This document shows, piece by piece, positions 1-64,000 of a DNA stretch of 64,000 nucleotides. The notes below the pieces were generated by a model. The model was given only the letters and a program-made list of their open reading frames with translations, was not told the DNA's origin and did no database searches. The position numbers were made by a program, and so were the translations under genes. The DNA comes from Verrucomicrobia bacterium UBA6015 (GTDB taxonomy: Bacteria > Verrucomicrobiota > Kiritimatiellia > UBA8416), in the NCBI GenBank assembly GCA_002428045.1, contig DIZZ01000281.1, positions 1,634 through 65,633 on the forward strand. Direction: 5' to 3'. Numbering within the stretch: the first letter of the stretch is position 1; each line of letters begins with the position of its first letter.

Positions 1-672
1 CGGCTCCAGCTCAAGGGAGAGGGTGGATGCCCTTCATTGAACCGGGCTGCATCCCGTCCCCGCCCGTATCGCACGGTCGGGGCAAAGACGCGGTGTCCCG
101 CCGGGGCTGGTAGCGGCGCGTGGAAACGCGAGGCGAACGTCCCGGCGGGGCTTTTTGCGCCATACTGCCGGGCCAAACAACCTTTCGTTTGCAACGCGGA
201 AGCCGCGCTCGTGGCCCAGCCTTCGCCACAGCTTCGGCGGGCAAGCTGCGAGCGGGCTACAGGCTGGGAACAGGTTTCGTGTGCGAGGGTCATGCAGGTG
301 GGGCGTGATGCATCTCGGAGATATGCACCTACTGGGGATACCGTAGGCACGGATCTCCGAGACGTGTCGTTTTATTTGTGTGAATGGTGTGCTTGCGGAT
401 GTGATTTGCCGTATGTTGCCTGATCTTCCGCGACGCACTGATGCGAGTGCTGGTAGCGGGCGATTTGCGGGGCATACTTGCCTTCGTGCTTGCGCAGTTC
501 CGCAACCAGACGGTGTGTGTCGTTACCGACAGCGTGCGACATGCGGATGCGGCTTTCGCGGATCAGCTCCATGGGGTCGGTTTCCCGGGTCATGGCTCCA
601 TCCCTCCCATCAATTCGAGCGGGGTTGTCAATACAGGCGAGAATAGTCCGAGAATCGCATGGCAACGGTTGA

Positions 673-951
673 TTAGGGACAGGCTTCTGATTCTTCGGTG
701 CCGACGTCAAGGAGCGTGATTCTCCCCTGGTCGAGCGCGAGCAGCAGGATGATGCGGTGGCTGTAGGTCAGCGAGACGGCATGTTTGCCCTGAAGACGTC
801 CCTTGAGAGGGTGAAGGCGTAGGCGCGGGTGCGCGGGATCGGTCTCAAGCTGTTCGAGAACAGTTTGAAATTCGCTCTGGAGCGTTGGGTTCTTACGCAG
901 GAGGCGTCGAGCAGTGCGGGTGAAGGTTTGTGTCCATGTGAGCTGAACCAT
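673..951 (-). CDS. RelE/ParE-family type II toxin (92 aa)
   Basis: The C-terminal pattern HPLKGRLQGKHAVSLTYSHRIILL...RITLLDVGTEESEA is typical of RelE/ParE. It lies 6 nt downstream of a Phd-like ORF on the same strand, in a locally low-GC patch. Confidence 0.55.
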   Translation of the reverse strand: MVQLTWTQTFTRTARRLLRKNPTLQSEFQTVLEQLETDPAHPRLRLHPLKGRLQGKHAVSLTYSHRIILLLALDQGRITLLDVGTEESEACP

Positions 952-957
952 TACGAC

Positions 958-1212
958 CTACTCCGGTTCCAGGATATCGCGCATGAGATCGGCGGAACTG
1001 CCTGTTGTGAAGCGTCCGGCCTTGAGGTCAGCCTCGGAGGCTGCAACCCTGGCAAGGCTAAGGTCTTCAAGCATGTTTTGATAATCCTCCTCGCGCAAGA
1101 TCACAAATTCCGGACGATTGTTCCTGATGACATGGACGGGCGCATCCCTTGTCGGCAAATCGACAACTCCGATTCCGCAACGTTTGATTTCTTGTGCTGC
1201 AATGGTCAGCAT
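958..1212 (-). CDS. Phd/YefM-family antitoxin (84 aa)
   Basis: Typical Phd/YefM layout: an N-terminal ...PVHVIRNNRPEFVILREEDYQNMLEDLSL motif followed by a short acidic tail. It sits directly upstream of the RelE-like ORF, and an imperfect palindrome AGTACTAGATCAGGTACT lies in its upstream region (~1255-1272). Confidence 0.55.
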   Translation of the reverse strand: MLTIAAQEIKRCGIGVVDLPTRDAPVHVIRNNRPEFVILREEDYQNMLEDLSLARVAASEADLKAGRFTTGSSADLMRDILEPE

Positions 1213-1430
1213 GTTGCATCTCCCAAGTATTAATCAATGGCCTAAATATAGTACTAGATCAGGTACTTGTAAAGGTTTGATTTTTTCCGATCCAGACACG
1301 TTGCTATCCCCGTGAGCTTCTTTGAGGGGATGGTATGTGGTCAAGATCAGGGCACAAGCATAGGGCGCAAGATTAAGGTTGGTTAGCCATACGCGGCTCG
1401 GCGCAGCCTCACCCACTCGTTCCGGGGATC

Positions 1431-3140
1431 TTAGCGTGCGGTCACTTCGGCGATAATATCGGCGGGAATGCCCTTGGCCTGCAGACGGTGGGCGATGCGC
1501 TCGCGTTCATGAGTGGCGCAGCGGGCTTCGGCCTCCGTGGCATAGGGCTCGCCTGCGGTTTCGCGTATCACCGTTCGTTCCGGTTCACTGCCGTCGTCCA
1601 GGGATTCGATTCGATGCGCACCCAGGTTCCGCGTGATTGCCGAGAATTCGACGCCCACTAGGGTGATGGGGCGTCCGTCGTGGAGATATGGCTCGGCATA
1701 GCGCTTTTCGCGGATTTGCGCCATGGCCTCATCGACGGTGCCGTTGAGCTTGAACTCGAAGAGGATGATGCGGGATGCGGTCTTGACCACGGCATCTATG
1801 CGGCCGATGTTCGTGCTCACTTCCGTCTCGATGCTGACGCCGATGAGTTTGAAAACCGTGAAGAAGATCGTCTGGTAGTACTTTTCGTTATTGATTGAGA
1901 TCGTGTTAGGGATATTCGCAAAGAAACCTTTGAGCGTATCCAGCATGTCTGCCTGGCGATTTTCCCGAAGTGCAGCGATCATTCGTTGGAGGGAGCTGGT
2001 CACATCCTCCGGAGCCAGGTGGGTGAATCCCTGTGCCAGGCTGCGGCTGAAAGACAGTTCAATTTCACGGTTGGGGTAGCCCAGTGAATAGGTCAGTGCT
2101 CCCAGCGGACCCTCGGCATGTTTGATCGTCAGATAGCCGGTCTGAACCAGTAGCGGCAAGACCGAAAGATGTTCCGGATCGTAGGTGCCGAAGTCGGCCT
2201 CGTCGGCGGTCATCCCTGTTGGATCAATCGGCTTTTGCCGCAGCAGATCCACCAGGAACGTCGGTGTGCCGGTCTCGAACCAGTAGTTCTTGAATTTCTG
2301 CGTGTCAAAACACTTCATGACCGACACCGGGTTATAGACCGTCTGGGCGTTCTCTTCGAACCGGTAGCCGTTGTACCAGATGCGCAGTTCCTCGAGGGTT
2401 TCGGGGGTGGTCCGGCCGATGGCTCCGGCCAGTCGCGCGATGTAGTCGGGAAAGTTGGCCTCCAGTTCGTCCTGTGTGTAGCCCAGCAGGGTGGCGGTGC
2501 GCGGATCCATCGTCAGGTCGGTCAGGTTATTGAGATCGGAGAAGATCGAGACCTTGGTGAACTTGCTCACCCCGGTGAGAAAGGCGAAGCGCTGATTGGC
2601 TTCAGTGGTCTTGATCACGCTGTAGAATTGCTTGAGCACCGTCTGGATGGGTTTGGCCGATGGCTGACCTAGGTGGCCGAGCAGGGGTTTGTCGTACTCA
2701 TCAACCAGGATCACGACCTGCCCGTCGCGTTCGGCAAGCTGGCGGATCAAGGCCAGGAATCCAGCGGCTGCCGTCGTGGTTTCGATGTCCATCCGGTTCT
2801 GCTGAGCGTTGTAGCGGATTTCCTGCAGCAGTTTAGCCTCCAGCTCCTCGGGGGTCTGTGCCGCCGCGCTGCCCATATCCAGGTGAATCACGGGATAGGG
2901 TTTCCACACGTAATCGGTGGAGGCGATATGCAGCCCCTCGAAAAGCTCGCGCCGTCCCTGGAAGATCGCCTTAAGGGTGCTGATCAGCAGCGATTTGCCG
3001 AAGCGGCGCGGGCGGGCAAGGAAGTACTGGCCTCTGGGGGCACTGATCAGATCGGCAATGGCTGCTGTCTTATCGACGTATAGGAAGCACCCCTCGATCA
3101 GGTTGCTGAAGGTATAGACACTGGTGGTGATAGGTTTCAT
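1431..3140 (-). CDS. AAA-ATPase-like / PD-(D/E)XK nuclease family protein (DUF1703-type), copy 1
   Basis: The N-terminus YVDKT...RPRRFGKSLLIST (Walker-A-like RFGKS) and the ~570-aa length match predicted AAA-ATPase + PDDEXK_9 proteins. It is a paralogue of ORF 8471..10186, sharing YFVDKT/RPRRFGKSL. Start set at MKPITT (TATATA just upstream); the track ORF begins at a TTG further upstream. Confidence 0.7.
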   Translation of the reverse strand: MKPITTSVYTFSNLIEGCFLYVDKTAAIADLISAPRGQYFLARPRRFGKSLLISTLKAIFQGRRELFEGLHIASTDYVWKPYPVIHLDMGSAAAQTPEELEAKLLQEIRYNAQQNRMDIETTTAAAGFLALIRQLAERDGQVVILVDEYDKPLLGHLGQPSAKPIQTVLKQFYSVIKTTEANQRFAFLTGVSKFTKVSIFSDLNNLTDLTMDPRTATLLGYTQDELEANFPDYIARLAGAIGRTTPETLEELRIWYNGYRFEENAQTVYNPVSVMKCFDTQKFKNYWFETGTPTFLVDLLRQKPIDPTGMTADEADFGTYDPEHLSVLPLLVQTGYLTIKHAEGPLGALTYSLGYPNREIELSFSRSLAQGFTHLAPEDVTSSLQRMIAALRENRQADMLDTLKGFFANIPNTISINNEKYYQTIFFTVFKLIGVSIETEVSTNIGRIDAVVKTASRIILFEFKLNGTVDEAMAQIREKRYAEPYLHDGRPITLVGVEFSAITRNLGAHRIESLDDGSEPERTVIRETAGEPYATEAEARCATHERERIAHRLQAKGIPADIIAEVTAR

Positions 3141-3200
3141 GCATCGCAATATATAATGATCGCCACCCCTAGGCAAGGTGATTTCCCGAGAAGATGGCGT

Positions 3201-4430
3201 TCAGGCCGAGTTTGCGCGGGTTCGCGGGGTGCGTTGCCAAGTGCCTGCGAGGTTGCCGCGGCAGGCTTGGATGAAGCCCGTCATCAGGGCGGCTTGCATG
3301 GTGACGAAATGATCGGCGTGGCGGCAATACCGCACCAGGCTGGTGCGACTGGCGGCGGGAATCTCGCGCCAGAGGCGTCCGGCCATGGCGGCGGTCATGA
3401 GCAGAGTATGACCCAGGCAGATGACGGCTGCAAGACGCACCGTCCCGCCCCCCCCCAGCCCGGTCAGGCAGATGATGGCGGCCAGCGCGAGCAGGAGCAG
3501 CAGTATATGCGGGGTGAACCAGCGCAGGATCTTGTGCGACCAGAAGCTCCAGGCAAAATACCTGTACCGGGGATGCAGGCAGGCCTTGCATAGCAGGGCG
3601 GCCTGGTAATCGCCACGCCCGATGCGGACCCGGCGGGCCCATTCGTCGCGCAGTGCCGGTGCCTCCTCCTCGGCCACCGCCCCGGGTTCGTAATGCATGC
3701 GCCGTCCGGCTTCGCGCACTTTCATGCCGATGACGAAATCGTCCACGATGGTATTTTCCGGGATGTCCTGCCAGAAGCAGTCGGGCCGGATGGCGTAGAT
3801 CGCCCCGTTGGCACCGAGGCAGGAGTCGAGCGCGGATTCATGCCGCTTCAAGCGCGTCTCCAGATCCCAGTAAGCGGTCTCCTCATTGCCGGTAGCCCCC
3901 TTGAAAACCAGCCGGCCGCAGACGCCGCCGATCGCCGGGTCATGGAACGGGGCGATCAGGTGATGCAGCGTATCGCGCCGGAACCGGGTGTTGGCATCGG
4001 TAAAGACCAGCAGGCAGCGATCCTGGAACGGTGTTGGCATCTGTCCCACCTCCCGCACCAGATCGCGCAGCACGGCGGTCTTTCCCCGGTTGGTGTCGAA
4101 GGCATGGATCATGACCCGGGAATGCTCCCCGGCAGCGCGGCGGGCCTCGGCGACGGTGTTGTCGGTACAGCCATCCGTGCCCACAAGAACGGTCAGTCGA
4201 TCGGCGGGATAGTCGGTGTCGAAAAGATTGTGAATGCGTGCGGCAATCCCCTCGCCCTCGTTGAAGGCGGCGATCAGGATCACCAGATGGGGCTGGGGAA
4301 CCGCAGCCGCTTCACCGACCGGCGGCACTGGCATGGGGGGCCGCCGAGGGGGGCGCCAAAGCAGCAGGGGATAGATGCCCCAGGTGTAGGCGAGCACCCC
4401 CAGCAAGAGATAGATCAGGATGGCGATCAT
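3201..4430 (-). CDS. Family 2 glycosyltransferase (membrane, GT2)
   Basis: A hydrophobic N-terminus is followed by VILIAAFNEGEGI...LVGTDGCTDNT...FTDANTRF (GT-A DxD region) and C-terminal TM helices. Its ATG overlaps the stop of the upstream ORF (ATGA). Confidence 0.75.
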   Translation of the reverse strand: MIAILIYLLLGVLAYTWGIYPLLLWRPPRRPPMPVPPVGEAAAVPQPHLVILIAAFNEGEGIAARIHNLFDTDYPADRLTVLVGTDGCTDNTVAEARRAAGEHSRVMIHAFDTNRGKTAVLRDLVREVGQMPTPFQDRCLLVFTDANTRFRRDTLHHLIAPFHDPAIGGVCGRLVFKGATGNEETAYWDLETRLKRHESALDSCLGANGAIYAIRPDCFWQDIPENTIVDDFVIGMKVREAGRRMHYEPGAVAEEEAPALRDEWARRVRIGRGDYQAALLCKACLHPRYRYFAWSFWSHKILRWFTPHILLLLLALAAIICLTGLGGGGTVRLAAVICLGHTLLMTAAMAGRLWREIPAASRTSLVRYCRHADHFVTMQAALMTGFIQACRGNLAGTWQRTPRTRANSA

Positions 4431-6394
4431 GGCGTCTGGTAGATCCGGCCTTGGCGGTAATCGGCCCAGGCGGTTTCAAACCACAGGTTGCTATCGGGAA
4501 TCGGACGGCGCCTGACCCATCGGTGGCGGATCTTTCCGTTGTCCACGACCGTCTCCAGCACCTTGTCGCGGAAGTCCGGATTCTCGGCCTGGACACTCCA
4601 TTGCGCCTTGTCCAGTTGTGGGTGGACCGCCGTTCCTGCGGGATCGAGCACCATGGCCGATCCGCGACTGCCCACGCCGCTCTTGACCTGGTAGCGCAGG
4701 GCCGAAAGATAGATGTGATGGGCAAAACAGAGCTGACGGTTGCGCAGGGCCTGGATCTGCTGCGTCAGCGTGGTGGCCTGGCAGCCTTCCCGTTCGAGCC
4801 GATCAAGCTGCCGGCGAGCGTCGGACTCCGCCTTTTTGAGGCCGTCCAGCGAGCGGATATATGCCCCATAGGCGCTCATGCGCTGCTGGAGCTCGGCCCG
4901 GCATTTGCGCCAGTCCGTCGGCGCGGTGGTGCAGCGCTGGAGGAAGGCCGAAACGTCCTCGGCCGCGCGGCAGGCCACCGCACGGAAGGCCTCGGGATCG
5001 AGGTCGCTGCCCGCATAGCGGTTGGCGATGCATTCCGCCGCGCGGAAGCCGCCGACCTGGCCGCTGTTCAAGGCACTGCCGCCGGGGCGGGCCACGCCGT
5101 GCGAGCCGTTGACTTCGCCCACGGGGAAGAGATGCCGGATGTTCAGGGATTCCCACCAGGGGCTGGCGGCCAACCCGCCATTATTGTGCTGGGCGCAGAC
5201 CGCCACTTCCAGCATCTCCCGCGTGATGTCGATCCCGTGGTCGGCGTAGAGTGCGATGGCTCCCGGATTCATGTGGCGCAGCCGCTCGATGGGCGTGGCC
5301 TGGAAGGCTCCCGACTTCTCCAGGTATTCGTACGCCTCGCGCTGCAGCGCCGGGATGTCGAAATGCTGCGGGTTGGTGCGGAAATCCAGGAAGACCCTCC
5401 GCCCCTTCAAGGCCGTCTCGATATAGACCAGGATGTCGATGATCGAGGATCCCTCGATCTTCTTTGAATCGAACGGCCATTGGTAGCCCTTGAGAAAGAT
5501 CCTGCTGAAGAGCGCGGACGGATCCTCGAAATAGTCGTTCAGGAACTCGCGCGGGTCGCCGGTGCCGTTGGCATCGGTGGACACAAAACGCGGGATGACC
5601 TGCATATAGGTGCCCGAGACATTCCAGCGGAACTTGATCGAGGCCAGCCCGTACTGCGATTCGGGCAGGCTCTGGGCCCGGGCCCCGGCCTGCAGCGCCA
5701 GGCCGATCGCCCCGGTATGCACGACCGGATAAACGCTGGTCTGGTAAAGTCCGCCCGGCCCGCCAACGGCAAAGACGACATTCTCCGCCGCATACGCCAC
5801 TAACTTGCCTTCGGCATTGAGCGCCAGCGCCCCCGCCGCGCGCTTGCCGCCCTTTTCCATGACGGTGAGCAGGCTCACGGCATGGGTCTGCTCGTGGACC
5901 GGAATGCCGAGCCGTTTAACGTCGGCAATCAGCGCCCGGCACATATCGCGCGAGGTGTAGGGGCCGACCGAGGTTCCCCGGCGCGCCGGATCATGGTCCG
6001 TCTTGTAGCCGATGAACTGGCCATACGGATCCTGCGGGAACTTGACGCCGAGCTGGACGAGATGCAGGAAGGCGCGTCCGGAAACGGCCGCCTCGACCAG
6101 GGCCAGATCGCCATGCATGCTGCCCGGACTGAAGAAATTCCCCGCCATGGTCACCGGCGCATCCGCATCGGCCCCGCACATGTTGGTCTTGTAATAGGTC
6201 TGCTTGTCGCTGCCGGTGTTGATGGACGTTCCCATCCTGAGGCCTTCGGTGATGATCAGGACATCGCTGATGCCCTGATTCCGAAGTTGAACCGCCGCAT
6301 TCAGCCCGGCCGCCCCCGATCCGATGACCAGGGTATGTACGGGGATAATGTTGATCGACAGGTTGCGGTTGATTCGCAGCATGCGCGGTTTCAT
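4427..6394 (-). CDS. FAD-dependent oxidoreductase, fumarate reductase/succinate dehydrogenase flavoprotein-like (655 aa)
   Basis: N-terminal dinucleotide-binding motif VIGSGAAGLNAAVQL plus a flavoprotein-like central region (GxGG, AEGGA). Its stop overlaps the start of the GT2 gene. Confidence 0.6.
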   Translation of the reverse strand: MKPRMLRINRNLSINIIPVHTLVIGSGAAGLNAAVQLRNQGISDVLIITEGLRMGTSINTGSDKQTYYKTNMCGADADAPVTMAGNFFSPGSMHGDLALVEAAVSGRAFLHLVQLGVKFPQDPYGQFIGYKTDHDPARRGTSVGPYTSRDMCRALIADVKRLGIPVHEQTHAVSLLTVMEKGGKRAAGALALNAEGKLVAYAAENVVFAVGGPGGLYQTSVYPVVHTGAIGLALQAGARAQSLPESQYGLASIKFRWNVSGTYMQVIPRFVSTDANGTGDPREFLNDYFEDPSALFSRIFLKGYQWPFDSKKIEGSSIIDILVYIETALKGRRVFLDFRTNPQHFDIPALQREAYEYLEKSGAFQATPIERLRHMNPGAIALYADHGIDITREMLEVAVCAQHNNGGLAASPWWESLNIRHLFPVGEVNGSHGVARPGGSALNSGQVGGFRAAECIANRYAGSDLDPEAFRAVACRAAEDVSAFLQRCTTAPTDWRKCRAELQQRMSAYGAYIRSLDGLKKAESDARRQLDRLEREGCQATTLTQQIQALRNRQLCFAHHIYLSALRYQVKSGVGSRGSAMVLDPAGTAVHPQLDKAQWSVQAENPDFRDKVLETVVDNGKIRHRWVRRRPIPDSNLWFETAWADYRQGRIYQTP

Positions 6395-6404
6395 GGCATC
6401 CTCG

Positions 6405-7175
6405 CTAGAGCCGTGGCAGGGTCAGGCCCCCGTCCACCATGATCACCTGTCCCGTCGAGTAGAGGAATCCGCCAGCCGCCAGCGCGGCAACGGCACGACC
6501 GACATCGGCGGGGGTGCCCCAGCGCTTCTGCACGCAGAGCCCTTCGCTGATCAGCTTGTCGTACTTCTCCTTCACCCCGGCGGTCATGTCGGTGGCGATA
6601 ACGCCCGGCCGCACTTCATAAACCGGGATATCGAACTCGCCCAGGCGCACGGCCCAGAGCTGCGTCGCCATGCTCACGCCCGCCTTGGATAGGCAGTACT
6701 CCCCGCGGCTGGGCGAGGCGACCGTGGCGGAGATCGACGACACATTGATGATGCTGCCGCGCCAGGCCGGATTTGCCGCCTCCTGTTCAACCATCCAGCG
6801 GGCCACCGCCTGGGTCAGGAAATAGGGACCTTGCAGATTGGTGCGCATGACCTCCTCGAAGCTCGCCTCCGTCGCCTCCAGGATGTCCAGCCGCTGCCGC
6901 GGGGCAATGCCGGCGTTGTTCACCAGCACGTTAAGCCGTCCGTAATGCGACCGGATGGTGGTCAGCATCGCGGCGCGATCCCCCGGTTCAGCCACATTGC
7001 AGCGCACATACAGGACCTCGGCACCGAGCTTGCGCAGGCCCTGCAGCGTGTCGTCGACCGCTGCCGCCTCACGCATGCCGCAGAGAACCAGATCAAACCC
7101 ACCCTCGGCGAGGGACTGGGCGACGCCCAGTCCGATCCCGCGGGTGCCGCCCGTCACCAGTGCTACGTTTCTCAT
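6405..7175 (-). CDS. Short-chain dehydrogenase/reductase (SDR)
   Basis: ALVTGGTRGIGLGVA (TGxxxGxG), NNAG, and a catalytic S...YxxxK (YCLSKAG). Start set at MRNV, which overlaps the upstream stop (ATGA). Confidence 0.8.
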   Translation of the reverse strand: MRNVALVTGGTRGIGLGVAQSLAEGGFDLVLCGMREAAAVDDTLQGLRKLGAEVLYVRCNVAEPGDRAAMLTTIRSHYGRLNVLVNNAGIAPRQRLDILEATEASFEEVMRTNLQGPYFLTQAVARWMVEQEAANPAWRGSIINVSSISATVASPSRGEYCLSKAGVSMATQLWAVRLGEFDIPVYEVRPGVIATDMTAGVKEKYDKLISEGLCVQKRWGTPADVGRAVAALAAGGFLYSTGQVIMVDGGLTLPRL

Positions 7176-8353
7176 GCCTTCAGCTCCGGTACGTCCATCC
7201 ACTTGCCTTGCTTCCACGACTGCATGCCCAGCTCGGCGAGCTGCACACCCTTGGCCCCCTCAAGCAGCGAATAGGACCAGGGTTCGTCCAGGGCCACATG
7301 GCGGATGAACTGCTCCCACTGGATCTTGAATGCGTTATCGTAGGCGATGTTGTTCGGCACCGGCTGCCAGCCCTTGTAGAAATCGATCGGCTGGGCAATG
7401 TCCGGATTCCAGACCGGCTTGGGCGTTTCCGCCGCGCCCTGCACCCAGACTTCGCGCAGGCCGGCGACGGCCGATCCCTTTTCGCCATCGACCTGCACGG
7501 TCAGCAGGTCGTCGCGCCGTACCCGCGTGCACCAGGAGCTGTTGAACTGGGCCACTAGGCCCCCCTCCAGGATGAAGATGGCGTAGGCCGAATCATCGGC
7601 GGTACAGGCAAACGGGGTTCCGTCCTCGTGCCGCCGCTGGGCGATGTCGGTATTGCCATAGGCGACCACGCGCTTGACGGGAGCGAAGACATGATCCAGC
7701 ACATAGCGCCAGTGGCAGAACATATCGATCATCATACCGCCGCCATCCTCGGCGCGGTAGTTCCAGCTCGGCCGCTGGGCGGGTTGGTCCAGATCCATGC
7801 CGGTGAAGACCCAGTAGCCGAATTCACCGCGGATCGAGAGGATGCGTCCGAAGAAGCCGATCTCCTGCAGCATCTTGAGCTTGCGGAAGCCCGGCAGCCA
7901 GAGCTTGTCCTGCACGACGCCGTTCTTCAGGCCGGCCTTCTCGACCAGCCGTGACAGGCGCAGGGCCTCGCTGGATTCGACGGCGGTGGGCTTCTCACAG
8001 TAAATAGCCTTGCCCGCCTTGACGGCCCGCTCGACAAAACCGGCCCGCTGCAGCGTGCCCGAGGCATCGAAGAAAATATCGTATTGCCCGTACTTGCCAT
8101 CCAGTGCCCCTTGCAGGTCGGTGGTGTAGGCGAAAGGCTTGCCACAGGCGGGCATGCCGTAGGTCTCGGCCAGCGCCTTAAGCTTGTTCTCATTGCGTCC
8201 GGTCAGGATGGGGTCGGGCATCAGCGTCAAATCGCTGCCGATGCGGATGCCGCCCTGCTTGATGATCGCGGCGATGGAGCGGTCGAGGTGCTGGTTGGTG
8301 CCCATGCGCCCGGTGACGCCGTTCATAATGATGCCGATTCTGCGTGTTTCCAT
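7172..8353 (-). CDS. Gfo/Idh/MocA-family NAD(P)-dependent oxidoreductase
   Basis: N-terminal Rossmann RIGIIMNGVTGRMG, an EKP motif (CEKPTA) and a C-terminal alpha/beta domain. It is the first gene of a 4-gene co-directional, overlapping operon. Confidence 0.8.
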   Translation of the reverse strand: METRRIGIIMNGVTGRMGTNQHLDRSIAAIIKQGGIRIGSDLTLMPDPILTGRNENKLKALAETYGMPACGKPFAYTTDLQGALDGKYGQYDIFFDASGTLQRAGFVERAVKAGKAIYCEKPTAVESSEALRLSRLVEKAGLKNGVVQDKLWLPGFRKLKMLQEIGFFGRILSIRGEFGYWVFTGMDLDQPAQRPSWNYRAEDGGGMMIDMFCHWRYVLDHVFAPVKRVVAYGNTDIAQRRHEDGTPFACTADDSAYAIFILEGGLVAQFNSSWCTRVRRDDLLTVQVDGEKGSAVAGLREVWVQGAAETPKPVWNPDIAQPIDFYKGWQPVPNNIAYDNAFKIQWEQFIRHVALDEPWSYSLLEGAKGVQLAELGMQSWKQGKWMDVPELKA

Positions 8354-8470
8354 TGTGTGACTCCTTGGTAATGTAAATTTCAGAGATACATGCCTAACAA
8401 ATTTCCGTTCCTATTACACGCATAAAAAACGGGATCTTGTTGAAACCCGAATCCTTCGATTTGTGACCAA

Positions 8471-10186
8471 TCACAGCCTGAAAAACCGGAAGTCGGCGGG
8501 GCTGACTGTGCAGGCGACGTGGCGGGTGATGGTCAGCTCGGGGTAGCGCCGCAGAAGGTCGGCAGCATAGGCGTTGACCTGTTCGACCCCGTCGGTCGGC
8601 GGCTCGGTCCAGCCCATGACCCCCAGCCTGGCCGCTTTTTCCTTCGGGTAATGCTTGAACTCGATCAGGTCCGCCTTGTTCTCGAACACGGTTCCTGCAC
8701 GCCCGATCGCCTCCCAGTCGCTGCGGCCCGTGGCATGGTTGACCTCGATCGCGAACATGAAGTAGTGTGAGAGGTACCGTGTACAAAGCTCATAGAAGGT
8801 CGTCCGGAACAGGTTCTCGTTGGCCTTGTCAAAGGCCTGCGCTGGAATCTGCCCGACATACTGTTTCCAATAGCCGGCAAACAGGGCCGCCCAGTCGTGA
8901 TCCTTGAGGAACTGCCGGAACATGTCCGTGTAGCCCATCGACACCTCGATATGCTCAAGCTCGTTGAAATACTCCGTGAAGATCTTTTTCACCGTCAGAT
9001 TCGGGAACTCCAGGCTGAATCGATCCCGGAATGTCACCATTCCCAGATAATACAGGCTCAACGGGAAAAAGGCCTTCTCGATAAACCGCTCGCGGTTGAA
9101 GTTGCTCTTGAGCATTGCCGGGTCCACTGGCAGCTCCCCGTCAAGCATCAGCGTCTCGACCAGCTCGCGCGTCTCCTTGTCGGTCCCGCACAGCCGCCGC
9201 AGCCAGTTGATGTCAGTGCGCAGGTTGTCGTCAATCGTCTCGGTCGGGATTCCCCCTTCGTTGATCAAAAGGGCGTGCAGATAAAAATTGCAGATCGTCG
9301 AATTATAAAGCGTCTCGCGTGCCTCCGGCAGAAGACGGTAGCCGTTGTAATGGATCCGCAGATCATCCCGCACACGCAGCTTGAGTGAATCAGGAAATCC
9401 ATGATCATTGAAAATCTCATCTACATAGCCATCCACTTCCGCCTGCGTGAAGCCCATCATGTCCAGCGTGTGTTCCTTGAGCGTGATGATCTGCCCGATA
9501 TTGAAACCGCTTGTCAGGTCGTCCATCGTCACCGGCAGCACACCCGTAATGAACACGCGGGCGACCACGCCATCCCCCACCCCGGCCTTGATCACCTTGA
9601 AGAAGGTGCGCAGGAACGAATCCCCGGTCGTCAGTTCCTTGTAGAGTGCGTCCTGATGTGTCGTCAGGAGTTGGTTGGTGAAGTTGTCGTACTCGTCGAT
9701 AATGATATTGACGGGGGGACGCTTGCCATTCTTGACCTCTGTCAGAAGGGTGGATAGCGCACTCGACGCTTCATGCGCAACATCTTTCAGATCGACATCC
9801 AGCAAGTCGGCATAGTCTGAAAGGAATCGTGAAAAGGAATTACGGCATTCACGAAAGAAGAACTCCCGTATGGCCCCGTAATCCGCACCCACTTCAACCT
9901 TTGAGAAATCAAACCGCATGACCAGATGACTATTATGCGCAGTTGTCGGATTCCGCCCGATATCGGTATTGCCGAAGAGTTCGCCGAACCGATCCTTGCG
10001 GTTGACGTCGTAGTAGCACTCCATGATCGAGCACCACAGGCTCTTGCCGAAGCGGCGCGGGCGCAGGAACACCGGGATCTCGTATTTCTCCAGTTCATGA
10101 ATGAACCGGGTCTTGTCCACGAAATAGAAATGCTCCCGGATCAGTTTCTCGTAATTCGCTACCGCGTATGGAATACGTCGTTTCAT
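8471..10186 (-). CDS. AAA-ATPase-like / PD-(D/E)XK nuclease family protein (DUF1703-type), copy 2
   Basis: YFVDKTRFIHELE...RPRRFGKSLWCS, paralogous to 1431..3140. Start set at MKRRIPYAV; the track ORF begins at an upstream GTG. Confidence 0.7.
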   Translation of the reverse strand: MKRRIPYAVANYEKLIREHFYFVDKTRFIHELEKYEIPVFLRPRRFGKSLWCSIMECYYDVNRKDRFGELFGNTDIGRNPTTAHNSHLVMRFDFSKVEVGADYGAIREFFFRECRNSFSRFLSDYADLLDVDLKDVAHEASSALSTLLTEVKNGKRPPVNIIIDEYDNFTNQLLTTHQDALYKELTTGDSFLRTFFKVIKAGVGDGVVARVFITGVLPVTMDDLTSGFNIGQIITLKEHTLDMMGFTQAEVDGYVDEIFNDHGFPDSLKLRVRDDLRIHYNGYRLLPEARETLYNSTICNFYLHALLINEGGIPTETIDDNLRTDINWLRRLCGTDKETRELVETLMLDGELPVDPAMLKSNFNRERFIEKAFFPLSLYYLGMVTFRDRFSLEFPNLTVKKIFTEYFNELEHIEVSMGYTDMFRQFLKDHDWAALFAGYWKQYVGQIPAQAFDKANENLFRTTFYELCTRYLSHYFMFAIEVNHATGRSDWEAIGRAGTVFENKADLIEFKHYPKEKAARLGVMGWTEPPTDGVEQVNAYAADLLRRYPELTITRHVACTVSPADFRFFRL

Positions 10187-10298
10187 GGAAGACAGTATGC
10201 AACCGCAAAAACAAAAGGCAACCAGATTTTTCACCTGATTTCTTCACGGCATATTGAACGTGCGCAGGCAGACCGATTAAGCGCACAGGACACAAAAC

Positions 10299-11342
10299 CT
10301 ATGGTGGTGCCGATGGCGAAAGATTTGACTTCCCCCCTGTTGAAAGCAATCCACAGGCGGCGAGGATATCCTCCCCGCGTGATGCGCGCACCGTGGTTCG
10401 GATGCCTTTGCCGACCAGGGCCTCGCGGAATTCCTGGATGGTACCTTCCGGTGAACTTTCCAGCGGGGTGTCCGGGATGGGATGGAATCGGATCAGGTTC
10501 ATGCGGCAGCTCAGGCCGCCCAGCAGTCGCACGATTTCGCGAACATGCCGGGGGCTGTCGTTGATGCCCTTGAACATGATGTACTCAAAGGAAATCCGCC
10601 GCTGCGGGTCGGTGTTGCCGGCCTTCAGCAGGTCGACGACATCGGCGATGGGATAGACCTTCTCGACCGGCATGAACTGCTGGCGCTCGTCATGGAACGG
10701 GTTGTGCATACTGACGGCCAGATGGCAGGCGGAATGCGCAAGGAAATGCCGGATGCCCGGGATCAGGCCGATGGTCGACACGGTGATGCGGCGCGGACTC
10801 AAGGCGAGCCCCCAGTCGGCCGTCAGGATCTCGAGACTGCGCATCACGTTGTCCAGATTATCAAAGGGTTCGCCCATGCCCATATACACGATGTTGGTCA
10901 GGCGCTCCCGTTCCGGCAGGCTCAGGATCTGGTTCAGGATCTCGCCCGCCGACAATTGGGCCTGGAAGCCCTGCCTGCCGGTCATGCAGAACAGGCAGCC
11001 CATCTTGCAGCCCACCTGCGAGGAGACACACAGCGTGGCGCGGTCCCCGTCCGGAATATAGGCCGCTTCGACAAACCGGTTCTGCCGGGTCGGGTAAAGG
11101 TATTTCCGGGTGCCATCGGCCGACGTCTGGACCTTCGTGGCCTCGTTCAGGCCAAGGGTGAACCCGTCGCTGAGCCGTTGGCGGGCTTGTCGCGAGAGAT
11201 TGGTCATCGCATCAAACGAACGCGCAGGCTTCTTGTAGAGCCATTCACAGAGCTGCCGTCCCGAAAAGGAGGGAAGTCCCAGACGGGTGACGATCGCCTC
11301 CAGTTCCTCCGGTGTTTTGCCGATCAGGGGTTCTTCACTCAT
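10299..11342 (-). CDS. rlmN: 23S rRNA/tRNA m2A methyltransferase RlmN (radical SAM)
   Basis: CKMGCLFCMTG (Cx3Cx2C) and an RlmN-like N-terminus (SFSGRQLCEWLYKK). Length 347 aa. Confidence 0.85.
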   Translation of the reverse strand: MSEEPLIGKTPEELEAIVTRLGLPSFSGRQLCEWLYKKPARSFDAMTNLSRQARQRLSDGFTLGLNEATKVQTSADGTRKYLYPTRQNRFVEAAYIPDGDRATLCVSSQVGCKMGCLFCMTGRQGFQAQLSAGEILNQILSLPERERLTNIVYMGMGEPFDNLDNVMRSLEILTADWGLALSPRRITVSTIGLIPGIRHFLAHSACHLAVSMHNPFHDERQQFMPVEKVYPIADVVDLLKAGNTDPQRRISFEYIMFKGINDSPRHVREIVRLLGGLSCRMNLIRFHPIPDTPLESSPEGTIQEFREALVGKGIRTTVRASRGEDILAACGLLSTGGKSNLSPSAPP

Positions 11343-11485
11343 GACCAGAACGTATATCTCCGCCAGCAGATTATCAATCTATATGTTTGCAAATCGAACG
11401 TTTTTGGCGTATACGGTGTCGGCATAGAGTTTAGAAGTCTGTAGAGATATTACCAGTCTTCTGTAATAGAACCAAAGGAGTCACG

Positions 11486-14400
11486 ATGAAAAGGATACCC
11501 GCGTGTTTTCTAACCGTTGCATTGATCGCCTCCGGGACACAGGCTCTAGAAGCGCCGGTTACCCTCGGTGTATTCACGGGGGAGGAGGGTGTCTTCGGTC
11601 AGGGCGATCTGGTGCTGCCGATCCATCGCTATGACCAAGGGCTGCTTTTCTTCAATCCGCGGGTATCGGCCAGCGACAGCGATCAGCAGGAAACCAATAT
11701 CGGACTCGGCCTGCGGCAGCAGTTGGATTGGCCCGGTTCGTATATCCTCGGTGCCAACGTGTTCTATGACGGACGCTGGTCGGCCAACAACAACCGTTTC
11801 GACCAGATCGGTCTTGGGCTGGAACTGTTGAGCGACCGGATTGATGCGCGGGCCAACTACTATCTGCCCAACAAGGATATGTACCTGATCGATACCGTCC
11901 GGATGGAATCCGTCGAGCAGTCTGAATTTGTCAGGCGGCACGTCGACAACTGGTTTGAACCCTATGCCACCGGCAACCAGGTGAATCAGGATTACGGATG
12001 GCGCCTGACCACCCAGCGTACGGTGTTCACGGAAACAAGCTGGCAGATTTATGATCGCTACGAATCCGCCCTGGAAGGTTTCGACACCGAGATCGGCTGG
12101 CGGTTGCCGATGCTTGAGGACTGGGGTGAAACCCGCATTTTCGCTGGCTATCAATATTTTGACAATCCTTTCGGTCCTGAATTCAAGGGTGGCAAGGCGC
12201 GCATGGAAGTACGCATGTTCGATGGCTTGCTAACCCTCGACGCCCACGTTTACGAGGATGATGACCTGAACATGACCGACTACCTGGTTGGCATGCGGGT
12301 GCGCCTCCCGCTTGAACCCTCCGGTCTGGCCCTGTGGCGGAACCTGCGTCACCACCGCGTCCGGCAGGGCGGTCTGGCCGAGCGCTTGACGGAGATGGTG
12401 ATGCGCGACCCAAAGGTGCAGTCCCGCGAATCCGGCTACATCGCCGATCCCGATCTGCGTGGAATTGTGGTTGAGACGAAAACGAAGGTCACCCGCAACA
12501 CCCGCACCGATGGAACTGTTGTGGTGATGGAGGATGTTGTGTTTGTCAGCCCCGACGGGAACGATGGGGCTACCGGCACCGCCGAGGATCCGAAGCGGTC
12601 GATCCAGAACGGCGTGAATGCAGCGTACGGTCAGCAGCATGTCTATGTCTTCGGCGGCAACTACAACGAGTCCGTCGTGGTTAATCCGGGTGTGCTGTTG
12701 ATGGGCAGTGGGTGCATGATCCCGGCCAATGGTGGGCATTTCTTCGGGGGCGGTGTGCCGTCGGTGATCGTTGCTCCCGGCTCGGCGCCGGCTGCCGTCA
12801 CCATGCAGGATAATTCATTCGTGGGTGGGTTCGATATCAGCAATCCCGGCGGGCGCGGCATCTATTCCTCCGCCGGGGCACTGGTGATCCGCTGCAATTA
12901 CATCCACAATACGCTGGTCGGCGTGGAGGTCGAGCGGAGCGGCGATGTGGATCTGCTGCTCGCCAACAATACCCTCGCCAATAACACGCAGGACGGTGCG
13001 CGGATCAGTGGTACCGGTGCCAGCGGCACGTACCTAGTCAACGCCAGCGGCAACACGTTTGCAAACAATGGAGAAAACGGGATTTCCCTTTCCGCAGGAA
13101 ATTACGACACGGCCGTCGCCACGCTCGATGACAATACCGCCACCGGGAATGAGACGGGCTTGCGCGTCAGTCTGGATGCCGACGAATTGGCTATGCTGAG
13201 CATTGGCAATACCCGCGCCAACAACAACCGCGGGACGGGAATCCAGGCCAGTGTCTCCGCAGATCAAATGGCGGCTGCGCTGGTGGGGACGCCGCTGATC
13301 GGGGTGGATTCTCTCGGGTTTGAAGAGGCTAAAGTAGAGGGGTCTGACCATCCGTCTCTGGTGATCAGCAGCGCACCGGTTCAGGCCAGCGGCAACGGTG
13401 GCAACGGGATCGATCTTGATGTGCAGAGTGACCTGGTTGGCGCGGCACTACTCTTGGATGTCGAGGCCAGCAACAATGGCGGCCATGGTGCCCATGTCGC
13501 GGTGGATGGCAGCCTGGCAATCGGTTTGGCTGGGGCTTCCGGGAATGTCATGGAGGTCGCGCAGCTCGCGGTCGATCTGATCGAACTCCTTGACACGGAC
13601 ATGGCACTGCCGGAGCTTCCCACCCTGTCCGCCGGACCTTCGGTATTCAGTGGCAACGTCGGCGATGGACTGCTGCTGGATGTGAATTCCGACGTGCTTT
13701 CAATCGGCGTCGTGCTCGGTGCAGAGGCGGACAACAACGGTAACAACGGGCTTGCGATGAATGTCGCCACGGAGGATGGTATGGCCGCCATCGGCCTGAT
13801 GGCCCGATTCGATGCCGCTGGCAATGCGGGGCATGGTGCCGCCATGCAGGTTGACGGCGATTTCCTTGCCGCTGGGGTGCTGCTGGATGGCCGTGTCAGT
13901 GGCAACGGCGATGACGGTGTCGATCTGGACGTATGTAGCAGCGGCATTTCGCTGGGTCTGATCGCCTCGACGGATCCGTTGCGTGCGGTGGCCGATATGG
14001 TCAACACCGAGTTTGATCTCGATCCTCCCGTTGAAATCCAGGGAGAACCCTGGGGGGCCTTTGAAGCAACCGGCAATGCAGGGGACGGCATCCATGCCGA
14101 TATCGTAGGTGACATTGCCGCCATCGGCATCTTCCTGGACATCCAAGCCAACAACAATGGCGGGGATGGTGCTGACCTAACTTTGGATGGCGGCTTGGCA
14201 TCCATCGGGCTGGTGGCCTCAACCGAGAATATCATGGAGGTCGCCCAACTCGGCCTCAATGCAATCGGTCTGTTGGATGAGGATTTGAACCTGCCCGCCC
14301 TGCCCGCGCTGACCTCAGGGCCGGTCGAATTCAACAGCAACGGGGGCGAGGGGCTTGTCCTTGAGGTGGATTCAGGCCTGTTGGCGGTCGGTGCCGTGCT

Positions 14401-16753
14401 GGGTGCCGAGGCGAACAACAACGGCAACAACGGGCTTGAGATGACGGTTGATGCTGCGGAAGGGCTGGCTGCCATCGGCCTGATGGCTCGCTTCAGCGCC
14501 ACGAATAATGCCGATGACGGAGTCGATATGCTTGTCGAGGGTGGCAGTATCGCGGCGGGCGTGCTGCTCGATGGCCAGGCCAATAACAATGGCGACGACG
14601 GTGTCGATATGGGCGTTTACAGCGACGGTATCGCCCTGGGGCTGATCGCCTCGACGGATCCGTTGCGCTCGGTGGCTGGCTTGCTAAGTGATGCGCTTGA
14701 CCTCGATCGTTCCTTTGAAATCCCGGGTGAGCCATGGGGTGCCTTCGAGGCCTCGGGCAATGCGGGGGATGGTATCTATGCCGATATCCATGGAGACGAG
14801 ACCGCCATAGGGATATATCTCGATATCCACGCCAACAATAATGGGCTCTCCGGACTCTTCTCACATATCTATAGCGAAAATGGCAGCGCAATCGGGGTGG
14901 CTGGATCCAGTGATACCCTTTTCGATGTCCTGCCCGTCTTGCTGAGCGGCGACCCGGATGCAGCGCCATTGGATTATACCCCGATGGGGCCGATGATTGC
15001 GTCTGGCAATGGCAGTGGTGGCATCGCTCTTTTCGTTGAGGGACAGAATGCCATCGGCCTGATCGGTGGTACGGTTACCGATGACAACCAGGTGGGAGAA
15101 TTCTCCGGCGCTGGAACCCTGTTATCGGTTTCCGCCGAGTATGACGTGGCCGTCGGCATCGTCTACGATGCAGTTGCCCGCAATAATGCGGAAGATGGGG
15201 TTTCTGTTATTGTCGAGCAGCATGGAGAAGGAGATGCCGTCGCCGCGTTGGTCAATGTTCAGGCGAATGAAAATGGTCAAGATGGCATCCTTGCCCAAGT
15301 GCAATCGGAAGACGCCGCCTTTGTTCTCATGGCTGGGATTGATGCGCACGACAACGAGGGTCATGGTATCGGTGCCGAAGCGATTGCCGCTGGCGATGTC
15401 GGCATGGCATTCACCGCCGTTGACAGCAGTGGAAACGGAATGGCTGGCTTGATGGCGCTTGCCGTGTCCGGGGTCGACAGCAATATGGTCGTCGGCGTAG
15501 GGGCGCGGGCGGGTGGGTTGCTTGCTGAAGTGAATACGAATCAAGCCAATATATATGTCGGGGAAACAGCACTCGACGATCTGCGTGATGAGTTTGGTAA
15601 TAGCCTTCCTTTCGGCGACAGCCTGTACGCCCTGATGCCGACAGGAACCTGCACCTTTAGCGAGAACGAAGTTGGGGCCATGCTCGGTGCTGTTGCGATG
15701 GGGCACGGCGATGCTACCGTGGTGGTGTCGGGTAGCGAGTTTTCGGCTAACGAGATGCTTGGGTTGTACACCATGGCGATGGCGGAGGAAGGCGATGCCG
15801 CGATTGTCGCGATGGATAACGAGTTCGTGGATAACGGCGGGGATGGAATGAGTGCCAGGGCACGGACGCAGATTGGCGATGCTGCGGTTATTGCGGTTGA
15901 GAACGAATTCGCCAATAACCAGGATGCCGGACTGAATGCATACGCTAGAGTTTCGCTCGGTGAATCCATCGTGTTGGCTGATGGGAATAGCGCAACGGGG
16001 AACGAGGTTGGCATAACGGCATTAGCGGGGAATCAGTTCGGTGTTGCGGCTGTGGTTCTGGAGGAGAATCAGGTCACCGGCAACAACAGTGACGGTGTGC
16101 GCGTCCGTGCCGAGAGCGATGACGGCGATGCGGTGGTGGTGGCTGGCGAGAATGAGTTCTCGGATAACGGTGCGAATGGCATGATGGCCTTGGCCCGTAC
16201 GAGGCGGGGCGATGCTGCCGTCATCGCGGTTGATAACAGCATGTCCAATAACGGCGAGAATGGTATGATGGTCCTGGCGCGGACGCGGCGGGGCGATGCC
16301 ACTGTGCAGGCGGAAGTGAACGATTTTTCGGGTAACGGGAACGATGGGATGGTGGCCATGGCCAGGGCACGGCGCGGGGACGCTGTAGTGCGGGTTTTTG
16401 AGAACACGGCCAGCAACAACGGTGACGATGGGCTGATGGTGCATGCGCAGGCCGTCACCGGGGATGCCACGGCGCGAGTGCGGGGTAATACAACCAACGA
16501 TAACGGGGACGACGGGGTGTTTGCCAGTGCACTGACTGAAACCGGCGATGCCACGACACGGGTGCGGTTGAACACGGCCAACAACAATGGCGGTGACGGT
16601 TTGGTCAGCGAGACGCAGACCGATGTGGGCGATGTCACGGCGATCATGAACAACAACACGGCGACCAACAACGCGGGCAACGCGCTGTCATTGACGGCGA
16701 CCGTGATTACCTCCGGAACGATCACGTACGAGATGAACAACAATACCTTCTAA
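11486..16753 (+). CDS. Giant surface protein (1755 aa): inverse-autotransporter-like N-terminal beta-barrel plus right-handed beta-helix repeat passenger
   Basis: RBS AAAGGAG and a signal peptide MKRIPACFLTVALIASGTQA. Paired glycine motifs NIGLGLRQQLDW...GANVFYDGRW...IGLGLELLSDRIDARANYYLP resemble the intimin/invasin (IAT) barrel. Two ~240-aa near-identical tandem units follow, then many ~22-aa GDAxVxxxxNxxSNNGxDG repeats. Confidence 0.6.
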   Translation: MKRIPACFLTVALIASGTQALEAPVTLGVFTGEEGVFGQGDLVLPIHRYDQGLLFFNPRVSASDSDQQETNIGLGLRQQLDWPGSYILGANVFYDGRWSANNNRFDQIGLGLELLSDRIDARANYYLPNKDMYLIDTVRMESVEQSEFVRRHVDNWFEPYATGNQVNQDYGWRLTTQRTVFTETSWQIYDRYESALEGFDTEIGWRLPMLEDWGETRIFAGYQYFDNPFGPEFKGGKARMEVRMFDGLLTLDAHVYEDDDLNMTDYLVGMRVRLPLEPSGLALWRNLRHHRVRQGGLAERLTEMVMRDPKVQSRESGYIADPDLRGIVVETKTKVTRNTRTDGTVVVMEDVVFVSPDGNDGATGTAEDPKRSIQNGVNAAYGQQHVYVFGGNYNESVVVNPGVLLMGSGCMIPANGGHFFGGGVPSVIVAPGSAPAAVTMQDNSFVGGFDISNPGGRGIYSSAGALVIRCNYIHNTLVGVEVERSGDVDLLLANNTLANNTQDGARISGTGASGTYLVNASGNTFANNGENGISLSAGNYDTAVATLDDNTATGNETGLRVSLDADELAMLSIGNTRANNNRGTGIQASVSADQMAAALVGTPLIGVDSLGFEEAKVEGSDHPSLVISSAPVQASGNGGNGIDLDVQSDLVGAALLLDVEASNNGGHGAHVAVDGSLAIGLAGASGNVMEVAQLAVDLIELLDTDMALPELPTLSAGPSVFSGNVGDGLLLDVNSDVLSIGVVLGAEADNNGNNGLAMNVATEDGMAAIGLMARFDAAGNAGHGAAMQVDGDFLAAGVLLDGRVSGNGDDGVDLDVCSSGISLGLIASTDPLRAVADMVNTEFDLDPPVEIQGEPWGAFEATGNAGDGIHADIVGDIAAIGIFLDIQANNNGGDGADLTLDGGLASIGLVASTENIMEVAQLGLNAIGLLDEDLNLPALPALTSGPVEFNSNGGEGLVLEVDSGLLAVGAVLGAEANNNGNNGLEMTVDAAEGLAAIGLMARFSATNNADDGVDMLVEGGSIAAGVLLDGQANNNGDDGVDMGVYSDGIALGLIASTDPLRSVAGLLSDALDLDRSFEIPGEPWGAFEASGNAGDGIYADIHGDETAIGIYLDIHANNNGLSGLFSHIYSENGSAIGVAGSSDTLFDVLPVLLSGDPDAAPLDYTPMGPMIASGNGSGGIALFVEGQNAIGLIGGTVTDDNQVGEFSGAGTLLSVSAEYDVAVGIVYDAVARNNAEDGVSVIVEQHGEGDAVAALVNVQANENGQDGILAQVQSEDAAFVLMAGIDAHDNEGHGIGAEAIAAGDVGMAFTAVDSSGNGMAGLMALAVSGVDSNMVVGVGARAGGLLAEVNTNQANIYVGETALDDLRDEFGNSLPFGDSLYALMPTGTCTFSENEVGAMLGAVAMGHGDATVVVSGSEFSANEMLGLYTMAMAEEGDAAIVAMDNEFVDNGGDGMSARARTQIGDAAVIAVENEFANNQDAGLNAYARVSLGESIVLADGNSATGNEVGITALAGNQFGVAAVVLEENQVTGNNSDGVRVRAESDDGDAVVVAGENEFSDNGANGMMALARTRRGDAAVIAVDNSMSNNGENGMMVLARTRRGDATVQAEVNDFSGNGNDGMVAMARARRGDAVVRVFENTASNNGDDGLMVHAQAVTGDATARVRGNTTNDNGDDGVFASALTETGDATTRVRLNTANNNGGDGLVSETQTDVGDVTAIMNNNTATNNAGNALSLTATVITSGTITYEMNNNTF
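13460..14850 (+). repeat. Intragenic tandem duplication (2 x ~690 nt) inside the giant adhesin gene
   Basis: Protein unit A (ASNNGGHGAHVAVDGSLAIGL...GIFLDIQ) aligns along its full length with unit B (ANNNGGDGADLTLDGGLASIGL...GIYLDIH). The DNA units start at ~13462 and ~14150. Confidence 0.6.
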
Positions 16754-16841
16754 GCCTGACGGGTGACCGCCGAAGTGAAATTCCCCCGTTCCCCGAAACT
16801 AGATCTTGTTTTGAGATCAAGGGTTGGGTATATATGCGCGC

Positions 16842-19304
16842 ATGAGAAATAGCAAATGTATTGATTTTGGCTGGCGCTTTGCGTTGGGGGATTTTCCATC
16901 GGCCATCGCGGCGACGTTTGATGACTCGGCGTGGCGTGTATTGGATCTGCCGCACGATTGGTCGATTGAGGCGACTCCCCATCCGGATCATCCGTCCGGT
17001 GCCACGTGTGGTTTTTTCCCCGGTGGCTTGGGCTGGTATCGTAAGCGGATCGATATCCCCGCCGACCTAGGGAGCCGTCATGTGTTGATCGAATTCGACG
17101 GCGTTTACATGAACAGCGAGGTCTGGTGCAACGGGCAGTTCTGTGGCGTGCGCCCCTACGGCTACAGCAGCTTTTGCTATGACCTGACACCGTTCGTCAA
17201 GGCGGGTGAACCGGCCTCGATTGCTGTGCGGGTCGATAATTCGCGTCAGAAGAATTCGCGATGGTACAGTGGGTCCGGCATCTATCGGCATGTCTGGTTG
17301 ACCGTGGCCGAGGCGTTGCGGGTCGACCACTGGGGCACGTTCGTCACCACCCCCGAGGTCAACGAGGACAAGGCCACGGTGGATTGTGCCGTGACGCTTT
17401 TGAACCAAGGGACAGACGCGGATGATGTACAGGTGCTTGCGTCCATTCAGGACGAGACAGGGACGCTGGTGGGCGAATCGGCGCAGATGGGACTGTGCTG
17501 CCCGAAGGGGCGGCATGAACTCCGCATCAGGTTGGGGGTTCCAGCCCCACGCTGCTGGTCACCGGATTCGCCGGTGCTCTATACCTTGCGGGTGGACGTC
17601 CGCAAGCAGGGTGTGCCCGTGGATGCCTATGATACCCGATTTGGCATCCGCACGATCCGTTTTGATGCCGATCAGGGGTTTTTCCTTAATGGTCAGGTGC
17701 TGAAATTGCGGGGGGTCAATGAGCACCACGACGCGGGTTGCCTGGGGGCTGCGATTCCTGATGACGCCCTGCGCCGCCGGTTGCGCATTCTCAAGGAGAT
17801 GGGCTGTAACGCCATCCGGATCGCTCACAATCCGGCATCTCCCACGTTGCTTGACCTGTGCGACTCGTACGGGTTCATGGTGGTCGAGGATGCGTTTGAT
17901 GAATGGCGTGACGGCAAGACGCCGTTCGGCTACCAGCTTTACTGGGACCAGTGGTGGGAGCGGGATCTGGCAGACATGATCCGCCGCGACCGTAATCACC
18001 CCTGCATTGTAATGTGGTCAGTCGGTAATGAAATCAAGGAAGTGCGCCAAGGCAGGGCCGAGGGGCTTCCGATCATGAAGGCTTTGCGCGAGGTCTGCCA
18101 TCGCGAGGATCCGACCCGCCCCATGACCTGTGGCTGCTGCAACTCGCGCGAGACGCTGGAGGCAGGCTATGGCGAGCTGATGGATGTGTTTGGCTATAAC
18201 GGGGGAGGGGGTGGCTGCTTCGACTATGAGAAGGATCATGCCGCGTTTCCCGGCATGCCGATGTTTGCGTCGGAGCATCCCCACACGCTCCAGACCCGAG
18301 GTGTGTATCGGACGAAGACCTGGTACCGCGATCTTCACCGCAACCAGGGTAATGTTCGCTGGTATCCATCGCCTCGCGGAGAGGCTCCCTCGCACGATCT
18401 TACGCCGGATGCGCAGAAGGATCGTCCGCTGCTCGATCTCATGCATATTCCCGATCTTACGACGGATGAGGTTTTCGACGGTATCGATCCGCATTACCAG
18501 TCCTCTTATGGCAATGCCATTGTGCGCATGTCGATATTTGATTCCTGGTACCGCACGCGTACCCTGCCGTATTTCTGCGGGGAGTTCCGGTGGACAGGTT
18601 TTGATTACCTTGGCGAATGCTATGCGTGGCCCGCGAAAAGCTGGAATTTCGGGATCATCGATCTCTGCGGTTTCCCGAAGGATGCCTACTATTTCTGCAA
18701 GAGCCAGTGGACAACGGTGCCCATGGTGCATATCCTGCCGCACTGGACCTGGCCGGGGCTCGATGGCGTGACGATTCCTGTGCTTTGCTACAGCAACTGT
18801 GAGCGGGTGGAACTGTTTCTTGACGGGGTGTCGCTGGGGGTGCAGGTGCGGGATGACCGGTTGATGCAGAGTCGCTGGCATGTCGCCTACCGTCCCGGTG
18901 TGCTTCGTGCCGTAGGCTACGTTGGGGATGCCGCCGTGGCGGTTGATGAGCATCAAACGGCAGGGAGCCCGGCCGCCATCCGTGCCGTTAGCGACGAGAC
19001 GGTGATCCGAGCCGACTGCACCGGCATTGCCCATGTAGCAATCACGGTCGTGGATGCGCAGGGGCGTTTCGTGCCCTTTGCCAGTCACGACATTACCGTG
19101 ACGGTCGAGGGGCCTGCCCGCCTGGTCGGTGTTGAAAATGGCGATCCGCTTGACAGTACCAACTACCGGTTGGCCCATCGCAAGGCCTTCAACGGGATGC
19201 TGTTGGCGATACTCCAGTCCACCGATACCGCCGGGGCGATAACGGTCTCGGCAACGTCCGACGGACTGACCACCGGCGTTTGCCGAACGATCCAGAGTCG
19301 CTAA
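16842..19304 (+). CDS. Glycoside hydrolase family 2 (beta-galactosidase/beta-glucuronidase-like)
   Basis: N-terminal sugar-binding domain (FGWRF...DDSAWRVLDLPHDWSIE), a NEHHD TIM-barrel region and WSVGNE (catalytic acid/base motif). First ATG used; no obvious SD. Confidence 0.8.
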   Translation: MRNSKCIDFGWRFALGDFPSAIAATFDDSAWRVLDLPHDWSIEATPHPDHPSGATCGFFPGGLGWYRKRIDIPADLGSRHVLIEFDGVYMNSEVWCNGQFCGVRPYGYSSFCYDLTPFVKAGEPASIAVRVDNSRQKNSRWYSGSGIYRHVWLTVAEALRVDHWGTFVTTPEVNEDKATVDCAVTLLNQGTDADDVQVLASIQDETGTLVGESAQMGLCCPKGRHELRIRLGVPAPRCWSPDSPVLYTLRVDVRKQGVPVDAYDTRFGIRTIRFDADQGFFLNGQVLKLRGVNEHHDAGCLGAAIPDDALRRRLRILKEMGCNAIRIAHNPASPTLLDLCDSYGFMVVEDAFDEWRDGKTPFGYQLYWDQWWERDLADMIRRDRNHPCIVMWSVGNEIKEVRQGRAEGLPIMKALREVCHREDPTRPMTCGCCNSRETLEAGYGELMDVFGYNGGGGGCFDYEKDHAAFPGMPMFASEHPHTLQTRGVYRTKTWYRDLHRNQGNVRWYPSPRGEAPSHDLTPDAQKDRPLLDLMHIPDLTTDEVFDGIDPHYQSSYGNAIVRMSIFDSWYRTRTLPYFCGEFRWTGFDYLGECYAWPAKSWNFGIIDLCGFPKDAYYFCKSQWTTVPMVHILPHWTWPGLDGVTIPVLCYSNCERVELFLDGVSLGVQVRDDRLMQSRWHVAYRPGVLRAVGYVGDAAVAVDEHQTAGSPAAIRAVSDETVIRADCTGIAHVAITVVDAQGRFVPFASHDITVTVEGPARLVGVENGDPLDSTNYRLAHRKAFNGMLLAILQSTDTAGAITVSATSDGLTTGVCRTIQSR

Positions 19305-19332
19305 GATAAACATTATAGGCAAGGAGCGCGAA

Positions 19333-20895
19333 ATGCCGGATTCCAGACCCAACATCCTGTTCATCATGTCGGACGATCATGCCGCCCAGGCGATCTCCGC
19401 CTATGGTTGCGGGATTAACCAGACGCCCAACATTGACCGGATTGCAGCCAAGGGTGCGATCTTGAACCATTGCTATGTGAACAACAGCATCTGTACCCCC
19501 AGCCGGGCGGCGATCTTGACGGGCACGCATAGTCATGTGAACGGCGTCATTACCTTGGATACCCCCTTCAACAACCACCTCTCGCATGTTGCAAAGCACT
19601 TGCAGGCGGCGGGATACCAGACCTCAATGATCGGCAAATGGCATCTGGGCGAAGGGCCGGAGCACTCCCCGACGGGCTTCGATCACTGGTCGGTCCTGCC
19701 GGATCAGGGGGACTATTTCGATCCGTATATGATTGAGAACGGACGGCACATCCAGGAGATGGGCTATGCCACAGAAATCATCACGGAGAAATGCGTCGAT
19801 CAGATCCGCCAGCGCGACAAGGACCGTCCGTTCTTCATGATGTGCCACCACAAGGCCCCGCACCGCCCCTGGCTGTATCACCCGAAATACGAGCACCTCT
19901 ACAACGAGGAAATCCCGTATCCACCCTCCTTCAAGGACGATTATGCCAACCGGGCCAAGGCGGCCGTCCATGCCCGCATGCGGGTTGAATCGGACATGAC
20001 CTATCTGGATCTTGACCTGGTGCAGCCCTATATTCCGGCCGAGGGGCAGGAGTATTCCGACATTGGCTGCAAGACGGGCCTGATGATGGTTCCGTTTCCG
20101 AAAACACCGGAAGCCTACCGCGACTTCAAGCTGATCTGCCGCCGCACGGGGCAGGTGTTCACCTTTGCCAACAGCGAGGAATTGAAGCGTTTCAAGTACC
20201 AGCGCTACATGCAGAAATACTTGCGCACCGTGGCCTCGATCGACGAGAGTGTGGGTCATCTGCTGGACCTGCTGGAGACCGAGGGGATTGCCGATAACAC
20301 GATCGTGATCTATACCTCAGACCAGGGCTTCTTCCTGGGTGAGCATGGGTGGTACGACAAGCGCTTCATCTACGAGGAGTCTTTTCGCATGCCGTTCCTA
20401 GTCCAGTATCCGCAACGCATCAGGAAAGGCATCACGGTCAATGCCATGGCCAGCAATGTTGACTTCGCCCCCACCTGGCTTGACTATGCCGGGGTGCCGG
20501 TGCCGTCTTACATGCAGGGCTATAGCTTGCGGTGCGTTCTGGAGGGAGACGAGCCCGCAAGCTGGCAGAAGACAGCCTACCACCGCTACTGGATGAACCA
20601 GGACTGCAACCACAATGCCTACGCGCATTACGGGATCAGGGATCATCGCTACAAGCTGATCTACTGGTACAATGAGCCGATGAACCTGCCGGGGGCAACG
20701 GCAGCTACGTTTGCCGAGAAGGACTGGGAGCTATTCGACCTGCAGGAGGATCCGCTTGAGCTGAACAACTGCTTCCATGATCAGGACAAGAAGGATGTGG
20801 TCATCCACATGCTCCGGCTGCTCGATGAAAAGCAGACGCAGATCGGCGATGTTCCGGCGCATGACTCCAGGACGGTGCTGGCCATGCTTGGCTGA
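19333..20895 (+). CDS. Cys-type sulfatase (arylsulfatase family)
   Basis: ILFIMSDDHA and the formylglycine signature CTPSRAAILTG. RBS AAGGAG. Confidence 0.85.
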   Translation: MPDSRPNILFIMSDDHAAQAISAYGCGINQTPNIDRIAAKGAILNHCYVNNSICTPSRAAILTGTHSHVNGVITLDTPFNNHLSHVAKHLQAAGYQTSMIGKWHLGEGPEHSPTGFDHWSVLPDQGDYFDPYMIENGRHIQEMGYATEIITEKCVDQIRQRDKDRPFFMMCHHKAPHRPWLYHPKYEHLYNEEIPYPPSFKDDYANRAKAAVHARMRVESDMTYLDLDLVQPYIPAEGQEYSDIGCKTGLMMVPFPKTPEAYRDFKLICRRTGQVFTFANSEELKRFKYQRYMQKYLRTVASIDESVGHLLDLLETEGIADNTIVIYTSDQGFFLGEHGWYDKRFIYEESFRMPFLVQYPQRIRKGITVNAMASNVDFAPTWLDYAGVPVPSYMQGYSLRCVLEGDEPASWQKTAYHRYWMNQDCNHNAYAHYGIRDHRYKLIYWYNEPMNLPGATAATFAEKDWELFDLQEDPLELNNCFHDQDKKDVVIHMLRLLDEKQTQIGDVPAHDSRTVLAMLG

Positions 20896-21044
20896 CGTCG
20901 CCTTTGTCTTTTGCTAGAGCCCTAGTCTGCAAGGTGATAAAAAATTCAAAGAATTGTTGAAGACATCGCCAACGAGAAGCGTATATAGGGTAAGCGTGCC
21001 GATTTTGGCCGTGTTTGTTTCGTTCGCATGAAGGGGAGATCACC

Positions 21045-24000
21045 ATGAAAAAGTCGATTGTGTGTGCGTTGATGCTGCCGTTGTTGTCGTTGCAGGCGGC
21101 CGATGGGAATGACCTGGAGTTCATGGAGGCGTTTGCCTGGGGGGATCGCGCCGCCGCCCTCGCCCAGCTGGTGCCCGATACCGAGGACTATTTTTTCTAC
21201 CATTGCCTGAGCTATCAGCTTGCCGGCAATCGCGACGCCTTCCAGAAGACGTTGGATAAGTGGGTCTCGCGCAACCGCAATCAATGGAACGAGCGGATGA
21301 GCGAGATGCGGCGGCGCCAGATGCTACTTGATATGGATCGCTCGCCCGAGGCGGTCTGGGCGTTTCTCAAGCAGGATGCCGGGCTGTCCTTTTCGCACCG
21401 CGCCCGCCATGAGCAGACCAGCCAGCGCCAGCCTTCGGTCATCAAGCCGGAGCAATACAGCCTGGCCGCCTTCTGGCGGCAGCACGCGAATTCCGAACTC
21501 GATAAACTCACCGATCGCGGGCTTGAACTACTGCCCGATCCGAATGGCAATCCGGATGTTCGCCGGGCTTTCCTGCGCCGTTTGCAGCGTCCGGATTATC
21601 CCGGACTGGTCACGCTGATCCTGGCGGATCTGGACTATAAGGAACAAAACGGCAATATCACGATCTTTGGGCAGATTCCGATCCACAACCAGCTTACGAC
21701 GGATCAGTTGGTAGACCTCGCAACGCAGCGCCCGGCCCTGCTGCGTGAGGCCGACTATGTGAATGCACGGCTGGCGAGGATGCCGCTGCCGGATGCCGAC
21801 CTAGCGAATGATTCCGCCGCTGCCGTGACGTATCTGGAGGGGCTGTGGCGTTTCGTCGGCCCGCTTGAGCCGATGCATAATTCGCTGAAGGCGAATGTGT
21901 TGTATAACATGCTCGCGCATCAGCGTAAACTGGGTGTCTACGATTCCAGCCGATTCCTTGCCTATCTGGAGTTGCCGCGCCATTCCGGTTATATGCAGCG
22001 CGACCGGATGTCGCGCCTGCAACGGGAGCGGGCGATCTGGGTGGATGTGAATTACACCCCCTTCGTGCAAATCAGCCTGCCGCCGATCGGGGACGACGAA
22101 CCACTGGTGCGCGAGTTCCTGATTGAACTGTTGAAGGATGCCGAGGATGCGTCGCGCTTCCAGGACCTCTTCGAGGCCCGCTGGCTGGATGCGGTGTTTG
22201 CCGAGAGCAAGATCCTGCATGGTGTCGGTACCCCGGCGCAATGGTCCTCGCGGCTGGGGCCGGATGCCTACCGATCCCTGTTGGAGCGCATCGAACTGGA
22301 TTTCGCCCCGCAGAATCCCGCCTATTTCAAGCCGGGACAGCCCGTGGAGCTGGCCGTGGACGTGAAGCGGGTGGACAAGCTGCTGGTCAAGGTCTTCGAG
22401 ATCCAGACCTTCAACTACTACACCACCCGGCAGACGGCGATCGACCAGGCCGTGGAGCTGGATGGCATGATCGCCTCGTCTGAGCGCACGGTCGATACGG
22501 TGGCCGAGCCGTCGCGCCGCATGCGGCACCGGATCGCGCTACCGGAAATCAAGACTCGCGGTGTCTATGTCGTCGAGCTGATCGGCAATGGCGTCAGTTC
22601 GCGCGCCCTGCTGTATGTCGGTCACCTTGAGGCCATCAGCCAGGAGACCCCGGCGGGTCTGGCTGTCATGGTCTTGAACGAGGCGGGAGAAACGGTCAAG
22701 GATGCCGCCGTCTGGGTCGATGGGCGCGAGTACAACGCCGGTGACAAGGGCTTGGTGCTGCTGCCGTTCACGGATACCCCGGGTAGCCGCTTCGCCGTGC
22801 TGCGCAGCGGCGATTTCTGCAGTGCGCAGCAGCTCTATTTGCCGGAAGAGGTGTATGCTTTTTCCGCCGGTATCCATCTGGATCCCCAGAACCTGCCGCG
22901 CCAGCATCGGGGTCTGCTGATCCTGCGTCCCGATTTCCGCATCCATGGCATACCGCTTGACCCCGCGCTGCTGGGGGAGGTCAAGGTGACGCTGACCGCT
23001 GTCGATGCCAAGGGCGTCAGCACGGCCCGCGAGTTCAAGGCCACCTTCGCCCGCAACACTGAATGGACGGAATCCTTTTATGTGCCCGATGCCCTGCGCA
23101 GTCTTTCGGTCGCTGTCGAGGCAAAGCTGAAACGCAAGCGGGATCTTGAGGAAATCACCCTGAACGATCAACGGCGCGTGGACCTGAATCCGGCGCGTGG
23201 CGGGGATACACTCAGCCAGGTGTTCCTGGTGCCAGCCGCCGATGGCTGGCGTCTTGAGGTGCGCGGACTGAGCGGCGAGCCGATGGAGGCGGTTCCGTTG
23301 TCCTTGGAGTTGAATCATCCCGGATTCAATCGTTCCGTATCGATCCAGGCCAGCACCGACGCCGACGGCGTGGTTGTCCTGGGGCCGCTGACGGCACTGT
23401 CGCGGATTACCGTCGCAGGGCCGGGGAACTTGCGGCTGGATCGCGTTCTAACAGGGGCGGAAGTGGTATGGCCTGAGTTGCTGCACCTCAAGGCAGGCGA
23501 GATCGTTTCGCTGCCGTACCCGCAAGACCGTCATGTGGATCTTCGTCAGGTTTCGCTATTCAGACAGCGTGGCGAAACGATTTTAGCCGATTGCTCGGCG
23601 TTGGTCACGCTCAAGGATGGGGAGCTGCGGATCGAGGGCATGGAGCCGGGGCAATACCAGCTCGTGTCACATGAGAACGACCGTCGCATCCGGCTGGATG
23701 TTGCCGAGGCCGAGGCAGGCTCCGGGTATCTGCTCGGGAAAACCTCGCGCTGGCAGCAGACGGGTAATCGCCTGCCGTCGGTGGCGGAGGTATCAGAAAA
23801 GGAAGGCACCTTGCGCCTGCGCCTGCGCAACGTGACAACGGGCACCCGTGTCGCGGTACGGGTGGCGCGCTATGTCGATCCGGAATCGGCATTTCCAGAG
23901 GGCTATGGCTTCACCTCGCCGGTCAAGCGCGGCATGCTGCCTCCCTATGCCCAGTATGCCAATGGACGTCGTATCGGCGATGAATACCGCTATGTGCTGG

Positions 24001-27000
24001 AGCGGCGTTCGCTCGAGAAATTCGCAGGCACCCTGCTGGAGCGTCCCGGCCTGATCCTCAATCCATGGGAACTGCGCGAGACCACCACCGAGCAGGAACG
24101 GCTGAAGGGCGATCAGGACTATGCATCCGCACGGCAGGCCATGGCGGATGCCTCCGTCGAAACGGGACTGTCCGTGTATGGGGGGGCGGGTAGCGGAGTC
24201 GGGGGGCGGGGCCAGTCCGTTGACATCGGTTACGACTTCCTGCCGCAGGGCAGTCAATGGGTTCTGAACGCCGTCCCGGACAAGGATGGCGTGGTGACAA
24301 TCCCGCTCGGCGGCGCGCCGGAACATACGATGCTGGATATCGTGGTGCTCGACCGGTTCGGGCTTAGTCAGTTCCGGCATCTGCGTCCTTACCAGACGTT
24401 CACGCCCGTCGATCAACGCCTGCTTAGCGGACTGAAGCCGGATGCGGCCTTCAGTCGTCAAAAGCGCATCCGGTCACTGGCTGCCGGGGAGCAGGTGACT
24501 TTTTCCGATTCTGCGACGACCCGCTACCGAGCCATCACGACGCTGGGCCAGGCCTTCGATCTGCTGCAGGTGCTTAGCGGTAACGCCACCGTGCTGGAGT
24601 TCGCCTTCCTCAAGAACTGGCCCGGTCTGGATGAGGCCGCCAAACGCGAGAAGTACGGCAAGTATGCCTGCCACGAGGTCAACATTTTCCTGTCCCAACA
24701 CGATCCGGACTTCTTCAAACGGGTGATCAAACCCGCCCTGGCCTGCAAGAAGGATAAGACCTTTGTAGACCGCTGGCTGCTGGAGACCCTGACCACCGAG
24801 GATCTTCGGCTGGACCGTTTGCAGCAGCGCAATGCGCTGGAGCTGGCCCTGCTGGCGAAGCGTGGCGGCGATGCCCGCCAGATGCAGGCGGCCCTGCGCG
24901 AGGCGTGGGAGCTGCTGCCCCCCAATCCCGATGCATTTGCCCGGCTTGTACGTACCGCCTTGCAATCGGGCGATCTGGACAAGCCGGTTGACGGTTTTGG
25001 ATCTGCGGAAGACGAAATGATCGTTGAGGAAGCCAAGGACAAGTCGCTGGAGATGAAGAAGTTGGCACTGAGACCGAGTTCGCGTAGGCTGAATGGAGCG
25101 GGTGGATTGACTGAAGCGAGCAAATCAGACGCTGTGCCCATGGAGGAGAGGGACGCGATGATGGCCCCGTCCGCTGCGCCCGCCTCCGAGGCGGCCCTCA
25201 GTTTCGCAATGGCCGAGGCGACAATGGACGTCTCAGAGTCTGAGGGCGCGGATGGCGTGGTCCTGTTTGAAATGACTGCGGATACGTTTGCTGGTGAGGC
25301 GGTCCGCCTGTACCGGGCGTTGCCGCCGACCAAGGAATGGGCCGAGCAGAACTACTACCGTGTGCGGGCCGCAGAGGATCTGCCCGCGCGGCTTTCCGCG
25401 AATGCGTTCTGGCTGGATGTAGCCAGCGGCAAGGCACTGTCCGCGAACCTGCTGGAGGCGCATCGCCATCTGACCGATGTCATCACGGCGCTGGCGTTCT
25501 GTGGCCTGCCGTTCGAGGCGCAGCCCGTGGCCGAGACGACCGGCACGAACGGCCTGACCCTCGCGGCTGCCTCTCCCGTGCTGCTGGTGACGGAGCAGGT
25601 CCTGCCCGCGCCGGTGGCGGCGGATGACCGTCCGCTGCTGATCGCGCAGCAGTTCTTCCGGCCCGATGACCGCTATCGTTTTGAGGGCAACGAGCAGATC
25701 GAGAAATTCATCAGCGGCGAATTCGTGCGGCGCGTGGTGTATGGCGGACGCGTCACACTGACCAATCCCACGGCCTCGCGCCGCGTGCTCAACGTCCTGC
25801 GGCAACTGCCGCTGGGGGCGATCCCGCTACGCAACGGCGTGATGACCGATGATGGCGTGGTGCGGCTGGAACCCTACACCACCGAGAAGATCGAGTATTT
25901 CTTCGTCTTCCCGTTCGCGGGTCAATTCAGCCAGTTCCCGGCCCAGGCGGCCGCTGGCGAAAGTGTGGTCGGCCGGGCCGAGGCACAGGTGTTCAACGTG
26001 GTGAACGAGCCGACCGAGGTGGACAAGACTTCCTGGGCCTGGATCTCTCAATATGCACCGGCCGACGATGTGCTGGCGTTCCTCGGCAAGGAAAACCTGC
26101 GGCGGCTCGATCTCGGTGAGATCGCCTGGCGGCTCAAGGACCGCGGTTTCTTCACAAAGGCCTGCGATCTGCTCGCGTCGCGTGGGCTGTTCCATGACAC
26201 GACCTTCTCGTACAGCGTCCACCACAAGGATGCAGACCGCGCCCGCCTCTGGCTGGCCCGCAGCAGCCTGGCTGGCAGGGTAGGCCTGGTGCTGGAGTCG
26301 CCGTTGCTGAAGGTCGATCCGGTCGAGGCGAAGGTTTATGAGCATCTGGAGTACGATCCGCTGGTCAATCCGCGGGTACACCCCGTCGGCGAAAAGCTCA
26401 AGATCCTCAACACGGCGCTGGATGCCCAGTACCGAGCCTTCCTGAGGACGGCGGCCTACCGGGCGGAATTGCCAGCCAGCCAACGGCTGGCACTGGTGTA
26501 TTACCTGCTGTTGCAGGACCGGCTGGCCGATGGGTTTGCGGAACTGGCGAAGATCAACGACAAGGATCTGCACGAGACGGTGCAGGTGGATTACCTTCGC
26601 GCCTGGGTGGCGCTGCGCCAGCTTGATGTCAAGCGCGCCGCAAAGCTGGCTGAAGCGTACAAGGATTATCCGCTGCCTCGCTGGCAGTCGCGTTTCCGCG
26701 CCCTGACCCAGGCGATTGCCGAAGCGCAGGGGGCGGAGGTCGCCGGGCTGGATGAACCCAACCGCCAGCAGGATCTCGACCAGCAGGCGGAGCAATCGCC
26801 CTCGCTGGACCTTGCGGTGGAAACCGGCAAGCTCTGGCTGACCGCTTATGCGGTGGGCGAGGTGACGCTGAATCTCTACCCGATGGACATCGAGCTCATG
26901 TTCAGCCGCAAACCGTTCCTTTCGGAAGGGGCGACCGATTTCGCGGTGATCCGTCCGGCCTTGTCACAGACGCTCAAGATCAAGGCCAACGGCGAGCCCG

Positions 27001-27371
27001 AGGAGCTGACGCTGCCGGCGGATTACGCCAAACGCAACCTGATGGTGGAAGTCGTGGGCAAGGGACGGCGTGCGGCGACGGCCTGGTACGCCAACCAGTT
27101 GCGGGTGCGCCTGATCCAGGATTACGGGCAGATCGAGGTCCGCTCCGCGGCGGATGGAAAGCCGCTGCCGACGACGTATATCAAGGTCTTTGCACGGGGA
27201 ACGAATGGACGCGAGCAGTTCTGGAAGGATGGCTACACCGATTTGCGCGGACGCTTCGACTACCTGTCCCGCAATGATCGCAAGCCCGAGGAGGCGGTGG
27301 AATTCTCCATCCTCGTCCTGCATCCGGAGCTAGGCGCCGAAATCCAAAACGCCACCCCGCCCGCCCGGTGA
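21045..27371 (+). CDS. Giant secreted protein (2108 aa), function unknown; possibly alpha-2-macroglobulin-like architecture
   Basis: RBS AAGGGGAG and a signal peptide MKKSIVCALMLPLLSLQA. A long beta-rich region with MG-like segments is followed by an alpha-helical module (~res 1650-1900) and a C-terminal beta domain. No CxEQ thioester motif found. Confidence 0.65.
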   Translation: MKKSIVCALMLPLLSLQAADGNDLEFMEAFAWGDRAAALAQLVPDTEDYFFYHCLSYQLAGNRDAFQKTLDKWVSRNRNQWNERMSEMRRRQMLLDMDRSPEAVWAFLKQDAGLSFSHRARHEQTSQRQPSVIKPEQYSLAAFWRQHANSELDKLTDRGLELLPDPNGNPDVRRAFLRRLQRPDYPGLVTLILADLDYKEQNGNITIFGQIPIHNQLTTDQLVDLATQRPALLREADYVNARLARMPLPDADLANDSAAAVTYLEGLWRFVGPLEPMHNSLKANVLYNMLAHQRKLGVYDSSRFLAYLELPRHSGYMQRDRMSRLQRERAIWVDVNYTPFVQISLPPIGDDEPLVREFLIELLKDAEDASRFQDLFEARWLDAVFAESKILHGVGTPAQWSSRLGPDAYRSLLERIELDFAPQNPAYFKPGQPVELAVDVKRVDKLLVKVFEIQTFNYYTTRQTAIDQAVELDGMIASSERTVDTVAEPSRRMRHRIALPEIKTRGVYVVELIGNGVSSRALLYVGHLEAISQETPAGLAVMVLNEAGETVKDAAVWVDGREYNAGDKGLVLLPFTDTPGSRFAVLRSGDFCSAQQLYLPEEVYAFSAGIHLDPQNLPRQHRGLLILRPDFRIHGIPLDPALLGEVKVTLTAVDAKGVSTAREFKATFARNTEWTESFYVPDALRSLSVAVEAKLKRKRDLEEITLNDQRRVDLNPARGGDTLSQVFLVPAADGWRLEVRGLSGEPMEAVPLSLELNHPGFNRSVSIQASTDADGVVVLGPLTALSRITVAGPGNLRLDRVLTGAEVVWPELLHLKAGEIVSLPYPQDRHVDLRQVSLFRQRGETILADCSALVTLKDGELRIEGMEPGQYQLVSHENDRRIRLDVAEAEAGSGYLLGKTSRWQQTGNRLPSVAEVSEKEGTLRLRLRNVTTGTRVAVRVARYVDPESAFPEGYGFTSPVKRGMLPPYAQYANGRRIGDEYRYVLERRSLEKFAGTLLERPGLILNPWELRETTTEQERLKGDQDYASARQAMADASVETGLSVYGGAGSGVGGRGQSVDIGYDFLPQGSQWVLNAVPDKDGVVTIPLGGAPEHTMLDIVVLDRFGLSQFRHLRPYQTFTPVDQRLLSGLKPDAAFSRQKRIRSLAAGEQVTFSDSATTRYRAITTLGQAFDLLQVLSGNATVLEFAFLKNWPGLDEAAKREKYGKYACHEVNIFLSQHDPDFFKRVIKPALACKKDKTFVDRWLLETLTTEDLRLDRLQQRNALELALLAKRGGDARQMQAALREAWELLPPNPDAFARLVRTALQSGDLDKPVDGFGSAEDEMIVEEAKDKSLEMKKLALRPSSRRLNGAGGLTEASKSDAVPMEERDAMMAPSAAPASEAALSFAMAEATMDVSESEGADGVVLFEMTADTFAGEAVRLYRALPPTKEWAEQNYYRVRAAEDLPARLSANAFWLDVASGKALSANLLEAHRHLTDVITALAFCGLPFEAQPVAETTGTNGLTLAAASPVLLVTEQVLPAPVAADDRPLLIAQQFFRPDDRYRFEGNEQIEKFISGEFVRRVVYGGRVTLTNPTASRRVLNVLRQLPLGAIPLRNGVMTDDGVVRLEPYTTEKIEYFFVFPFAGQFSQFPAQAAAGESVVGRAEAQVFNVVNEPTEVDKTSWAWISQYAPADDVLAFLGKENLRRLDLGEIAWRLKDRGFFTKACDLLASRGLFHDTTFSYSVHHKDADRARLWLARSSLAGRVGLVLESPLLKVDPVEAKVYEHLEYDPLVNPRVHPVGEKLKILNTALDAQYRAFLRTAAYRAELPASQRLALVYYLLLQDRLADGFAELAKINDKDLHETVQVDYLRAWVALRQLDVKRAAKLAEAYKDYPLPRWQSRFRALTQAIAEAQGAEVAGLDEPNRQQDLDQQAEQSPSLDLAVETGKLWLTAYAVGEVTLNLYPMDIELMFSRKPFLSEGATDFAVIRPALSQTLKIKANGEPEELTLPADYAKRNLMVEVVGKGRRAATAWYANQLRVRLIQDYGQIEVRSAADGKPLPTTYIKVFARGTNGREQFWKDGYTDLRGRFDYLSRNDRKPEEAVEFSILVLHPELGAEIQNATPPAR

Positions 27372-27396
27372 CCGGTGTTTGGAATCGTGATCCGTA

Positions 27397-27432
27397 ATCG
27401 TCAACCGGAACCTATGCCTGTCGGTTGACGAT
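27397..27432 (+). terminator. Perfect 11-bp inverted repeat hairpin (ATCGTCAACCG...CGGTTGACGAT) just after the giant gene stop
   Basis: Seen directly. There is no U-tract, so this is a possible Rho-dependent or stabilising 3' hairpin rather than a classical terminator. A second hairpin GGCCGGG-ttccac-CCCGGCC lies ~30 nt downstream. Confidence 0.3.
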
Positions 27433-27514
27433 AACTGTGGACGATTAAATCTTGAGGGCCGGGTTCCACCCCGGCCGCGGCGTTGTCAATCTTGATGTCA
27501 ATCTTTTAAATAGA

Positions 27515-27565
27515 CCTTTATAGGAATATTATGTACTATAAATACGTTAATCAGATCTATAAAGG
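27515..27565 (+). promoter_or_regulatory. Palindromic operator candidate (CCTTTATAG-N33-CTATAAAGG) upstream of hipB
   Basis: Perfect 9-bp inverted repeat in an AT-rich intergenic region. The right arm lies 7 nt before the hipB ATG. Direct repeat TGTCAATCT x2 at 27484-27504. Confidence 0.45.
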
Positions 27566-27571
27566 ATTGTT

Positions 27572-27880
27572 ATGAGTGCCAACATTGAGGATCTTATGGC
27601 CTTGTTGGGCGAGCGGATACGCGAGTTGAGGCTGCGAGAAAATATTGCCCAGACTGTGCTGGCGATGCGGAGTGGTGTTTCACTGAAGGCCGTGAAGAAT
27701 CTGGAAAATGGCACCGGAGCGACCGTTTCTTCATTGCTGCGGGTGTTGCGTACCTTGGGTCGGAACGAGTGGATTGAGACGCTTGGTCCCAAGGTCGGCA
27801 TCAGTCCTATGCAGATGGTGAACCGCAGAAAAACGCGCCTGCGGGCGACACGAAAAAAGACCGGGGTGGCTGATGTATAA
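27572..27880 (+). CDS. hipB: HipB-like XRE-family HTH antitoxin
   Basis: Helix-turn-helix region (IAQTVLAMRSGVSLKAVKNLENG). It overlaps the downstream HipA-like gene by 8 nt. Confidence 0.7.
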   Translation: MSANIEDLMALLGERIRELRLRENIAQTVLAMRSGVSLKAVKNLENGTGATVSSLLRVLRTLGRNEWIETLGPKVGISPMQMVNRRKTRLRATRKKTGVADV

Positions 27881-29144
27881 GCCGGTCAATCTCGTTGAAG
27901 TCTGGATCTGGGGAGCGCGTGTCGGGGCTGTCGCCAAGGATCCGCGAACTGGATTCTATGCGTTTGAATATGATCCCCGATTTGTTCGCACAGGCATTGA
28001 ATTGGCGCCGCTTTTCATGCCGATCCGGAGGGCAAATCAACCGTTTGTTTTTCCGGACTTGCCCGAAGAAAGCTATCATCGCCTCCCGGCGCTCCTTGCC
28101 GATGCGCTGCCGGATTCCTTCGGTAATATCCTGATTGATGCATGGATGGCAGAGCAGGGCATCGAACGGAGTCGGATCAGCGTTCTGGATCGCCTGGCGT
28201 ACATGGGAAAGCGAAGCATGGGCGCACTGGAATTCAAGCCCGTGATCGGACCGAAGGAGAAGACCCCCACCGCGATTGAGCTCTCCTCGCTTGTGGAAAG
28301 CGCACGGAGGGCTGTTTATGGCGACTTAGGAATAGATGCTCGCACGGATGCGGCGTTGCACCAGTTGATGCAGGTGGGCACGTCCGCTGGCGGAGCACGG
28401 GCCAAGGCTGTGATCGGATGGGATCGCAAGAATCGAAAACTCTGCTCCGGGCAGTTCGATGTTCCTGATGGCTTTGAGCACTGGATCATCAAATTCGACG
28501 GTGTCGGGGATACGCCCAATGCGACGCAGGATTCAGGACGGGTGGAACTGGCTTATCACAACATGGCTCGGGCAGCAGGCATTACAATGATGGAGTGCGA
28601 TCTGTTTTGCCATGATGGACGCGCACACTTCATGACCCGGCGGTTCGACCGTGACGGCAACACCAGGCATCATCTGCAGACCCTCTGCGCGATGGCACAT
28701 CTATCTTTTCATCAGCGGGCTGCCTATAGCTATCACCAGCTCTTCGAGACCGTCAATGAGCTCGGGATGGACTACGCCACCCGCGAAGAGGTTTTCCGTC
28801 GCATGGCCTTCAACGTCTTGGCTAGAAATACCGATGACCACAGTAAAAATGTCTCGTTTCTCTTGAAACAGGGTGGGGGGTGGGAGCTTGCGCCCGCATA
28901 TGATCTCACCTACTCCTATACGCAGGTTGGCGAATGGAATGAGTGGGCGAACCCCCGGGTGATGGCAGTCAGCGGGAAATTCTCGAACATCACCGCCAAG
29001 GATCTGCTGGAGGTGGCTGAGCAATTCGGCATCGGAACCGCACGGCGGGAACTGGATCGTGTCATGGATGCTGTCCGTCGCTGGCCGACATTTGCCGACG
29101 CTGCCAGCGTGACAGACGAGAACGTGATACAAGCCCTAATCTAA
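27873..29144 (+). CDS. hipA: HipA-family Ser/Thr kinase toxin
   Basis: HipA N-terminal (VWIWGARVG) and C-terminal kinase regions (HWIIKF...ARNTDDHSKNVSF...YDLTYSY). Confidence 0.8.
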   Translation: MYKPVNLVEVWIWGARVGAVAKDPRTGFYAFEYDPRFVRTGIELAPLFMPIRRANQPFVFPDLPEESYHRLPALLADALPDSFGNILIDAWMAEQGIERSRISVLDRLAYMGKRSMGALEFKPVIGPKEKTPTAIELSSLVESARRAVYGDLGIDARTDAALHQLMQVGTSAGGARAKAVIGWDRKNRKLCSGQFDVPDGFEHWIIKFDGVGDTPNATQDSGRVELAYHNMARAAGITMMECDLFCHDGRAHFMTRRFDRDGNTRHHLQTLCAMAHLSFHQRAAYSYHQLFETVNELGMDYATREEVFRRMAFNVLARNTDDHSKNVSFLLKQGGGWELAPAYDLTYSYTQVGEWNEWANPRVMAVSGKFSNITAKDLLEVAEQFGIGTARRELDRVMDAVRRWPTFADAASVTDENVIQALI

Positions 29145-29361
29145 GTTCACATGCTGTCAAGAGTGTTAAATTAGTATCGATACACCGAGCATTTGTCCGG
29201 TGGAGGCGATGCTTTGCCTGCAACAGATCACAGGCCTCCGAGCTAATATCCCGCGCATCGTGGTTGGCGGCGGCATTGTACGGCCTTAGGAAACAAGGGC
29301 GGGGAGGATATGCCAGACGTCCCGTTGGTTCGTAACTGAAGCATTATATCGGAACTTCAGC

Positions 29362-30603
29362 CTAGATGGCATTCCAGGGGATGGCGGCGGCGTGCGGAGA
29401 GATGGACCAGGCCTCATGTCCGGCGAAAAGGATAACGCCGGGTTGTGCCTGCGGATACGTGGTGCGAAAGGCCTGGATGCCGCGTGTGTCGTGACCGCTG
29501 ACCTGCGTCGATGCCTTAAATTCAATCGGGTACAGTTTGCCGTCCTGCTCCAGCACGGCATCGACCTCCGCCCCGTTCTCCGTGCGCCAGTGCCATAACC
29601 CCGGTGATATCGGAAGACGTGCCAGTTGGCTGCGCAGCCAGCCCACACACCAGGATTCGTAGATTTGTCCGAGCAGGGGACTTGCCAGCAGGCTCTCCGG
29701 CGACGACAGCGTCTGAAGATAGCAGGCGAGTCCCGAGTCCTGGATGTGCCCCTTAGGTTTCATGCTCAGGCGTTTGATGGTATTCCCGCTGTACGCGGGT
29801 AACTCCGTCCACTGGTACGAATGCACCAATAGATCCAGCCAATGGCGTGCCGTTTTGGGGCTGACTCCAATATCCCTGCCGAATTGCGATTGATTAATCT
29901 CGCGTGCCGTCATGGCACCGCATAGGCGGAGGAACCGACCGAACAGTGCCAGATCCGACACATTCCCCATAACGCGCACATCCCGTTCGATATAGGTCTG
30001 GACATACGAGCTGAAGTAGGCGGGAACATCGGCATTATTCTCGAACTCCAGAAGTCCCGGAAGTTGCCCGCGCCAGAGCATTGTGGTGAGCGGAACGGAA
30101 GACGATATCAAGGACCGGTCCTGGCGGGGTTGATTGACGAATTGCGCAGGGTCATGCAAATATTGTCCTAGCCAGCTTTTGACTTGGGCCTGCCCGTGTT
30201 GCTCGGCTAGCGTCATGCCGTCCAGACGCAAAATGCCGACCCGCCCGGCAAGGCTTTCCGATACCGTTCGCAGCACGGCCAGATTTTGCGAACCGCAAAG
30301 ATAATACTGCCCTTTGCGGTCGCTGCCATCGACGCGACGCTTGATCGCCGGCAGCAATTCCGGCGCATATTGGACTTCATCCAGTAGGAGCGGACTGCCA
30401 AATGTATCGAGAAAACGATCGGGATCAGTCCGGGCACCGTAGGGATCCTGTATCGGATCAAAGGTAACACATGTCACCCCTGGCAGAAAATGCTGTAGCA
30501 GCGTGCTTTTGCCAACTTGTCGCGCACCGGCAATCATAATGACTTTAAACAATCGTGCATAACGCGTTAGCAAGACCTCGACATGCCGTTCTAGATATTT
30601 CAT
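29362..30603 (-). CDS. AAA+ ATPase (AAA_14 + DUF4143-type)
   Basis: Walker A IAGARQVGKSTLL and Walker B LLLDEVQ. ~410 aa, typical of DUF4143 ATP-binding proteins. Confidence 0.75.
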   Translation of the reverse strand: MKYLERHVEVLLTRYARLFKVIMIAGARQVGKSTLLQHFLPGVTCVTFDPIQDPYGARTDPDRFLDTFGSPLLLDEVQYAPELLPAIKRRVDGSDRKGQYYLCGSQNLAVLRTVSESLAGRVGILRLDGMTLAEQHGQAQVKSWLGQYLHDPAQFVNQPRQDRSLISSSVPLTTMLWRGQLPGLLEFENNADVPAYFSSYVQTYIERDVRVMGNVSDLALFGRFLRLCGAMTAREINQSQFGRDIGVSPKTARHWLDLLVHSYQWTELPAYSGNTIKRLSMKPKGHIQDSGLACYLQTLSSPESLLASPLLGQIYESWCVGWLRSQLARLPISPGLWHWRTENGAEVDAVLEQDGKLYPIEFKASTQVSGHDTRGIQAFRTTYPQAQPGVILFAGHEAWSISPHAAAIPWNAI

Positions 30604-30666
30604 GTCGACAAATTACCACGATAATTGGGATTATCAAGAATAATATACGTTATTATGCTCAAACAC

Positions 30667-30699
30667 CACTTGCACGCCGACTGACACCTGTGGCAAGGT
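30667..30699 (+). promoter_or_regulatory. Conserved 33-nt element, copy A (CACTTGCACGCCGACTGACACCTGTGGCAAGGT)
   Basis: ~31/35 identical to copy B at 35523..35555. Contains the inverted repeat CTTGC-N19-GCAAG. It lies at the 5' edge of a GC-rich orphan block. Confidence 0.4.
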
Positions 30700-30944
30700 G
30701 AGCGTCAGGATAGGTACGGGGATTATCCAAGTGGGTCGGTGACGGATCCGACGGGGCCACCGAATGGCTCGGGCCGTGTGCTTCGCGGCGGTGGTTGGGG
30801 CGGCGTCGCCGCGAGCTGCCGTGCGGCCTATCGCCTACAACTGCGGCCCGTCGCTCGGGAACTGCGGCCTGGGGTTTCGCGTGGTTCTCGCGGCCCCGGT
30901 TCCATGAGTGTCCATTGAGCTACAGCGCACCGGCGGGCTCGGGG

Positions 30945-30978
30945 TGGGCCAGGCGGTGCAGTAGCCCCATGTTTTTTT
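30945..30978 (+). terminator. Intrinsic-terminator-like hairpin + T7 tract ending the GC-rich orphan block
   Basis: GGGCT...AGCCCC followed by ATGTTTTTTTG. The stem is short and imperfect. Confidence 0.35.
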
Positions 30979-31276
30979 GCGATAATCAGCCGGATCGTAG
31001 AAGTTACCAAGCTGCGCAGCTCATAACACGATCAGGAATCGTGATTCTGCGATGATGACGTTTCGGAGGACGAAAAGGCTTCCACAGCATACAGGGGAAG
31101 CGACAGCAGTTCAAAGGTCACATCGGCGACATCCTGCCCCACCCGTGCGCGGTAAGTCGTCGTCACTTTCGAGGCAGGATTGAGATCGAAACGCACGGCC
31201 TGCAACACTTTCTTTTCCATCCGGTCCGCGCAATAGCCGGTGCATGAGTAGAACTCTATTCACCCTGGTTTTATGG

Positions 31277-34200
31277 CTACCGATTGAGGGCTGCCATTAG
31301 TTCGTGGACTTTCATCGGCTTGCTCAGATACCCGTCCATGCCCGCCGCCAGGAACCGCTCCCGGTCTCCGCGCAAGGCAAACGCTGTCAACGCAATCACC
31401 TGGGTGTGCCGACCGCTCTGTCTTTCCATCGTTCGAATGGCCTGCGTTGCCTCCAACCCATCCATAATGGGCATCTGCACATCCATCAATACAACGTCAA
31501 ACGCTTCCGCTACCATGAGCGCCAGGGCTTGCTGGCCGTTTCCTGCCGTCAGCGTTTTATGTCCTGCCATATTCAAGAGCGTTTCCGCGAACAGCACGCT
31601 GGTCGGGTCGTCGTCCACAATCAGTATTGTCAAGGGTTTGAGCTGACCCACAATCACGCTTTCATCTAGGGTTATCAATCCCGGGGTAGCCTCCCTGACG
31701 CCGACAATGACCGTGAAGAAGAAGGTGCTGCCTTTGCCGGGCTGGCTCTCCAACCACATCGTGCCCCCCATCAACCCCACCAGACGGCTCGCAATGGGTA
31801 ATCCCAGCCCAGCCCCTCCGCCATGATTGACGGAATTGGGCGTATCAACCTGCCCAAACGCCTCGAAAACATCCGCCTGCCGGTCTAAGGGAATGCCGAT
31901 CCCGGTGTCCTGAATGCTGAATAACAGTGCCGCTTCGTCCGTTTCCGGGGAACGACCCAATCGCGAAGCTCGTCCGTCCTGCACGGTCATCGTGATGCTG
32001 CCAGCAGGAGTGAACTTAATCGCATTATTCAGGAGATTCAAGATGATCTGCCGGAGCCTGAGGCCGTCCGCCAGACACTCTTCCGGCAGCTCCGGCGCGA
32101 TATCCTGCTCCACTCGTAATCCCTTCTTGGCTGCCAATGGGATCACCGACGCAATCAGATCCCGGATCGTTGAGCGCAGGGCAAGAGGCCGCCGTTCGAT
32201 GACCACCTTCTCTGCCTCAATCCTGGATAGGTCCAATATGGCGTCAATGAGTTGCAGGAGGTCAGATCCTCGCTGGTTGACCAGTTTCAGCCACGTCCGC
32301 TGCTCGGCTGTCAGATTGTGCGCCAAGACCATCAACTCAGTGAACCCCAGAATTGGATTCAACGGCGTGCGCAGTTCATGGCTCATGTTGGCGAGGAACT
32401 CGCTCTTGGCCCGGTTCGCCTTCACGGCGGCTTCCTTTGCCAGAATCAACTCCTGCTCCGCACGAAGACGCTCGATTTCTCCCGCCGTCCGTACGGCAAC
32501 CAACTGCAATATTTCTTCGACCTGCGAACGATTCGTCAGTGGTCTGCGGCTGATCAGCGCAATCAGTCCGATCGGTTTGCCGGTATGCCCCCAGAGGGTC
32601 ACGCCAACATAACTCTCAGCCCTCAGATCCTGAAGCACTTGATCCCTGGGGAAGAACTGGCAGACACTGGCAGGAAAGCAACAGACCGTCTTGCCCACCA
32701 CATCGCCACACGGGGTGTCTTTCAGTGCATACGTCACATTATCTTCAAATTTGCCGTCGCACCATACCGCGACAGTCCTGGCGGTCAGGCCATCCCCTTC
32801 GAGACGATCAATACAAACGAAATCCATGCCAAGGCTTTCAGCCAGGTATTGCGCCAGCATATTGAAGAATAACTGACCCTCTGCCATGCGACTGCTGGTT
32901 TGCGCAAGAAAGGCCTGAACATTCTGCGCCAGCTTGCGCTCGGTGATGTCCTGGAAAGACCCTGAAACGCTGACCGTCCTTCCCTGCTCTTGATGCGGTT
33001 GCCCCACCGCCCGGACCCGGCGTTTGTTCCCTTTGAAAGTCGTTATTTCCCACTCCTGATCGTATGGCTCGCCGTTTTCGATGGCTCTCCGTATGGCTTC
33101 CAAAGCCATGGGTCGGAATTCTGGACGGATGAACTCCACGCCCACAGGAACTTCTGGAGCGCCATGGGTCAGGTCAATTTCGAGGATGCGGAAGGTCTCG
33201 TCCGTCCAGGTCTGGGTCATGGTATTGACGTCGAATTCCCAGCCGCCGATTTTGCCCGCTCTTTCGGCTTTGTCCAGCAACGTCTGGTATTTTAATAAAC
33301 GCTCCTCCGCCTGCTTGCGCAACAAAGCCTCGCCAATATACTCCCCGACGATCTCCATCTGTTCCACCATTTCAAGTGTCAAGCGCCCCGGTCGGCGGTC
33401 ATTGATCTGGATCAGTCCGATATTTTCCCCTTTGCCCCGAATGGGAATCAGGGCAATCGACGCGTAACCTTGATGGGTACACGTATTGCGCGGATGTATC
33501 CTGGGATCCTGATCTGCCGGAAGGTCGAGTAACGGTAACGAATTATTTGTCCAGATGCTGCCGCCTGGCGTGAAGAGGGGATTGGATGGGTCGGTTTTGC
33601 CTGCGATGATCAGTCCGCAGGTGCAGGTTAGGAGAACCTTACCGTTGACGTCCCTGCATAAGCCTCCATCCATGCTCCGGTGTACCAGCGAATTCTCTTT
33701 CTCTATAAACGCGCAAGAAAAACCATCCTGGACGTAATAGGGGTAGTCATCTCCTTTTTGTAGGCGAATTCCGGCAGCATCAAACCCGAGGGAAACTTTT
33801 ATGGTGGTGAGAATCTCATGGATCGAGGCTTGAATGCCTGCCGACCGGCTGAGAATATCCAGGATTCTCCTGCTCATCTCTTGGAAAAGCTCCGCACGCT
33901 TGCGCTCGGTGATGTCGGTCATCACCATGTAGCAGGTTGGCGCGCCATCTTCCGCCTGGGTGGCGCGTCCTGTCAGATGCGCCCAAAAGAACGCCCCGCC
34001 CGGCTTGGTCAGCCGTAGTTCGCATACCTGCGGTTCGCCCGCCTGAAAGAGCTTTTGGAGCTGCCGGTCGTAGAGATCCTGATCATCTTTCAGGATGAGG
34101 TAGGCGAGCGGCTGGTTGACCAGTGCGCTGCGGGTTGTGCCAAACAGAGTGGCAGTCGTAAGGTTGGCCTCCAGTATCAGCCCCTCTTTGGACAGTGTGA

Positions 34201-34312
34201 AATAGCCCACGGGAGCCTGGTCATAGAGGTCGATATAGCGTGTGCGCAGTGCTTCGATCTCTGTAGGCTGTGAGATTGTCCGTTTGCTCAGGTCATTCTT
34301 TTTGTTTGTCAC
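31277..34312 (-). CDS. Hybrid sensor histidine kinase/response regulator with PAS and GAF domains
   Basis: Multiple PAS/GAF segments, the HisKA H-box ANMSHELRTPLNPILGF, HATPase N/G boxes, and a C-terminal receiver (ILIVDDDP...VLMDVQMPIMDG...K). Confidence 0.85.
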   Translation of the reverse strand: MTNKKNDLSKRTISQPTEIEALRTRYIDLYDQAPVGYFTLSKEGLILEANLTTATLFGTTRSALVNQPLAYLILKDDQDLYDRQLQKLFQAGEPQVCELRLTKPGGAFFWAHLTGRATQAEDGAPTCYMVMTDITERKRAELFQEMSRRILDILSRSAGIQASIHEILTTIKVSLGFDAAGIRLQKGDDYPYYVQDGFSCAFIEKENSLVHRSMDGGLCRDVNGKVLLTCTCGLIIAGKTDPSNPLFTPGGSIWTNNSLPLLDLPADQDPRIHPRNTCTHQGYASIALIPIRGKGENIGLIQINDRRPGRLTLEMVEQMEIVGEYIGEALLRKQAEERLLKYQTLLDKAERAGKIGGWEFDVNTMTQTWTDETFRILEIDLTHGAPEVPVGVEFIRPEFRPMALEAIRRAIENGEPYDQEWEITTFKGNKRRVRAVGQPHQEQGRTVSVSGSFQDITERKLAQNVQAFLAQTSSRMAEGQLFFNMLAQYLAESLGMDFVCIDRLEGDGLTARTVAVWCDGKFEDNVTYALKDTPCGDVVGKTVCCFPASVCQFFPRDQVLQDLRAESYVGVTLWGHTGKPIGLIALISRRPLTNRSQVEEILQLVAVRTAGEIERLRAEQELILAKEAAVKANRAKSEFLANMSHELRTPLNPILGFTELMVLAHNLTAEQRTWLKLVNQRGSDLLQLIDAILDLSRIEAEKVVIERRPLALRSTIRDLIASVIPLAAKKGLRVEQDIAPELPEECLADGLRLRQIILNLLNNAIKFTPAGSITMTVQDGRASRLGRSPETDEAALLFSIQDTGIGIPLDRQADVFEAFGQVDTPNSVNHGGGAGLGLPIASRLVGLMGGTMWLESQPGKGSTFFFTVIVGVREATPGLITLDESVIVGQLKPLTILIVDDDPTSVLFAETLLNMAGHKTLTAGNGQQALALMVAEAFDVVLMDVQMPIMDGLEATQAIRTMERQSGRHTQVIALTAFALRGDRERFLAAGMDGYLSKPMKVHELMAALNR

Positions 34313-34621
34313 GCCAATCTTCCTGTCTGAACTTGGTTATCCAGTATTCCCGAACCGATGGCTCACGAAAGGTACAACGCCATGCGTCAGATTGTAAAGT
34401 GAATTCCGATGCCCTTTGACTGTGTGAGTATTCGTCTCACGGGAGTGGCCCGTTCCACCCGCTCCGCAGAGTAATAGCTCGTACCCAAGCGGAATACCAA
34501 GGCCTACACCATGGTTATATTTCACGCAAAGACGCAAAGACGCGAAGGCGCAAAGCTTGCCACCCGCTGCCCAATATGGCATTGTTTGCGTGCGTCTTTA
34601 ATGATACCGGGAAGGGCGGAT

Positions 34622-35494
34622 ATGAATAATCCTATGTTCAGGCCACCTGCAGAGGCAGACAGCGTGATCCTGCAGATCGACGAAGGCTGTCCGTGGAACC
34701 GTTGTACGTTCTGCGGGATGTACAAGGCCATTCCTTTCATGAAACGGTCTCTCGACCAGATCGTATCCATGATTCGCCAGGAGGCAGCGCTTAACGTGGA
34801 CGCTCGGCGGATCTTCCTGGCGGATGGAGACGTGATGCGACGGCCGTTCGATGAGCTTGCCTGCATCCTGCAGTTGCTGGCCGAATCGTTTCCACGCTTG
34901 GCACGGGTCAGTCTTTATGCCAACGGGTCCTCGATCCTGGCGAAATCCGATGTGCAGCTTGCCATGCTTCGCACGCTCAGGCTTCACACGCTTTACATGG
35001 GGCTGGAAAGCGGAGACGACACCATACTCCAGGGCTGCTGCAAGGGCGAAACGGCATCCGCCATGGTCGAGGCTGGAGGGAAAGCCCAGGCCGCAGGGCT
35101 GCGGATGTCCGTCATGATCCTGCTTGGCCTTGGCGGCAGGGCGCGCAGCCGTCAGCATGTCGCCCATACCGCCGACGCCATCAACCAGATGCAACCCCGC
35201 CTTCTCTCGGTATTGCGCGTCATTCCCGTGCCCGGAACCCGACTCTATACAGACACCGCCAATGGCCATTTCGCCATGCCCACGGAATACGAGACGGTGC
35301 AGGAACTACGGGCGCTGGTCGAACAGCTCCAGGTGCATGGAACCGTCTTCAGGGCGAATCACAGCTCCAACATCATCCCGATCGAGGCGCGTTTGCCGCA
35401 AGACAAGCAGACGCTGCTCGCCTCGTTGGACTCCCTCATTGCCTCCGGCATCCTCGACCGGAACAGCCCCGGCCACCTTTCCGCATGGCTCTAA
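34622..35494 (+). CDS. Minimal radical-SAM-like protein with atypical Cx4Cx2C cluster motif (290 aa)
   Basis: DEGCPWNRCTFCGMYK, a GLESGDDTIL 'G-ESG' motif, and ILLGLGG. Start set at MNNPMF (GAAGGG upstream); the ORF continues upstream to 34511. Confidence 0.6.
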   Translation: MNNPMFRPPAEADSVILQIDEGCPWNRCTFCGMYKAIPFMKRSLDQIVSMIRQEAALNVDARRIFLADGDVMRRPFDELACILQLLAESFPRLARVSLYANGSSILAKSDVQLAMLRTLRLHTLYMGLESGDDTILQGCCKGETASAMVEAGGKAQAAGLRMSVMILLGLGGRARSRQHVAHTADAINQMQPRLLSVLRVIPVPGTRLYTDTANGHFAMPTEYETVQELRALVEQLQVHGTVFRANHSSNIIPIEARLPQDKQTLLASLDSLIASGILDRNSPGHLSAWL

Positions 35495-35522
35495 CCCCAT
35501 ATCCGTTATCCGATGCATAAAC

Positions 35523-35555
35523 CGCTTGCGCGCCGCCTGCCACCTGTGGCAAGGT
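35523..35555 (+). promoter_or_regulatory. Conserved 33-nt element, copy B (CGCTTGCGCGCCGCCTGCCACCTGTGGCAAGGT)
   Basis: It ends 7 nt before the ATG of the LPP20/DUF4384 gene. Same CTTGC-N19-GCAAG inverted repeat as copy A. Confidence 0.4.
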
Positions 35556-35562
35556 AGCTGGC

Positions 35563-37104
35563 ATGACAACACGCTCTATAAGCCCCTTTGTAGGCACTTG
35601 TGCAATGTGCCTGTCGACCCTGTTTTGTCTGAACCTGGCCGACTCTGCGTCCGCTCAATCCCTTCCGTCTTGGTATATTGCGCCGCCGGAGGATCCCGCC
35701 CTGGTTACCGGTCGCGGCATGGCTGAGCTCGGGCGGGGGGGTGAAGCGGCCGCCCTGGAGCAGGCCAAGCGCGAAGCCATGCGGGATATGGCGCAGTCGC
35801 TTCTGAGCCGGGTCACCTCCGAGATCATCGACCACCAGGAAGAGCAAGACACTGGCGGCGTGGCGAGTCAGTATGCCAGCCGCACGGTTGTGGAATCCGC
35901 CCTGGAGCTTGTGAATGTACGTACGTTGCATGAGGCCGTTACCAAGGATATGGCGTTTGTGGCGGTGGCGGCGGAACGCGACGGCATGGCCCGCGCCTAC
36001 CGTGAGCGCACCACCCGGCAATTCGACACGGCGGCAGCGGCGTTTGTCCGAGCCGGTGCGTTGGAGGCCGAGAAGAACGCCCGTGACGCCCTGTCCGCCT
36101 ATGAATCCTCCCTGGCGGCCTTGCGCGATGCCCATAGCAGTCTGCAGGTCTATCTGGCGCTTAGCCGCTGGGCCGACCAGCCCCCCGTGCCCTCCACGCT
36201 GCCGGATCCTGCCGATATCCACGTGCGCCTGAAACGCCTGTCGGCATCCACTCCGCGCACGCTCCAGGAGGTCGCCGCCGCCTTGACGACTTCATTGACC
36301 GCCTCCCTGCCGCCCGACGCCCGTCCACAGTCCTGGACCGTCCTGCCGATCGAGTTTGAGCATACGGGGTTTGTGTCCGACTTCGGACATCAGCTTGCCA
36401 GTGTGCTTTCCGCAACCCTGACGTCACATCCAGCCATACGCATGACGGATAATCCGGCCAGTGCCGCCGTTATCGTACGCGGGCGGATGCTGCGGGAGGG
36501 AGAGAGCGTGCTCCTGATCCTGAGCGCCGGCAGCCGGACCATCCAGCATTACATTGAGCCCGTCACCTGCGCCGCGATCGGCAAGGCCAGGATCGAGCCG
36601 CCCGATTTGGATCGACTACTGGCGGACAAGCTCGCATTACACAAGGCCATGCAGGCTCCGTCAGGACTCCGGGTTGAGCTGCGTGCCGACCGTGACGAGC
36701 CTGTCACCTATCGTTTCGGCGACAAACCGAAGCTGGCGGTACGGGCGGACCGGGCCTGTTTCATCCGGCTGGTCTACGTTACGGCTGACGGCCAACGGTT
36801 ACTCCTGAAGGATCGTTACGCCATCGGCGAACACCAGGCCAACCAGTGGGTAACGCTGCCGCTGGACATGGAGGTCTGCGAACCGTCCGGTGTTGAGCAG
36901 ATGCTACTACAGGCTGTTACGCAGGAGGACGATGCCCGCCTTCCGCCGCTGAAGGTCAGGAACGAGCAGGTTGGCGACAGCTACGTCATCCCCGTGATTG
37001 AGGAAACGCTCGACGAAGCCATGACACGAACCCGTGGCATGATGATCAAAAAACAGTCCCACTTCGCCGAAATCGCCAGCCAGTGGACCATCTTCGCGAA
37101 ATAG
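35563..37104 (+). CDS. Secreted protein with LPP20-like N-terminal domain and C-terminal DUF4384-like domain
   Basis: Signal-like N-terminus. The Ala-rich LPP20-like region reads GRGMAELGRGGEAAALEQAKREAMRDMAQSLL. The C-terminal segment VTYRFGDKPKLAVRADRACFIRLVYVTADGQRLLL...WVTLPLDMEVCEPSGVEQMLLQAVT is DUF4384-like. Confidence 0.55.
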   Translation: MTTRSISPFVGTCAMCLSTLFCLNLADSASAQSLPSWYIAPPEDPALVTGRGMAELGRGGEAAALEQAKREAMRDMAQSLLSRVTSEIIDHQEEQDTGGVASQYASRTVVESALELVNVRTLHEAVTKDMAFVAVAAERDGMARAYRERTTRQFDTAAAAFVRAGALEAEKNARDALSAYESSLAALRDAHSSLQVYLALSRWADQPPVPSTLPDPADIHVRLKRLSASTPRTLQEVAAALTTSLTASLPPDARPQSWTVLPIEFEHTGFVSDFGHQLASVLSATLTSHPAIRMTDNPASAAVIVRGRMLREGESVLLILSAGSRTIQHYIEPVTCAAIGKARIEPPDLDRLLADKLALHKAMQAPSGLRVELRADRDEPVTYRFGDKPKLAVRADRACFIRLVYVTADGQRLLLKDRYAIGEHQANQWVTLPLDMEVCEPSGVEQMLLQAVTQEDDARLPPLKVRNEQVGDSYVIPVIEETLDEAMTRTRGMMIKKQSHFAEIASQWTIFAK

Positions 37105-37255
37105 TGAGGTGCCCGCCGAGCTCATTTACTGCCACCGGACCGGAATGCTCCGGTTACGTCATCTCGTGTACGAAGCGCCCAGTTTCGATATCGTCTGCAA
37201 GTGCCGTTCAAAACAATTGCAGAACACCGCCGGTCTGTGGCAATATCCACCCACT

Positions 37256-38932
37256 ATGAAAATATTTAAACCAGTTCTGTTTGTCGTGCCTGCCCTCACC
37301 CTGTGGGCAGCCAGTTTATTCGCCCAGGCCAGCGATACGCGAGGCATGAAGGTGCTGTCTGCAGAACAGAGTGGCGTTGTCGGATATGACCCTGCGCGTT
37401 TTCATGCACTGATTATCGGCATCAATAATTACTCTCGGTGGGCCAAGCTCAGGACAGCCGTCAATGACGCCACGTCCGTGGCAGACGCCTTGGTAGACAA
37501 CTATGGATTCCCCGCAGGTCAGGTGCGGCGCTTATTGGATGAGAATGCCACGCGCCGCAATATCCTGCAGGAACTCGATCGGATTTCCGAGCTCGGGCCT
37601 GAGGATAGCGTGCTGATCTACTATGCGGGGCATGGCTGGATGGATGAACATAGGAACGGGTTCTGGATTCCTGTGGATGCCCCCGAGGACGATAAATTCG
37701 CCTATGTATCCAATGCCCAGGTTGTGCAGGAATACTTCAAGAAATACGCGGTAAGGCACCTGTTGGTGGTATCGGACTCCTGTTTCAGTGGCGCATTGCT
37801 GCGCGGCACGGGGGCTAAGCGGGAAGCCGACTGGAAAATACCGGCTGGTTTTAGGAAACCTTCCCGTTGGGTGATTACCAGTGGCGATCTGGCTCCGGTT
37901 CCAGATGATGCAGGCACGGGGCATAGTCCCTTTGCAACGCGCCTGCTGCAATATCTGCGCTATGGTGATGAGCCCGCGTTCGGTATCTATGACCTATTCA
38001 GTTTTGTCAAACACAACCTGGCGAGCGGTGCCATCTGCGAGCCCTTGGATACGCCGTCACACATGCCGGGGGGTGAATTTGTGCTGGCTCGGCTGGATAC
38101 GTCCATTCCCAAGCCACCACCCGACAAGGTCTTGCCGCCTAATATCGTCCTCGAACCAAAGGTATCCCCCTCCCCAAAGGAGAATACGTCTGCTTCCAGC
38201 AATACGCGAACCATCGATCTTGGGGATGGCATTGAGTTGGCGATGGTCCTTGTGAATGCGGGCCGTTTTGAAATGGGTACGGAGAGCGGGGGCTCTGGTA
38301 ATGAACGCCCGGTGCGAACGGTGCATATCACGCGAGATTTCTGGATGGGGAAGACCGAGGTCACGCAGCGGCAGTGGAAACAGCTTATGGGCAAGAATCC
38401 AAGCCATTTCAAGGGGGATGATTTACCGGTGGAAAAGGTGTCTTGGAATGATTCGGTAAAGTTCTGCGAGGCACTCACCAGGCGAGAGCGGGAGGCGAAC
38501 CGATTGCCACAAGGGGCTGTGTACCGCCTCCCGACAGAGGCGGAGTGGGAATACGCGGCGCGTGGTGGAGGCAAGGGAATGAACACGCTGTATGCAGGCA
38601 GCGATAATCTGGACACCGTGGCATGGCATCGCGGAAACAGCGGACGCAAAACACAGAACGTGGGTACAAAAGCGGCCAACGAGCTGGGCCTTCACGATAT
38701 GAGTGGGAATGTTTTGGAGTGGGTTCATGACAAGTATCAGGACAGCTACAAGGGGCTTGAAACGACAGATCCCAGCGGGCTTCAGAAGTCAGGTTTGGAT
38801 CGTGTGGATCGGGGCGGAAGCTGGGATTCATCGGCGTCGTACTGTCGTGTTGCCTATCGCTGTGGCTGGTTCCCTTCCCGCATGGTCAATACCTTGGGAC
38901 TCCGGGTGGTGCTCGCTGCACCCGTTCAATAA
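37256..38932 (+). CDS. Secreted caspase-like (peptidase C14) domain fused to FGE-sulfatase (SUMF1/formylglycine-generating-enzyme-like) domain
   Basis: Signal peptide MKIFKPVLFVVPALTLWAASLFAQA. Caspase His/Cys dyad context: HALIIGINNY...YYAGHGW...LLVVSDSCFSG. C-terminal FGE domain: WMGKTEVTQRQW...YRLPTEAEWEYAARGG...RGGSWDSSASYCRVAYRC...GLRVV. Confidence 0.75.
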   Translation: MKIFKPVLFVVPALTLWAASLFAQASDTRGMKVLSAEQSGVVGYDPARFHALIIGINNYSRWAKLRTAVNDATSVADALVDNYGFPAGQVRRLLDENATRRNILQELDRISELGPEDSVLIYYAGHGWMDEHRNGFWIPVDAPEDDKFAYVSNAQVVQEYFKKYAVRHLLVVSDSCFSGALLRGTGAKREADWKIPAGFRKPSRWVITSGDLAPVPDDAGTGHSPFATRLLQYLRYGDEPAFGIYDLFSFVKHNLASGAICEPLDTPSHMPGGEFVLARLDTSIPKPPPDKVLPPNIVLEPKVSPSPKENTSASSNTRTIDLGDGIELAMVLVNAGRFEMGTESGGSGNERPVRTVHITRDFWMGKTEVTQRQWKQLMGKNPSHFKGDDLPVEKVSWNDSVKFCEALTRREREANRLPQGAVYRLPTEAEWEYAARGGGKGMNTLYAGSDNLDTVAWHRGNSGRKTQNVGTKAANELGLHDMSGNVLEWVHDKYQDSYKGLETTDPSGLQKSGLDRVDRGGSWDSSASYCRVAYRCGWFPSRMVNTLGLRVVLAAPVQ

Positions 38933-39044
38933 GGGCACGTATTTTCTCGTTGTTTTCCGAGCGCCGTTTCCCTAATATCCATTCCGATTTGAAACCGTTA
39001 TTTTATATGTGCTGATCATTGTCCTTGTTATTGCGACCACGATT

Positions 39045-40238
39045 ATGGGAAAACTACAGGTATTTGTATTTGCTGTCGGCACCTTTATTCACTGCTCTGT
39101 CGCAAATGCCTTGCCACCATCGGCTTCCCCTTCAACGCCAGCAACGTGGTTGATCGAACGGTATCAAAAATTCTTAACCCATTCAAAGGCAAGTACATGT
39201 GGAATGCATCCGTCGTGCTCTGAATACGCTCGAGAGGCGTATTCTGAAGTGCCTCTCTGGAATGCTTCACTGGCGACAGCGGATCGGCTGAATCGCTGTG
39301 GGCACGATAACTTGCAGTACGACTATGCGGATGTATCAGGCGTTTTGAAGAAACTCGATCCGCCACCTGGTTCAACCAACGTGAGCATTCCCCGGATATC
39401 ATCCAACACGGCACCGATTCATCCCGTAGATGTTCATCTTGCCAGCATGAAGAAGGGGTTATCTGAGGATGCGATGGCTCTGGATTTCGCGCGGTACTTG
39501 CACGGTTCGGGAATGCATGAGGAAGCGCTGGTCGAGTACTTGCGTTTTCTCAGGCAATATCCAGACTCAAAGCTGGTGTCATCCGCGCATATCAGCGTGA
39601 TGCATCTTCATTATGAAGTAGGAGACTACCTGATGGCGGTCCGAGGGGCTGAGCAGGCGATGCAAGCCGAACAGATATCGGTTGAAGACATTCCCGAATT
39701 GAAGTTTTGGGTCAGTGCCGCATACGCCCGCCTCGATAACCCCGAAATGGCTCGCCAATCACTGCCCCGTAATGAAGCAGGCCCTGAACTTGCGGCCCGG
39801 GCCAAGCTCCTTGAAGGGTATACCTATGCGCAGCAAGAGGATTGGACGCGAGCCGCTGTGGCGTTTCAAGAATATGGCCTTGTGACGCATGATGAGGCGA
39901 GGGTGAATGACCTGACGGACGTGAGTCGTCAAGCCCTTGCTCGACGAAGGAAAAGCCCAGGCGTTGCCGGGGTATTGGGCATTGTTCCGGGGCTTGGATA
40001 TCTCTATTCAGGCTATCCCGAGTCTGCGGTCAGTGCGCTTATTATTAATTCGCTCCTGGTGTCGGCAAGCTATCAGGCATTCAAGGATGGTAATGAACCG
40101 CTAGGCGCGTTGCTTGGCGTTATCGGGATTGGGTGGTATGCAGGCAGCATTTATGGCTCAGTATCCGCTGCTGAACGTCGGAACGAAAAGGATTTGCGAG
40201 ATACGCTTTTAGAGTTAAAAGTAGGATTTCGCTTTTAA
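39045..40238 (+). CDS. YidD-like (haemolytic domain) N-terminal domain fused to TPR-like region and two C-terminal TM helices
   Basis: IERYQKFLTHSKASTCGMHPSCSEYAREA...RLNRCGHD matches the YidD Cys motif. The helical repeat region is TPR-like, and the hydrophobic C-terminus reads GVLGIVPGLGYLY...LIINSLLVSA. The start could instead be the upstream GTG at 39009. Confidence 0.55.
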   Translation: MGKLQVFVFAVGTFIHCSVANALPPSASPSTPATWLIERYQKFLTHSKASTCGMHPSCSEYAREAYSEVPLWNASLATADRLNRCGHDNLQYDYADVSGVLKKLDPPPGSTNVSIPRISSNTAPIHPVDVHLASMKKGLSEDAMALDFARYLHGSGMHEEALVEYLRFLRQYPDSKLVSSAHISVMHLHYEVGDYLMAVRGAEQAMQAEQISVEDIPELKFWVSAAYARLDNPEMARQSLPRNEAGPELAARAKLLEGYTYAQQEDWTRAAVAFQEYGLVTHDEARVNDLTDVSRQALARRRKSPGVAGVLGIVPGLGYLYSGYPESAVSALIINSLLVSASYQAFKDGNEPLGALLGVIGIGWYAGSIYGSVSAAERRNEKDLRDTLLELKVGFRF

Positions 40239-40282
40239 AAACAGCGTCCTATAGTTGGACGCAAAAGGAAAGGAACAAGACG

Positions 40283-40807
40283 ATGAGAAGAACAAGTCGG
40301 GCAATGAGAATGACGAGCGCGATTACACTGGTTGCATATTTGTGTGCGTTCGGGCCTATACCCGTAGCGCAAGCCGAAGAAAGGATTCCAGTATCGGCGG
40401 GAACATTGGTCATGGTGAGGCCGACTGGCGTCGTTTCGGCGAGCACGAACAAAACCGGGGATACGGTTGAGTTTGTTGTTGTGCAAGACGTGAAAGTGAG
40501 TGATATGGTCGTGATCAAAGCCGGTGCACGTGCCCGCGGTCAAATCGCGTCCGCCCAAAAGGCAGGGTTTCTTGGTATACCTGGCCGGATTTCGGTTGAA
40601 CTCCAGTCTGTCGAAACGGTTGATGGCTCAATGATTCCTGTTCGTGCATCAAAGTCGATGGATGGTGAAGACAAGATTATTATGGCGGTTGTACTGACGT
40701 TGATCTGTCTTCCATTCATCCTGATCAAGGGTGGCAATGCAGAGATGTCTTCGTCCACTACGTTTGATGCGTTCACCCTGGGCACTGCTGACGTAACCAT
40801 CAAGTAA
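40283..40807 (+). CDS. Small secreted/anchored hypothetical protein (174 aa)
   Basis: RBS AAAGGAAAGGAA, a signal peptide ...AFGPIPVAQA, and a C-terminal hydrophobic helix IIMAVVLTLICLPFILI. No recognised family. Confidence 0.5.
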   Translation: MRRTSRAMRMTSAITLVAYLCAFGPIPVAQAEERIPVSAGTLVMVRPTGVVSASTNKTGDTVEFVVVQDVKVSDMVVIKAGARARGQIASAQKAGFLGIPGRISVELQSVETVDGSMIPVRASKSMDGEDKIIMAVVLTLICLPFILIKGGNAEMSSSTTFDAFTLGTADVTIK

Positions 40808-40844
40808 GTGACATCCCTCCGTTTGGGTTCACATTCAATGGTTG

Positions 40845-40879
40845 GGGTTACCCAGTGTAAGCTGGGTAACCCTTTTTTT
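40845..40879 (+). terminator. Rho-independent terminator
   Basis: GGGTTACCCAG-tgtaa-CTGGGTAACCC (perfect 11-bp stem) followed by TTTTTTT, 38 nt after the stop at 40807. Confidence 0.65.
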
Positions 40880-41413
40880 GAAAGACGACGAACGTTGGTC
40901 AATCGGGCATTGACCACTGGTCAAGCCGGGGGGATCGCGGTAGCGGTCGTGGTAGCCATACACGGCTTGGCACAGCTTCAACCCCAAAAAAAGTATCGCG
41001 CTCGCGCCGCTCTGCTCGTATCCGCTTGCGTTCACAGTGAACCGCTAAAGATCTTACCCTCCTTTTTTCGCACGGGACCCAGGGTGGTCGGCTTGCCCGG
41101 AGGTCTTCGCCCTACCTGCCTTTGCATGGCCTCGTTGCTGCATTTTGGATGCTTGAAATGTAGGGTCGGTTGCGTTAGCGTATGACGTCATGAATTTTAT
41201 ACATGACGACTCCGTGCTGGATGGGGAGCAGGCTCGGCAGCAACGCATCGAACAGCAGAAGTCCATTGGGCGGGACTGATTCAGCGAGGGTTGCCAGAGC
41301 CGCATTCGCGCATTACCTGGCACAGGTTGATGTGCTAGGGGATCGTGGATGCCGGTCCGGCTTCCAGAAGCATATCATTCGTTGTGGCTCCTCTAGGTCT
41401 CAAGCGGAAAGGA

Positions 41414-42331
41414 ATGGCGATGCGTAAAGTGCGAGTACTGATAAATCCGAAGTCCGGGTTGCCGCGGGGCTTTTCGTCGCTCCGCCAGGCGCTGGATATG
41501 CATTGGGATGTGGCTGGCACCGAGCTGACCTATCAATTTACGCAAAGCAAGGAGGACGGGGTCGCCAAGGCTCAACGGGCGGTTACCGACGGTGTCAATA
41601 TTATACTCGTTTCCGGAGGCGATGGGACCGTGAGTACGATCAGCCGCGTGCTGGTCGACACCGACGTGGCCCTCGGCGTGATTCCCACCGGCAGCGGAAA
41701 CGGGTTTGCCCGGCATTTCGGAATCCCGCTGGCTCCGTCCAGAGCGGCCGAGGCATTGGTTCATGCCGAGGAGCGGCGAATTGATGTCGGTCTGGTCAAC
41801 GGATTGCCGTTCTTTGTGACCTGCAGCATGGCCTGGGATGCCGCCTTCGTCCGGACCTTCGAGAAATTCCCGATGCGCGGCATCCTGCCTTACGTTTTTG
41901 CAGGGGTGCAGGAGTTTTTTGATTACGAGCGCCAGGATATGGACGTAACCTTCGACGACGGGGAAACGCTTCACCTGAAGAGCCCCATGATCATGACCGT
42001 GGCGAATCTGACGCAGTTTGGCGGCGGGGCCTTGATTGCGCCCCATGCAGAGGATGATGACGGAAAACTGGAGTTTATCGGGGCCTTGCAGAAGGATTTC
42101 GCATTGCTGCTGGCCAATCTGGGTCGCCTTTTCAATGGGTCGGTAAGCCAGATCCCGCGGTTGGTCACGCGCAGTTCCTCACGCATGACCATTGAGCGTC
42201 CGAAGGCGGCCGCGATCCAGGTCGATGGAGAAATGGTTGAAGCGCCACAACGGCTGGATATCGTGGTTAAGCCGTTTGCGCTGCGGGTCCTAGTGCCGCG
42301 GAAATACGGAAAAAACGACGACAGGGGGTAA
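41414..42331 (+). CDS. Lipid kinase, diacylglycerol-kinase catalytic domain (YegS/BmrU-like)
   Basis: VLINPKSG...ILVSGGDGTV...IPTGSGNGFA. RBS GGAAAGGA. Confidence 0.75.
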   Translation: MAMRKVRVLINPKSGLPRGFSSLRQALDMHWDVAGTELTYQFTQSKEDGVAKAQRAVTDGVNIILVSGGDGTVSTISRVLVDTDVALGVIPTGSGNGFARHFGIPLAPSRAAEALVHAEERRIDVGLVNGLPFFVTCSMAWDAAFVRTFEKFPMRGILPYVFAGVQEFFDYERQDMDVTFDDGETLHLKSPMIMTVANLTQFGGGALIAPHAEDDDGKLEFIGALQKDFALLLANLGRLFNGSVSQIPRLVTRSSSRMTIERPKAAAIQVDGEMVEAPQRLDIVVKPFALRVLVPRKYGKNDDRG

Positions 42332-42335
42332 TGGC

Positions 42336-43061
42336 ATGCGGATGGTGCTTTACAATATGCGGTATGGAACCGGCGGCGGCTTTCGTCTGCCCTGGCAGGG
42401 ATATCTGCGGCAAACGGGATCGAATGTGGATGTGATCGCCAGCTTCCTGCAGGGGCTGAATCCGGATATCGTGGGGTTGGTCGAGGTGGATGCCGGCTCC
42501 TTCCGCCATCGCAGCAGCCAGGCGGCGCGAATTGCCGAGCGGCTCGGTCATTACCATGCCTACATGTCAAAATATCATGCCGATTCGCTGATCAACCGGA
42601 TTCCGGTATTGAACCGGCAGGGGAATGCATTCCTGACGCGGGACACGATCAAGCAACAGCAATTCCACTACTTCGACAAAGGGGTCAAACGCCTCGTGAT
42701 CGAACTGGAACTGGAATCGCTGACCGTCTTTCTTGTGCATCTTTCGCTCAAATTCCGGATCCGGCATCATCAATTGCAGCAGCTTTATGCCATGGTCAAG
42801 ACCACGCGCAAACCGCACATCGTAGCCGGCGATTTCAACCCCTTGTGGGGGGATCACGAAACGGCGCTCTTCCTCGGGGCGACGGGGCTGGTAAGTGCCA
42901 ACAGGTCGGGGCAGGCGACGTTTCCAAGCTGGAAGCCCAAACGGCAGCTTGACTTCCTTTTTCACAGCCCGGAGGTCAAGGTCCAGCATTTCGAGATTCC
43001 GGCGGTGCCCTATTCGGACCACCTGCCCCTCGTCTGCGACTTCACCGTCAGTGCATCCTAG
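42336..43061 (+). CDS. Endonuclease/exonuclease/phosphatase (EEP) family protein
   Basis: VGLVEVD...VAGDFN...SDHLPL, typical EEP catalytic motifs. Confidence 0.7.
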   Translation: MRMVLYNMRYGTGGGFRLPWQGYLRQTGSNVDVIASFLQGLNPDIVGLVEVDAGSFRHRSSQAARIAERLGHYHAYMSKYHADSLINRIPVLNRQGNAFLTRDTIKQQQFHYFDKGVKRLVIELELESLTVFLVHLSLKFRIRHHQLQQLYAMVKTTRKPHIVAGDFNPLWGDHETALFLGATGLVSANRSGQATFPSWKPKRQLDFLFHSPEVKVQHFEIPAVPYSDHLPLVCDFTVSAS

Positions 43062-43885
43062 GATTTATAGGTCTTGTGGCAGGGGTAGGACCCGCAAATG
43101 CGCATGCTGACGCAATCCTTGGCGGCGCTTTCGAGGGCGCGCCGGACTCCGTCGGATGCAGCCGCCCCATCCAGGTCGACCAGGAATGCGTATTCCTGAC
43201 GCACCCCACGGATCGGGCGTGACACCAGACGGGAAAGGTTGATCCCTTCGGTATGCAGAAGTCCAAGGAATTGGTAAAGGCTGCCGGGTCGATTCTGCAG
43301 GCGTATGGCCAAGGTCGTCTTGACGCTGTCCGCAGGGATGTCCCTTTTGCCCGTCACCACGATGAACGTGGTGATGTTGGGAATATCCGAGGCGACGGGG
43401 AAATGCAGGATATCGAGGCCGAACTGCGTTGCCAGATTGCGGGAGGCGAGGGCGGCGGCATGCAGGTCGGCGGCCGCCATGGCGGCGGCCGCCGCCGTGC
43501 TGGCCGCCTCGCGTTTCTCGACCCCCTTGAGGTTCTTGGCGATCCATGGTGAACAGTGGATAAGCGGTACAAAATGCGAGTATAAGCGTTTGACAGGGAA
43601 TCCTTTGTGTCCGAGATGAGCCAGTTTTACGTCAAGCGAGAGTTCTCCGACGATGTGAATGACCGGTTTATTATCCAGAAGAATATCGATCGTCTCATTG
43701 ATCGCTCCGCCGGAAGAGTTCTCGATCGGGATAACGCCGAGCGTCCCCTTGTTCTTGGCGACGAAGGTGCAGACATCCAGAATGCTGGACAGCGGAATCA
43801 TGTGGGCCTTGCCGAAACGTTTTCGGGCAACCAAATGAGAATAGGTTCCGAGCGGGCCTAGGAACGCGACGGTTTGCTGGGTCAT
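43058..43885 (-). CDS. pheA: Prephenate dehydratase (PDT + ACT domains)
   Basis: VAFLGPLGTYSH...IPIENSSGG...TRF, plus a C-terminal ACT domain (NRPGSLYQFLGLL). Confidence 0.8.
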   Translation of the reverse strand: MTQQTVAFLGPLGTYSHLVARKRFGKAHMIPLSSILDVCTFVAKNKGTLGVIPIENSSGGAINETIDILLDNKPVIHIVGELSLDVKLAHLGHKGFPVKRLYSHFVPLIHCSPWIAKNLKGVEKREAASTAAAAAMAAADLHAAALASRNLATQFGLDILHFPVASDIPNITTFIVVTGKRDIPADSVKTTLAIRLQNRPGSLYQFLGLLHTEGINLSRLVSRPIRGVRQEYAFLVDLDGAAASDGVRRALESAAKDCVSMRICGSYPCHKTYKS

Positions 43886-43982
43886 AGATCTCCATCTTTT
43901 TATTTGCCTGAAACAACCATGGGTAATCTACACAACGCCGTGGGCTTTGGCAAAAATAATCCGAATCTTATTAAAGGCTTGA

Positions 43983-45080
<1,098 letters not shown>

Positions 45081-45180
45081 CGCGTGCTCGCTTTCATAAA
45101 CTCAAACTCCTTTTGCTTCCCTATCAAGGGGCTTACAGAGGCTGGGCGTTATCTCCACGCGAGTGGAGGGCGCATCGGTT

Positions 45181-46038
45181 ATGTCAGGGATTTGGGGTTT
45201 GAGAGAGAAGCGCTTAATAATCTGGGGACTGGTGCTGGCGGTTGTGGTTCTGCTCAATCTTCCGGCGCCTGCGGCTTGGCGTGTGTCGGCGGAATGTCGC
45301 GATTCCATCGGCCCCTTCCAGAATGTCTTTTCCCTTCTGGTGGTTCGAACCGGGCAATGGGTATCGCGGATCGGGCGTACCCAGCGTATCCTGGAGGAAA
45401 AACAACAACTGGAAGTTCGCATCGCCACGCTGGAGCATCGGCTGCGACGACTTGAACGCTTCGAAATCGAAAATGAAACCCTGCGCCGCCAACTCGGTTT
45501 TTCCATTCTCTCTCCGCATAAGCTACTGCTTTGCGAAGTCATTTCCCGCGGGGATCTGAGTGGCTGGTGGGAGACCGTCCGGCTGAATAAGGGGCTGGCT
45601 GATGGGGTCGCCTCGGGAATGGCGGTGATCAATGACGAAGGCTTGGTCGGACGGACCATCGGCGTCACGGCCCGCACCTGTGATGTCCTGTTGATCACCG
45701 ACCCGAATTGCAAGGTGGCCTGCGAAACCGCCAATAGCGGGGCCTTCGGGATTATGCGAGGGATGGGTGCCCGGCTCATTGGACGTGCGGCGATGGAGTT
45801 GCTTTCACCAGCCAATCCGGTGGAACTTAACTATATTTCGACCACGCATGCGATCCAGGAGGGGGATGTCGTGCTCACGTCGGGTTTGGGGAGCGTCTTC
45901 CCTGCAGGGCTTCCCGTGGGACGGGTCGGGGGCGTTCGTATGCATTCCTCCGGCCTGTACCGTCAAGCGGATGTGGTGCCCTCGGCTAGTCTGGTCTCTT
46001 TTCGGTATGCCTTTGTGGTGATGGAGCAAAAACAATGA
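45181..46038 (+). CDS. mreC: Rod-shape-determining protein MreC
   Basis: An N-terminal TM helix is followed by the coiled coil (LEVRIATLEHRLRRLERFEIENETLRRQL) and the MreC beta domain. Its stop overlaps the mreD start (ATGA). Confidence 0.75.
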   Translation: MSGIWGLREKRLIIWGLVLAVVVLLNLPAPAAWRVSAECRDSIGPFQNVFSLLVVRTGQWVSRIGRTQRILEEKQQLEVRIATLEHRLRRLERFEIENETLRRQLGFSILSPHKLLLCEVISRGDLSGWWETVRLNKGLADGVASGMAVINDEGLVGRTIGVTARTCDVLLITDPNCKVACETANSGAFGIMRGMGARLIGRAAMELLSPANPVELNYISTTHAIQEGDVVLTSGLGSVFPAGLPVGRVGGVRMHSSGLYRQADVVPSASLVSFRYAFVVMEQKQ

Positions 46039-46556
46039 TGTTTGGCATGTTAATGGGGATTTCGATGCTGGTTGCCCTGCTGCTGCAGGCGCACTTGCCA
46101 GGAATCACGCTGTTGGGGGGGGCACGCTGGCCGGTATTGTGCAGCCTCGTGCTGTATTACGCCCTCAATCATCATGGGGTTGCCGGTGCGGTCTGTGCGT
46201 TTGCCTGCGGCCTGCTGATCGATTCATTGAGTCTGGTGCCGCTGGGGTATTCCGGTTTGCTCTTGTGTCTGATGGCCCTGTCCGCCGGTGCCTGTCGCAA
46301 GCATGTGCTCCCCGAAGCGATGGTGACGGCGTCTGTTTTCGGCGGATTAGGTGCCGGGCTCTATGCCTTGTTGCTTTATGCGATGCTTGCCAACCAAGGC
46401 GTGCAGGGGGTATCCCTGGGTGTCGTGGTCGCGCGGATTGCTGGCAGTGGGGTGCTCGGTGCCATCACGGCGCCACCGGTCTTTTTTGTGCTTGCGCGGT
46501 TGCATCGGGCGCTGGAGCTGGGAGATAAGGAGGCTCAACACCGTGTCAACGCGTGA
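46035..46556 (+). CDS. mreD: Rod-shape-determining protein MreD
   Basis: Polytopic hydrophobic 173-aa protein in the canonical position after mreC. Confidence 0.7.
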   Translation: MMFGMLMGISMLVALLLQAHLPGITLLGGARWPVLCSLVLYYALNHHGVAGAVCAFACGLLIDSLSLVPLGYSGLLLCLMALSAGACRKHVLPEAMVTASVFGGLGAGLYALLLYAMLANQGVQGVSLGVVVARIAGSGVLGAITAPPVFFVLARLHRALELGDKEAQHRVNA

Positions 46557-48378
46557 ACGAACCGACGTTATCCACCTGCGTATCCGCCTGTTGTTGACCG
46601 GGATGCTTCTCGCGTTTGGCTTGCTTTGCATCCATCTCTGGCGGATTCAAGTGCTGCGCAGCTCGGAGTTCAGTAGCAGTCTGGATCGCCAGAGCATCCG
46701 GCGGGTGCGGTTACCCGGAATCCGCGGCCGTATCTTCGATCGGGCCGGGCGTTGCCTGGCCGACAACCAGCCGCAGTATTGTCTGGCGATCTATACCGAG
46801 GAATTGCGTCAGCGGGGGCGCTGGTCGCGGACGATTGACAAGGTTGATGAAGTGGTGAACGAGATGTCGCAGATTCTGGGCATTCCGCGGCAGGTTACCA
46901 AGGATGATATTGCCCAGCACGTCCAGCGGCGTCTGCCTTTGCCGTTTCTGGCCTGGCGCGGTCTGGATGAGCGGGCGCTTGCCCGTTGGGCAGAGAATGA
47001 TCGAAGGGTGCCCGGCGTAGATGTCTATGTTGAACCGGTCCGGGTCTATCCCTTTGGTGCCAGCGCCGCTCATGTGATCGGGTATGTCGGACGTTCCAAT
47101 CCGTCCGCCAGCACGGAGGATAACCCATATCATTATTATTTGCCGGAGATGGAGGGGAAGGGGGGGGTTGAGAAAACGGCGGATGGGCGATTACGGGGAC
47201 GTGCCGGAGGGCGTCTGATCCGCGTTGATGCCTCCGGGTTCAAGCATGACGAGACCGGGGATCTTCAACCGAACTCGGGGCAGGATGTCAGGCTGACGCT
47301 GGATATCGAGGTTCAAGGCATGGCCGAGGAGATCCTGGGCGAGAGACTGGGGGCTGTCGTCGTGCTGGATCCTCGGAATGGCGATGTCCTCGCCCTAGCC
47401 AGTACGCCGCGTTTTGATGTCACCGCCCTGCAATCGCAGAAGGCGTGGCAGGCACTGCTCGCGGACACTCGACGTCCCCTGATGAACCGGGCGATTGCGG
47501 GGCAGTATCCCCCCGGCAGTATATTCAAGCCCCTCGTGGCGCTGACGGCGCTGATCAGCGGTCGCGTGAATTCCTCGACCGTGATCTCTTGTACCGGGGT
47601 ACATACCATCGGGCGGCATGAGATCAACTGCTGGTCCAAGCGCGGGCATGGGGATCTTTCAATGCGCAAGGCGCTAGAGCAATCCTGCAACCCATTTTTT
47701 ATCGAATGCGGGTTACGTTCCGAATACCGGCGGCTTTATCACATGGCCGACTCCGTGGGTTTTGGCCGTCGCACCGGTATTGAACTGGAGGGCGAGGCGA
47801 CGGGGCTGTTGCCGGATGACGAGTGGAAGCGTCGGGAGCGTCGGGATGCCTGGCGTCCTGGCGATACGGCCAATGTATCGATCGGGCAAGGGGCGCTACT
47901 GGTGACCCCCCTGCAAATGGCCATGTTCACAGGAGCACTGGCCAATGGTGGGGGTGTCTATCGCCCGCGCCTGTGGCATGGCGAGGTGCAACGCGGCGAG
48001 CTTTTGCAGCAGATGGCGTGGGGCGCGGAGGATCTCGATCTGGTTCGCGGCGGAATGCATGATGTCATCCACGCCGAGACAGGGACGGGGAAGCGGGCGC
48101 TCGTTGACGGGGTCGTCATGGCGGGAAAAACGGGTACGGCGCAGTATGGCAACGGGTTGAAACATGCGTGGATGATTCTTTTCGCGCCGTTTGAATCCCC
48201 TCGCTATGCCGTGGCGATGGTGGTTGAGAATGCGGTTTCGGGAGGCATTACGGTGGCCCCGCTCATGCGGGAACTGATGCAGCGGATCCTGATTCGTGAC
48301 GGGGTGCTTTTGCCGGTGCCTGGAGAGCCGGGTGGAATGGATCTTGAATTGATCGAGGGCGAGGCCGATGCGGGATAA
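46543..48378 (+). CDS. mrdA: Penicillin-binding protein 2 (elongasome transpeptidase)
   Basis: GTG start preceded by AAGGAGG, overlapping the mreD stop. Dimerisation domain and transpeptidase motifs (SIFK, SCN, KTGT). Confidence 0.85.
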   Translation: MSTRERTDVIHLRIRLLLTGMLLAFGLLCIHLWRIQVLRSSEFSSSLDRQSIRRVRLPGIRGRIFDRAGRCLADNQPQYCLAIYTEELRQRGRWSRTIDKVDEVVNEMSQILGIPRQVTKDDIAQHVQRRLPLPFLAWRGLDERALARWAENDRRVPGVDVYVEPVRVYPFGASAAHVIGYVGRSNPSASTEDNPYHYYLPEMEGKGGVEKTADGRLRGRAGGRLIRVDASGFKHDETGDLQPNSGQDVRLTLDIEVQGMAEEILGERLGAVVVLDPRNGDVLALASTPRFDVTALQSQKAWQALLADTRRPLMNRAIAGQYPPGSIFKPLVALTALISGRVNSSTVISCTGVHTIGRHEINCWSKRGHGDLSMRKALEQSCNPFFIECGLRSEYRRLYHMADSVGFGRRTGIELEGEATGLLPDDEWKRRERRDAWRPGDTANVSIGQGALLVTPLQMAMFTGALANGGGVYRPRLWHGEVQRGELLQQMAWGAEDLDLVRGGMHDVIHAETGTGKRALVDGVVMAGKTGTAQYGNGLKHAWMILFAPFESPRYAVAMVVENAVSGGITVAPLMRELMQRILIRDGVLLPVPGEPGGMDLELIEGEADAG

Positions 48379-49570
48379 ACTCATAGCAGGATGGGCGTTG
48401 TTTCGTAAATCCAACTGGCTGCTGACTGCGGTGGTTGCGGCCTTGCTGCTGCTTGGTGTCCTGTTCGTCTACAGCGCCTGCTACATCAGCGAGGAGCATG
48501 AGGTCAAGCCGTTGTATCTGAAGCAGTTGCTGTGGGTCGCGATGGGGGCGTTTTGTTATGTTTCCTTTGCCATCATGGATTTTCACCAACTCAAGAAATA
48601 CATGTGGGGCATCTATGTTGGCTCCCTCGCCTTGTTGGTAATGGTTCTCTTGTTTGGCCAGACGATTTACGGAGCCAGGCGTTGGTTGCTGTTTTTCGGT
48701 AATCTTATCAGTATCCAGCCGTCGGAGTTTGCCAAGTTATCCACGATTGTACTACTGGCTGGGCGGCTTGGCGATCCGGGGGTGCAGGTGCATCGACCGG
48801 CGGAAATCGTGAGAACGCTGCTTTTGATGGCACTGCCGGCGGGGTTGATCATGATGCAGCCGGACCTGGGCACGGCCATGGTGTTTGTGCCTGCGTCGTT
48901 GGTGCTGATGTTTGTGGCCGGAGTGCCATTTCGGTATGTCGGGGGGTTGGTCGGTGCGGGGGTTTGCATGGTGGCGTTCGTGCTGACCACCATGTACCTG
49001 CCTGCCAAGCTGGGGGCTGGTGAACCACTGCAGGAGCGGATCGCCTCGATGTCGGGGCTGACGGATTACCAGCGAGGCCGGATCGAAGTCTTCTTTAATC
49101 CGGCCAAGGATCCGCTCGGTGCCGGGTGGAACAAGCGGCAATCGGAAATTGCCGTAGGTTCCGGGGGATTGCGAGGGAAGGGGTATTTGCGGGGAATTCA
49201 GAATATCCTGGGCTTCCTGCCACGTTCCGTGGCACCGACGGACTTCATCTATTCGGTGATTGCCGAGGAAACGGGGTTCATGGGGTCGGTGGTCGTGCTG
49301 CTGCTTTTCTCCTCCGTGATTACGTTGGGGATGCTGATTGCACTGCGCACGCTGGATCCGTTCGGTCGGCTGCTGTGCGCAGGGGTGACGGTGATGTTTT
49401 TCTTTCATGTGTTCATCAATGTGGCAATGACGGTCGGGCTCATGCCCATCACGGGAATACCATTGCCGCTGCTGAGCTATGGGGGGTCGTTTATGATCGT
49501 TATGATGTCGTCGCTCGGCATCATGCAAAGTGTGTATATCCGGTGTGATCGGCGGGCGTCCTATCAGTAG
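48368..49570 (+). CDS. rodA: Peptidoglycan glycosyltransferase RodA (SEDS family)
   Basis: Ten TM segments with the SEDS conserved region (GDPGVQVHRPAE...QPDLGTA), overlapping the mrdA stop. Confidence 0.85.
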   Translation: MRDKLIAGWALFRKSNWLLTAVVAALLLLGVLFVYSACYISEEHEVKPLYLKQLLWVAMGAFCYVSFAIMDFHQLKKYMWGIYVGSLALLVMVLLFGQTIYGARRWLLFFGNLISIQPSEFAKLSTIVLLAGRLGDPGVQVHRPAEIVRTLLLMALPAGLIMMQPDLGTAMVFVPASLVLMFVAGVPFRYVGGLVGAGVCMVAFVLTTMYLPAKLGAGEPLQERIASMSGLTDYQRGRIEVFFNPAKDPLGAGWNKRQSEIAVGSGGLRGKGYLRGIQNILGFLPRSVAPTDFIYSVIAEETGFMGSVVVLLLFSSVITLGMLIALRTLDPFGRLLCAGVTVMFFFHVFINVAMTVGLMPITGIPLPLLSYGGSFMIVMMSSLGIMQSVYIRCDRRASYQ

Positions 49571-49600
49571 CCGGATATTTTTGAAGGGAAGGGGAACGTT

Positions 49601-51214
49601 ATGTTTGGTTTTTTGTTTGGAAATAAAGCGAAACGCGAGAAGCGTGAAATTGTCATTAATGCAGAGTACCTCGAAACGCGGGTAGCGGTGCTGGAGAATG
49701 GGGTGCTCGATGAGTTCCATGTCGAGCATCCGACGGAACAGCGCATCGTTGGCAGCATATTCAAGGGCAAGATCCAGAATCTTGAGAATGAACTGCAAGC
49801 CGCCTTTGTCGATATCGGCATGCAGAAGAATGCCTTCCTGCATTACTGGGACATGATCCCGGATGATGCGGCCCGTCTCGCGGCCGAGGAGGGAGGGAGC
49901 GGGGATGCCGTTGCCGCCGCCAAGCCCGGACGGAACCAGCCCCGGCGCAAGCGGTTTTCGAATGAGGAGATCGCCAAGCGTTTTCCTCCAGGATCGGAGA
50001 TCGTGGTGCAGGTGACCAAGGCGGCGATCGGCACCAAGGGCCCGCGGGTGACGGCCAGCCTCAGCATTCCCGGGCGTTATCTGGTGCTGATGCCGGGATC
50101 GACAATGACCGGGGTGTCCCGCAAGATCGCGGATGCCAGTGAGCGGCAGCGCCTGAAGAAGATTCTCGAACGCCTGCCATTGCCTGCCGATTGCGGGCTG
50201 ATTGTGCGCACGGTTGCCGCCGATGCGAGCAAGCGCAGCTTTGTGCGCGATTTGCGCGGTTTAGCCGTATCATGGCATGAATTGCAACGTGTCATGGCCG
50301 AGACCCCGGCCCCGTGCTGCCTGTATCAGGAACCCGATCTGGTCGAACGGGTGGTACGCGACAGTCTGACCGATGATATTGACCGCATCATCGTGGATGA
50401 CCGCGAGAAGTTTGAACGGTTGCGCGTGGTCGCCTCCGAAATCTCGCGACGGGCGAAGGCGAAGATCCAGTTGTATGAAGGCGATATGCCGCTTTTGGAG
50501 CATTATGATGTCGAGCGGCAGGTCGAGCAGGCGTTTCGGCGTCAGGTTCCTCTCAAATCCGGCGGATGTCTTGTGATTGACGAGACCGAGGCGATGATCG
50601 CGATCGATGTCAACACCGGGCGCCACAAGGGCAAGGGAAGCCAGGAGGAGGTCATCCTCGAGGTGAACCTGGAGGCCGTTGATGAAGTGGCCCGGCAGAT
50701 GCGCTTGAGGAATATCGGCGGGCTGGTCGTGATCGACCTGATCGATATGAAGTCGCGCAAGCATCAGGCGACGGTTTTCCGGGCGATGAAAACCGCCTTG
50801 AAGAAGGATCGGGCGCGGACCAATGTGCTTCCGATTTCGGAACTCGGGCTCATGGAGATGACCCGGCAGCGCGTCGAGGAAAGCCTGCTGTCATCCACGG
50901 TGGTCGATTGCCCGTATTGTCATGGACGCGGAAACGTCCGCTCGGCCTTGGGTATCAGCGTGGAAATTCAACGGCAGCTCGCTGCCGTGCTGCGTCGGTT
51001 CCGGGGTAAGAATGTGATCCCGAACCTGCAGGTGGTTGTTCATCCGACCGTGCTTGACCGGTTGCGCCGTGAGGACGAGGCATTCCTGGTTGAACTGGAG
51101 AAGCGCTGCAACGGGCGGTTGGTCTTCCGTTCCGATCCGTCCAGGCATGTTGAGTTCTTTGCCATCCTCAATGCCGATGGCGGCGAAATCCTGTACTCAC
51201 GCAAAGAGTCGTAG
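49601..51214 (+). CDS. rng: Ribonuclease G/E-family endoribonuclease
   Basis: S1 domain (GSIFKGKIQNLENELQAAFVDIG), the DNase-I-like region (IDVNTGRH), and the Zn-link CPYCHGRG. Confidence 0.8.
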   Translation: MFGFLFGNKAKREKREIVINAEYLETRVAVLENGVLDEFHVEHPTEQRIVGSIFKGKIQNLENELQAAFVDIGMQKNAFLHYWDMIPDDAARLAAEEGGSGDAVAAAKPGRNQPRRKRFSNEEIAKRFPPGSEIVVQVTKAAIGTKGPRVTASLSIPGRYLVLMPGSTMTGVSRKIADASERQRLKKILERLPLPADCGLIVRTVAADASKRSFVRDLRGLAVSWHELQRVMAETPAPCCLYQEPDLVERVVRDSLTDDIDRIIVDDREKFERLRVVASEISRRAKAKIQLYEGDMPLLEHYDVERQVEQAFRRQVPLKSGGCLVIDETEAMIAIDVNTGRHKGKGSQEEVILEVNLEAVDEVARQMRLRNIGGLVVIDLIDMKSRKHQATVFRAMKTALKKDRARTNVLPISELGLMEMTRQRVEESLLSSTVVDCPYCHGRGNVRSALGISVEIQRQLAAVLRRFRGKNVIPNLQVVVHPTVLDRLRREDEAFLVELEKRCNGRLVFRSDPSRHVEFFAILNADGGEILYSRKES

Positions 51215-51269
51215 GCGAAGATGCCGTGCTATATGTCCGTAAGTGACCATGAATGATGGGGGTTAGAAT

Positions 51270-53429
51270 ATGCAGTTCAATCGTCTTTGCCAAACCGTTT
51301 GCTGCCTGCTGCTTGTGGTGACAGGTGTTGTTGATGCACAGGGGCAAGTGGCTCCCGCCCGGGATACATCCTTTGCGTTGTCGAATGAGAATTCACCGAT
51401 CGAGGCCAATGCCGATGGGGCCTTGGAGTATGACAAGATCAATGGGCGCATCACGGCCACAAGTAATGTCGTCATTACCTGCGGACGTGACATCCTCTAT
51501 GCCGACCGGGTACTGGTGGAAACGCACAGTGGTGATGCATATGCCCTGGGCAATGTGGTTCTGAAGCGGGGGGGCGAGGAAATCCGTGCAGCCAAGCTGC
51601 ATTATAATTTCCGGACCCGGGTGTCGAATCTAGATAACCCTTCCGTGGATTCGGATCCGTTTCATGTGCAAGCCGATACCATTACCCGTACGGATGACAA
51701 CCAGTATGAGATCCATAACGCAAAGGTGACGACCTGTGTTTATCCTCACCCGCATAGCCACTACCATGTCAGGGCCCATAATATCACACTGGTTCCGAAT
51801 CAGTATATGAAATCCTGGCATGCGGTCTGGTATCTTGGGTCGGTCCCCTGCTTTTATCTGCCCTACTGGAAAGTGCGCCTGGATGAACCCTCCGCCTGGC
51901 GATTCTATCCTGGGTATCGCAGCCGTTGGGGGGCCTATCTGCTGACCTCCTACCGCCAGCGGCTTTCGCCCCAGTTACGTTCCGAACATCATGTCGATTA
52001 CCGCACGGAGCGGGGATTTGCAATCGGTGAGGATCTGCGCTGGAATGTGGAGCAAGGCAACGGCGACCTGAGTCTCTACTTCCTAGATGATCAGGAGCCC
52101 TATGCCGATGATCGTGCGATGGATGCCGAGGATGTTGAGTCGCAGCGGTATCGCCTGCGGCTGCGGCACGCACATGGGCTTGATGAGCGGACGCGATTGC
52201 TGACGCAAGCCAACTATCTGAGCGATGCCACCGTGTTGAGCGACTTCTATGAGCGCGAATACCGCCAGTCGCGGCAACCTGAGAACTACGTGTCGGTTTC
52301 CCATCGGCGCGATGCCTTCACGTTGACGGTGCTGGCAAATGCACGGCTGAATGATTTCTATTCCAATGTGAATCGCCTGCCTGAAGTATCGCTCAATGTA
52401 TTCCGTCTCCAGTTGGGCGACAGCTCCGTCTATTATGAAAGCCAAACCGCTGCGGCAAACCTGGAGCGGGTGTGGCCGGAAGACGGAACCAACACGGAGT
52501 ACTCGGCATTCCGCGTGGATACCTCGCACATGGTCTACCAGCCGCGCCGGTTGGATGGCTGGCTGAATGTGATTCCGCGGGCAGGCTACCGGGGGACTTA
52601 TTATTCCGAATCGATAGACCTGATGTTGATTAACACACAGATTGTGCAGCAGGCTAGCGGGGCATTGCTGCGTAATGCGTTTGAGGTCGGTTCAGAAGTC
52701 TCCTACAAGGCACTCAAGCTGCTGGTGGCAGGGGATGACGGGTTGGCCCCCTGGCGACATGTCGTGGAGCCGTACGCTGACTATTCCCTTCGGTTTGAAC
52801 CGAATGCGTTGCCCGAGGATCTATACCAGTTTGATTCGGTGGATACGCTGGATGAGCTGCACCAGCTCCGGGTTGGGGTACGCAATAAATTCCAGACCAA
52901 GCGTGACGGCTCCACGGTGGATGCGGCGGATGTCGACCTGTATACGAAGCTCCGGCTCAATCCTGAGGGTGAGAAGGAGTTCTTCGATCTGGTCTCGCTA
53001 GATTCCGAATTTCATCCGGCAACGTGGATCCAGCTTGATGTGGACGGCGACTACAGCACTCAGGATTCGGTGCTGCAGCGGCTCAATACGCGGTTCACGA
53101 TTGAACAGGAAAAATTCTGGGAGGTCGGGGTTGAGCATCGCTATCGTGACAAGGAGAGCAATCTGCTGGCGGCGGATGTGACGATATATCCGAACCTCGA
53201 GTGGGCATTCAACTTGTTTGGCCGGTACGAGTTTGAGGGGAGTCGCGTGGAAGAGCAGGGGGGCTATGTTCAGCGTAACCTCGATTGTCTCTCGATTCGC
53301 ATGGGTGGGAGCGTCCTGCCCGGATATACCCGCACGGATGGCTCCGAGCGGGATGATGACTACCGGGTTCTGCTGGAAATATGGTTGACCGCGTTTCCTG
53401 AGATGGGTATCGGGTCCAATCAACGTTAA
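51270..53429 (+). CDS. lptD: LPS-assembly outer-membrane protein LptD-like
   Basis: Signal peptide, an N-terminal OstA-like beta-jellyroll (ADGALEYDKINGRITATSNVVITCGRDILYADRVL), and a large C-terminal beta-barrel. Confidence 0.7.
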   Translation: MQFNRLCQTVCCLLLVVTGVVDAQGQVAPARDTSFALSNENSPIEANADGALEYDKINGRITATSNVVITCGRDILYADRVLVETHSGDAYALGNVVLKRGGEEIRAAKLHYNFRTRVSNLDNPSVDSDPFHVQADTITRTDDNQYEIHNAKVTTCVYPHPHSHYHVRAHNITLVPNQYMKSWHAVWYLGSVPCFYLPYWKVRLDEPSAWRFYPGYRSRWGAYLLTSYRQRLSPQLRSEHHVDYRTERGFAIGEDLRWNVEQGNGDLSLYFLDDQEPYADDRAMDAEDVESQRYRLRLRHAHGLDERTRLLTQANYLSDATVLSDFYEREYRQSRQPENYVSVSHRRDAFTLTVLANARLNDFYSNVNRLPEVSLNVFRLQLGDSSVYYESQTAAANLERVWPEDGTNTEYSAFRVDTSHMVYQPRRLDGWLNVIPRAGYRGTYYSESIDLMLINTQIVQQASGALLRNAFEVGSEVSYKALKLLVAGDDGLAPWRHVVEPYADYSLRFEPNALPEDLYQFDSVDTLDELHQLRVGVRNKFQTKRDGSTVDAADVDLYTKLRLNPEGEKEFFDLVSLDSEFHPATWIQLDVDGDYSTQDSVLQRLNTRFTIEQEKFWEVGVEHRYRDKESNLLAADVTIYPNLEWAFNLFGRYEFEGSRVEEQGGYVQRNLDCLSIRMGGSVLPGYTRTDGSERDDDYRVLLEIWLTAFPEMGIGSNQR

Positions 53430-53441
53430 CCGAGGTGTCTC

Positions 53442-55679
53442 GTGAAATCGTTCCCGCTTCCAGATGATCCCTTGCTTTTCGGTGCATCCTCGCTCGCTGG
53501 CGTGACGGCCATCGAGCCGTGTGGCGATCGTCAGGTGGTCATGTTCTGCGGCGAGGGGGATACCCGTCGAGAGGTCATGACGGATTTCAATCCGTTTATC
53601 CTGATGACCTCTGCGCTGGCGGCGGAATGTCCGGTCGAGACGACCGATGTCAACGTGATGCAGGGCAGCTTCCCGCTGGATCGACTGTTGTTTTTCAGCG
53701 GGATGGCGAAATTCCAGGAAGCGCGCCGCTGGCTGGATTCCAAGTGTCCGCAGAAACAGGGGGATCCCATGGCACCGTACGTGGTGATCAAGGATCCCGT
53801 CCAGCAGTTTTTGCTGCAGCGCGGCGTGACCCTGTTCAAGGGGATGGCCTTTGGGGATGTGCGCCGGATGCAGGTGGATATCGAGTGCATCACCACGCCG
53901 GGATACGACTTTTGCAATGCCGAGCGTGAAGGGGATCGGATCGTGGCGATCGCCATGGCAGATCAGACCGGATGGGTCGAGGTGCTCAACGGCGCGACGC
54001 TGGATGAGCGCGGGCTGCTGGAACGGTTTGTGTCGATCGTTCGGGAGCGTGACCCGGATGTGATCGAAGGCCACAATCTTTATAATTTTGATCTGCCCTA
54101 TATCGCCACGCGGGCACAGCGGTATCGCGTGGCCTTGGCAATCGGGCGCGACGGCAGCGAGCCGGTGCAACGTCCCAGCCGATTCAGCGCGGGTGAGCGG
54201 ACGGTTAACTACACGCGGTTTGATATTTATGGTCGGCATGTGATCGATACGATGTTTCTCGCTCAATCCTACGATGTCTCGCACCGCTCGCTGGATAGCT
54301 ATGGCCTCAAATCGGTAGCCGTCCATTTCGGGGTGGCTGCACCGGATCGTACCTATCTGGCGGGAGGGGATATCAGCCATGTATTTGCCAGTGATCCGGA
54401 TCGCCTGGTGGACTATGTGCGGGATGATGTAACCGAGACGCGCAGCGTGAGTGACCTACTCTCGCGTAGCAGCTTTGCGCAGGCGCAGATGCTGCCGTTC
54501 TCGTATCAGGATATCGCCTTGCGCGGCAACGCTGTCAAGATCGATGCGCTGCTGCTGCGTGAGTATCTGCGCCTGGGGCGTTCGCTTCCGCAGCCCTCGG
54601 TTGGGCGCCCGTTCGGCGGTGGATATACCGATCTGTTCATGGAAGGGCTTATCCGTAATGTGCATCATTGCGATGTACGTTCGCTCTATCCCTCGCTGAT
54701 GCTGGCGCATCAACTGGCCCCTTCAACCGATGCCGCTGGCGTGTTCCTGTGCTTGCTGGATACGTTGCGGCGGTTCCGGTTGGAGGCGAAGGCGGCGATG
54801 CGGGAGGCGGCAACGGGAACTGAAAAAATGGAACTGGATGCGTTGCAGTCGACGTTTAAGATCCTGATCAATTCCTTTTACGGCTACCTCGGCTTTTCGC
54901 AGGCTCGCTTTAATGACTTTGATGCCGCTGATCGCATCACGCGCGAAGGTCGGGAGCTGCTGACGTCGATGGTCATGTGGCTTGAGGAGCACGGCGCAAA
55001 GCCGGTGGAGATCGATACCGACGGGATCTACTATGTGCCGCCGCCGGAAACGGCGGATCCGGTGCGCCAAGATGCATTCCGCAAGGCGTTTGCTATGTAC
55101 CTGCCGACAGGGATCGAGATCGAATTCGATGGTGAGTATGCCGCCATGTTCAGCTACAAGATGAAGAATTATGCCTTGCTGCAGCATGACGGGGAAATGA
55201 TTGTCAAGGGGGCTGCGCTCAAGTCGCGCGGGCTTGAGCCGTTCCAGCGCGATTTCATGCGGCGTTTTCTCCGTCTGCGGCTGGAGGGGCGCGAAAAGGA
55301 ACTGCCACGCCTCAAGGAGGAGTTCAGCAGCGCCTTGACCGGGCGGACCTTGCCGATCAGTGCCCTGGCAAAGTCCGAGACGCTCTCGGATTCGCTGACC
55401 GTCTATGTGCGCAAGCGCGATAAGGAGGGGGCTGCCAAGCGGGCGGCCTACGAGTTGGCGCTCACGGCGAAGCGGGAGTACCGTACCGGGGATCAGGTGG
55501 CCTTTTATGTGACGGGGACACGCAAGAATGTGGCGATCCATGAGAGCTGCAAACTGGCGGCGGACTGGGATCCGCAACATCGCGACGAGAATGTGGCCTA
55601 CTATCTGGCGAAGCTGGATGGACTATACGAGAAACTGGGCGGGCCAGCGGAAACGTCACGGCAGGGCGAGTTGTTTTGA
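53442..55679 (+). CDS. polB: Family B DNA polymerase (Pol II-like) with 3'-5' exonuclease domain
   Basis: Exo I VDIE, Exo II YNFDLPY. Pol motif A DVRSLYPSL, motif B KILINSFYGYLG, motif C EIDTDGIYY. Confidence 0.8.
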   Translation: MKSFPLPDDPLLFGASSLAGVTAIEPCGDRQVVMFCGEGDTRREVMTDFNPFILMTSALAAECPVETTDVNVMQGSFPLDRLLFFSGMAKFQEARRWLDSKCPQKQGDPMAPYVVIKDPVQQFLLQRGVTLFKGMAFGDVRRMQVDIECITTPGYDFCNAEREGDRIVAIAMADQTGWVEVLNGATLDERGLLERFVSIVRERDPDVIEGHNLYNFDLPYIATRAQRYRVALAIGRDGSEPVQRPSRFSAGERTVNYTRFDIYGRHVIDTMFLAQSYDVSHRSLDSYGLKSVAVHFGVAAPDRTYLAGGDISHVFASDPDRLVDYVRDDVTETRSVSDLLSRSSFAQAQMLPFSYQDIALRGNAVKIDALLLREYLRLGRSLPQPSVGRPFGGGYTDLFMEGLIRNVHHCDVRSLYPSLMLAHQLAPSTDAAGVFLCLLDTLRRFRLEAKAAMREAATGTEKMELDALQSTFKILINSFYGYLGFSQARFNDFDAADRITREGRELLTSMVMWLEEHGAKPVEIDTDGIYYVPPPETADPVRQDAFRKAFAMYLPTGIEIEFDGEYAAMFSYKMKNYALLQHDGEMIVKGAALKSRGLEPFQRDFMRRFLRLRLEGREKELPRLKEEFSSALTGRTLPISALAKSETLSDSLTVYVRKRDKEGAAKRAAYELALTAKREYRTGDQVAFYVTGTRKNVAIHESCKLAADWDPQHRDENVAYYLAKLDGLYEKLGGPAETSRQGELF

Positions 55680-55693
55680 GAGGAGTGTGCAGG

Positions 55694-56131
55694 ATGCGAA
55701 CGCATGGACAGGACGGGTTCACGTTGATGGAGCTTCTGGTGGTCATCCTGATCATCACGATCCTCGGGTCGGTGGTCGGCGTCAAGCTGGTGGGCAAACC
55801 GCACGAAGCCAGATATGCCGCCGCCGTGGCGCAGTTGAAGAATTTCGAGACGGCGCTGAAGCTGTACCAGATGGATAACGGGGGGTACCCGACGCAGCGG
55901 CAAGGCTTGCAGGCCTTGGTGCGTCCGGCAACACTCGATCCGAAACCGCGCAAATTCCCGCCGGATGGCTATCTTGAAAAATCTGAATTACCGATTGATC
56001 CATGGAAAAACCCCTATGTGTACCTCATTCCGGGGTCCAATGGGGAACCGTACGAGATTCTTTCCTACGGGCGTGACGGCAATCCCGGGGGCGAGGGTGA
56101 GGATGCCGACGTGTCCACATCATCGCACTGA
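55694..56131 (+). CDS. gspG: Type II secretion pseudopilin GspG-like (prepilin-type N-terminal methylation domain)
   Basis: QDG|FTLMELLVVILII prepilin cleavage/methylation motif, and the GspG-like C-terminus DPWKNPYVY...YGRDGNPGGEGEDADV. RBS GAGAGGAG. It starts 15 nt after the polB stop. Confidence 0.7.
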   Translation: MRTHGQDGFTLMELLVVILIITILGSVVGVKLVGKPHEARYAAAVAQLKNFETALKLYQMDNGGYPTQRQGLQALVRPATLDPKPRKFPPDGYLEKSELPIDPWKNPYVYLIPGSNGEPYEILSYGRDGNPGGEGEDADVSTSSH

Positions 56132-57331
56132 CGGGACTCTCTGGTGCGCTTGGTTCAGCGCGGTTTCCAGATAATGCAGGGTTATTCCGTATTGTGCTTT
56201 CGCCTGCCCAAGCGTGTGGCGTATTCGGTCTGGATCGGGGGTAAAGTGAGGATCTTTGGTTCCGGCAATCATCAGGTTTTTGGGCGTGTGGGTGCCGGCG
56301 ATGAACTCGAACACACGCGTCCGGTATCCGTGTAGCTCCATGATCAATGCACGCATGGCGTCCGTTATCAGTTCCGCCTGCCGCTCCATTAGGATGCCGT
56401 GCTTGATGATCAGGTCGTTGGTCTTGCCTGGATGATGGGTCTCGATCTCGCGCCGTATCTGCTGGTGGCAGCAGGGGGCCACAACAATTAACTGGGCACC
56501 TGCCACGATGCCCTTGGCGATGGCGTCATCGGTGGCCGTGTCGCAGGCATGCAGTGCAATCAGGGCGTCGATACCGTGGGGATCGACATCCTCAATGCAT
56601 CCTTCCACAAACCGCAGATCCAGGAATCCGGACGCGGTGGCGGTCCGATTGGCCGCCGTCACGAGTTCGTGACGCCGTTCCACGCCGGTGACATCGGCTT
56701 TCAAGTGGCGGACATTCGTCAGGTAGTCATACAGTGCAAAGGTCAGATACCCCTTGCCGCAGCCCATATCGACAAACGTGCGCATGTCGTCAGGGATCAT
56801 CGGCGCGAGCAGTTCGACATAGCGGTTGATCTGACGATACTTGTCTTCTGCCGATTTGAGTACGATGCCGTCCGTCGTGGTGATTCCAAGATCGTGCAAG
56901 TAGTTTTTCCCGTCGGTCGTCAGTAACCGCGGTTTCGCCTTGTCGTGGGTGGTCGGCATGGGCGGATGCGCCTGGGCGATACGCCGGATGGTTTCTCGCC
57001 CGTTTTGGTGTCGTTCGAACGTGATCTCCTGTGACGTGGTCGTCAGCGTGGCCGTCTGGAAATCCTTGGAAAGGAACTGCAGGATCTGCTCGATCGCGGT
57101 CTCGACATCGGCATTCTTAACCACATCTCGGGTCTGGTAGCGATACGTGAAGCCCAGCATTTGGCTGCCTCTGATAATCACGCGGCGGATCCTGATCTTT
57201 CGGAGCGCTGGCTCGCTACCGGTATAATGTCCGAGCACCACGCCGACAAAGGTTTCGTCCCGGAGGCTGTCGATTAGGTCCCGGTGCCAGTTACGTAGCG
57301 GCACAGATGGCGTTTTTTCAGGTTCGTTCAT
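56120..57331 (-). CDS. Class I SAM-dependent methyltransferase
   Basis: SAM-binding VDMGCGKGYLTFAL. Start set at MNEPEKT; the track ORF extends to 57544. Confidence 0.6.
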   Translation of the reverse strand: MNEPEKTPSVPLRNWHRDLIDSLRDETFVGVVLGHYTGSEPALRKIRIRRVIIRGSQMLGFTYRYQTRDVVKNADVETAIEQILQFLSKDFQTATLTTTSQEITFERHQNGRETIRRIAQAHPPMPTTHDKAKPRLLTTDGKNYLHDLGITTTDGIVLKSAEDKYRQINRYVELLAPMIPDDMRTFVDMGCGKGYLTFALYDYLTNVRHLKADVTGVERRHELVTAANRTATASGFLDLRFVEGCIEDVDPHGIDALIALHACDTATDDAIAKGIVAGAQLIVVAPCCHQQIRREIETHHPGKTNDLIIKHGILMERQAELITDAMRALIMELHGYRTRVFEFIAGTHTPKNLMIAGTKDPHFTPDPDRIRHTLGQAKAQYGITLHYLETALNQAHQRVPSVR

Positions 57332-57560
57332 TTGTGAGACCGTAGTACCCGATACGGCGCGACATGTCAACACCGGGGAAGCGTGGATGTTGCGTTTCGA
57401 GCACCATCGCAGACCGGTGGATTGCCCCTCCTTTTGAATGGTTGATCGTACCGTTGCGAAAAGACGTGCTGATTGCCTTGTATGGACGCTATGATTCTTG
57501 CCATTCGGTTTTGTTGTGCGTAGATTAAAACTGTTTGAACCCACATTCGGATTAGGAGTT

Positions 57561-58376
57561 ATGGAATTATTTGATACACATGTTCATTTCCTCGCGCAGG
57601 AAGGGGCGTTCGCCATGGAGCCGGTGATGTCCCGTGCGGTCCAGGCCGGGGTTGTCGGGTTGGTGGCGGTCGGTGGCTCCTGTGATCTGAACAAGACGGC
57701 GGTAGAGGCTACCCAGCGTTATCCGGGACTTGTGTCGGCGGCGATCGGGTTCGACCGGAGTCAGACGGATGAGTTGATGAGCATGCCGCTGATTGATGAT
57801 GCCGTTGGCCGCTTGCGCCGATCGGTCGATGGCTTGCGCGCCTTGGGCACCAGGATCTGTGCGATCGGTGAAATCGGGCTCGACTATCACTATGCGGAGG
57901 GGACCAGCGTCTTGCAGCAGTCGCTGTTCTCCGACCAGTGTTCGTTGGCGGCGTCGCTGCATTTGCCGGTGGTGGTCCATTGCCGCGATGCCGAGGAGGA
58001 TGTCCTGCGGATCCTGGGTGCGTATCGCCAGCAATGCCGGGGACGCGAGCTGATCGGGGTCCTGCATTGCTTCACGGGCACCCTCGGTTTTGCTGAACGT
58101 CTGCTTGAACTCGGGTTCATGATCAGTTTCAGCGGCATCGTGACCTTCCGGAATGCGGATGCCTTGCGCGATGTGGCGAGGACGATTCCCTTGGATCGCC
58201 TGCTGGTCGAGACGGATTCGCCATTCCTGGCACCTATCCCGCACCGTGGCAAAAAGAACGAACCCGCGTTTGTCCGTGACGTCGTCAACGCGCTTGCAAC
58301 CCTTCGTGGCATCGCCCCCGACGCGCTCGCCCGGCAAACCACCGCTAATGCACGAGCCCTTTTTGCATTCAATTGA
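57561..58376 (+). CDS. tatD: TatD-family metal-dependent hydrolase
   Basis: MELFDTHVHF...GEIGLDYHY...VVVHCRDA. RBS AGGAG. Confidence 0.8.
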   Translation: MELFDTHVHFLAQEGAFAMEPVMSRAVQAGVVGLVAVGGSCDLNKTAVEATQRYPGLVSAAIGFDRSQTDELMSMPLIDDAVGRLRRSVDGLRALGTRICAIGEIGLDYHYAEGTSVLQQSLFSDQCSLAASLHLPVVVHCRDAEEDVLRILGAYRQQCRGRELIGVLHCFTGTLGFAERLLELGFMISFSGIVTFRNADALRDVARTIPLDRLLVETDSPFLAPIPHRGKKNEPAFVRDVVNALATLRGIAPDALARQTTANARALFAFN

Positions 58377-58413
58377 CGTAACGGAACCAATACCGATAAA
58401 AACAGAGTAATGA

Positions 58414-59421
58414 ATGATGAATCAAGAAAACGCGGTGATCTTTTGCGATCGGGAAGCGACGTTCGGTAACGTCTTCGGGCAGGGGCGCTTGGAGCAACTG
58501 GCGTCGGTGACATCGCTTTATCCCGAGGTGGTGGGGGATGCGAATTTCGAAGCGCATGTCGACAAATTGGCTGATGTCGAGGTGGCTTTCTCGACCTGGG
58601 GCATGCCGTCGCTGTCGGCGTCCCAGGTGGCGCGTTTGCCCTCGCTGAAAGCGGTATTCTATGCGGCGGGCACGGTGAAGGCCTTTGCTCCGCCGTTTTT
58701 GTCGCGTGGGATCGTCGTGTGCAGCGCCTGGGGTGCAAATGCCGTTTCCGTTGCCGAGTTCTGTCTGGGGCAGGTGCTGCTGGCCTGCAAGGGGTATTTC
58801 CGCAATACGAGGGACTGCCGAGATGTGGACGCCGTTTATTCCAAAACCCCGTTTCGTGGCAAAGGGGCTTATGGCGAGACGATCGCCCTGATTGGGGCGG
58901 GGCAGATCGGGCGCAAGCTGATTGAGCTGCTGCGCCCCTTCCGGCTGCGGATCCTTGTGGTTGATCCTTATCTGGCGGATGCCGATGCCGCAGCCCTGGG
59001 GGTGGAAACGGTCAGTCTGGAAACGGCCTTCCGCGATGCCTGTGTGGTCAGTAACCATCTACCTAATCTCCCGTCGCTACAAAAGGTATTGGGCCGGACA
59101 TTGTTTGCATCCATGCGACAGGGGGCGACGTTCATCAATACCGGGCGCGGAGCTCAGGTCAATGAGGCGGACCTGGTTGCGGTCTGGCGGGAGCGTCCGG
59201 ATCTGCTCGCGCTGCTGGATGTCACCTATCCGGAACCCCCAGCCCGTGACAGTGGCTTGTTTCTGTTGCCGAATATCCAGCTTTCCAATCACATGGCCGG
59301 CGCCCATGATGACGAGGTCGTGCGGATGGCGGATTATATGCTGGAAGAGTTCCGTCGGTACCAGGCGGGCGAACCGCTGCGCTATTCCGTCAGCCTTGAC
59401 ATGCTTGACCGCATGGCATGA
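58414..59421 (+). CDS. D-isomer-specific 2-hydroxyacid dehydrogenase family protein
   Basis: NAD-binding ALIGAGQIGRKL, and the catalytic R...E...H region (NTGRGAQV...SNHMAG). Confidence 0.7.
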   Translation: MMNQENAVIFCDREATFGNVFGQGRLEQLASVTSLYPEVVGDANFEAHVDKLADVEVAFSTWGMPSLSASQVARLPSLKAVFYAAGTVKAFAPPFLSRGIVVCSAWGANAVSVAEFCLGQVLLACKGYFRNTRDCRDVDAVYSKTPFRGKGAYGETIALIGAGQIGRKLIELLRPFRLRILVVDPYLADADAAALGVETVSLETAFRDACVVSNHLPNLPSLQKVLGRTLFASMRQGATFINTGRGAQVNEADLVAVWRERPDLLALLDVTYPEPPARDSGLFLLPNIQLSNHMAGAHDDEVVRMADYMLEEFRRYQAGEPLRYSVSLDMLDRMA

Positions 59422-59483
59422 TTGGCGCTTGCTTTTCAAGTATATGTGACATGTTGGCGGCAATCAAATAAGGAGCCTTTTGC

Positions 59484-60290
59484 ATGAAATGGACATTGCC
59501 AATTGCCTCCTATCTCGGATTGCTTGTCACCGCAACCGTTGCCACCGCCCAGGTCGATGACCCACGCGGGGAGACGGCGCGTTCACGATCAATTACTCTC
59601 GGTAATGGCGTCGCCCTGGAGATGGTCTGGATCCCGCCGGGCACCTTCACCATGGGCAGTCCGGAGAGCGAGCAGGGGCGCGATAATGACGAGAAGGAGC
59701 ACCGCGTGACGCTGACCAAAGGCTTCTGGATGGGCAAATTCGAGGTTACACAGGAACAGTGGCAAGCGGTGATGGGTAATAACCCGAGTGAGTTCAAGGG
59801 GGCGAAGCTCCCCGTGGAGCAGGTCTCATGGGACGACTGCCAGTCGTTTCTCCAGAATCTGAACAGGGTGTCGGGCATCGGGCGTCGGGTGTCCTTGGGT
59901 CAGTTCCGGCTACCGACGGAGGCGGAGTGGGAATATGCGTGCCGTGCGGGGAGGACGGTGCCGTATGCAGGTGATCTGGCCGTGATGGGCTGGTATGACA
60001 AGATCAGCGAGAGCAAAACGCATCCGGTGGGTCAGAAGCAGCCGAACGCCTGGGGACTCTACGATATGCACGGGAATGTATGGGAGTGGTGCCAGGACAG
60101 AGGCGGTGATTATCCGGGGTGCGCGGTGACGGATCCCGAGGGGGCACTCTCGGGATCGTTTCGCGTGTTCCGGGGCGGGAGTTGGGACTTCACCGCCGTG
60201 GGCTGCCGATCGGCGAACCGCCTCAGGTATGTGCCGATCTACCGGTACGACGACCTAGGCGTGCGCGTGGTTCTTGCACCGGCTCCATAA
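59484..60290 (+). CDS. Secreted formylglycine-generating-enzyme-family (SUMF1/FGE-sulfatase domain) protein
   Basis: Signal peptide and RBS AAGGAG. WMGKFEVTQEQW...RLPTEAEWEYACRAG...FRGGSWDF...GVRVVLA. Confidence 0.7.
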   Translation: MKWTLPIASYLGLLVTATVATAQVDDPRGETARSRSITLGNGVALEMVWIPPGTFTMGSPESEQGRDNDEKEHRVTLTKGFWMGKFEVTQEQWQAVMGNNPSEFKGAKLPVEQVSWDDCQSFLQNLNRVSGIGRRVSLGQFRLPTEAEWEYACRAGRTVPYAGDLAVMGWYDKISESKTHPVGQKQPNAWGLYDMHGNVWEWCQDRGGDYPGCAVTDPEGALSGSFRVFRGGSWDFTAVGCRSANRLRYVPIYRYDDLGVRVVLAPAP

Positions 60291-61575
60291 CGCGTGAGGG
60301 AGATGCGATCAGGACGTCGCCTTCGGTGCGGGCAGGAACGCAGGTGACTAGCGTGTTGCGGGGCAAGTGTATGCCGTGGATGCATACCGGCAGGTAGTGA
60401 TCCGTCCAGCCGATCGACTGGTCTGGGTTGTCGGTATGTTCGGTCAACAGGGTGACCGGCTGGCCGATGAAACGACAGGCAAATGCCAAACGCTTGGCAT
60501 GCCCGAGGGCGATCAATTCGGCTGCTCGTGCTTTTCTGACGCTTGCAGGTATCTGGTCTCTCATCCCGGCGGCGGGAGTGCCCCGGCGGAGACTGTAGGT
60601 AAAGACGTGCAGGTTACTAAAGGGCAGCGACTCAATCAGTGTCGCCGTATGGCGGAATGCCTGCTCGCTTTCTCCGGGAAACCCGACAATGACGTCGGTG
60701 CCGAGTCCGATATCCGGCACCTTTTCCCTCGCGTATTCGACCGTGGCCCGGTATTGATCCGGCGTGTAGCGGCGCTGCATCCGGCGCAGCACCTCCGCGT
60801 CACCGCTCTGGAGTGGCAGGTGCAGGAACCGACACAGCTTTTTTGACTGCGCCATGAAGTCGATGATCTCTCGCTCAACGGTGGTGCTTTCGATCGACCC
60901 GATGCGCAGCCGTTCCAGACCGATGATGGATTCGGCCGCCGCGAGCAGATCGATCAGCCCGTAGGGCGGATCACGGTAGCAGCCCAGATTGGCGGCCGCC
61001 AGCGTGATCTCGCGGTGCCCGGCATCGACCAGTCGCTGGATCTCGTCGATGATCTGCAGGAACGGTCTGCTGCGGGGGGCTCCGCGTGTCTCGGGGACGA
61101 TGCAGTAGCTGCACCGGAAATCGCATCCATCCTGTACTTTGACCAGGGCGCGCGTGGTCGAGAAGACGGGAGCCCCTATACGTTGAGGATTGGTTTGCTT
61201 GGCTGATGGCGCTGTCGGGGGCGTCGGCATGGACGCCACCCGTGCCGCGAGCTGCACAGGCAGGTTGAACTTCTGAGCCTGATCGGCGATGAGATCGGCA
61301 CCGGTGGCGGCCTTCAGTGCGTCGCCGTTGTGCTCAACGGCACAGCCCGCCAGCACGACCAGTCGGGCGCCCTGGCGGCGGGCACGGCGGGCCCACTGGG
61401 CACAATCGCTTTCGGCGCGCTGGGTAATCGTGCAGGTGTTGATCACGGCCACGTCGCATGCGCTGCCAAAATCTACCACCTGCCATCCCGCCATATCAAA
61501 TTGCTCGTTGATCTGGGCCGTTTCCGCCTGGTTCAGGCGGCAGCCGATCGTCTTGAAGGATACCGAGTAGGGCAT
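60223..61575 (-). CDS. mtaB: tRNA methylthiotransferase, MtaB-like (MTTase-N + radical SAM + TRAM)
   Basis: KTIGCRLNQAETAQ (MTTase N-terminus), CDFRCSYC (Cx3Cx2C), and a TRAM-like C-terminus. An unusual Ala/Pro-rich linker separates the N-terminal domain from the radical-SAM core. Confidence 0.7.
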   Translation of the reverse strand: MPYSVSFKTIGCRLNQAETAQINEQFDMAGWQVVDFGSACDVAVINTCTITQRAESDCAQWARRARRQGARLVVLAGCAVEHNGDALKAATGADLIADQAQKFNLPVQLAARVASMPTPPTAPSAKQTNPQRIGAPVFSTTRALVKVQDGCDFRCSYCIVPETRGAPRSRPFLQIIDEIQRLVDAGHREITLAAANLGCYRDPPYGLIDLLAAAESIIGLERLRIGSIESTTVEREIIDFMAQSKKLCRFLHLPLQSGDAEVLRRMQRRYTPDQYRATVEYAREKVPDIGLGTDVIVGFPGESEQAFRHTATLIESLPFSNLHVFTYSLRRGTPAAGMRDQIPASVRKARAAELIALGHAKRLAFACRFIGQPVTLLTEHTDNPDQSIGWTDHYLPVCIHGIHLPRNTLVTCVPARTEGDVLIASPSRVMEPVQEPRARLGRRTGRSAHT

Positions 61576-61583
61576 GGTATAAC

Positions 61584-62729
61584 TCAGCGTTGGTGCGAGA
61601 AGACCGCCTGCGTGTCCAGGGTCTGCAGTCGCAGGTCGATTTCAGGTTTTTGTACATGGGTGGTCAGCAGGGCGCTGGCGATGTCATCGGCGTTGCGGGT
61701 GGGCACGATCAGGGTTCCGATTTCCCTGGCGCCGTCGATCTCCGTGCGTGCGTCGGCCCGCAGTCGGCGTACGGTGGACACGGTGGCGGCACCCGCACCG
61801 GCCTGCATCGCGCGTTGAACCAGTAGATCGGCACCTCCTTCCGCGCAGATAAATGTGATTTCGCGGTAGTGGTGCTGGAGCCGCATGCCCTCATGGCGTG
61901 CAATCTGGCGGTCGGCGGCACGGAATCGCTGGCGCCATGCGGTTCCGTCTTTAAGGTCATCGACGGCGGCGATGATCTGTTCAATACTGGCGGCATGCTG
62001 CGGCTTGCCGATGCGCAACATCGGGTCGATCCGTCCGAAGCAGACGGGCGTACGGTACAGGAACCCACCCCCGGGGCGATCCATGTGGGTCGTCTCGACC
62101 AGTAGTCGCAAGATGCCGTCGGCATCATGCGCAGGGACCACGAGGTGTACAATCTCCTTTTCGGGAGGAATCGTAATCCGCAAAAGCCCAAGCCGGTCAC
62201 GGATTCCGGTGCCGATGCCGAGACTGACGATTGGAGCTCCAGCCCGCAGCTCGAGCGTCTCTCTGACAAAGGCGTTTTCGTTGCCGGCACCGGAGAGGAT
62301 CGCCGTGATGAGGGCGAAGTCGGTCAATAGTCCGCTTTTCCCTTTCGATCCCAAGCTGCCAAGCGCGGTGCTGGACAGGCCGGTCAGAGACGTCCCATAG
62401 TCGTCGATATTCTGGGCATAAATGGACCCCCGTCCGGATGCCGAGAGTTCGATGGCGTCGATCAAGCCGTTCATTACCGTGATGGCAACGTCACGGTGAC
62501 AGGTGATTCGGAAGATATCGGTGGGGGAATCATTCAGGCTGGTAGCCATGCCGGGAAGCGGCCATGGGCGGGGAACCGCCTGCTGGCGTACGCAGCGCGC
62601 ACTCTGCACGAGGACGTCGGGAATCCCGAACGCCTCCAGCGCCTCGGCCGCCCTGGACGCCAGCCGTTGGTGTACACAGCAGGTGATACGGGTGGCGGGC
62701 CTGGCTTGAGGAAGCGGGGAGTCACTCAC
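61584..62729 (-). CDS. Multi-repeat P-II-like (GlnB-like ferredoxin-fold) protein
   Basis: Repeated segments aligning to P-II beta-alpha-beta units, e.g. REITFICAEGGADLLVQRAMQAGAGAATVSTV...EIGTLIVPTRNADDIASALLTT and IVHLVVPAHDADGILRLLVETTHMDRPGGGFLY. Start proposed at GTG preceded by AGGAGG, overlapping the upstream stop (GTGAGTGA). The track's upstream ATG extension looks non-proteinaceous. Confidence 0.5.
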   Translation of the reverse strand: MSDSPLPQARPATRITCCVHQRLASRAAEALEAFGIPDVLVQSARCVRQQAVPRPWPLPGMATSLNDSPTDIFRITCHRDVAITVMNGLIDAIELSASGRGSIYAQNIDDYGTSLTGLSSTALGSLGSKGKSGLLTDFALITAILSGAGNENAFVRETLELRAGAPIVSLGIGTGIRDRLGLLRITIPPEKEIVHLVVPAHDADGILRLLVETTHMDRPGGGFLYRTPVCFGRIDPMLRIGKPQHAASIEQIIAAVDDLKDGTAWRQRFRAADRQIARHEGMRLQHHYREITFICAEGGADLLVQRAMQAGAGAATVSTVRRLRADARTEIDGAREIGTLIVPTRNADDIASALLTTHVQKPEIDLRLQTLDTQAVFSHQR

Positions 62730-63942
62730 CGGCGGCCTCCTGACTGATGGCCCGGAAAACCCGACGTTGTCGCGATCGAATGACCATTCCGTAAAGCAGG
62801 ACGCTGAGTACTGGATAGGCTGACGCCATGGCCAGCAATCCGAACCCATCGGATACATCCACGGCACTCCCTATCCCGAAGCCCATGGCCAGCACGAGGG
62901 GAACGGTCACCGGTCCGGTGGTGACGCCCCCGGAATCCCAGGCGATGGCCGCGAAATCCTCTTCGCTGATCCAGGTCAGGGGCAGCAGCAGCAGGTAAGG
63001 TGGCACGAGCAGCCAGAGGATCGGGATATCATACAGGATCCTGATCACCCCGACCACAACGCCGGTGCCCACGCCCGCCGCCACCGCATGGATGACTCCT
63101 CTGCTACGGATGGTTCCCGCCGAGATAGTTTCCACGGAACGTCCCAGTGCGGCCAGTGCCGGTTCCGCCAAGGTGGCGCCGTAACCCAGACCGAAGGCAA
63201 AAAGGAAAACCAGGCCGATCCCGGCCAGGGTCAAGCGCGGGCCGAATAGCGGTGGACGCTTGACGACATGCTCATAGCGGTGGTTGACCGCGTCATACTG
63301 GGCGGGGTCAAAGGCAACCGCCTCGGTGCCGCCACGTGGCGTATCGAGGAAAAAGAATTGTTCGCACCTGCCCTCGGCGGTATGGCGGGTATACACTGAT
63401 TCGGGATGGAACGGCTCGATCAGGATTTGCCCCTCCACCTTGTCGATACTACGGAACAAGCGGGGCAGGGGACGCCCTACCTGGTTCCCGAGCGTCACTA
63501 GGCCGATCTGGATTCCGCTGGTCAACACGGCCATGCCGATCAGTGACATGCCGATACCAAGGATCACCTCGTCATGATGGCGCGGGCGATCCCGCAGCAG
63601 CACCAGTACCCCCAGCAGGAGCAGGGTCAGGGGGACGATCGTCCGCAACGCCCCGATGCATTGGCTCCTGAAAATCGTGGAGATGGGATCGCCGGCATCG
63701 TTTTCCAGAGCGACTGGAGCGTTGTTCAATGGGCTGTGCAGAAGCTCCCGCTCCTCCCTGGATGCGTATTGGTTGATCCACTCAGGAAGCGGCATGCTGG
63801 CAAGCAAGTGGCGCCGGTTCGTGGAGGTTGCCAGACTCGTGACCGCCTTGAGGTATGCGCCCTCGTCTGGATAGCAGGACCGACGAGAGGGGGCACCAGC
63901 ATGGCGGAAGGCATGCTGCCGCAGTGCGGCTTCCGACCCCAT
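62722..63942 (-). CDS. Polytopic membrane protein, DUF1538-like (start uncertain; frame stays open to the window edge)
   Basis: Multiple TM helices (LLLLGVLVLL, LAGIGLVFLFAFGLGYG, GVGTGVVVGVIRILY, VTVPLVLAMGFGIG). No in-frame stop between 63942 and 64000 on this strand. Confidence 0.45.
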   Translation of the reverse strand: MGSEAALRQHAFRHAGAPSRRSCYPDEGAYLKAVTSLATSTNRRHLLASMPLPEWINQYASREERELLHSPLNNAPVALENDAGDPISTIFRSQCIGALRTIVPLTLLLLGVLVLLRDRPRHHDEVILGIGMSLIGMAVLTSGIQIGLVTLGNQVGRPLPRLFRSIDKVEGQILIEPFHPESVYTRHTAEGRCEQFFFLDTPRGGTEAVAFDPAQYDAVNHRYEHVVKRPPLFGPRLTLAGIGLVFLFAFGLGYGATLAEPALAALGRSVETISAGTIRSRGVIHAVAAGVGTGVVVGVIRILYDIPILWLLVPPYLLLLPLTWISEEDFAAIAWDSGGVTTGPVTVPLVLAMGFGIGSAVDVSDGFGLLAMASAYPVLSVLLYGMVIRSRQRRVFRAISQEAAGE

Positions 63943-64000
63943 CAGCGCCAGGGCGGCCGGGCGATTTCCTGGCGAGAAAAATGAGGCTTCATCGACCGGT

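Follow-up and report, generated by a model that had tools for sequence, protein, structure and literature searches.

The locus described here raised the question of whether the gene that directly follows a membrane-protein gene encodes three P-II-like units in one chain and, if so, what that chain does for its neighbour. In bacteria, archaea and plants, few signal processors are as widespread as the P-II proteins. Three separate chains normally make up such a protein, whose accepted way of acting requires threefold symmetry. Both genes, the membrane gene and the gene for a 381-aa protein, are carried by the minus strand of the window (the whole stretch of DNA analysed, 64,000 nucleotides). The genes and their junction elements are listed below with the evidence in brackets.

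62722..64000, minus strand: 3' part of the membrane gene, residues 268-692 of 692, fused two-repeat DUF1538, rest beyond the window (Pfam PF07556, E 2.6e-56)
62736..62741, minus strand: Shine-Dalgarno AGGAGG in the 3' end of the membrane gene, 6-nt spacer to the GTG (sequence)
62722..62729, minus strand: start/stop overlap GTGAGTGA, 8 nt, joining the P-II-like start and the membrane-gene TGA (sequence)
61584..62729, minus strand: gene for the 381-aa three-unit P-II-like protein, stop at 61584-61586 (translation)

The start codon was assigned to the GTG at 62729-62727, which precedes the membrane-gene TGA at 62724-62722, the junction reading ...CAGTC AGGAGG CCGCCG GTG AGT GAC... on the minus strand. 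An earlier note on this DNA had chosen this GTG, 6 nt after AGGAGG, and had dismissed a longer extension as W/P-rich noise; both choices were borne out. The N-termini of 42 homologues align with the GTG at 62729, and an identical 381-aa protein (P0001) is called in three JGI metagenomes. The longest open reading frame (427 aa, from a GTG at 62867) adds 46 W/P-rich residues that are present in no homologue. The next in-frame start, codon 41, was considered and rejected because the conserved first strand would be lost. The proposed coupling through an overlap with the upstream stop was examined at 80 related junctions, the junction of locus L079 being scored by eye for the overlap count. Overlapping start and stop codons (4-17 nt) were found at 73 junctions; the 8-nt overlap of the window recurs at 54, across phyla, with the geometry NTGNNTRR, and an 11-nt overlap occurs at 15. 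GGAGG-like motifs stand at the matching place in most of the 80 junctions. Homologues lacking the coupled arrangement, which the earlier note had named as counter-evidence, were thus not what was met with.

The 381-aa protein was modelled with AlphaFold2 (pLDDT 83, pTM 0.84) as three beta-alpha-beta-beta-alpha-beta units, and a Foldseek search with the model matched GlnB/GlnK chains with probability 1.00. Structure prediction, fold search and profile comparisons therefore agree with the earlier description of a multi-repeat P-II-like protein, for which a missing P-II fold would have been the adverse outcome. The parts of the chain are as follows.

62376..62708, minus strand: unit 1, residues 8-118 (end-to-end alignment with canonical P-II)
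62022..62330, minus strand: unit 2, residues 134-236 (hhalign against unit 1; HMM match in 77/77 members, median i-E 2e-13)
61881..62021, minus strand: two-helix insertion between units 2 and 3, residues 237-283 (conservation)
61587..61880, minus strand: unit 3, residues 284-381, degenerate P-II-like (same strand and helix order in the model)

Comparison of unit 1 with unit 2 by hhalign gave a probability of 96% (E 4e-9, 91 columns), and the profile of each unit found a P-II protein, in register, as its best PDB sequence match. An HMM trained solely on P-II genes beside other DUF1538 genes matched the window protein with a full-sequence E of 5.6e-16; at i-E < 0.01, it detected unit 2 in all 77 members, unit 1 in 62 and unit 3 in 27. 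Residues 13-113 of unit 1 matched P-II residues 3-102 (E 0.003, PDB profile search), placing R48/Q49 on R38/Q39 and G99/G101 on G87/G89. The beta2-beta3 hairpin of this unit (39-77) is long and confidently modelled, with conserved R45-x-V-R48-Q...G-L-P-G60, and its B-loop is P-G99-R-G101. No loop of the protein is more conserved than the one at the T-loop position of unit 2, G171-x-G-T-G-I-R177-D-R-L-G-L-L-R-I-T-I-P-P-E-K191-E, of which residues 180-184 were modelled at a pLDDT below 50; K191 falls on K58 of GlnK1, and G220/G222 of the B-loop P-G220-G-G222-F fall on G87/G89. The GGGFLY stretch of unit 2 was considered as a PstA c-di-AMP motif and set aside, since it occupies the B-loop position (G87-D-G-K-I-F of P-II), not the GGFL site of PstA.

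The two-helix insertion (consensus H-A-A-S-I-E-Q-I-I-A-A-I-D-x-L-K-x-G-T-x-W-R-K-R-F) was modelled at a pLDDT of 51-59 and is absent from two-domain relatives; at least 95% of members share G241, A246, A247, E250, Q251, A255, D257, T263, W265, R266 and R268. Unit 3 has a short, variable T-loop and no G-x-G B-loop, so that two T-loops of the protein are conserved and one is variable. Its matches to P-II and to units 1 and 2 are weak but in register, its counterpart by alignment in the two-domain DUF1538-linked P-II proteins is the C-terminal domain, and it contains EIGTLIVPTRNADDIASALL at the beta3-alpha2 position, where the earlier note had placed this segment. For a chain of three domains, a pTM of 0.84 points to a compact arrangement predicted with confidence; together with the behaviour of the fold family, it suggests that the three units would pack as a pseudo-trimer.

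The protein is not a canonical member of the GlnB/GlnK family. It has the double beta-alpha-beta fold, in which beta2 and beta3 are joined by a T-loop and beta4 is preceded by a B-loop, and is similar in fold to solved members of the P-II-like superfamily (SbtB, CPII, CutA, DUF3240 and others). The canonical subunit of about 112 aa forms a homotrimer, whereas this chain has 381 aa and three non-identical units. Pfam and NCBIfam gave no significant match to it, only noise (MxiC_C, PtrA), and the Pfam check proposed earlier for both reading frames thus succeeded for DUF1538 and failed for P-II: PF00543 did not match the window protein, and 8 of 42 homologues matched (best E 1.2e-5). Two patterns that we take to be the P-II signatures, Y-[KR]-G-[AS]-[AE]-Y and [ST]-x3-G-[DY]-G-[KR]-[IV]-[FW]-[LIVM], were both absent from all 77 members and both present in the control P-II 1hwu. 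Equivalents of ligand-contact residues are kept in unit 1 (R38/Q39 and G87/G89) and unit 2 (K58 and G87/G89), the K58 equivalent only in the latter. The K90 equivalent is lost (S in unit 1, F in unit 2), and those of R101/R103 are doubtful. Given the incomplete contacts and the absent signatures, the effector may be something other than ATP, ADP or 2-oxoglutarate, if one exists at all. The protein does belong with the DUF1538-linked P-II group, both by its profile match and by its position directly downstream on the same strand.

To our knowledge, the DUF1538 family has one characterised member (UmpAB) and no solved structure. The frame of the membrane gene is open up to the window edge, and the gene indeed continues past position 64000, as had been supposed: on longer contigs, it encodes 692 aa with two DUF1538 copies (L001:7930-10008; P0121 is the identical protein). 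The assignment of the partner to DUF1538 likewise held, since against the PF07556 gathering cut-off of 22.6 the window part scored 190.7 bits and the full protein, in two stretches, 350 bits. Three regions were distinguished within the window.

63685..63999, minus strand: inter-repeat helical linker domain, residues 268-372 (in-window part), predicted periplasmic (AF2 model, conservation)
62725..63684, minus strand: second DUF1538 repeat, residues 373-692 (Pfam match 393-673 of the full protein)
63241..63474, minus strand: beta-rich insertion of about 78 aa, residues 443-520, between helices 2 and 3 of repeat 2 (alignment; AF2)

The linker was modelled as short helices (271-355, pLDDT about 80-90) and is kept across 37 homologues; its sidedness was deduced from loop K+R counts. 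The internal N/C duplication of the 692-aa protein was detected by blastp (E 2e-16), and the motif AWDSGGVTTGPVTVPLVLAMG of the second repeat is present in repeat 1 too. The beta-rich insertion, five strands at 454-515 in the AF2 model, was found neither in repeat 1 nor in the generic DUF1538 proteins compared. The protein is probably a pseudo-dimer of inverted topology with 7+7 helices. A PDB sequence search with the membrane protein gave no match, and Foldseek found none for the model in the PDB at E <= 0.001 (TM at most 0.16), so the fold is not assignable to a known transporter class. We infer that it moves ions as a secondary transporter; which ion is a guess, because UmpAB is only a distant relative.

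Relatives of the 381-aa protein were found in at least 195 species-level genomes. They form 239 clusters of uniform length (50% identity, E <= 1e-30), and 187 homologues of about 375 aa align along their full length. A fused DUF1538 gene (about 650-730 aa) lies directly upstream on the same strand at every one of the 80 loci with upstream DNA, which span Kiritimatiellia, Lentisphaerae, Verrucomicrobia, Spirochaetaceae, Riflebacteria, Bacteroidales and Melainabacteria; no conserved third gene was found beside the pair at these loci. The neighbours of the pair, ilvD upstream and a radical-SAM methylthiotransferase-like gene downstream, are particular to this organism. Cultured carriers are Alkalispirochaeta alkalica DSM 8900, the Kiritimatiellota isolates B12222 and B1221, and Pontiellaceae B12219. 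When generic DUF1538 loci were sampled, 74 of 76 had a one- or two-domain P-II gene directly downstream, and each of two annotated plasmid DUF1538 loci had one with a 4-nt overlap. The pairing itself is therefore not special to this locus, which is a three-domain variant of a widespread module; what is special is the three-unit single chain. The literature searched yielded UmpAB and neither a DUF1538-P-II pairing nor a single-chain multi-unit P-II. A paper on a Borrelia 'PII-like' protein was discarded as unrelated, since it concerns YitT/DUF2179.

With the gene structure, the overlap, the homology of the units, the predicted fold and the strict synteny as observed, our main reading (probability roughly 0.6) is that the 381-aa protein is a single-chain pseudo-trimeric regulator, coupled with its transporter and gating it from the cytoplasm. 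Physical binding, the direction of regulation, the effector, the transported ion and the pseudo-trimer geometry are all proposals in this account. The DUF1538 transporter and the three-unit chain would form a self-contained two-gene module, in which ribosomes terminating on the membrane gene would restart at the overlapping GTG and translate the P-II-like gene, tying the synthesis of both proteins together, plausibly near 1:1. Docking on the cytoplasmic face of the transporter would involve two T-loop elements of the chain, both conserved: the hairpin of unit 1, which is rigid, and the GTGIRDRLGLLRITIPPEKE loop of unit 2, which is flexible. A small effector in the inter-unit clefts, the candidates being the two with intact G-x-G B-loops, would alter transport, most likely by closing the transporter; an adenine nucleotide is the default guess, key canonical contacts for ATP and 2-oxoglutarate being missing. 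Unit 3, its features lost, would mainly complete the three-unit scaffold. Asymmetry also speaks for this reading: the chain has two conserved T-loops and a variable one, and the target has two non-equivalent repeats. A more specific version is put forward tentatively, at somewhat under even odds: that the P-II fold, otherwise known as a symmetric trimer with symmetric targets, has become an asymmetric chain in which each of two different T-loops engages one half of the inverted-repeat transporter, with the third unit as a mere scaffold, that nearly all DUF1538 proteins are gated by dedicated P-II proteins of one to three units, and that the effector is not the canonical ATP/2-oxoglutarate pair. 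The extra domains of the membrane protein are predicted to be periplasmic and therefore do not explain the need for a third P-II unit.

The strict pairing would also be expected if the chain were a fixed cytoplasmic subunit, obligatory for assembly, stability or the transport cycle and sensing no metabolite. A P-II partner at nearly all sampled loci, coupling as the norm, and the missing ATP/2-oxoglutarate contacts and P-II signatures all point this way. However, UmpAB alone is active as an antiporter in E. coli (PMC5484666), and at least 95% of members keep the two G-x-G B-loops and the basic residues at the T-loop bases (R48, R177, K191), which is hard to explain without a ligand or switching function; we consider such a subunit unlikely, while placing it first among the alternatives. 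Next to it, and unlikely too, ranks a relay in which the membrane protein acts as sensor or dock and the output of the P-II-like chain is directed at another target, an enzyme or a regulator. AmtB, which sequesters GlnK and thereby controls other proteins, sets the precedent, and the two-helix insertion (237-283), highly conserved and modelled with low confidence, offers a spare surface. The lack of a third conserved gene near the pair at the 80 loci argues against a relay, as does the recurrence of the 1:1 coupled module in unrelated genome contexts, which suggests that two proteins suffice.

It is improbable that the chain acts like CutA or YkoF and binds or chaperones the transported species: the profile matches, with T- and B-loop motifs in register, are to P-II proper and to DUF1538-linked P-II and not to CutA, and conserved Cys/His metal sites are absent, H245 being present in only about 90% of members. 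That the feature is not real, a product of chance repeats or of a mis-called frame or start, could be argued from the missing Pfam and NCBIfam matches; the 239 clusters, full-length conservation, conserved start geometry and confident model already refute this and leave it a negligible chance.

If the preferred reading of a gating regulator is correct, the P-II fold has been adapted to a target lacking threefold symmetry by placing three unequal units in one chain. Each T-loop and each ligand cleft would then be open to separate mutation, something that a homotrimer rules out. The near-constant P-II gene after DUF1538 suggests metabolic control of DUF1538 activity, and, on the more specific version, the pair would belong to a large transporter-P-II partnership that is undescribed in the literature searched.

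Among known systems, GlnK-AmtB likewise has a transporter gene followed by a P-II-type gene in one operon. The mode expected for both is that a T-loop enters the transporter from its cytoplasmic face and closes it. GlnK, whose 112-aa chains form a homotrimer, matches trimeric AmtB, whereas in the present pair a single two-repeat protein is combined with one chain of three unequal units, and the DUF1538 protein is unrelated to Amt (only DUF1538 by Pfam; no PDB structural match at E <= 0.001). SbtB, a homotrimer with a redox-regulated C-terminal R-loop, is the P-II-like regulator of the cyanobacterial bicarbonate transporter; no sequence-level relation was found between SbtB/SbtA and the present pair. 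By analogy with AmtB/GlnK or SbtA/SbtB, and from synteny and coupling, the regulator may close its transporter in a ligand-dependent manner.

A precedent for a P-II assembly of non-identical units is given by NifI1/NifI2 of methanogens (PDB 9p1x, two P-II chain types), in which the chains are separate, not fused, and the target is nitrogenase, not a transporter. The same entry had been considered as a DUF1538 complex and was rejected as a methanogen nitrogenase-NifI complex. The membrane family had been called uncharacterised, which is true only in part, as UmpAB of Halomonas zhaodongensis has been studied: it is a Na+(Li+,K+)/H+ antiporter of the DUF1538 family, in which two homologous halves of 7 helices each work together (PMC5484666). 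The window protein is of the same Pfam family and fuses such halves into 692 aa, UmpA and UmpB being separate proteins of about 250-270 aa. It scored 103.4 and 94.7 bits against NCBIfam NF041627/NF041628, below the equivalog cut-offs of 490 and 500, which were reached at none of 10 generic DUF1538 loci either. The UmpAB paper makes no mention of a P-II partner (PMC5484666), and the regulator, if UmpAB has one, may have been missing from that work on the transporter.

The closest kin are the one- and two-domain DUF1538-linked genes named 'P-II family nitrogen regulator' by NCBI, for example WP_212821690.1 (Vescimonas fastidiosa) and WP_277367899.1 (Chelativorans sp. AA-79), which also lie directly after the DUF1538 gene and usually overlap it. 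They share a T-loop G-x-G-T/I-G...I-x-I-x-P-E-K-E-I/V-V and a B-loop P-G-H/R-G. The two-domain family aligns with units 2+3 of the window protein (hhalign 98.5%, E 3.7e-15); an alignment of one Vescimonas protein with its N-domain on unit 1 and its C-domain on unit 2 was rejected because the whole family scores far better on units 2+3. Unlike these kin, the window protein goes unrecognised by Pfam and NCBIfam, the NCBI records listed being mostly 'hypothetical', and its membrane partner has an extra linker domain and the beta insertion. It comprises three units (about 375 aa) in one chain: a unit whose T-loop differs has been added at the N-terminus, a helical insertion of 47 aa is conserved, and the third unit is degenerate.

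Both genes lie on the minus strand, and their junction reads ...CAGTC AGGAGG CCGCCG GTG AGT GAC TCC..., with the following elements:

62741-62736, minus strand, Shine-Dalgarno-type AGGAGG
62729-62727, minus strand, GTG start of the 381-aa P-II-like protein
62724-62722, minus strand, TGA stop of the DUF1538 membrane gene

The AGGAGG is separated from the GTG by 6 nt, the two genes overlap by 8 nt (GTGAGTGA), and translation from 62729 yields 381 aa ending at 61584. This start coincides with the N-termini of 42 aligned homologues, and the gene calls of three JGI metagenomes include an identical 381-aa protein (P0001); junction, homologues and P0001 bear out the start given in the earlier note, a GTG after AGGAGG that overlaps the upstream stop. 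Two other starts were rejected. The longest ORF (427 aa, GTG at 62867) adds 46 W/P-rich residues that run over the membrane gene in a different frame and are absent from every homologue, an extension rightly taken as spurious; the next in-frame start, at codon 41, would cost the conserved first strand.

Pfam identified the membrane ORF as DUF1538 (E 2.6e-56), as had been expected; for the 381-aa protein, the expected P-II match was not obtained, Pfam and NCBIfam searches giving nothing significant. Its fold was modelled with AlphaFold2 from 42 input sequences (mean pLDDT 83, pTM 0.84), giving three units with the strand and helix order of P-II:

Residues 10-110, unit 1, beta-alpha-beta-beta-alpha-beta
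Residues 138-229, unit 2, beta-alpha-beta-beta-alpha-beta
Residues 249-276, two-helix insertion
Residues 288-373, unit 3, beta-alpha-beta-beta-alpha-beta

Foldseek against the PDB matched the model to GlnB/GlnK chains (probability 1.00, TM 0.6-0.7, about 100 residues). When PDB sequences were searched with the family profile, residues 13-113 aligned with P-II 3-102 (E 0.003), unit 1 placing R48/Q49 on R38/Q39, P69 on P57 and G99/G101 on G87/G89. The top PDB matches of unit 2 were GlnK proteins, in register (K191 on K58, G220/G222 on G87/G89), and that of unit 3 was Arabidopsis PII. Units 1 and 2 are homologous (hhalign 96%, E 4e-9, 91 columns); unit 3 matches both more weakly, yet in register. 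The protein is thus the multi-repeat P-II-like protein described earlier, the segment then cited as an example lying within unit 3 at the beta3-alpha2 position.

The units are unequal, as measured over 77 species-level sequences. Unit 1 has a conserved T-loop, modelled confidently as a long hairpin (R45, V47, R48, G-L-P-G60 tip), and the B-loop P-G-R-G. Nowhere in the protein is conservation higher than at the T-loop position of unit 2 (G-x-G-T-G-I-R-D-R-L-G-L-L-R-I-T-I-P-P-E-K-E), where the pLDDT drops below 50, as expected of a flexible loop; the B-loop of this unit is P-G-G-G-F. In unit 3 the loop is short and variable, and G-x-G is lacking. Residues 237-283, inserted between units 2 and 3, show high conservation (A246, A247, E250, Q251, D257, T263, W265, R266, R268) but were modelled at low confidence. 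Both classical P-II signature patterns are absent (0/77 members), and a control P-II has both; the protein is therefore P-II-like in fold and remote homology and stands outside the GlnB/GlnK family.

The membrane frame is open to the window edge, as the earlier note had supposed, and on longer contigs encodes a protein of 692 aa in which DUF1538 matches twice (L001, a longer contig with the same locus, 7930-10008); P0121, named as a Verrucomicrobia MAG protein, is identical to it. A complete 406-aa ORF from ATG (62722-63942, minus strand) was discarded, since the real start lies 286 residues upstream. By blastp, one half is homologous to the other (E 2e-16), and both contain A-W-D-x-G-x-x-T-T-G-x-V-T-V-P-L-V-L-A. 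The AF2 model (pLDDT 83, pTM 0.82) contains two additional elements:

Residues 271-355, helical linker domain
Residues 454-515, five-strand insertion in repeat 2

The linker is conserved over about 100 aa; the beta insertion, about 78 aa, has no counterpart in generic DUF1538 proteins. Foldseek of this model against solved structures returned no match at E <= 0.001 (TM at most 0.16). Counts of K+R in the loops of 37 homologues, read by the positive-inside rule, suggest oppositely oriented repeats forming a 7+7-helix inverted pseudo-dimer. The N-terminus would be inside in repeat 1 and outside in repeat 2, each with 7 helices; both protein termini would be cytoplasmic, and linker and beta insertion would lie on the periplasmic side. 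The loop at residues 611-615, in repeat 2, misfits this topology in its K+R counts. The only DUF1538 functional study found in full-text literature searches was that of UmpAB, a Na+(Li+,K+)/H+ antiporter of two subunits described without mention of a P-II gene (PMC5484666). Against UmpA and UmpB, the NCBIfam scores fall well short of the equivalog cut-offs, so any assignment of the transported ion is tentative.

A search of 5.8 billion proteins yielded 187 full-length-aligning relatives of the 381-aa protein (about 370-385 aa), and a profile search run exhaustively over 1.84 billion cluster representatives yielded 239 clusters at E <= 1e-30, 344 at E <= 1e-10 and 825 at E <= 0.001. In the GTDB (one genome per species), relatives occur in at least 195 genomes. 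Eighty loci (L004-L083) were fetched, from Kiritimatiellia, Lentisphaerae/Victivallales, Verrucomicrobia, many Spirochaetaceae, Riflebacteria, Ozemobacteraceae, Delongbacteria, Bacteroidales and Melainabacteria; cultured carriers include Alkalispirochaeta alkalica DSM 8900 and Kiritimatiellota B12222. Synteny is strict: wherever upstream DNA was available, a fused two-repeat DUF1538 gene (about 650-730 aa) stands immediately 5' of the P-II-like gene. When all neighbouring ORFs were clustered, no other conserved neighbour emerged, and the pair is therefore a two-gene module. The 8-nt overlap of the window (NTGNNTRR) recurs in 54/80 loci, including L079, in which the gene is broken further along and the junction was read by eye; the others have overlaps of 11 nt (15), 4 nt (2) or 17 nt (2), a spacer of 1-18 nt (6) or an ambiguous overlap (1, L051). 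A GGAGG-like motif usually lies 5-10 nt 5' of the start. Such conservation of the overlap in phyla that differ greatly in G+C content points to selection for translational coupling.

Within the window, a MiaB/MtaB-like radical-SAM gene (60223-61575, minus strand; UPF0004 and Radical_SAM domains) starts only 8 nt past the P-II-like stop, and its 3' end overlaps convergently by 68 nt with that of an FGE-sulfatase-domain gene (59484-60290, plus strand); neither is conserved at the other loci. In a few Bacteroidota MAGs, the P-II-like gene of L079 (5905-7110) and the DUF1538 genes of L069 (3852-5912), L076 (3826-5912) and L074 (3760-5827) are split into several ORFs, which may reflect frameshifts, pseudogenes or assembly errors. 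Judged by record names, guts, rumen and anaerobic digesters are the source of several carriers; many other MAG names bear sediment-style codes (CSSed, T1Sed, T3Sed, B1Sed) or GEM2, DLM2 or PLM2, which we take to denote soda-lake studies. Alkalispirochaeta alkalica is a carrier as well. A soda-lake origin, if right, might suit a function in Na+/H+ or pH homeostasis.

P-II genes also accompany DUF1538 outside this family. In a plasmid collection, each of the two DUF1538 matches (loci L084, 3989-6183, and L085, 3477-4815) is succeeded by a gene annotated "P-II family nitrogen regulator" that overlaps it by 4 nt; the product has 112 aa in Chelativorans and 224 aa with two domains in Vescimonas. 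Among 80 generic DUF1538 loci from metagenomes (L086-L165), 76 had enough downstream DNA, and 74/76 carry one- or two-domain P-II-like genes directly downstream.

P-II genes downstream of generic DUF1538 genes (for fused genes, the tally covers these two classes only)
Fused gene, two-domain P-II gene: 31 loci
Fused gene, two single-domain P-II genes: 4 loci
Split pair, one-domain P-II gene: 16 loci
Split pair, two-domain P-II gene: 7 loci
Split pair, two single-domain P-II genes: 4 loci

Partners are mostly two-domain (about 225 aa) for fused genes and single-domain (about 110 aa) for split pairs. An HMM built only from these P-II proteins (i-E < 0.01) matched unit 2 in 77/77 members of the window family (median i-E 2e-13), unit 1 in 62/77 and unit 3 in 27/77 (best i-E 9e-5). 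Units 2+3 align with the two-domain proteins (hhalign 98.5%, E 3.7e-15), with the helical segment inserted and unit 1 added. By these profile comparisons, the 381-aa protein is the three-unit member of a one-, two- and three-unit series. The locus is part of a pairing of DUF1538 with P-II that nearly all of the DUF1538 family shows; no paper on this pairing, or on P-II proteins with several units in one chain, turned up in full-text searches.

The finding is real, the earlier description being correct in every checkable detail, and its interpretation is supported: we assign a probability of about 0.6 to a translationally coupled, single-chain pseudo-trimeric P-II regulator that gates the DUF1538 transporter. 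Ribosomes ending on the transporter gene would restart at the overlapping GTG, tying synthesis of both proteins, plausibly near 1:1. The three units would fold as one pseudo-trimer and dock on the cytoplasmic face through the two conserved T-loops, each possibly contacting one of the non-equivalent repeats. An effector may bind in the clefts where the G-x-G B-loop is retained and switch the interaction, with closure of the transporter as the likeliest outcome. Gene structure, overlap, unit homology, predicted fold and synteny form the observed part of this reading, whereas binding of the two proteins, direction of regulation, ligand, transported substrate and pseudo-trimer geometry are inferred.

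Other readings of the same pair are less favoured. That the protein is a constitutive structural subunit without sensing is unlikely, and that it relays signals from the transporter, acting as sensor, to another target is slightly more so. A CutA-like binder of the transported species is improbable, and an artefact barely conceivable.

The gating regulator would follow the pattern of GlnK-AmtB and SbtB-SbtA. P-II-type regulators encoded beside the transporters they control are known, and the locus is a variant of this arrangement; its single chain with three unequal units departs from the symmetric-trimer rule of the P-II superfamily.
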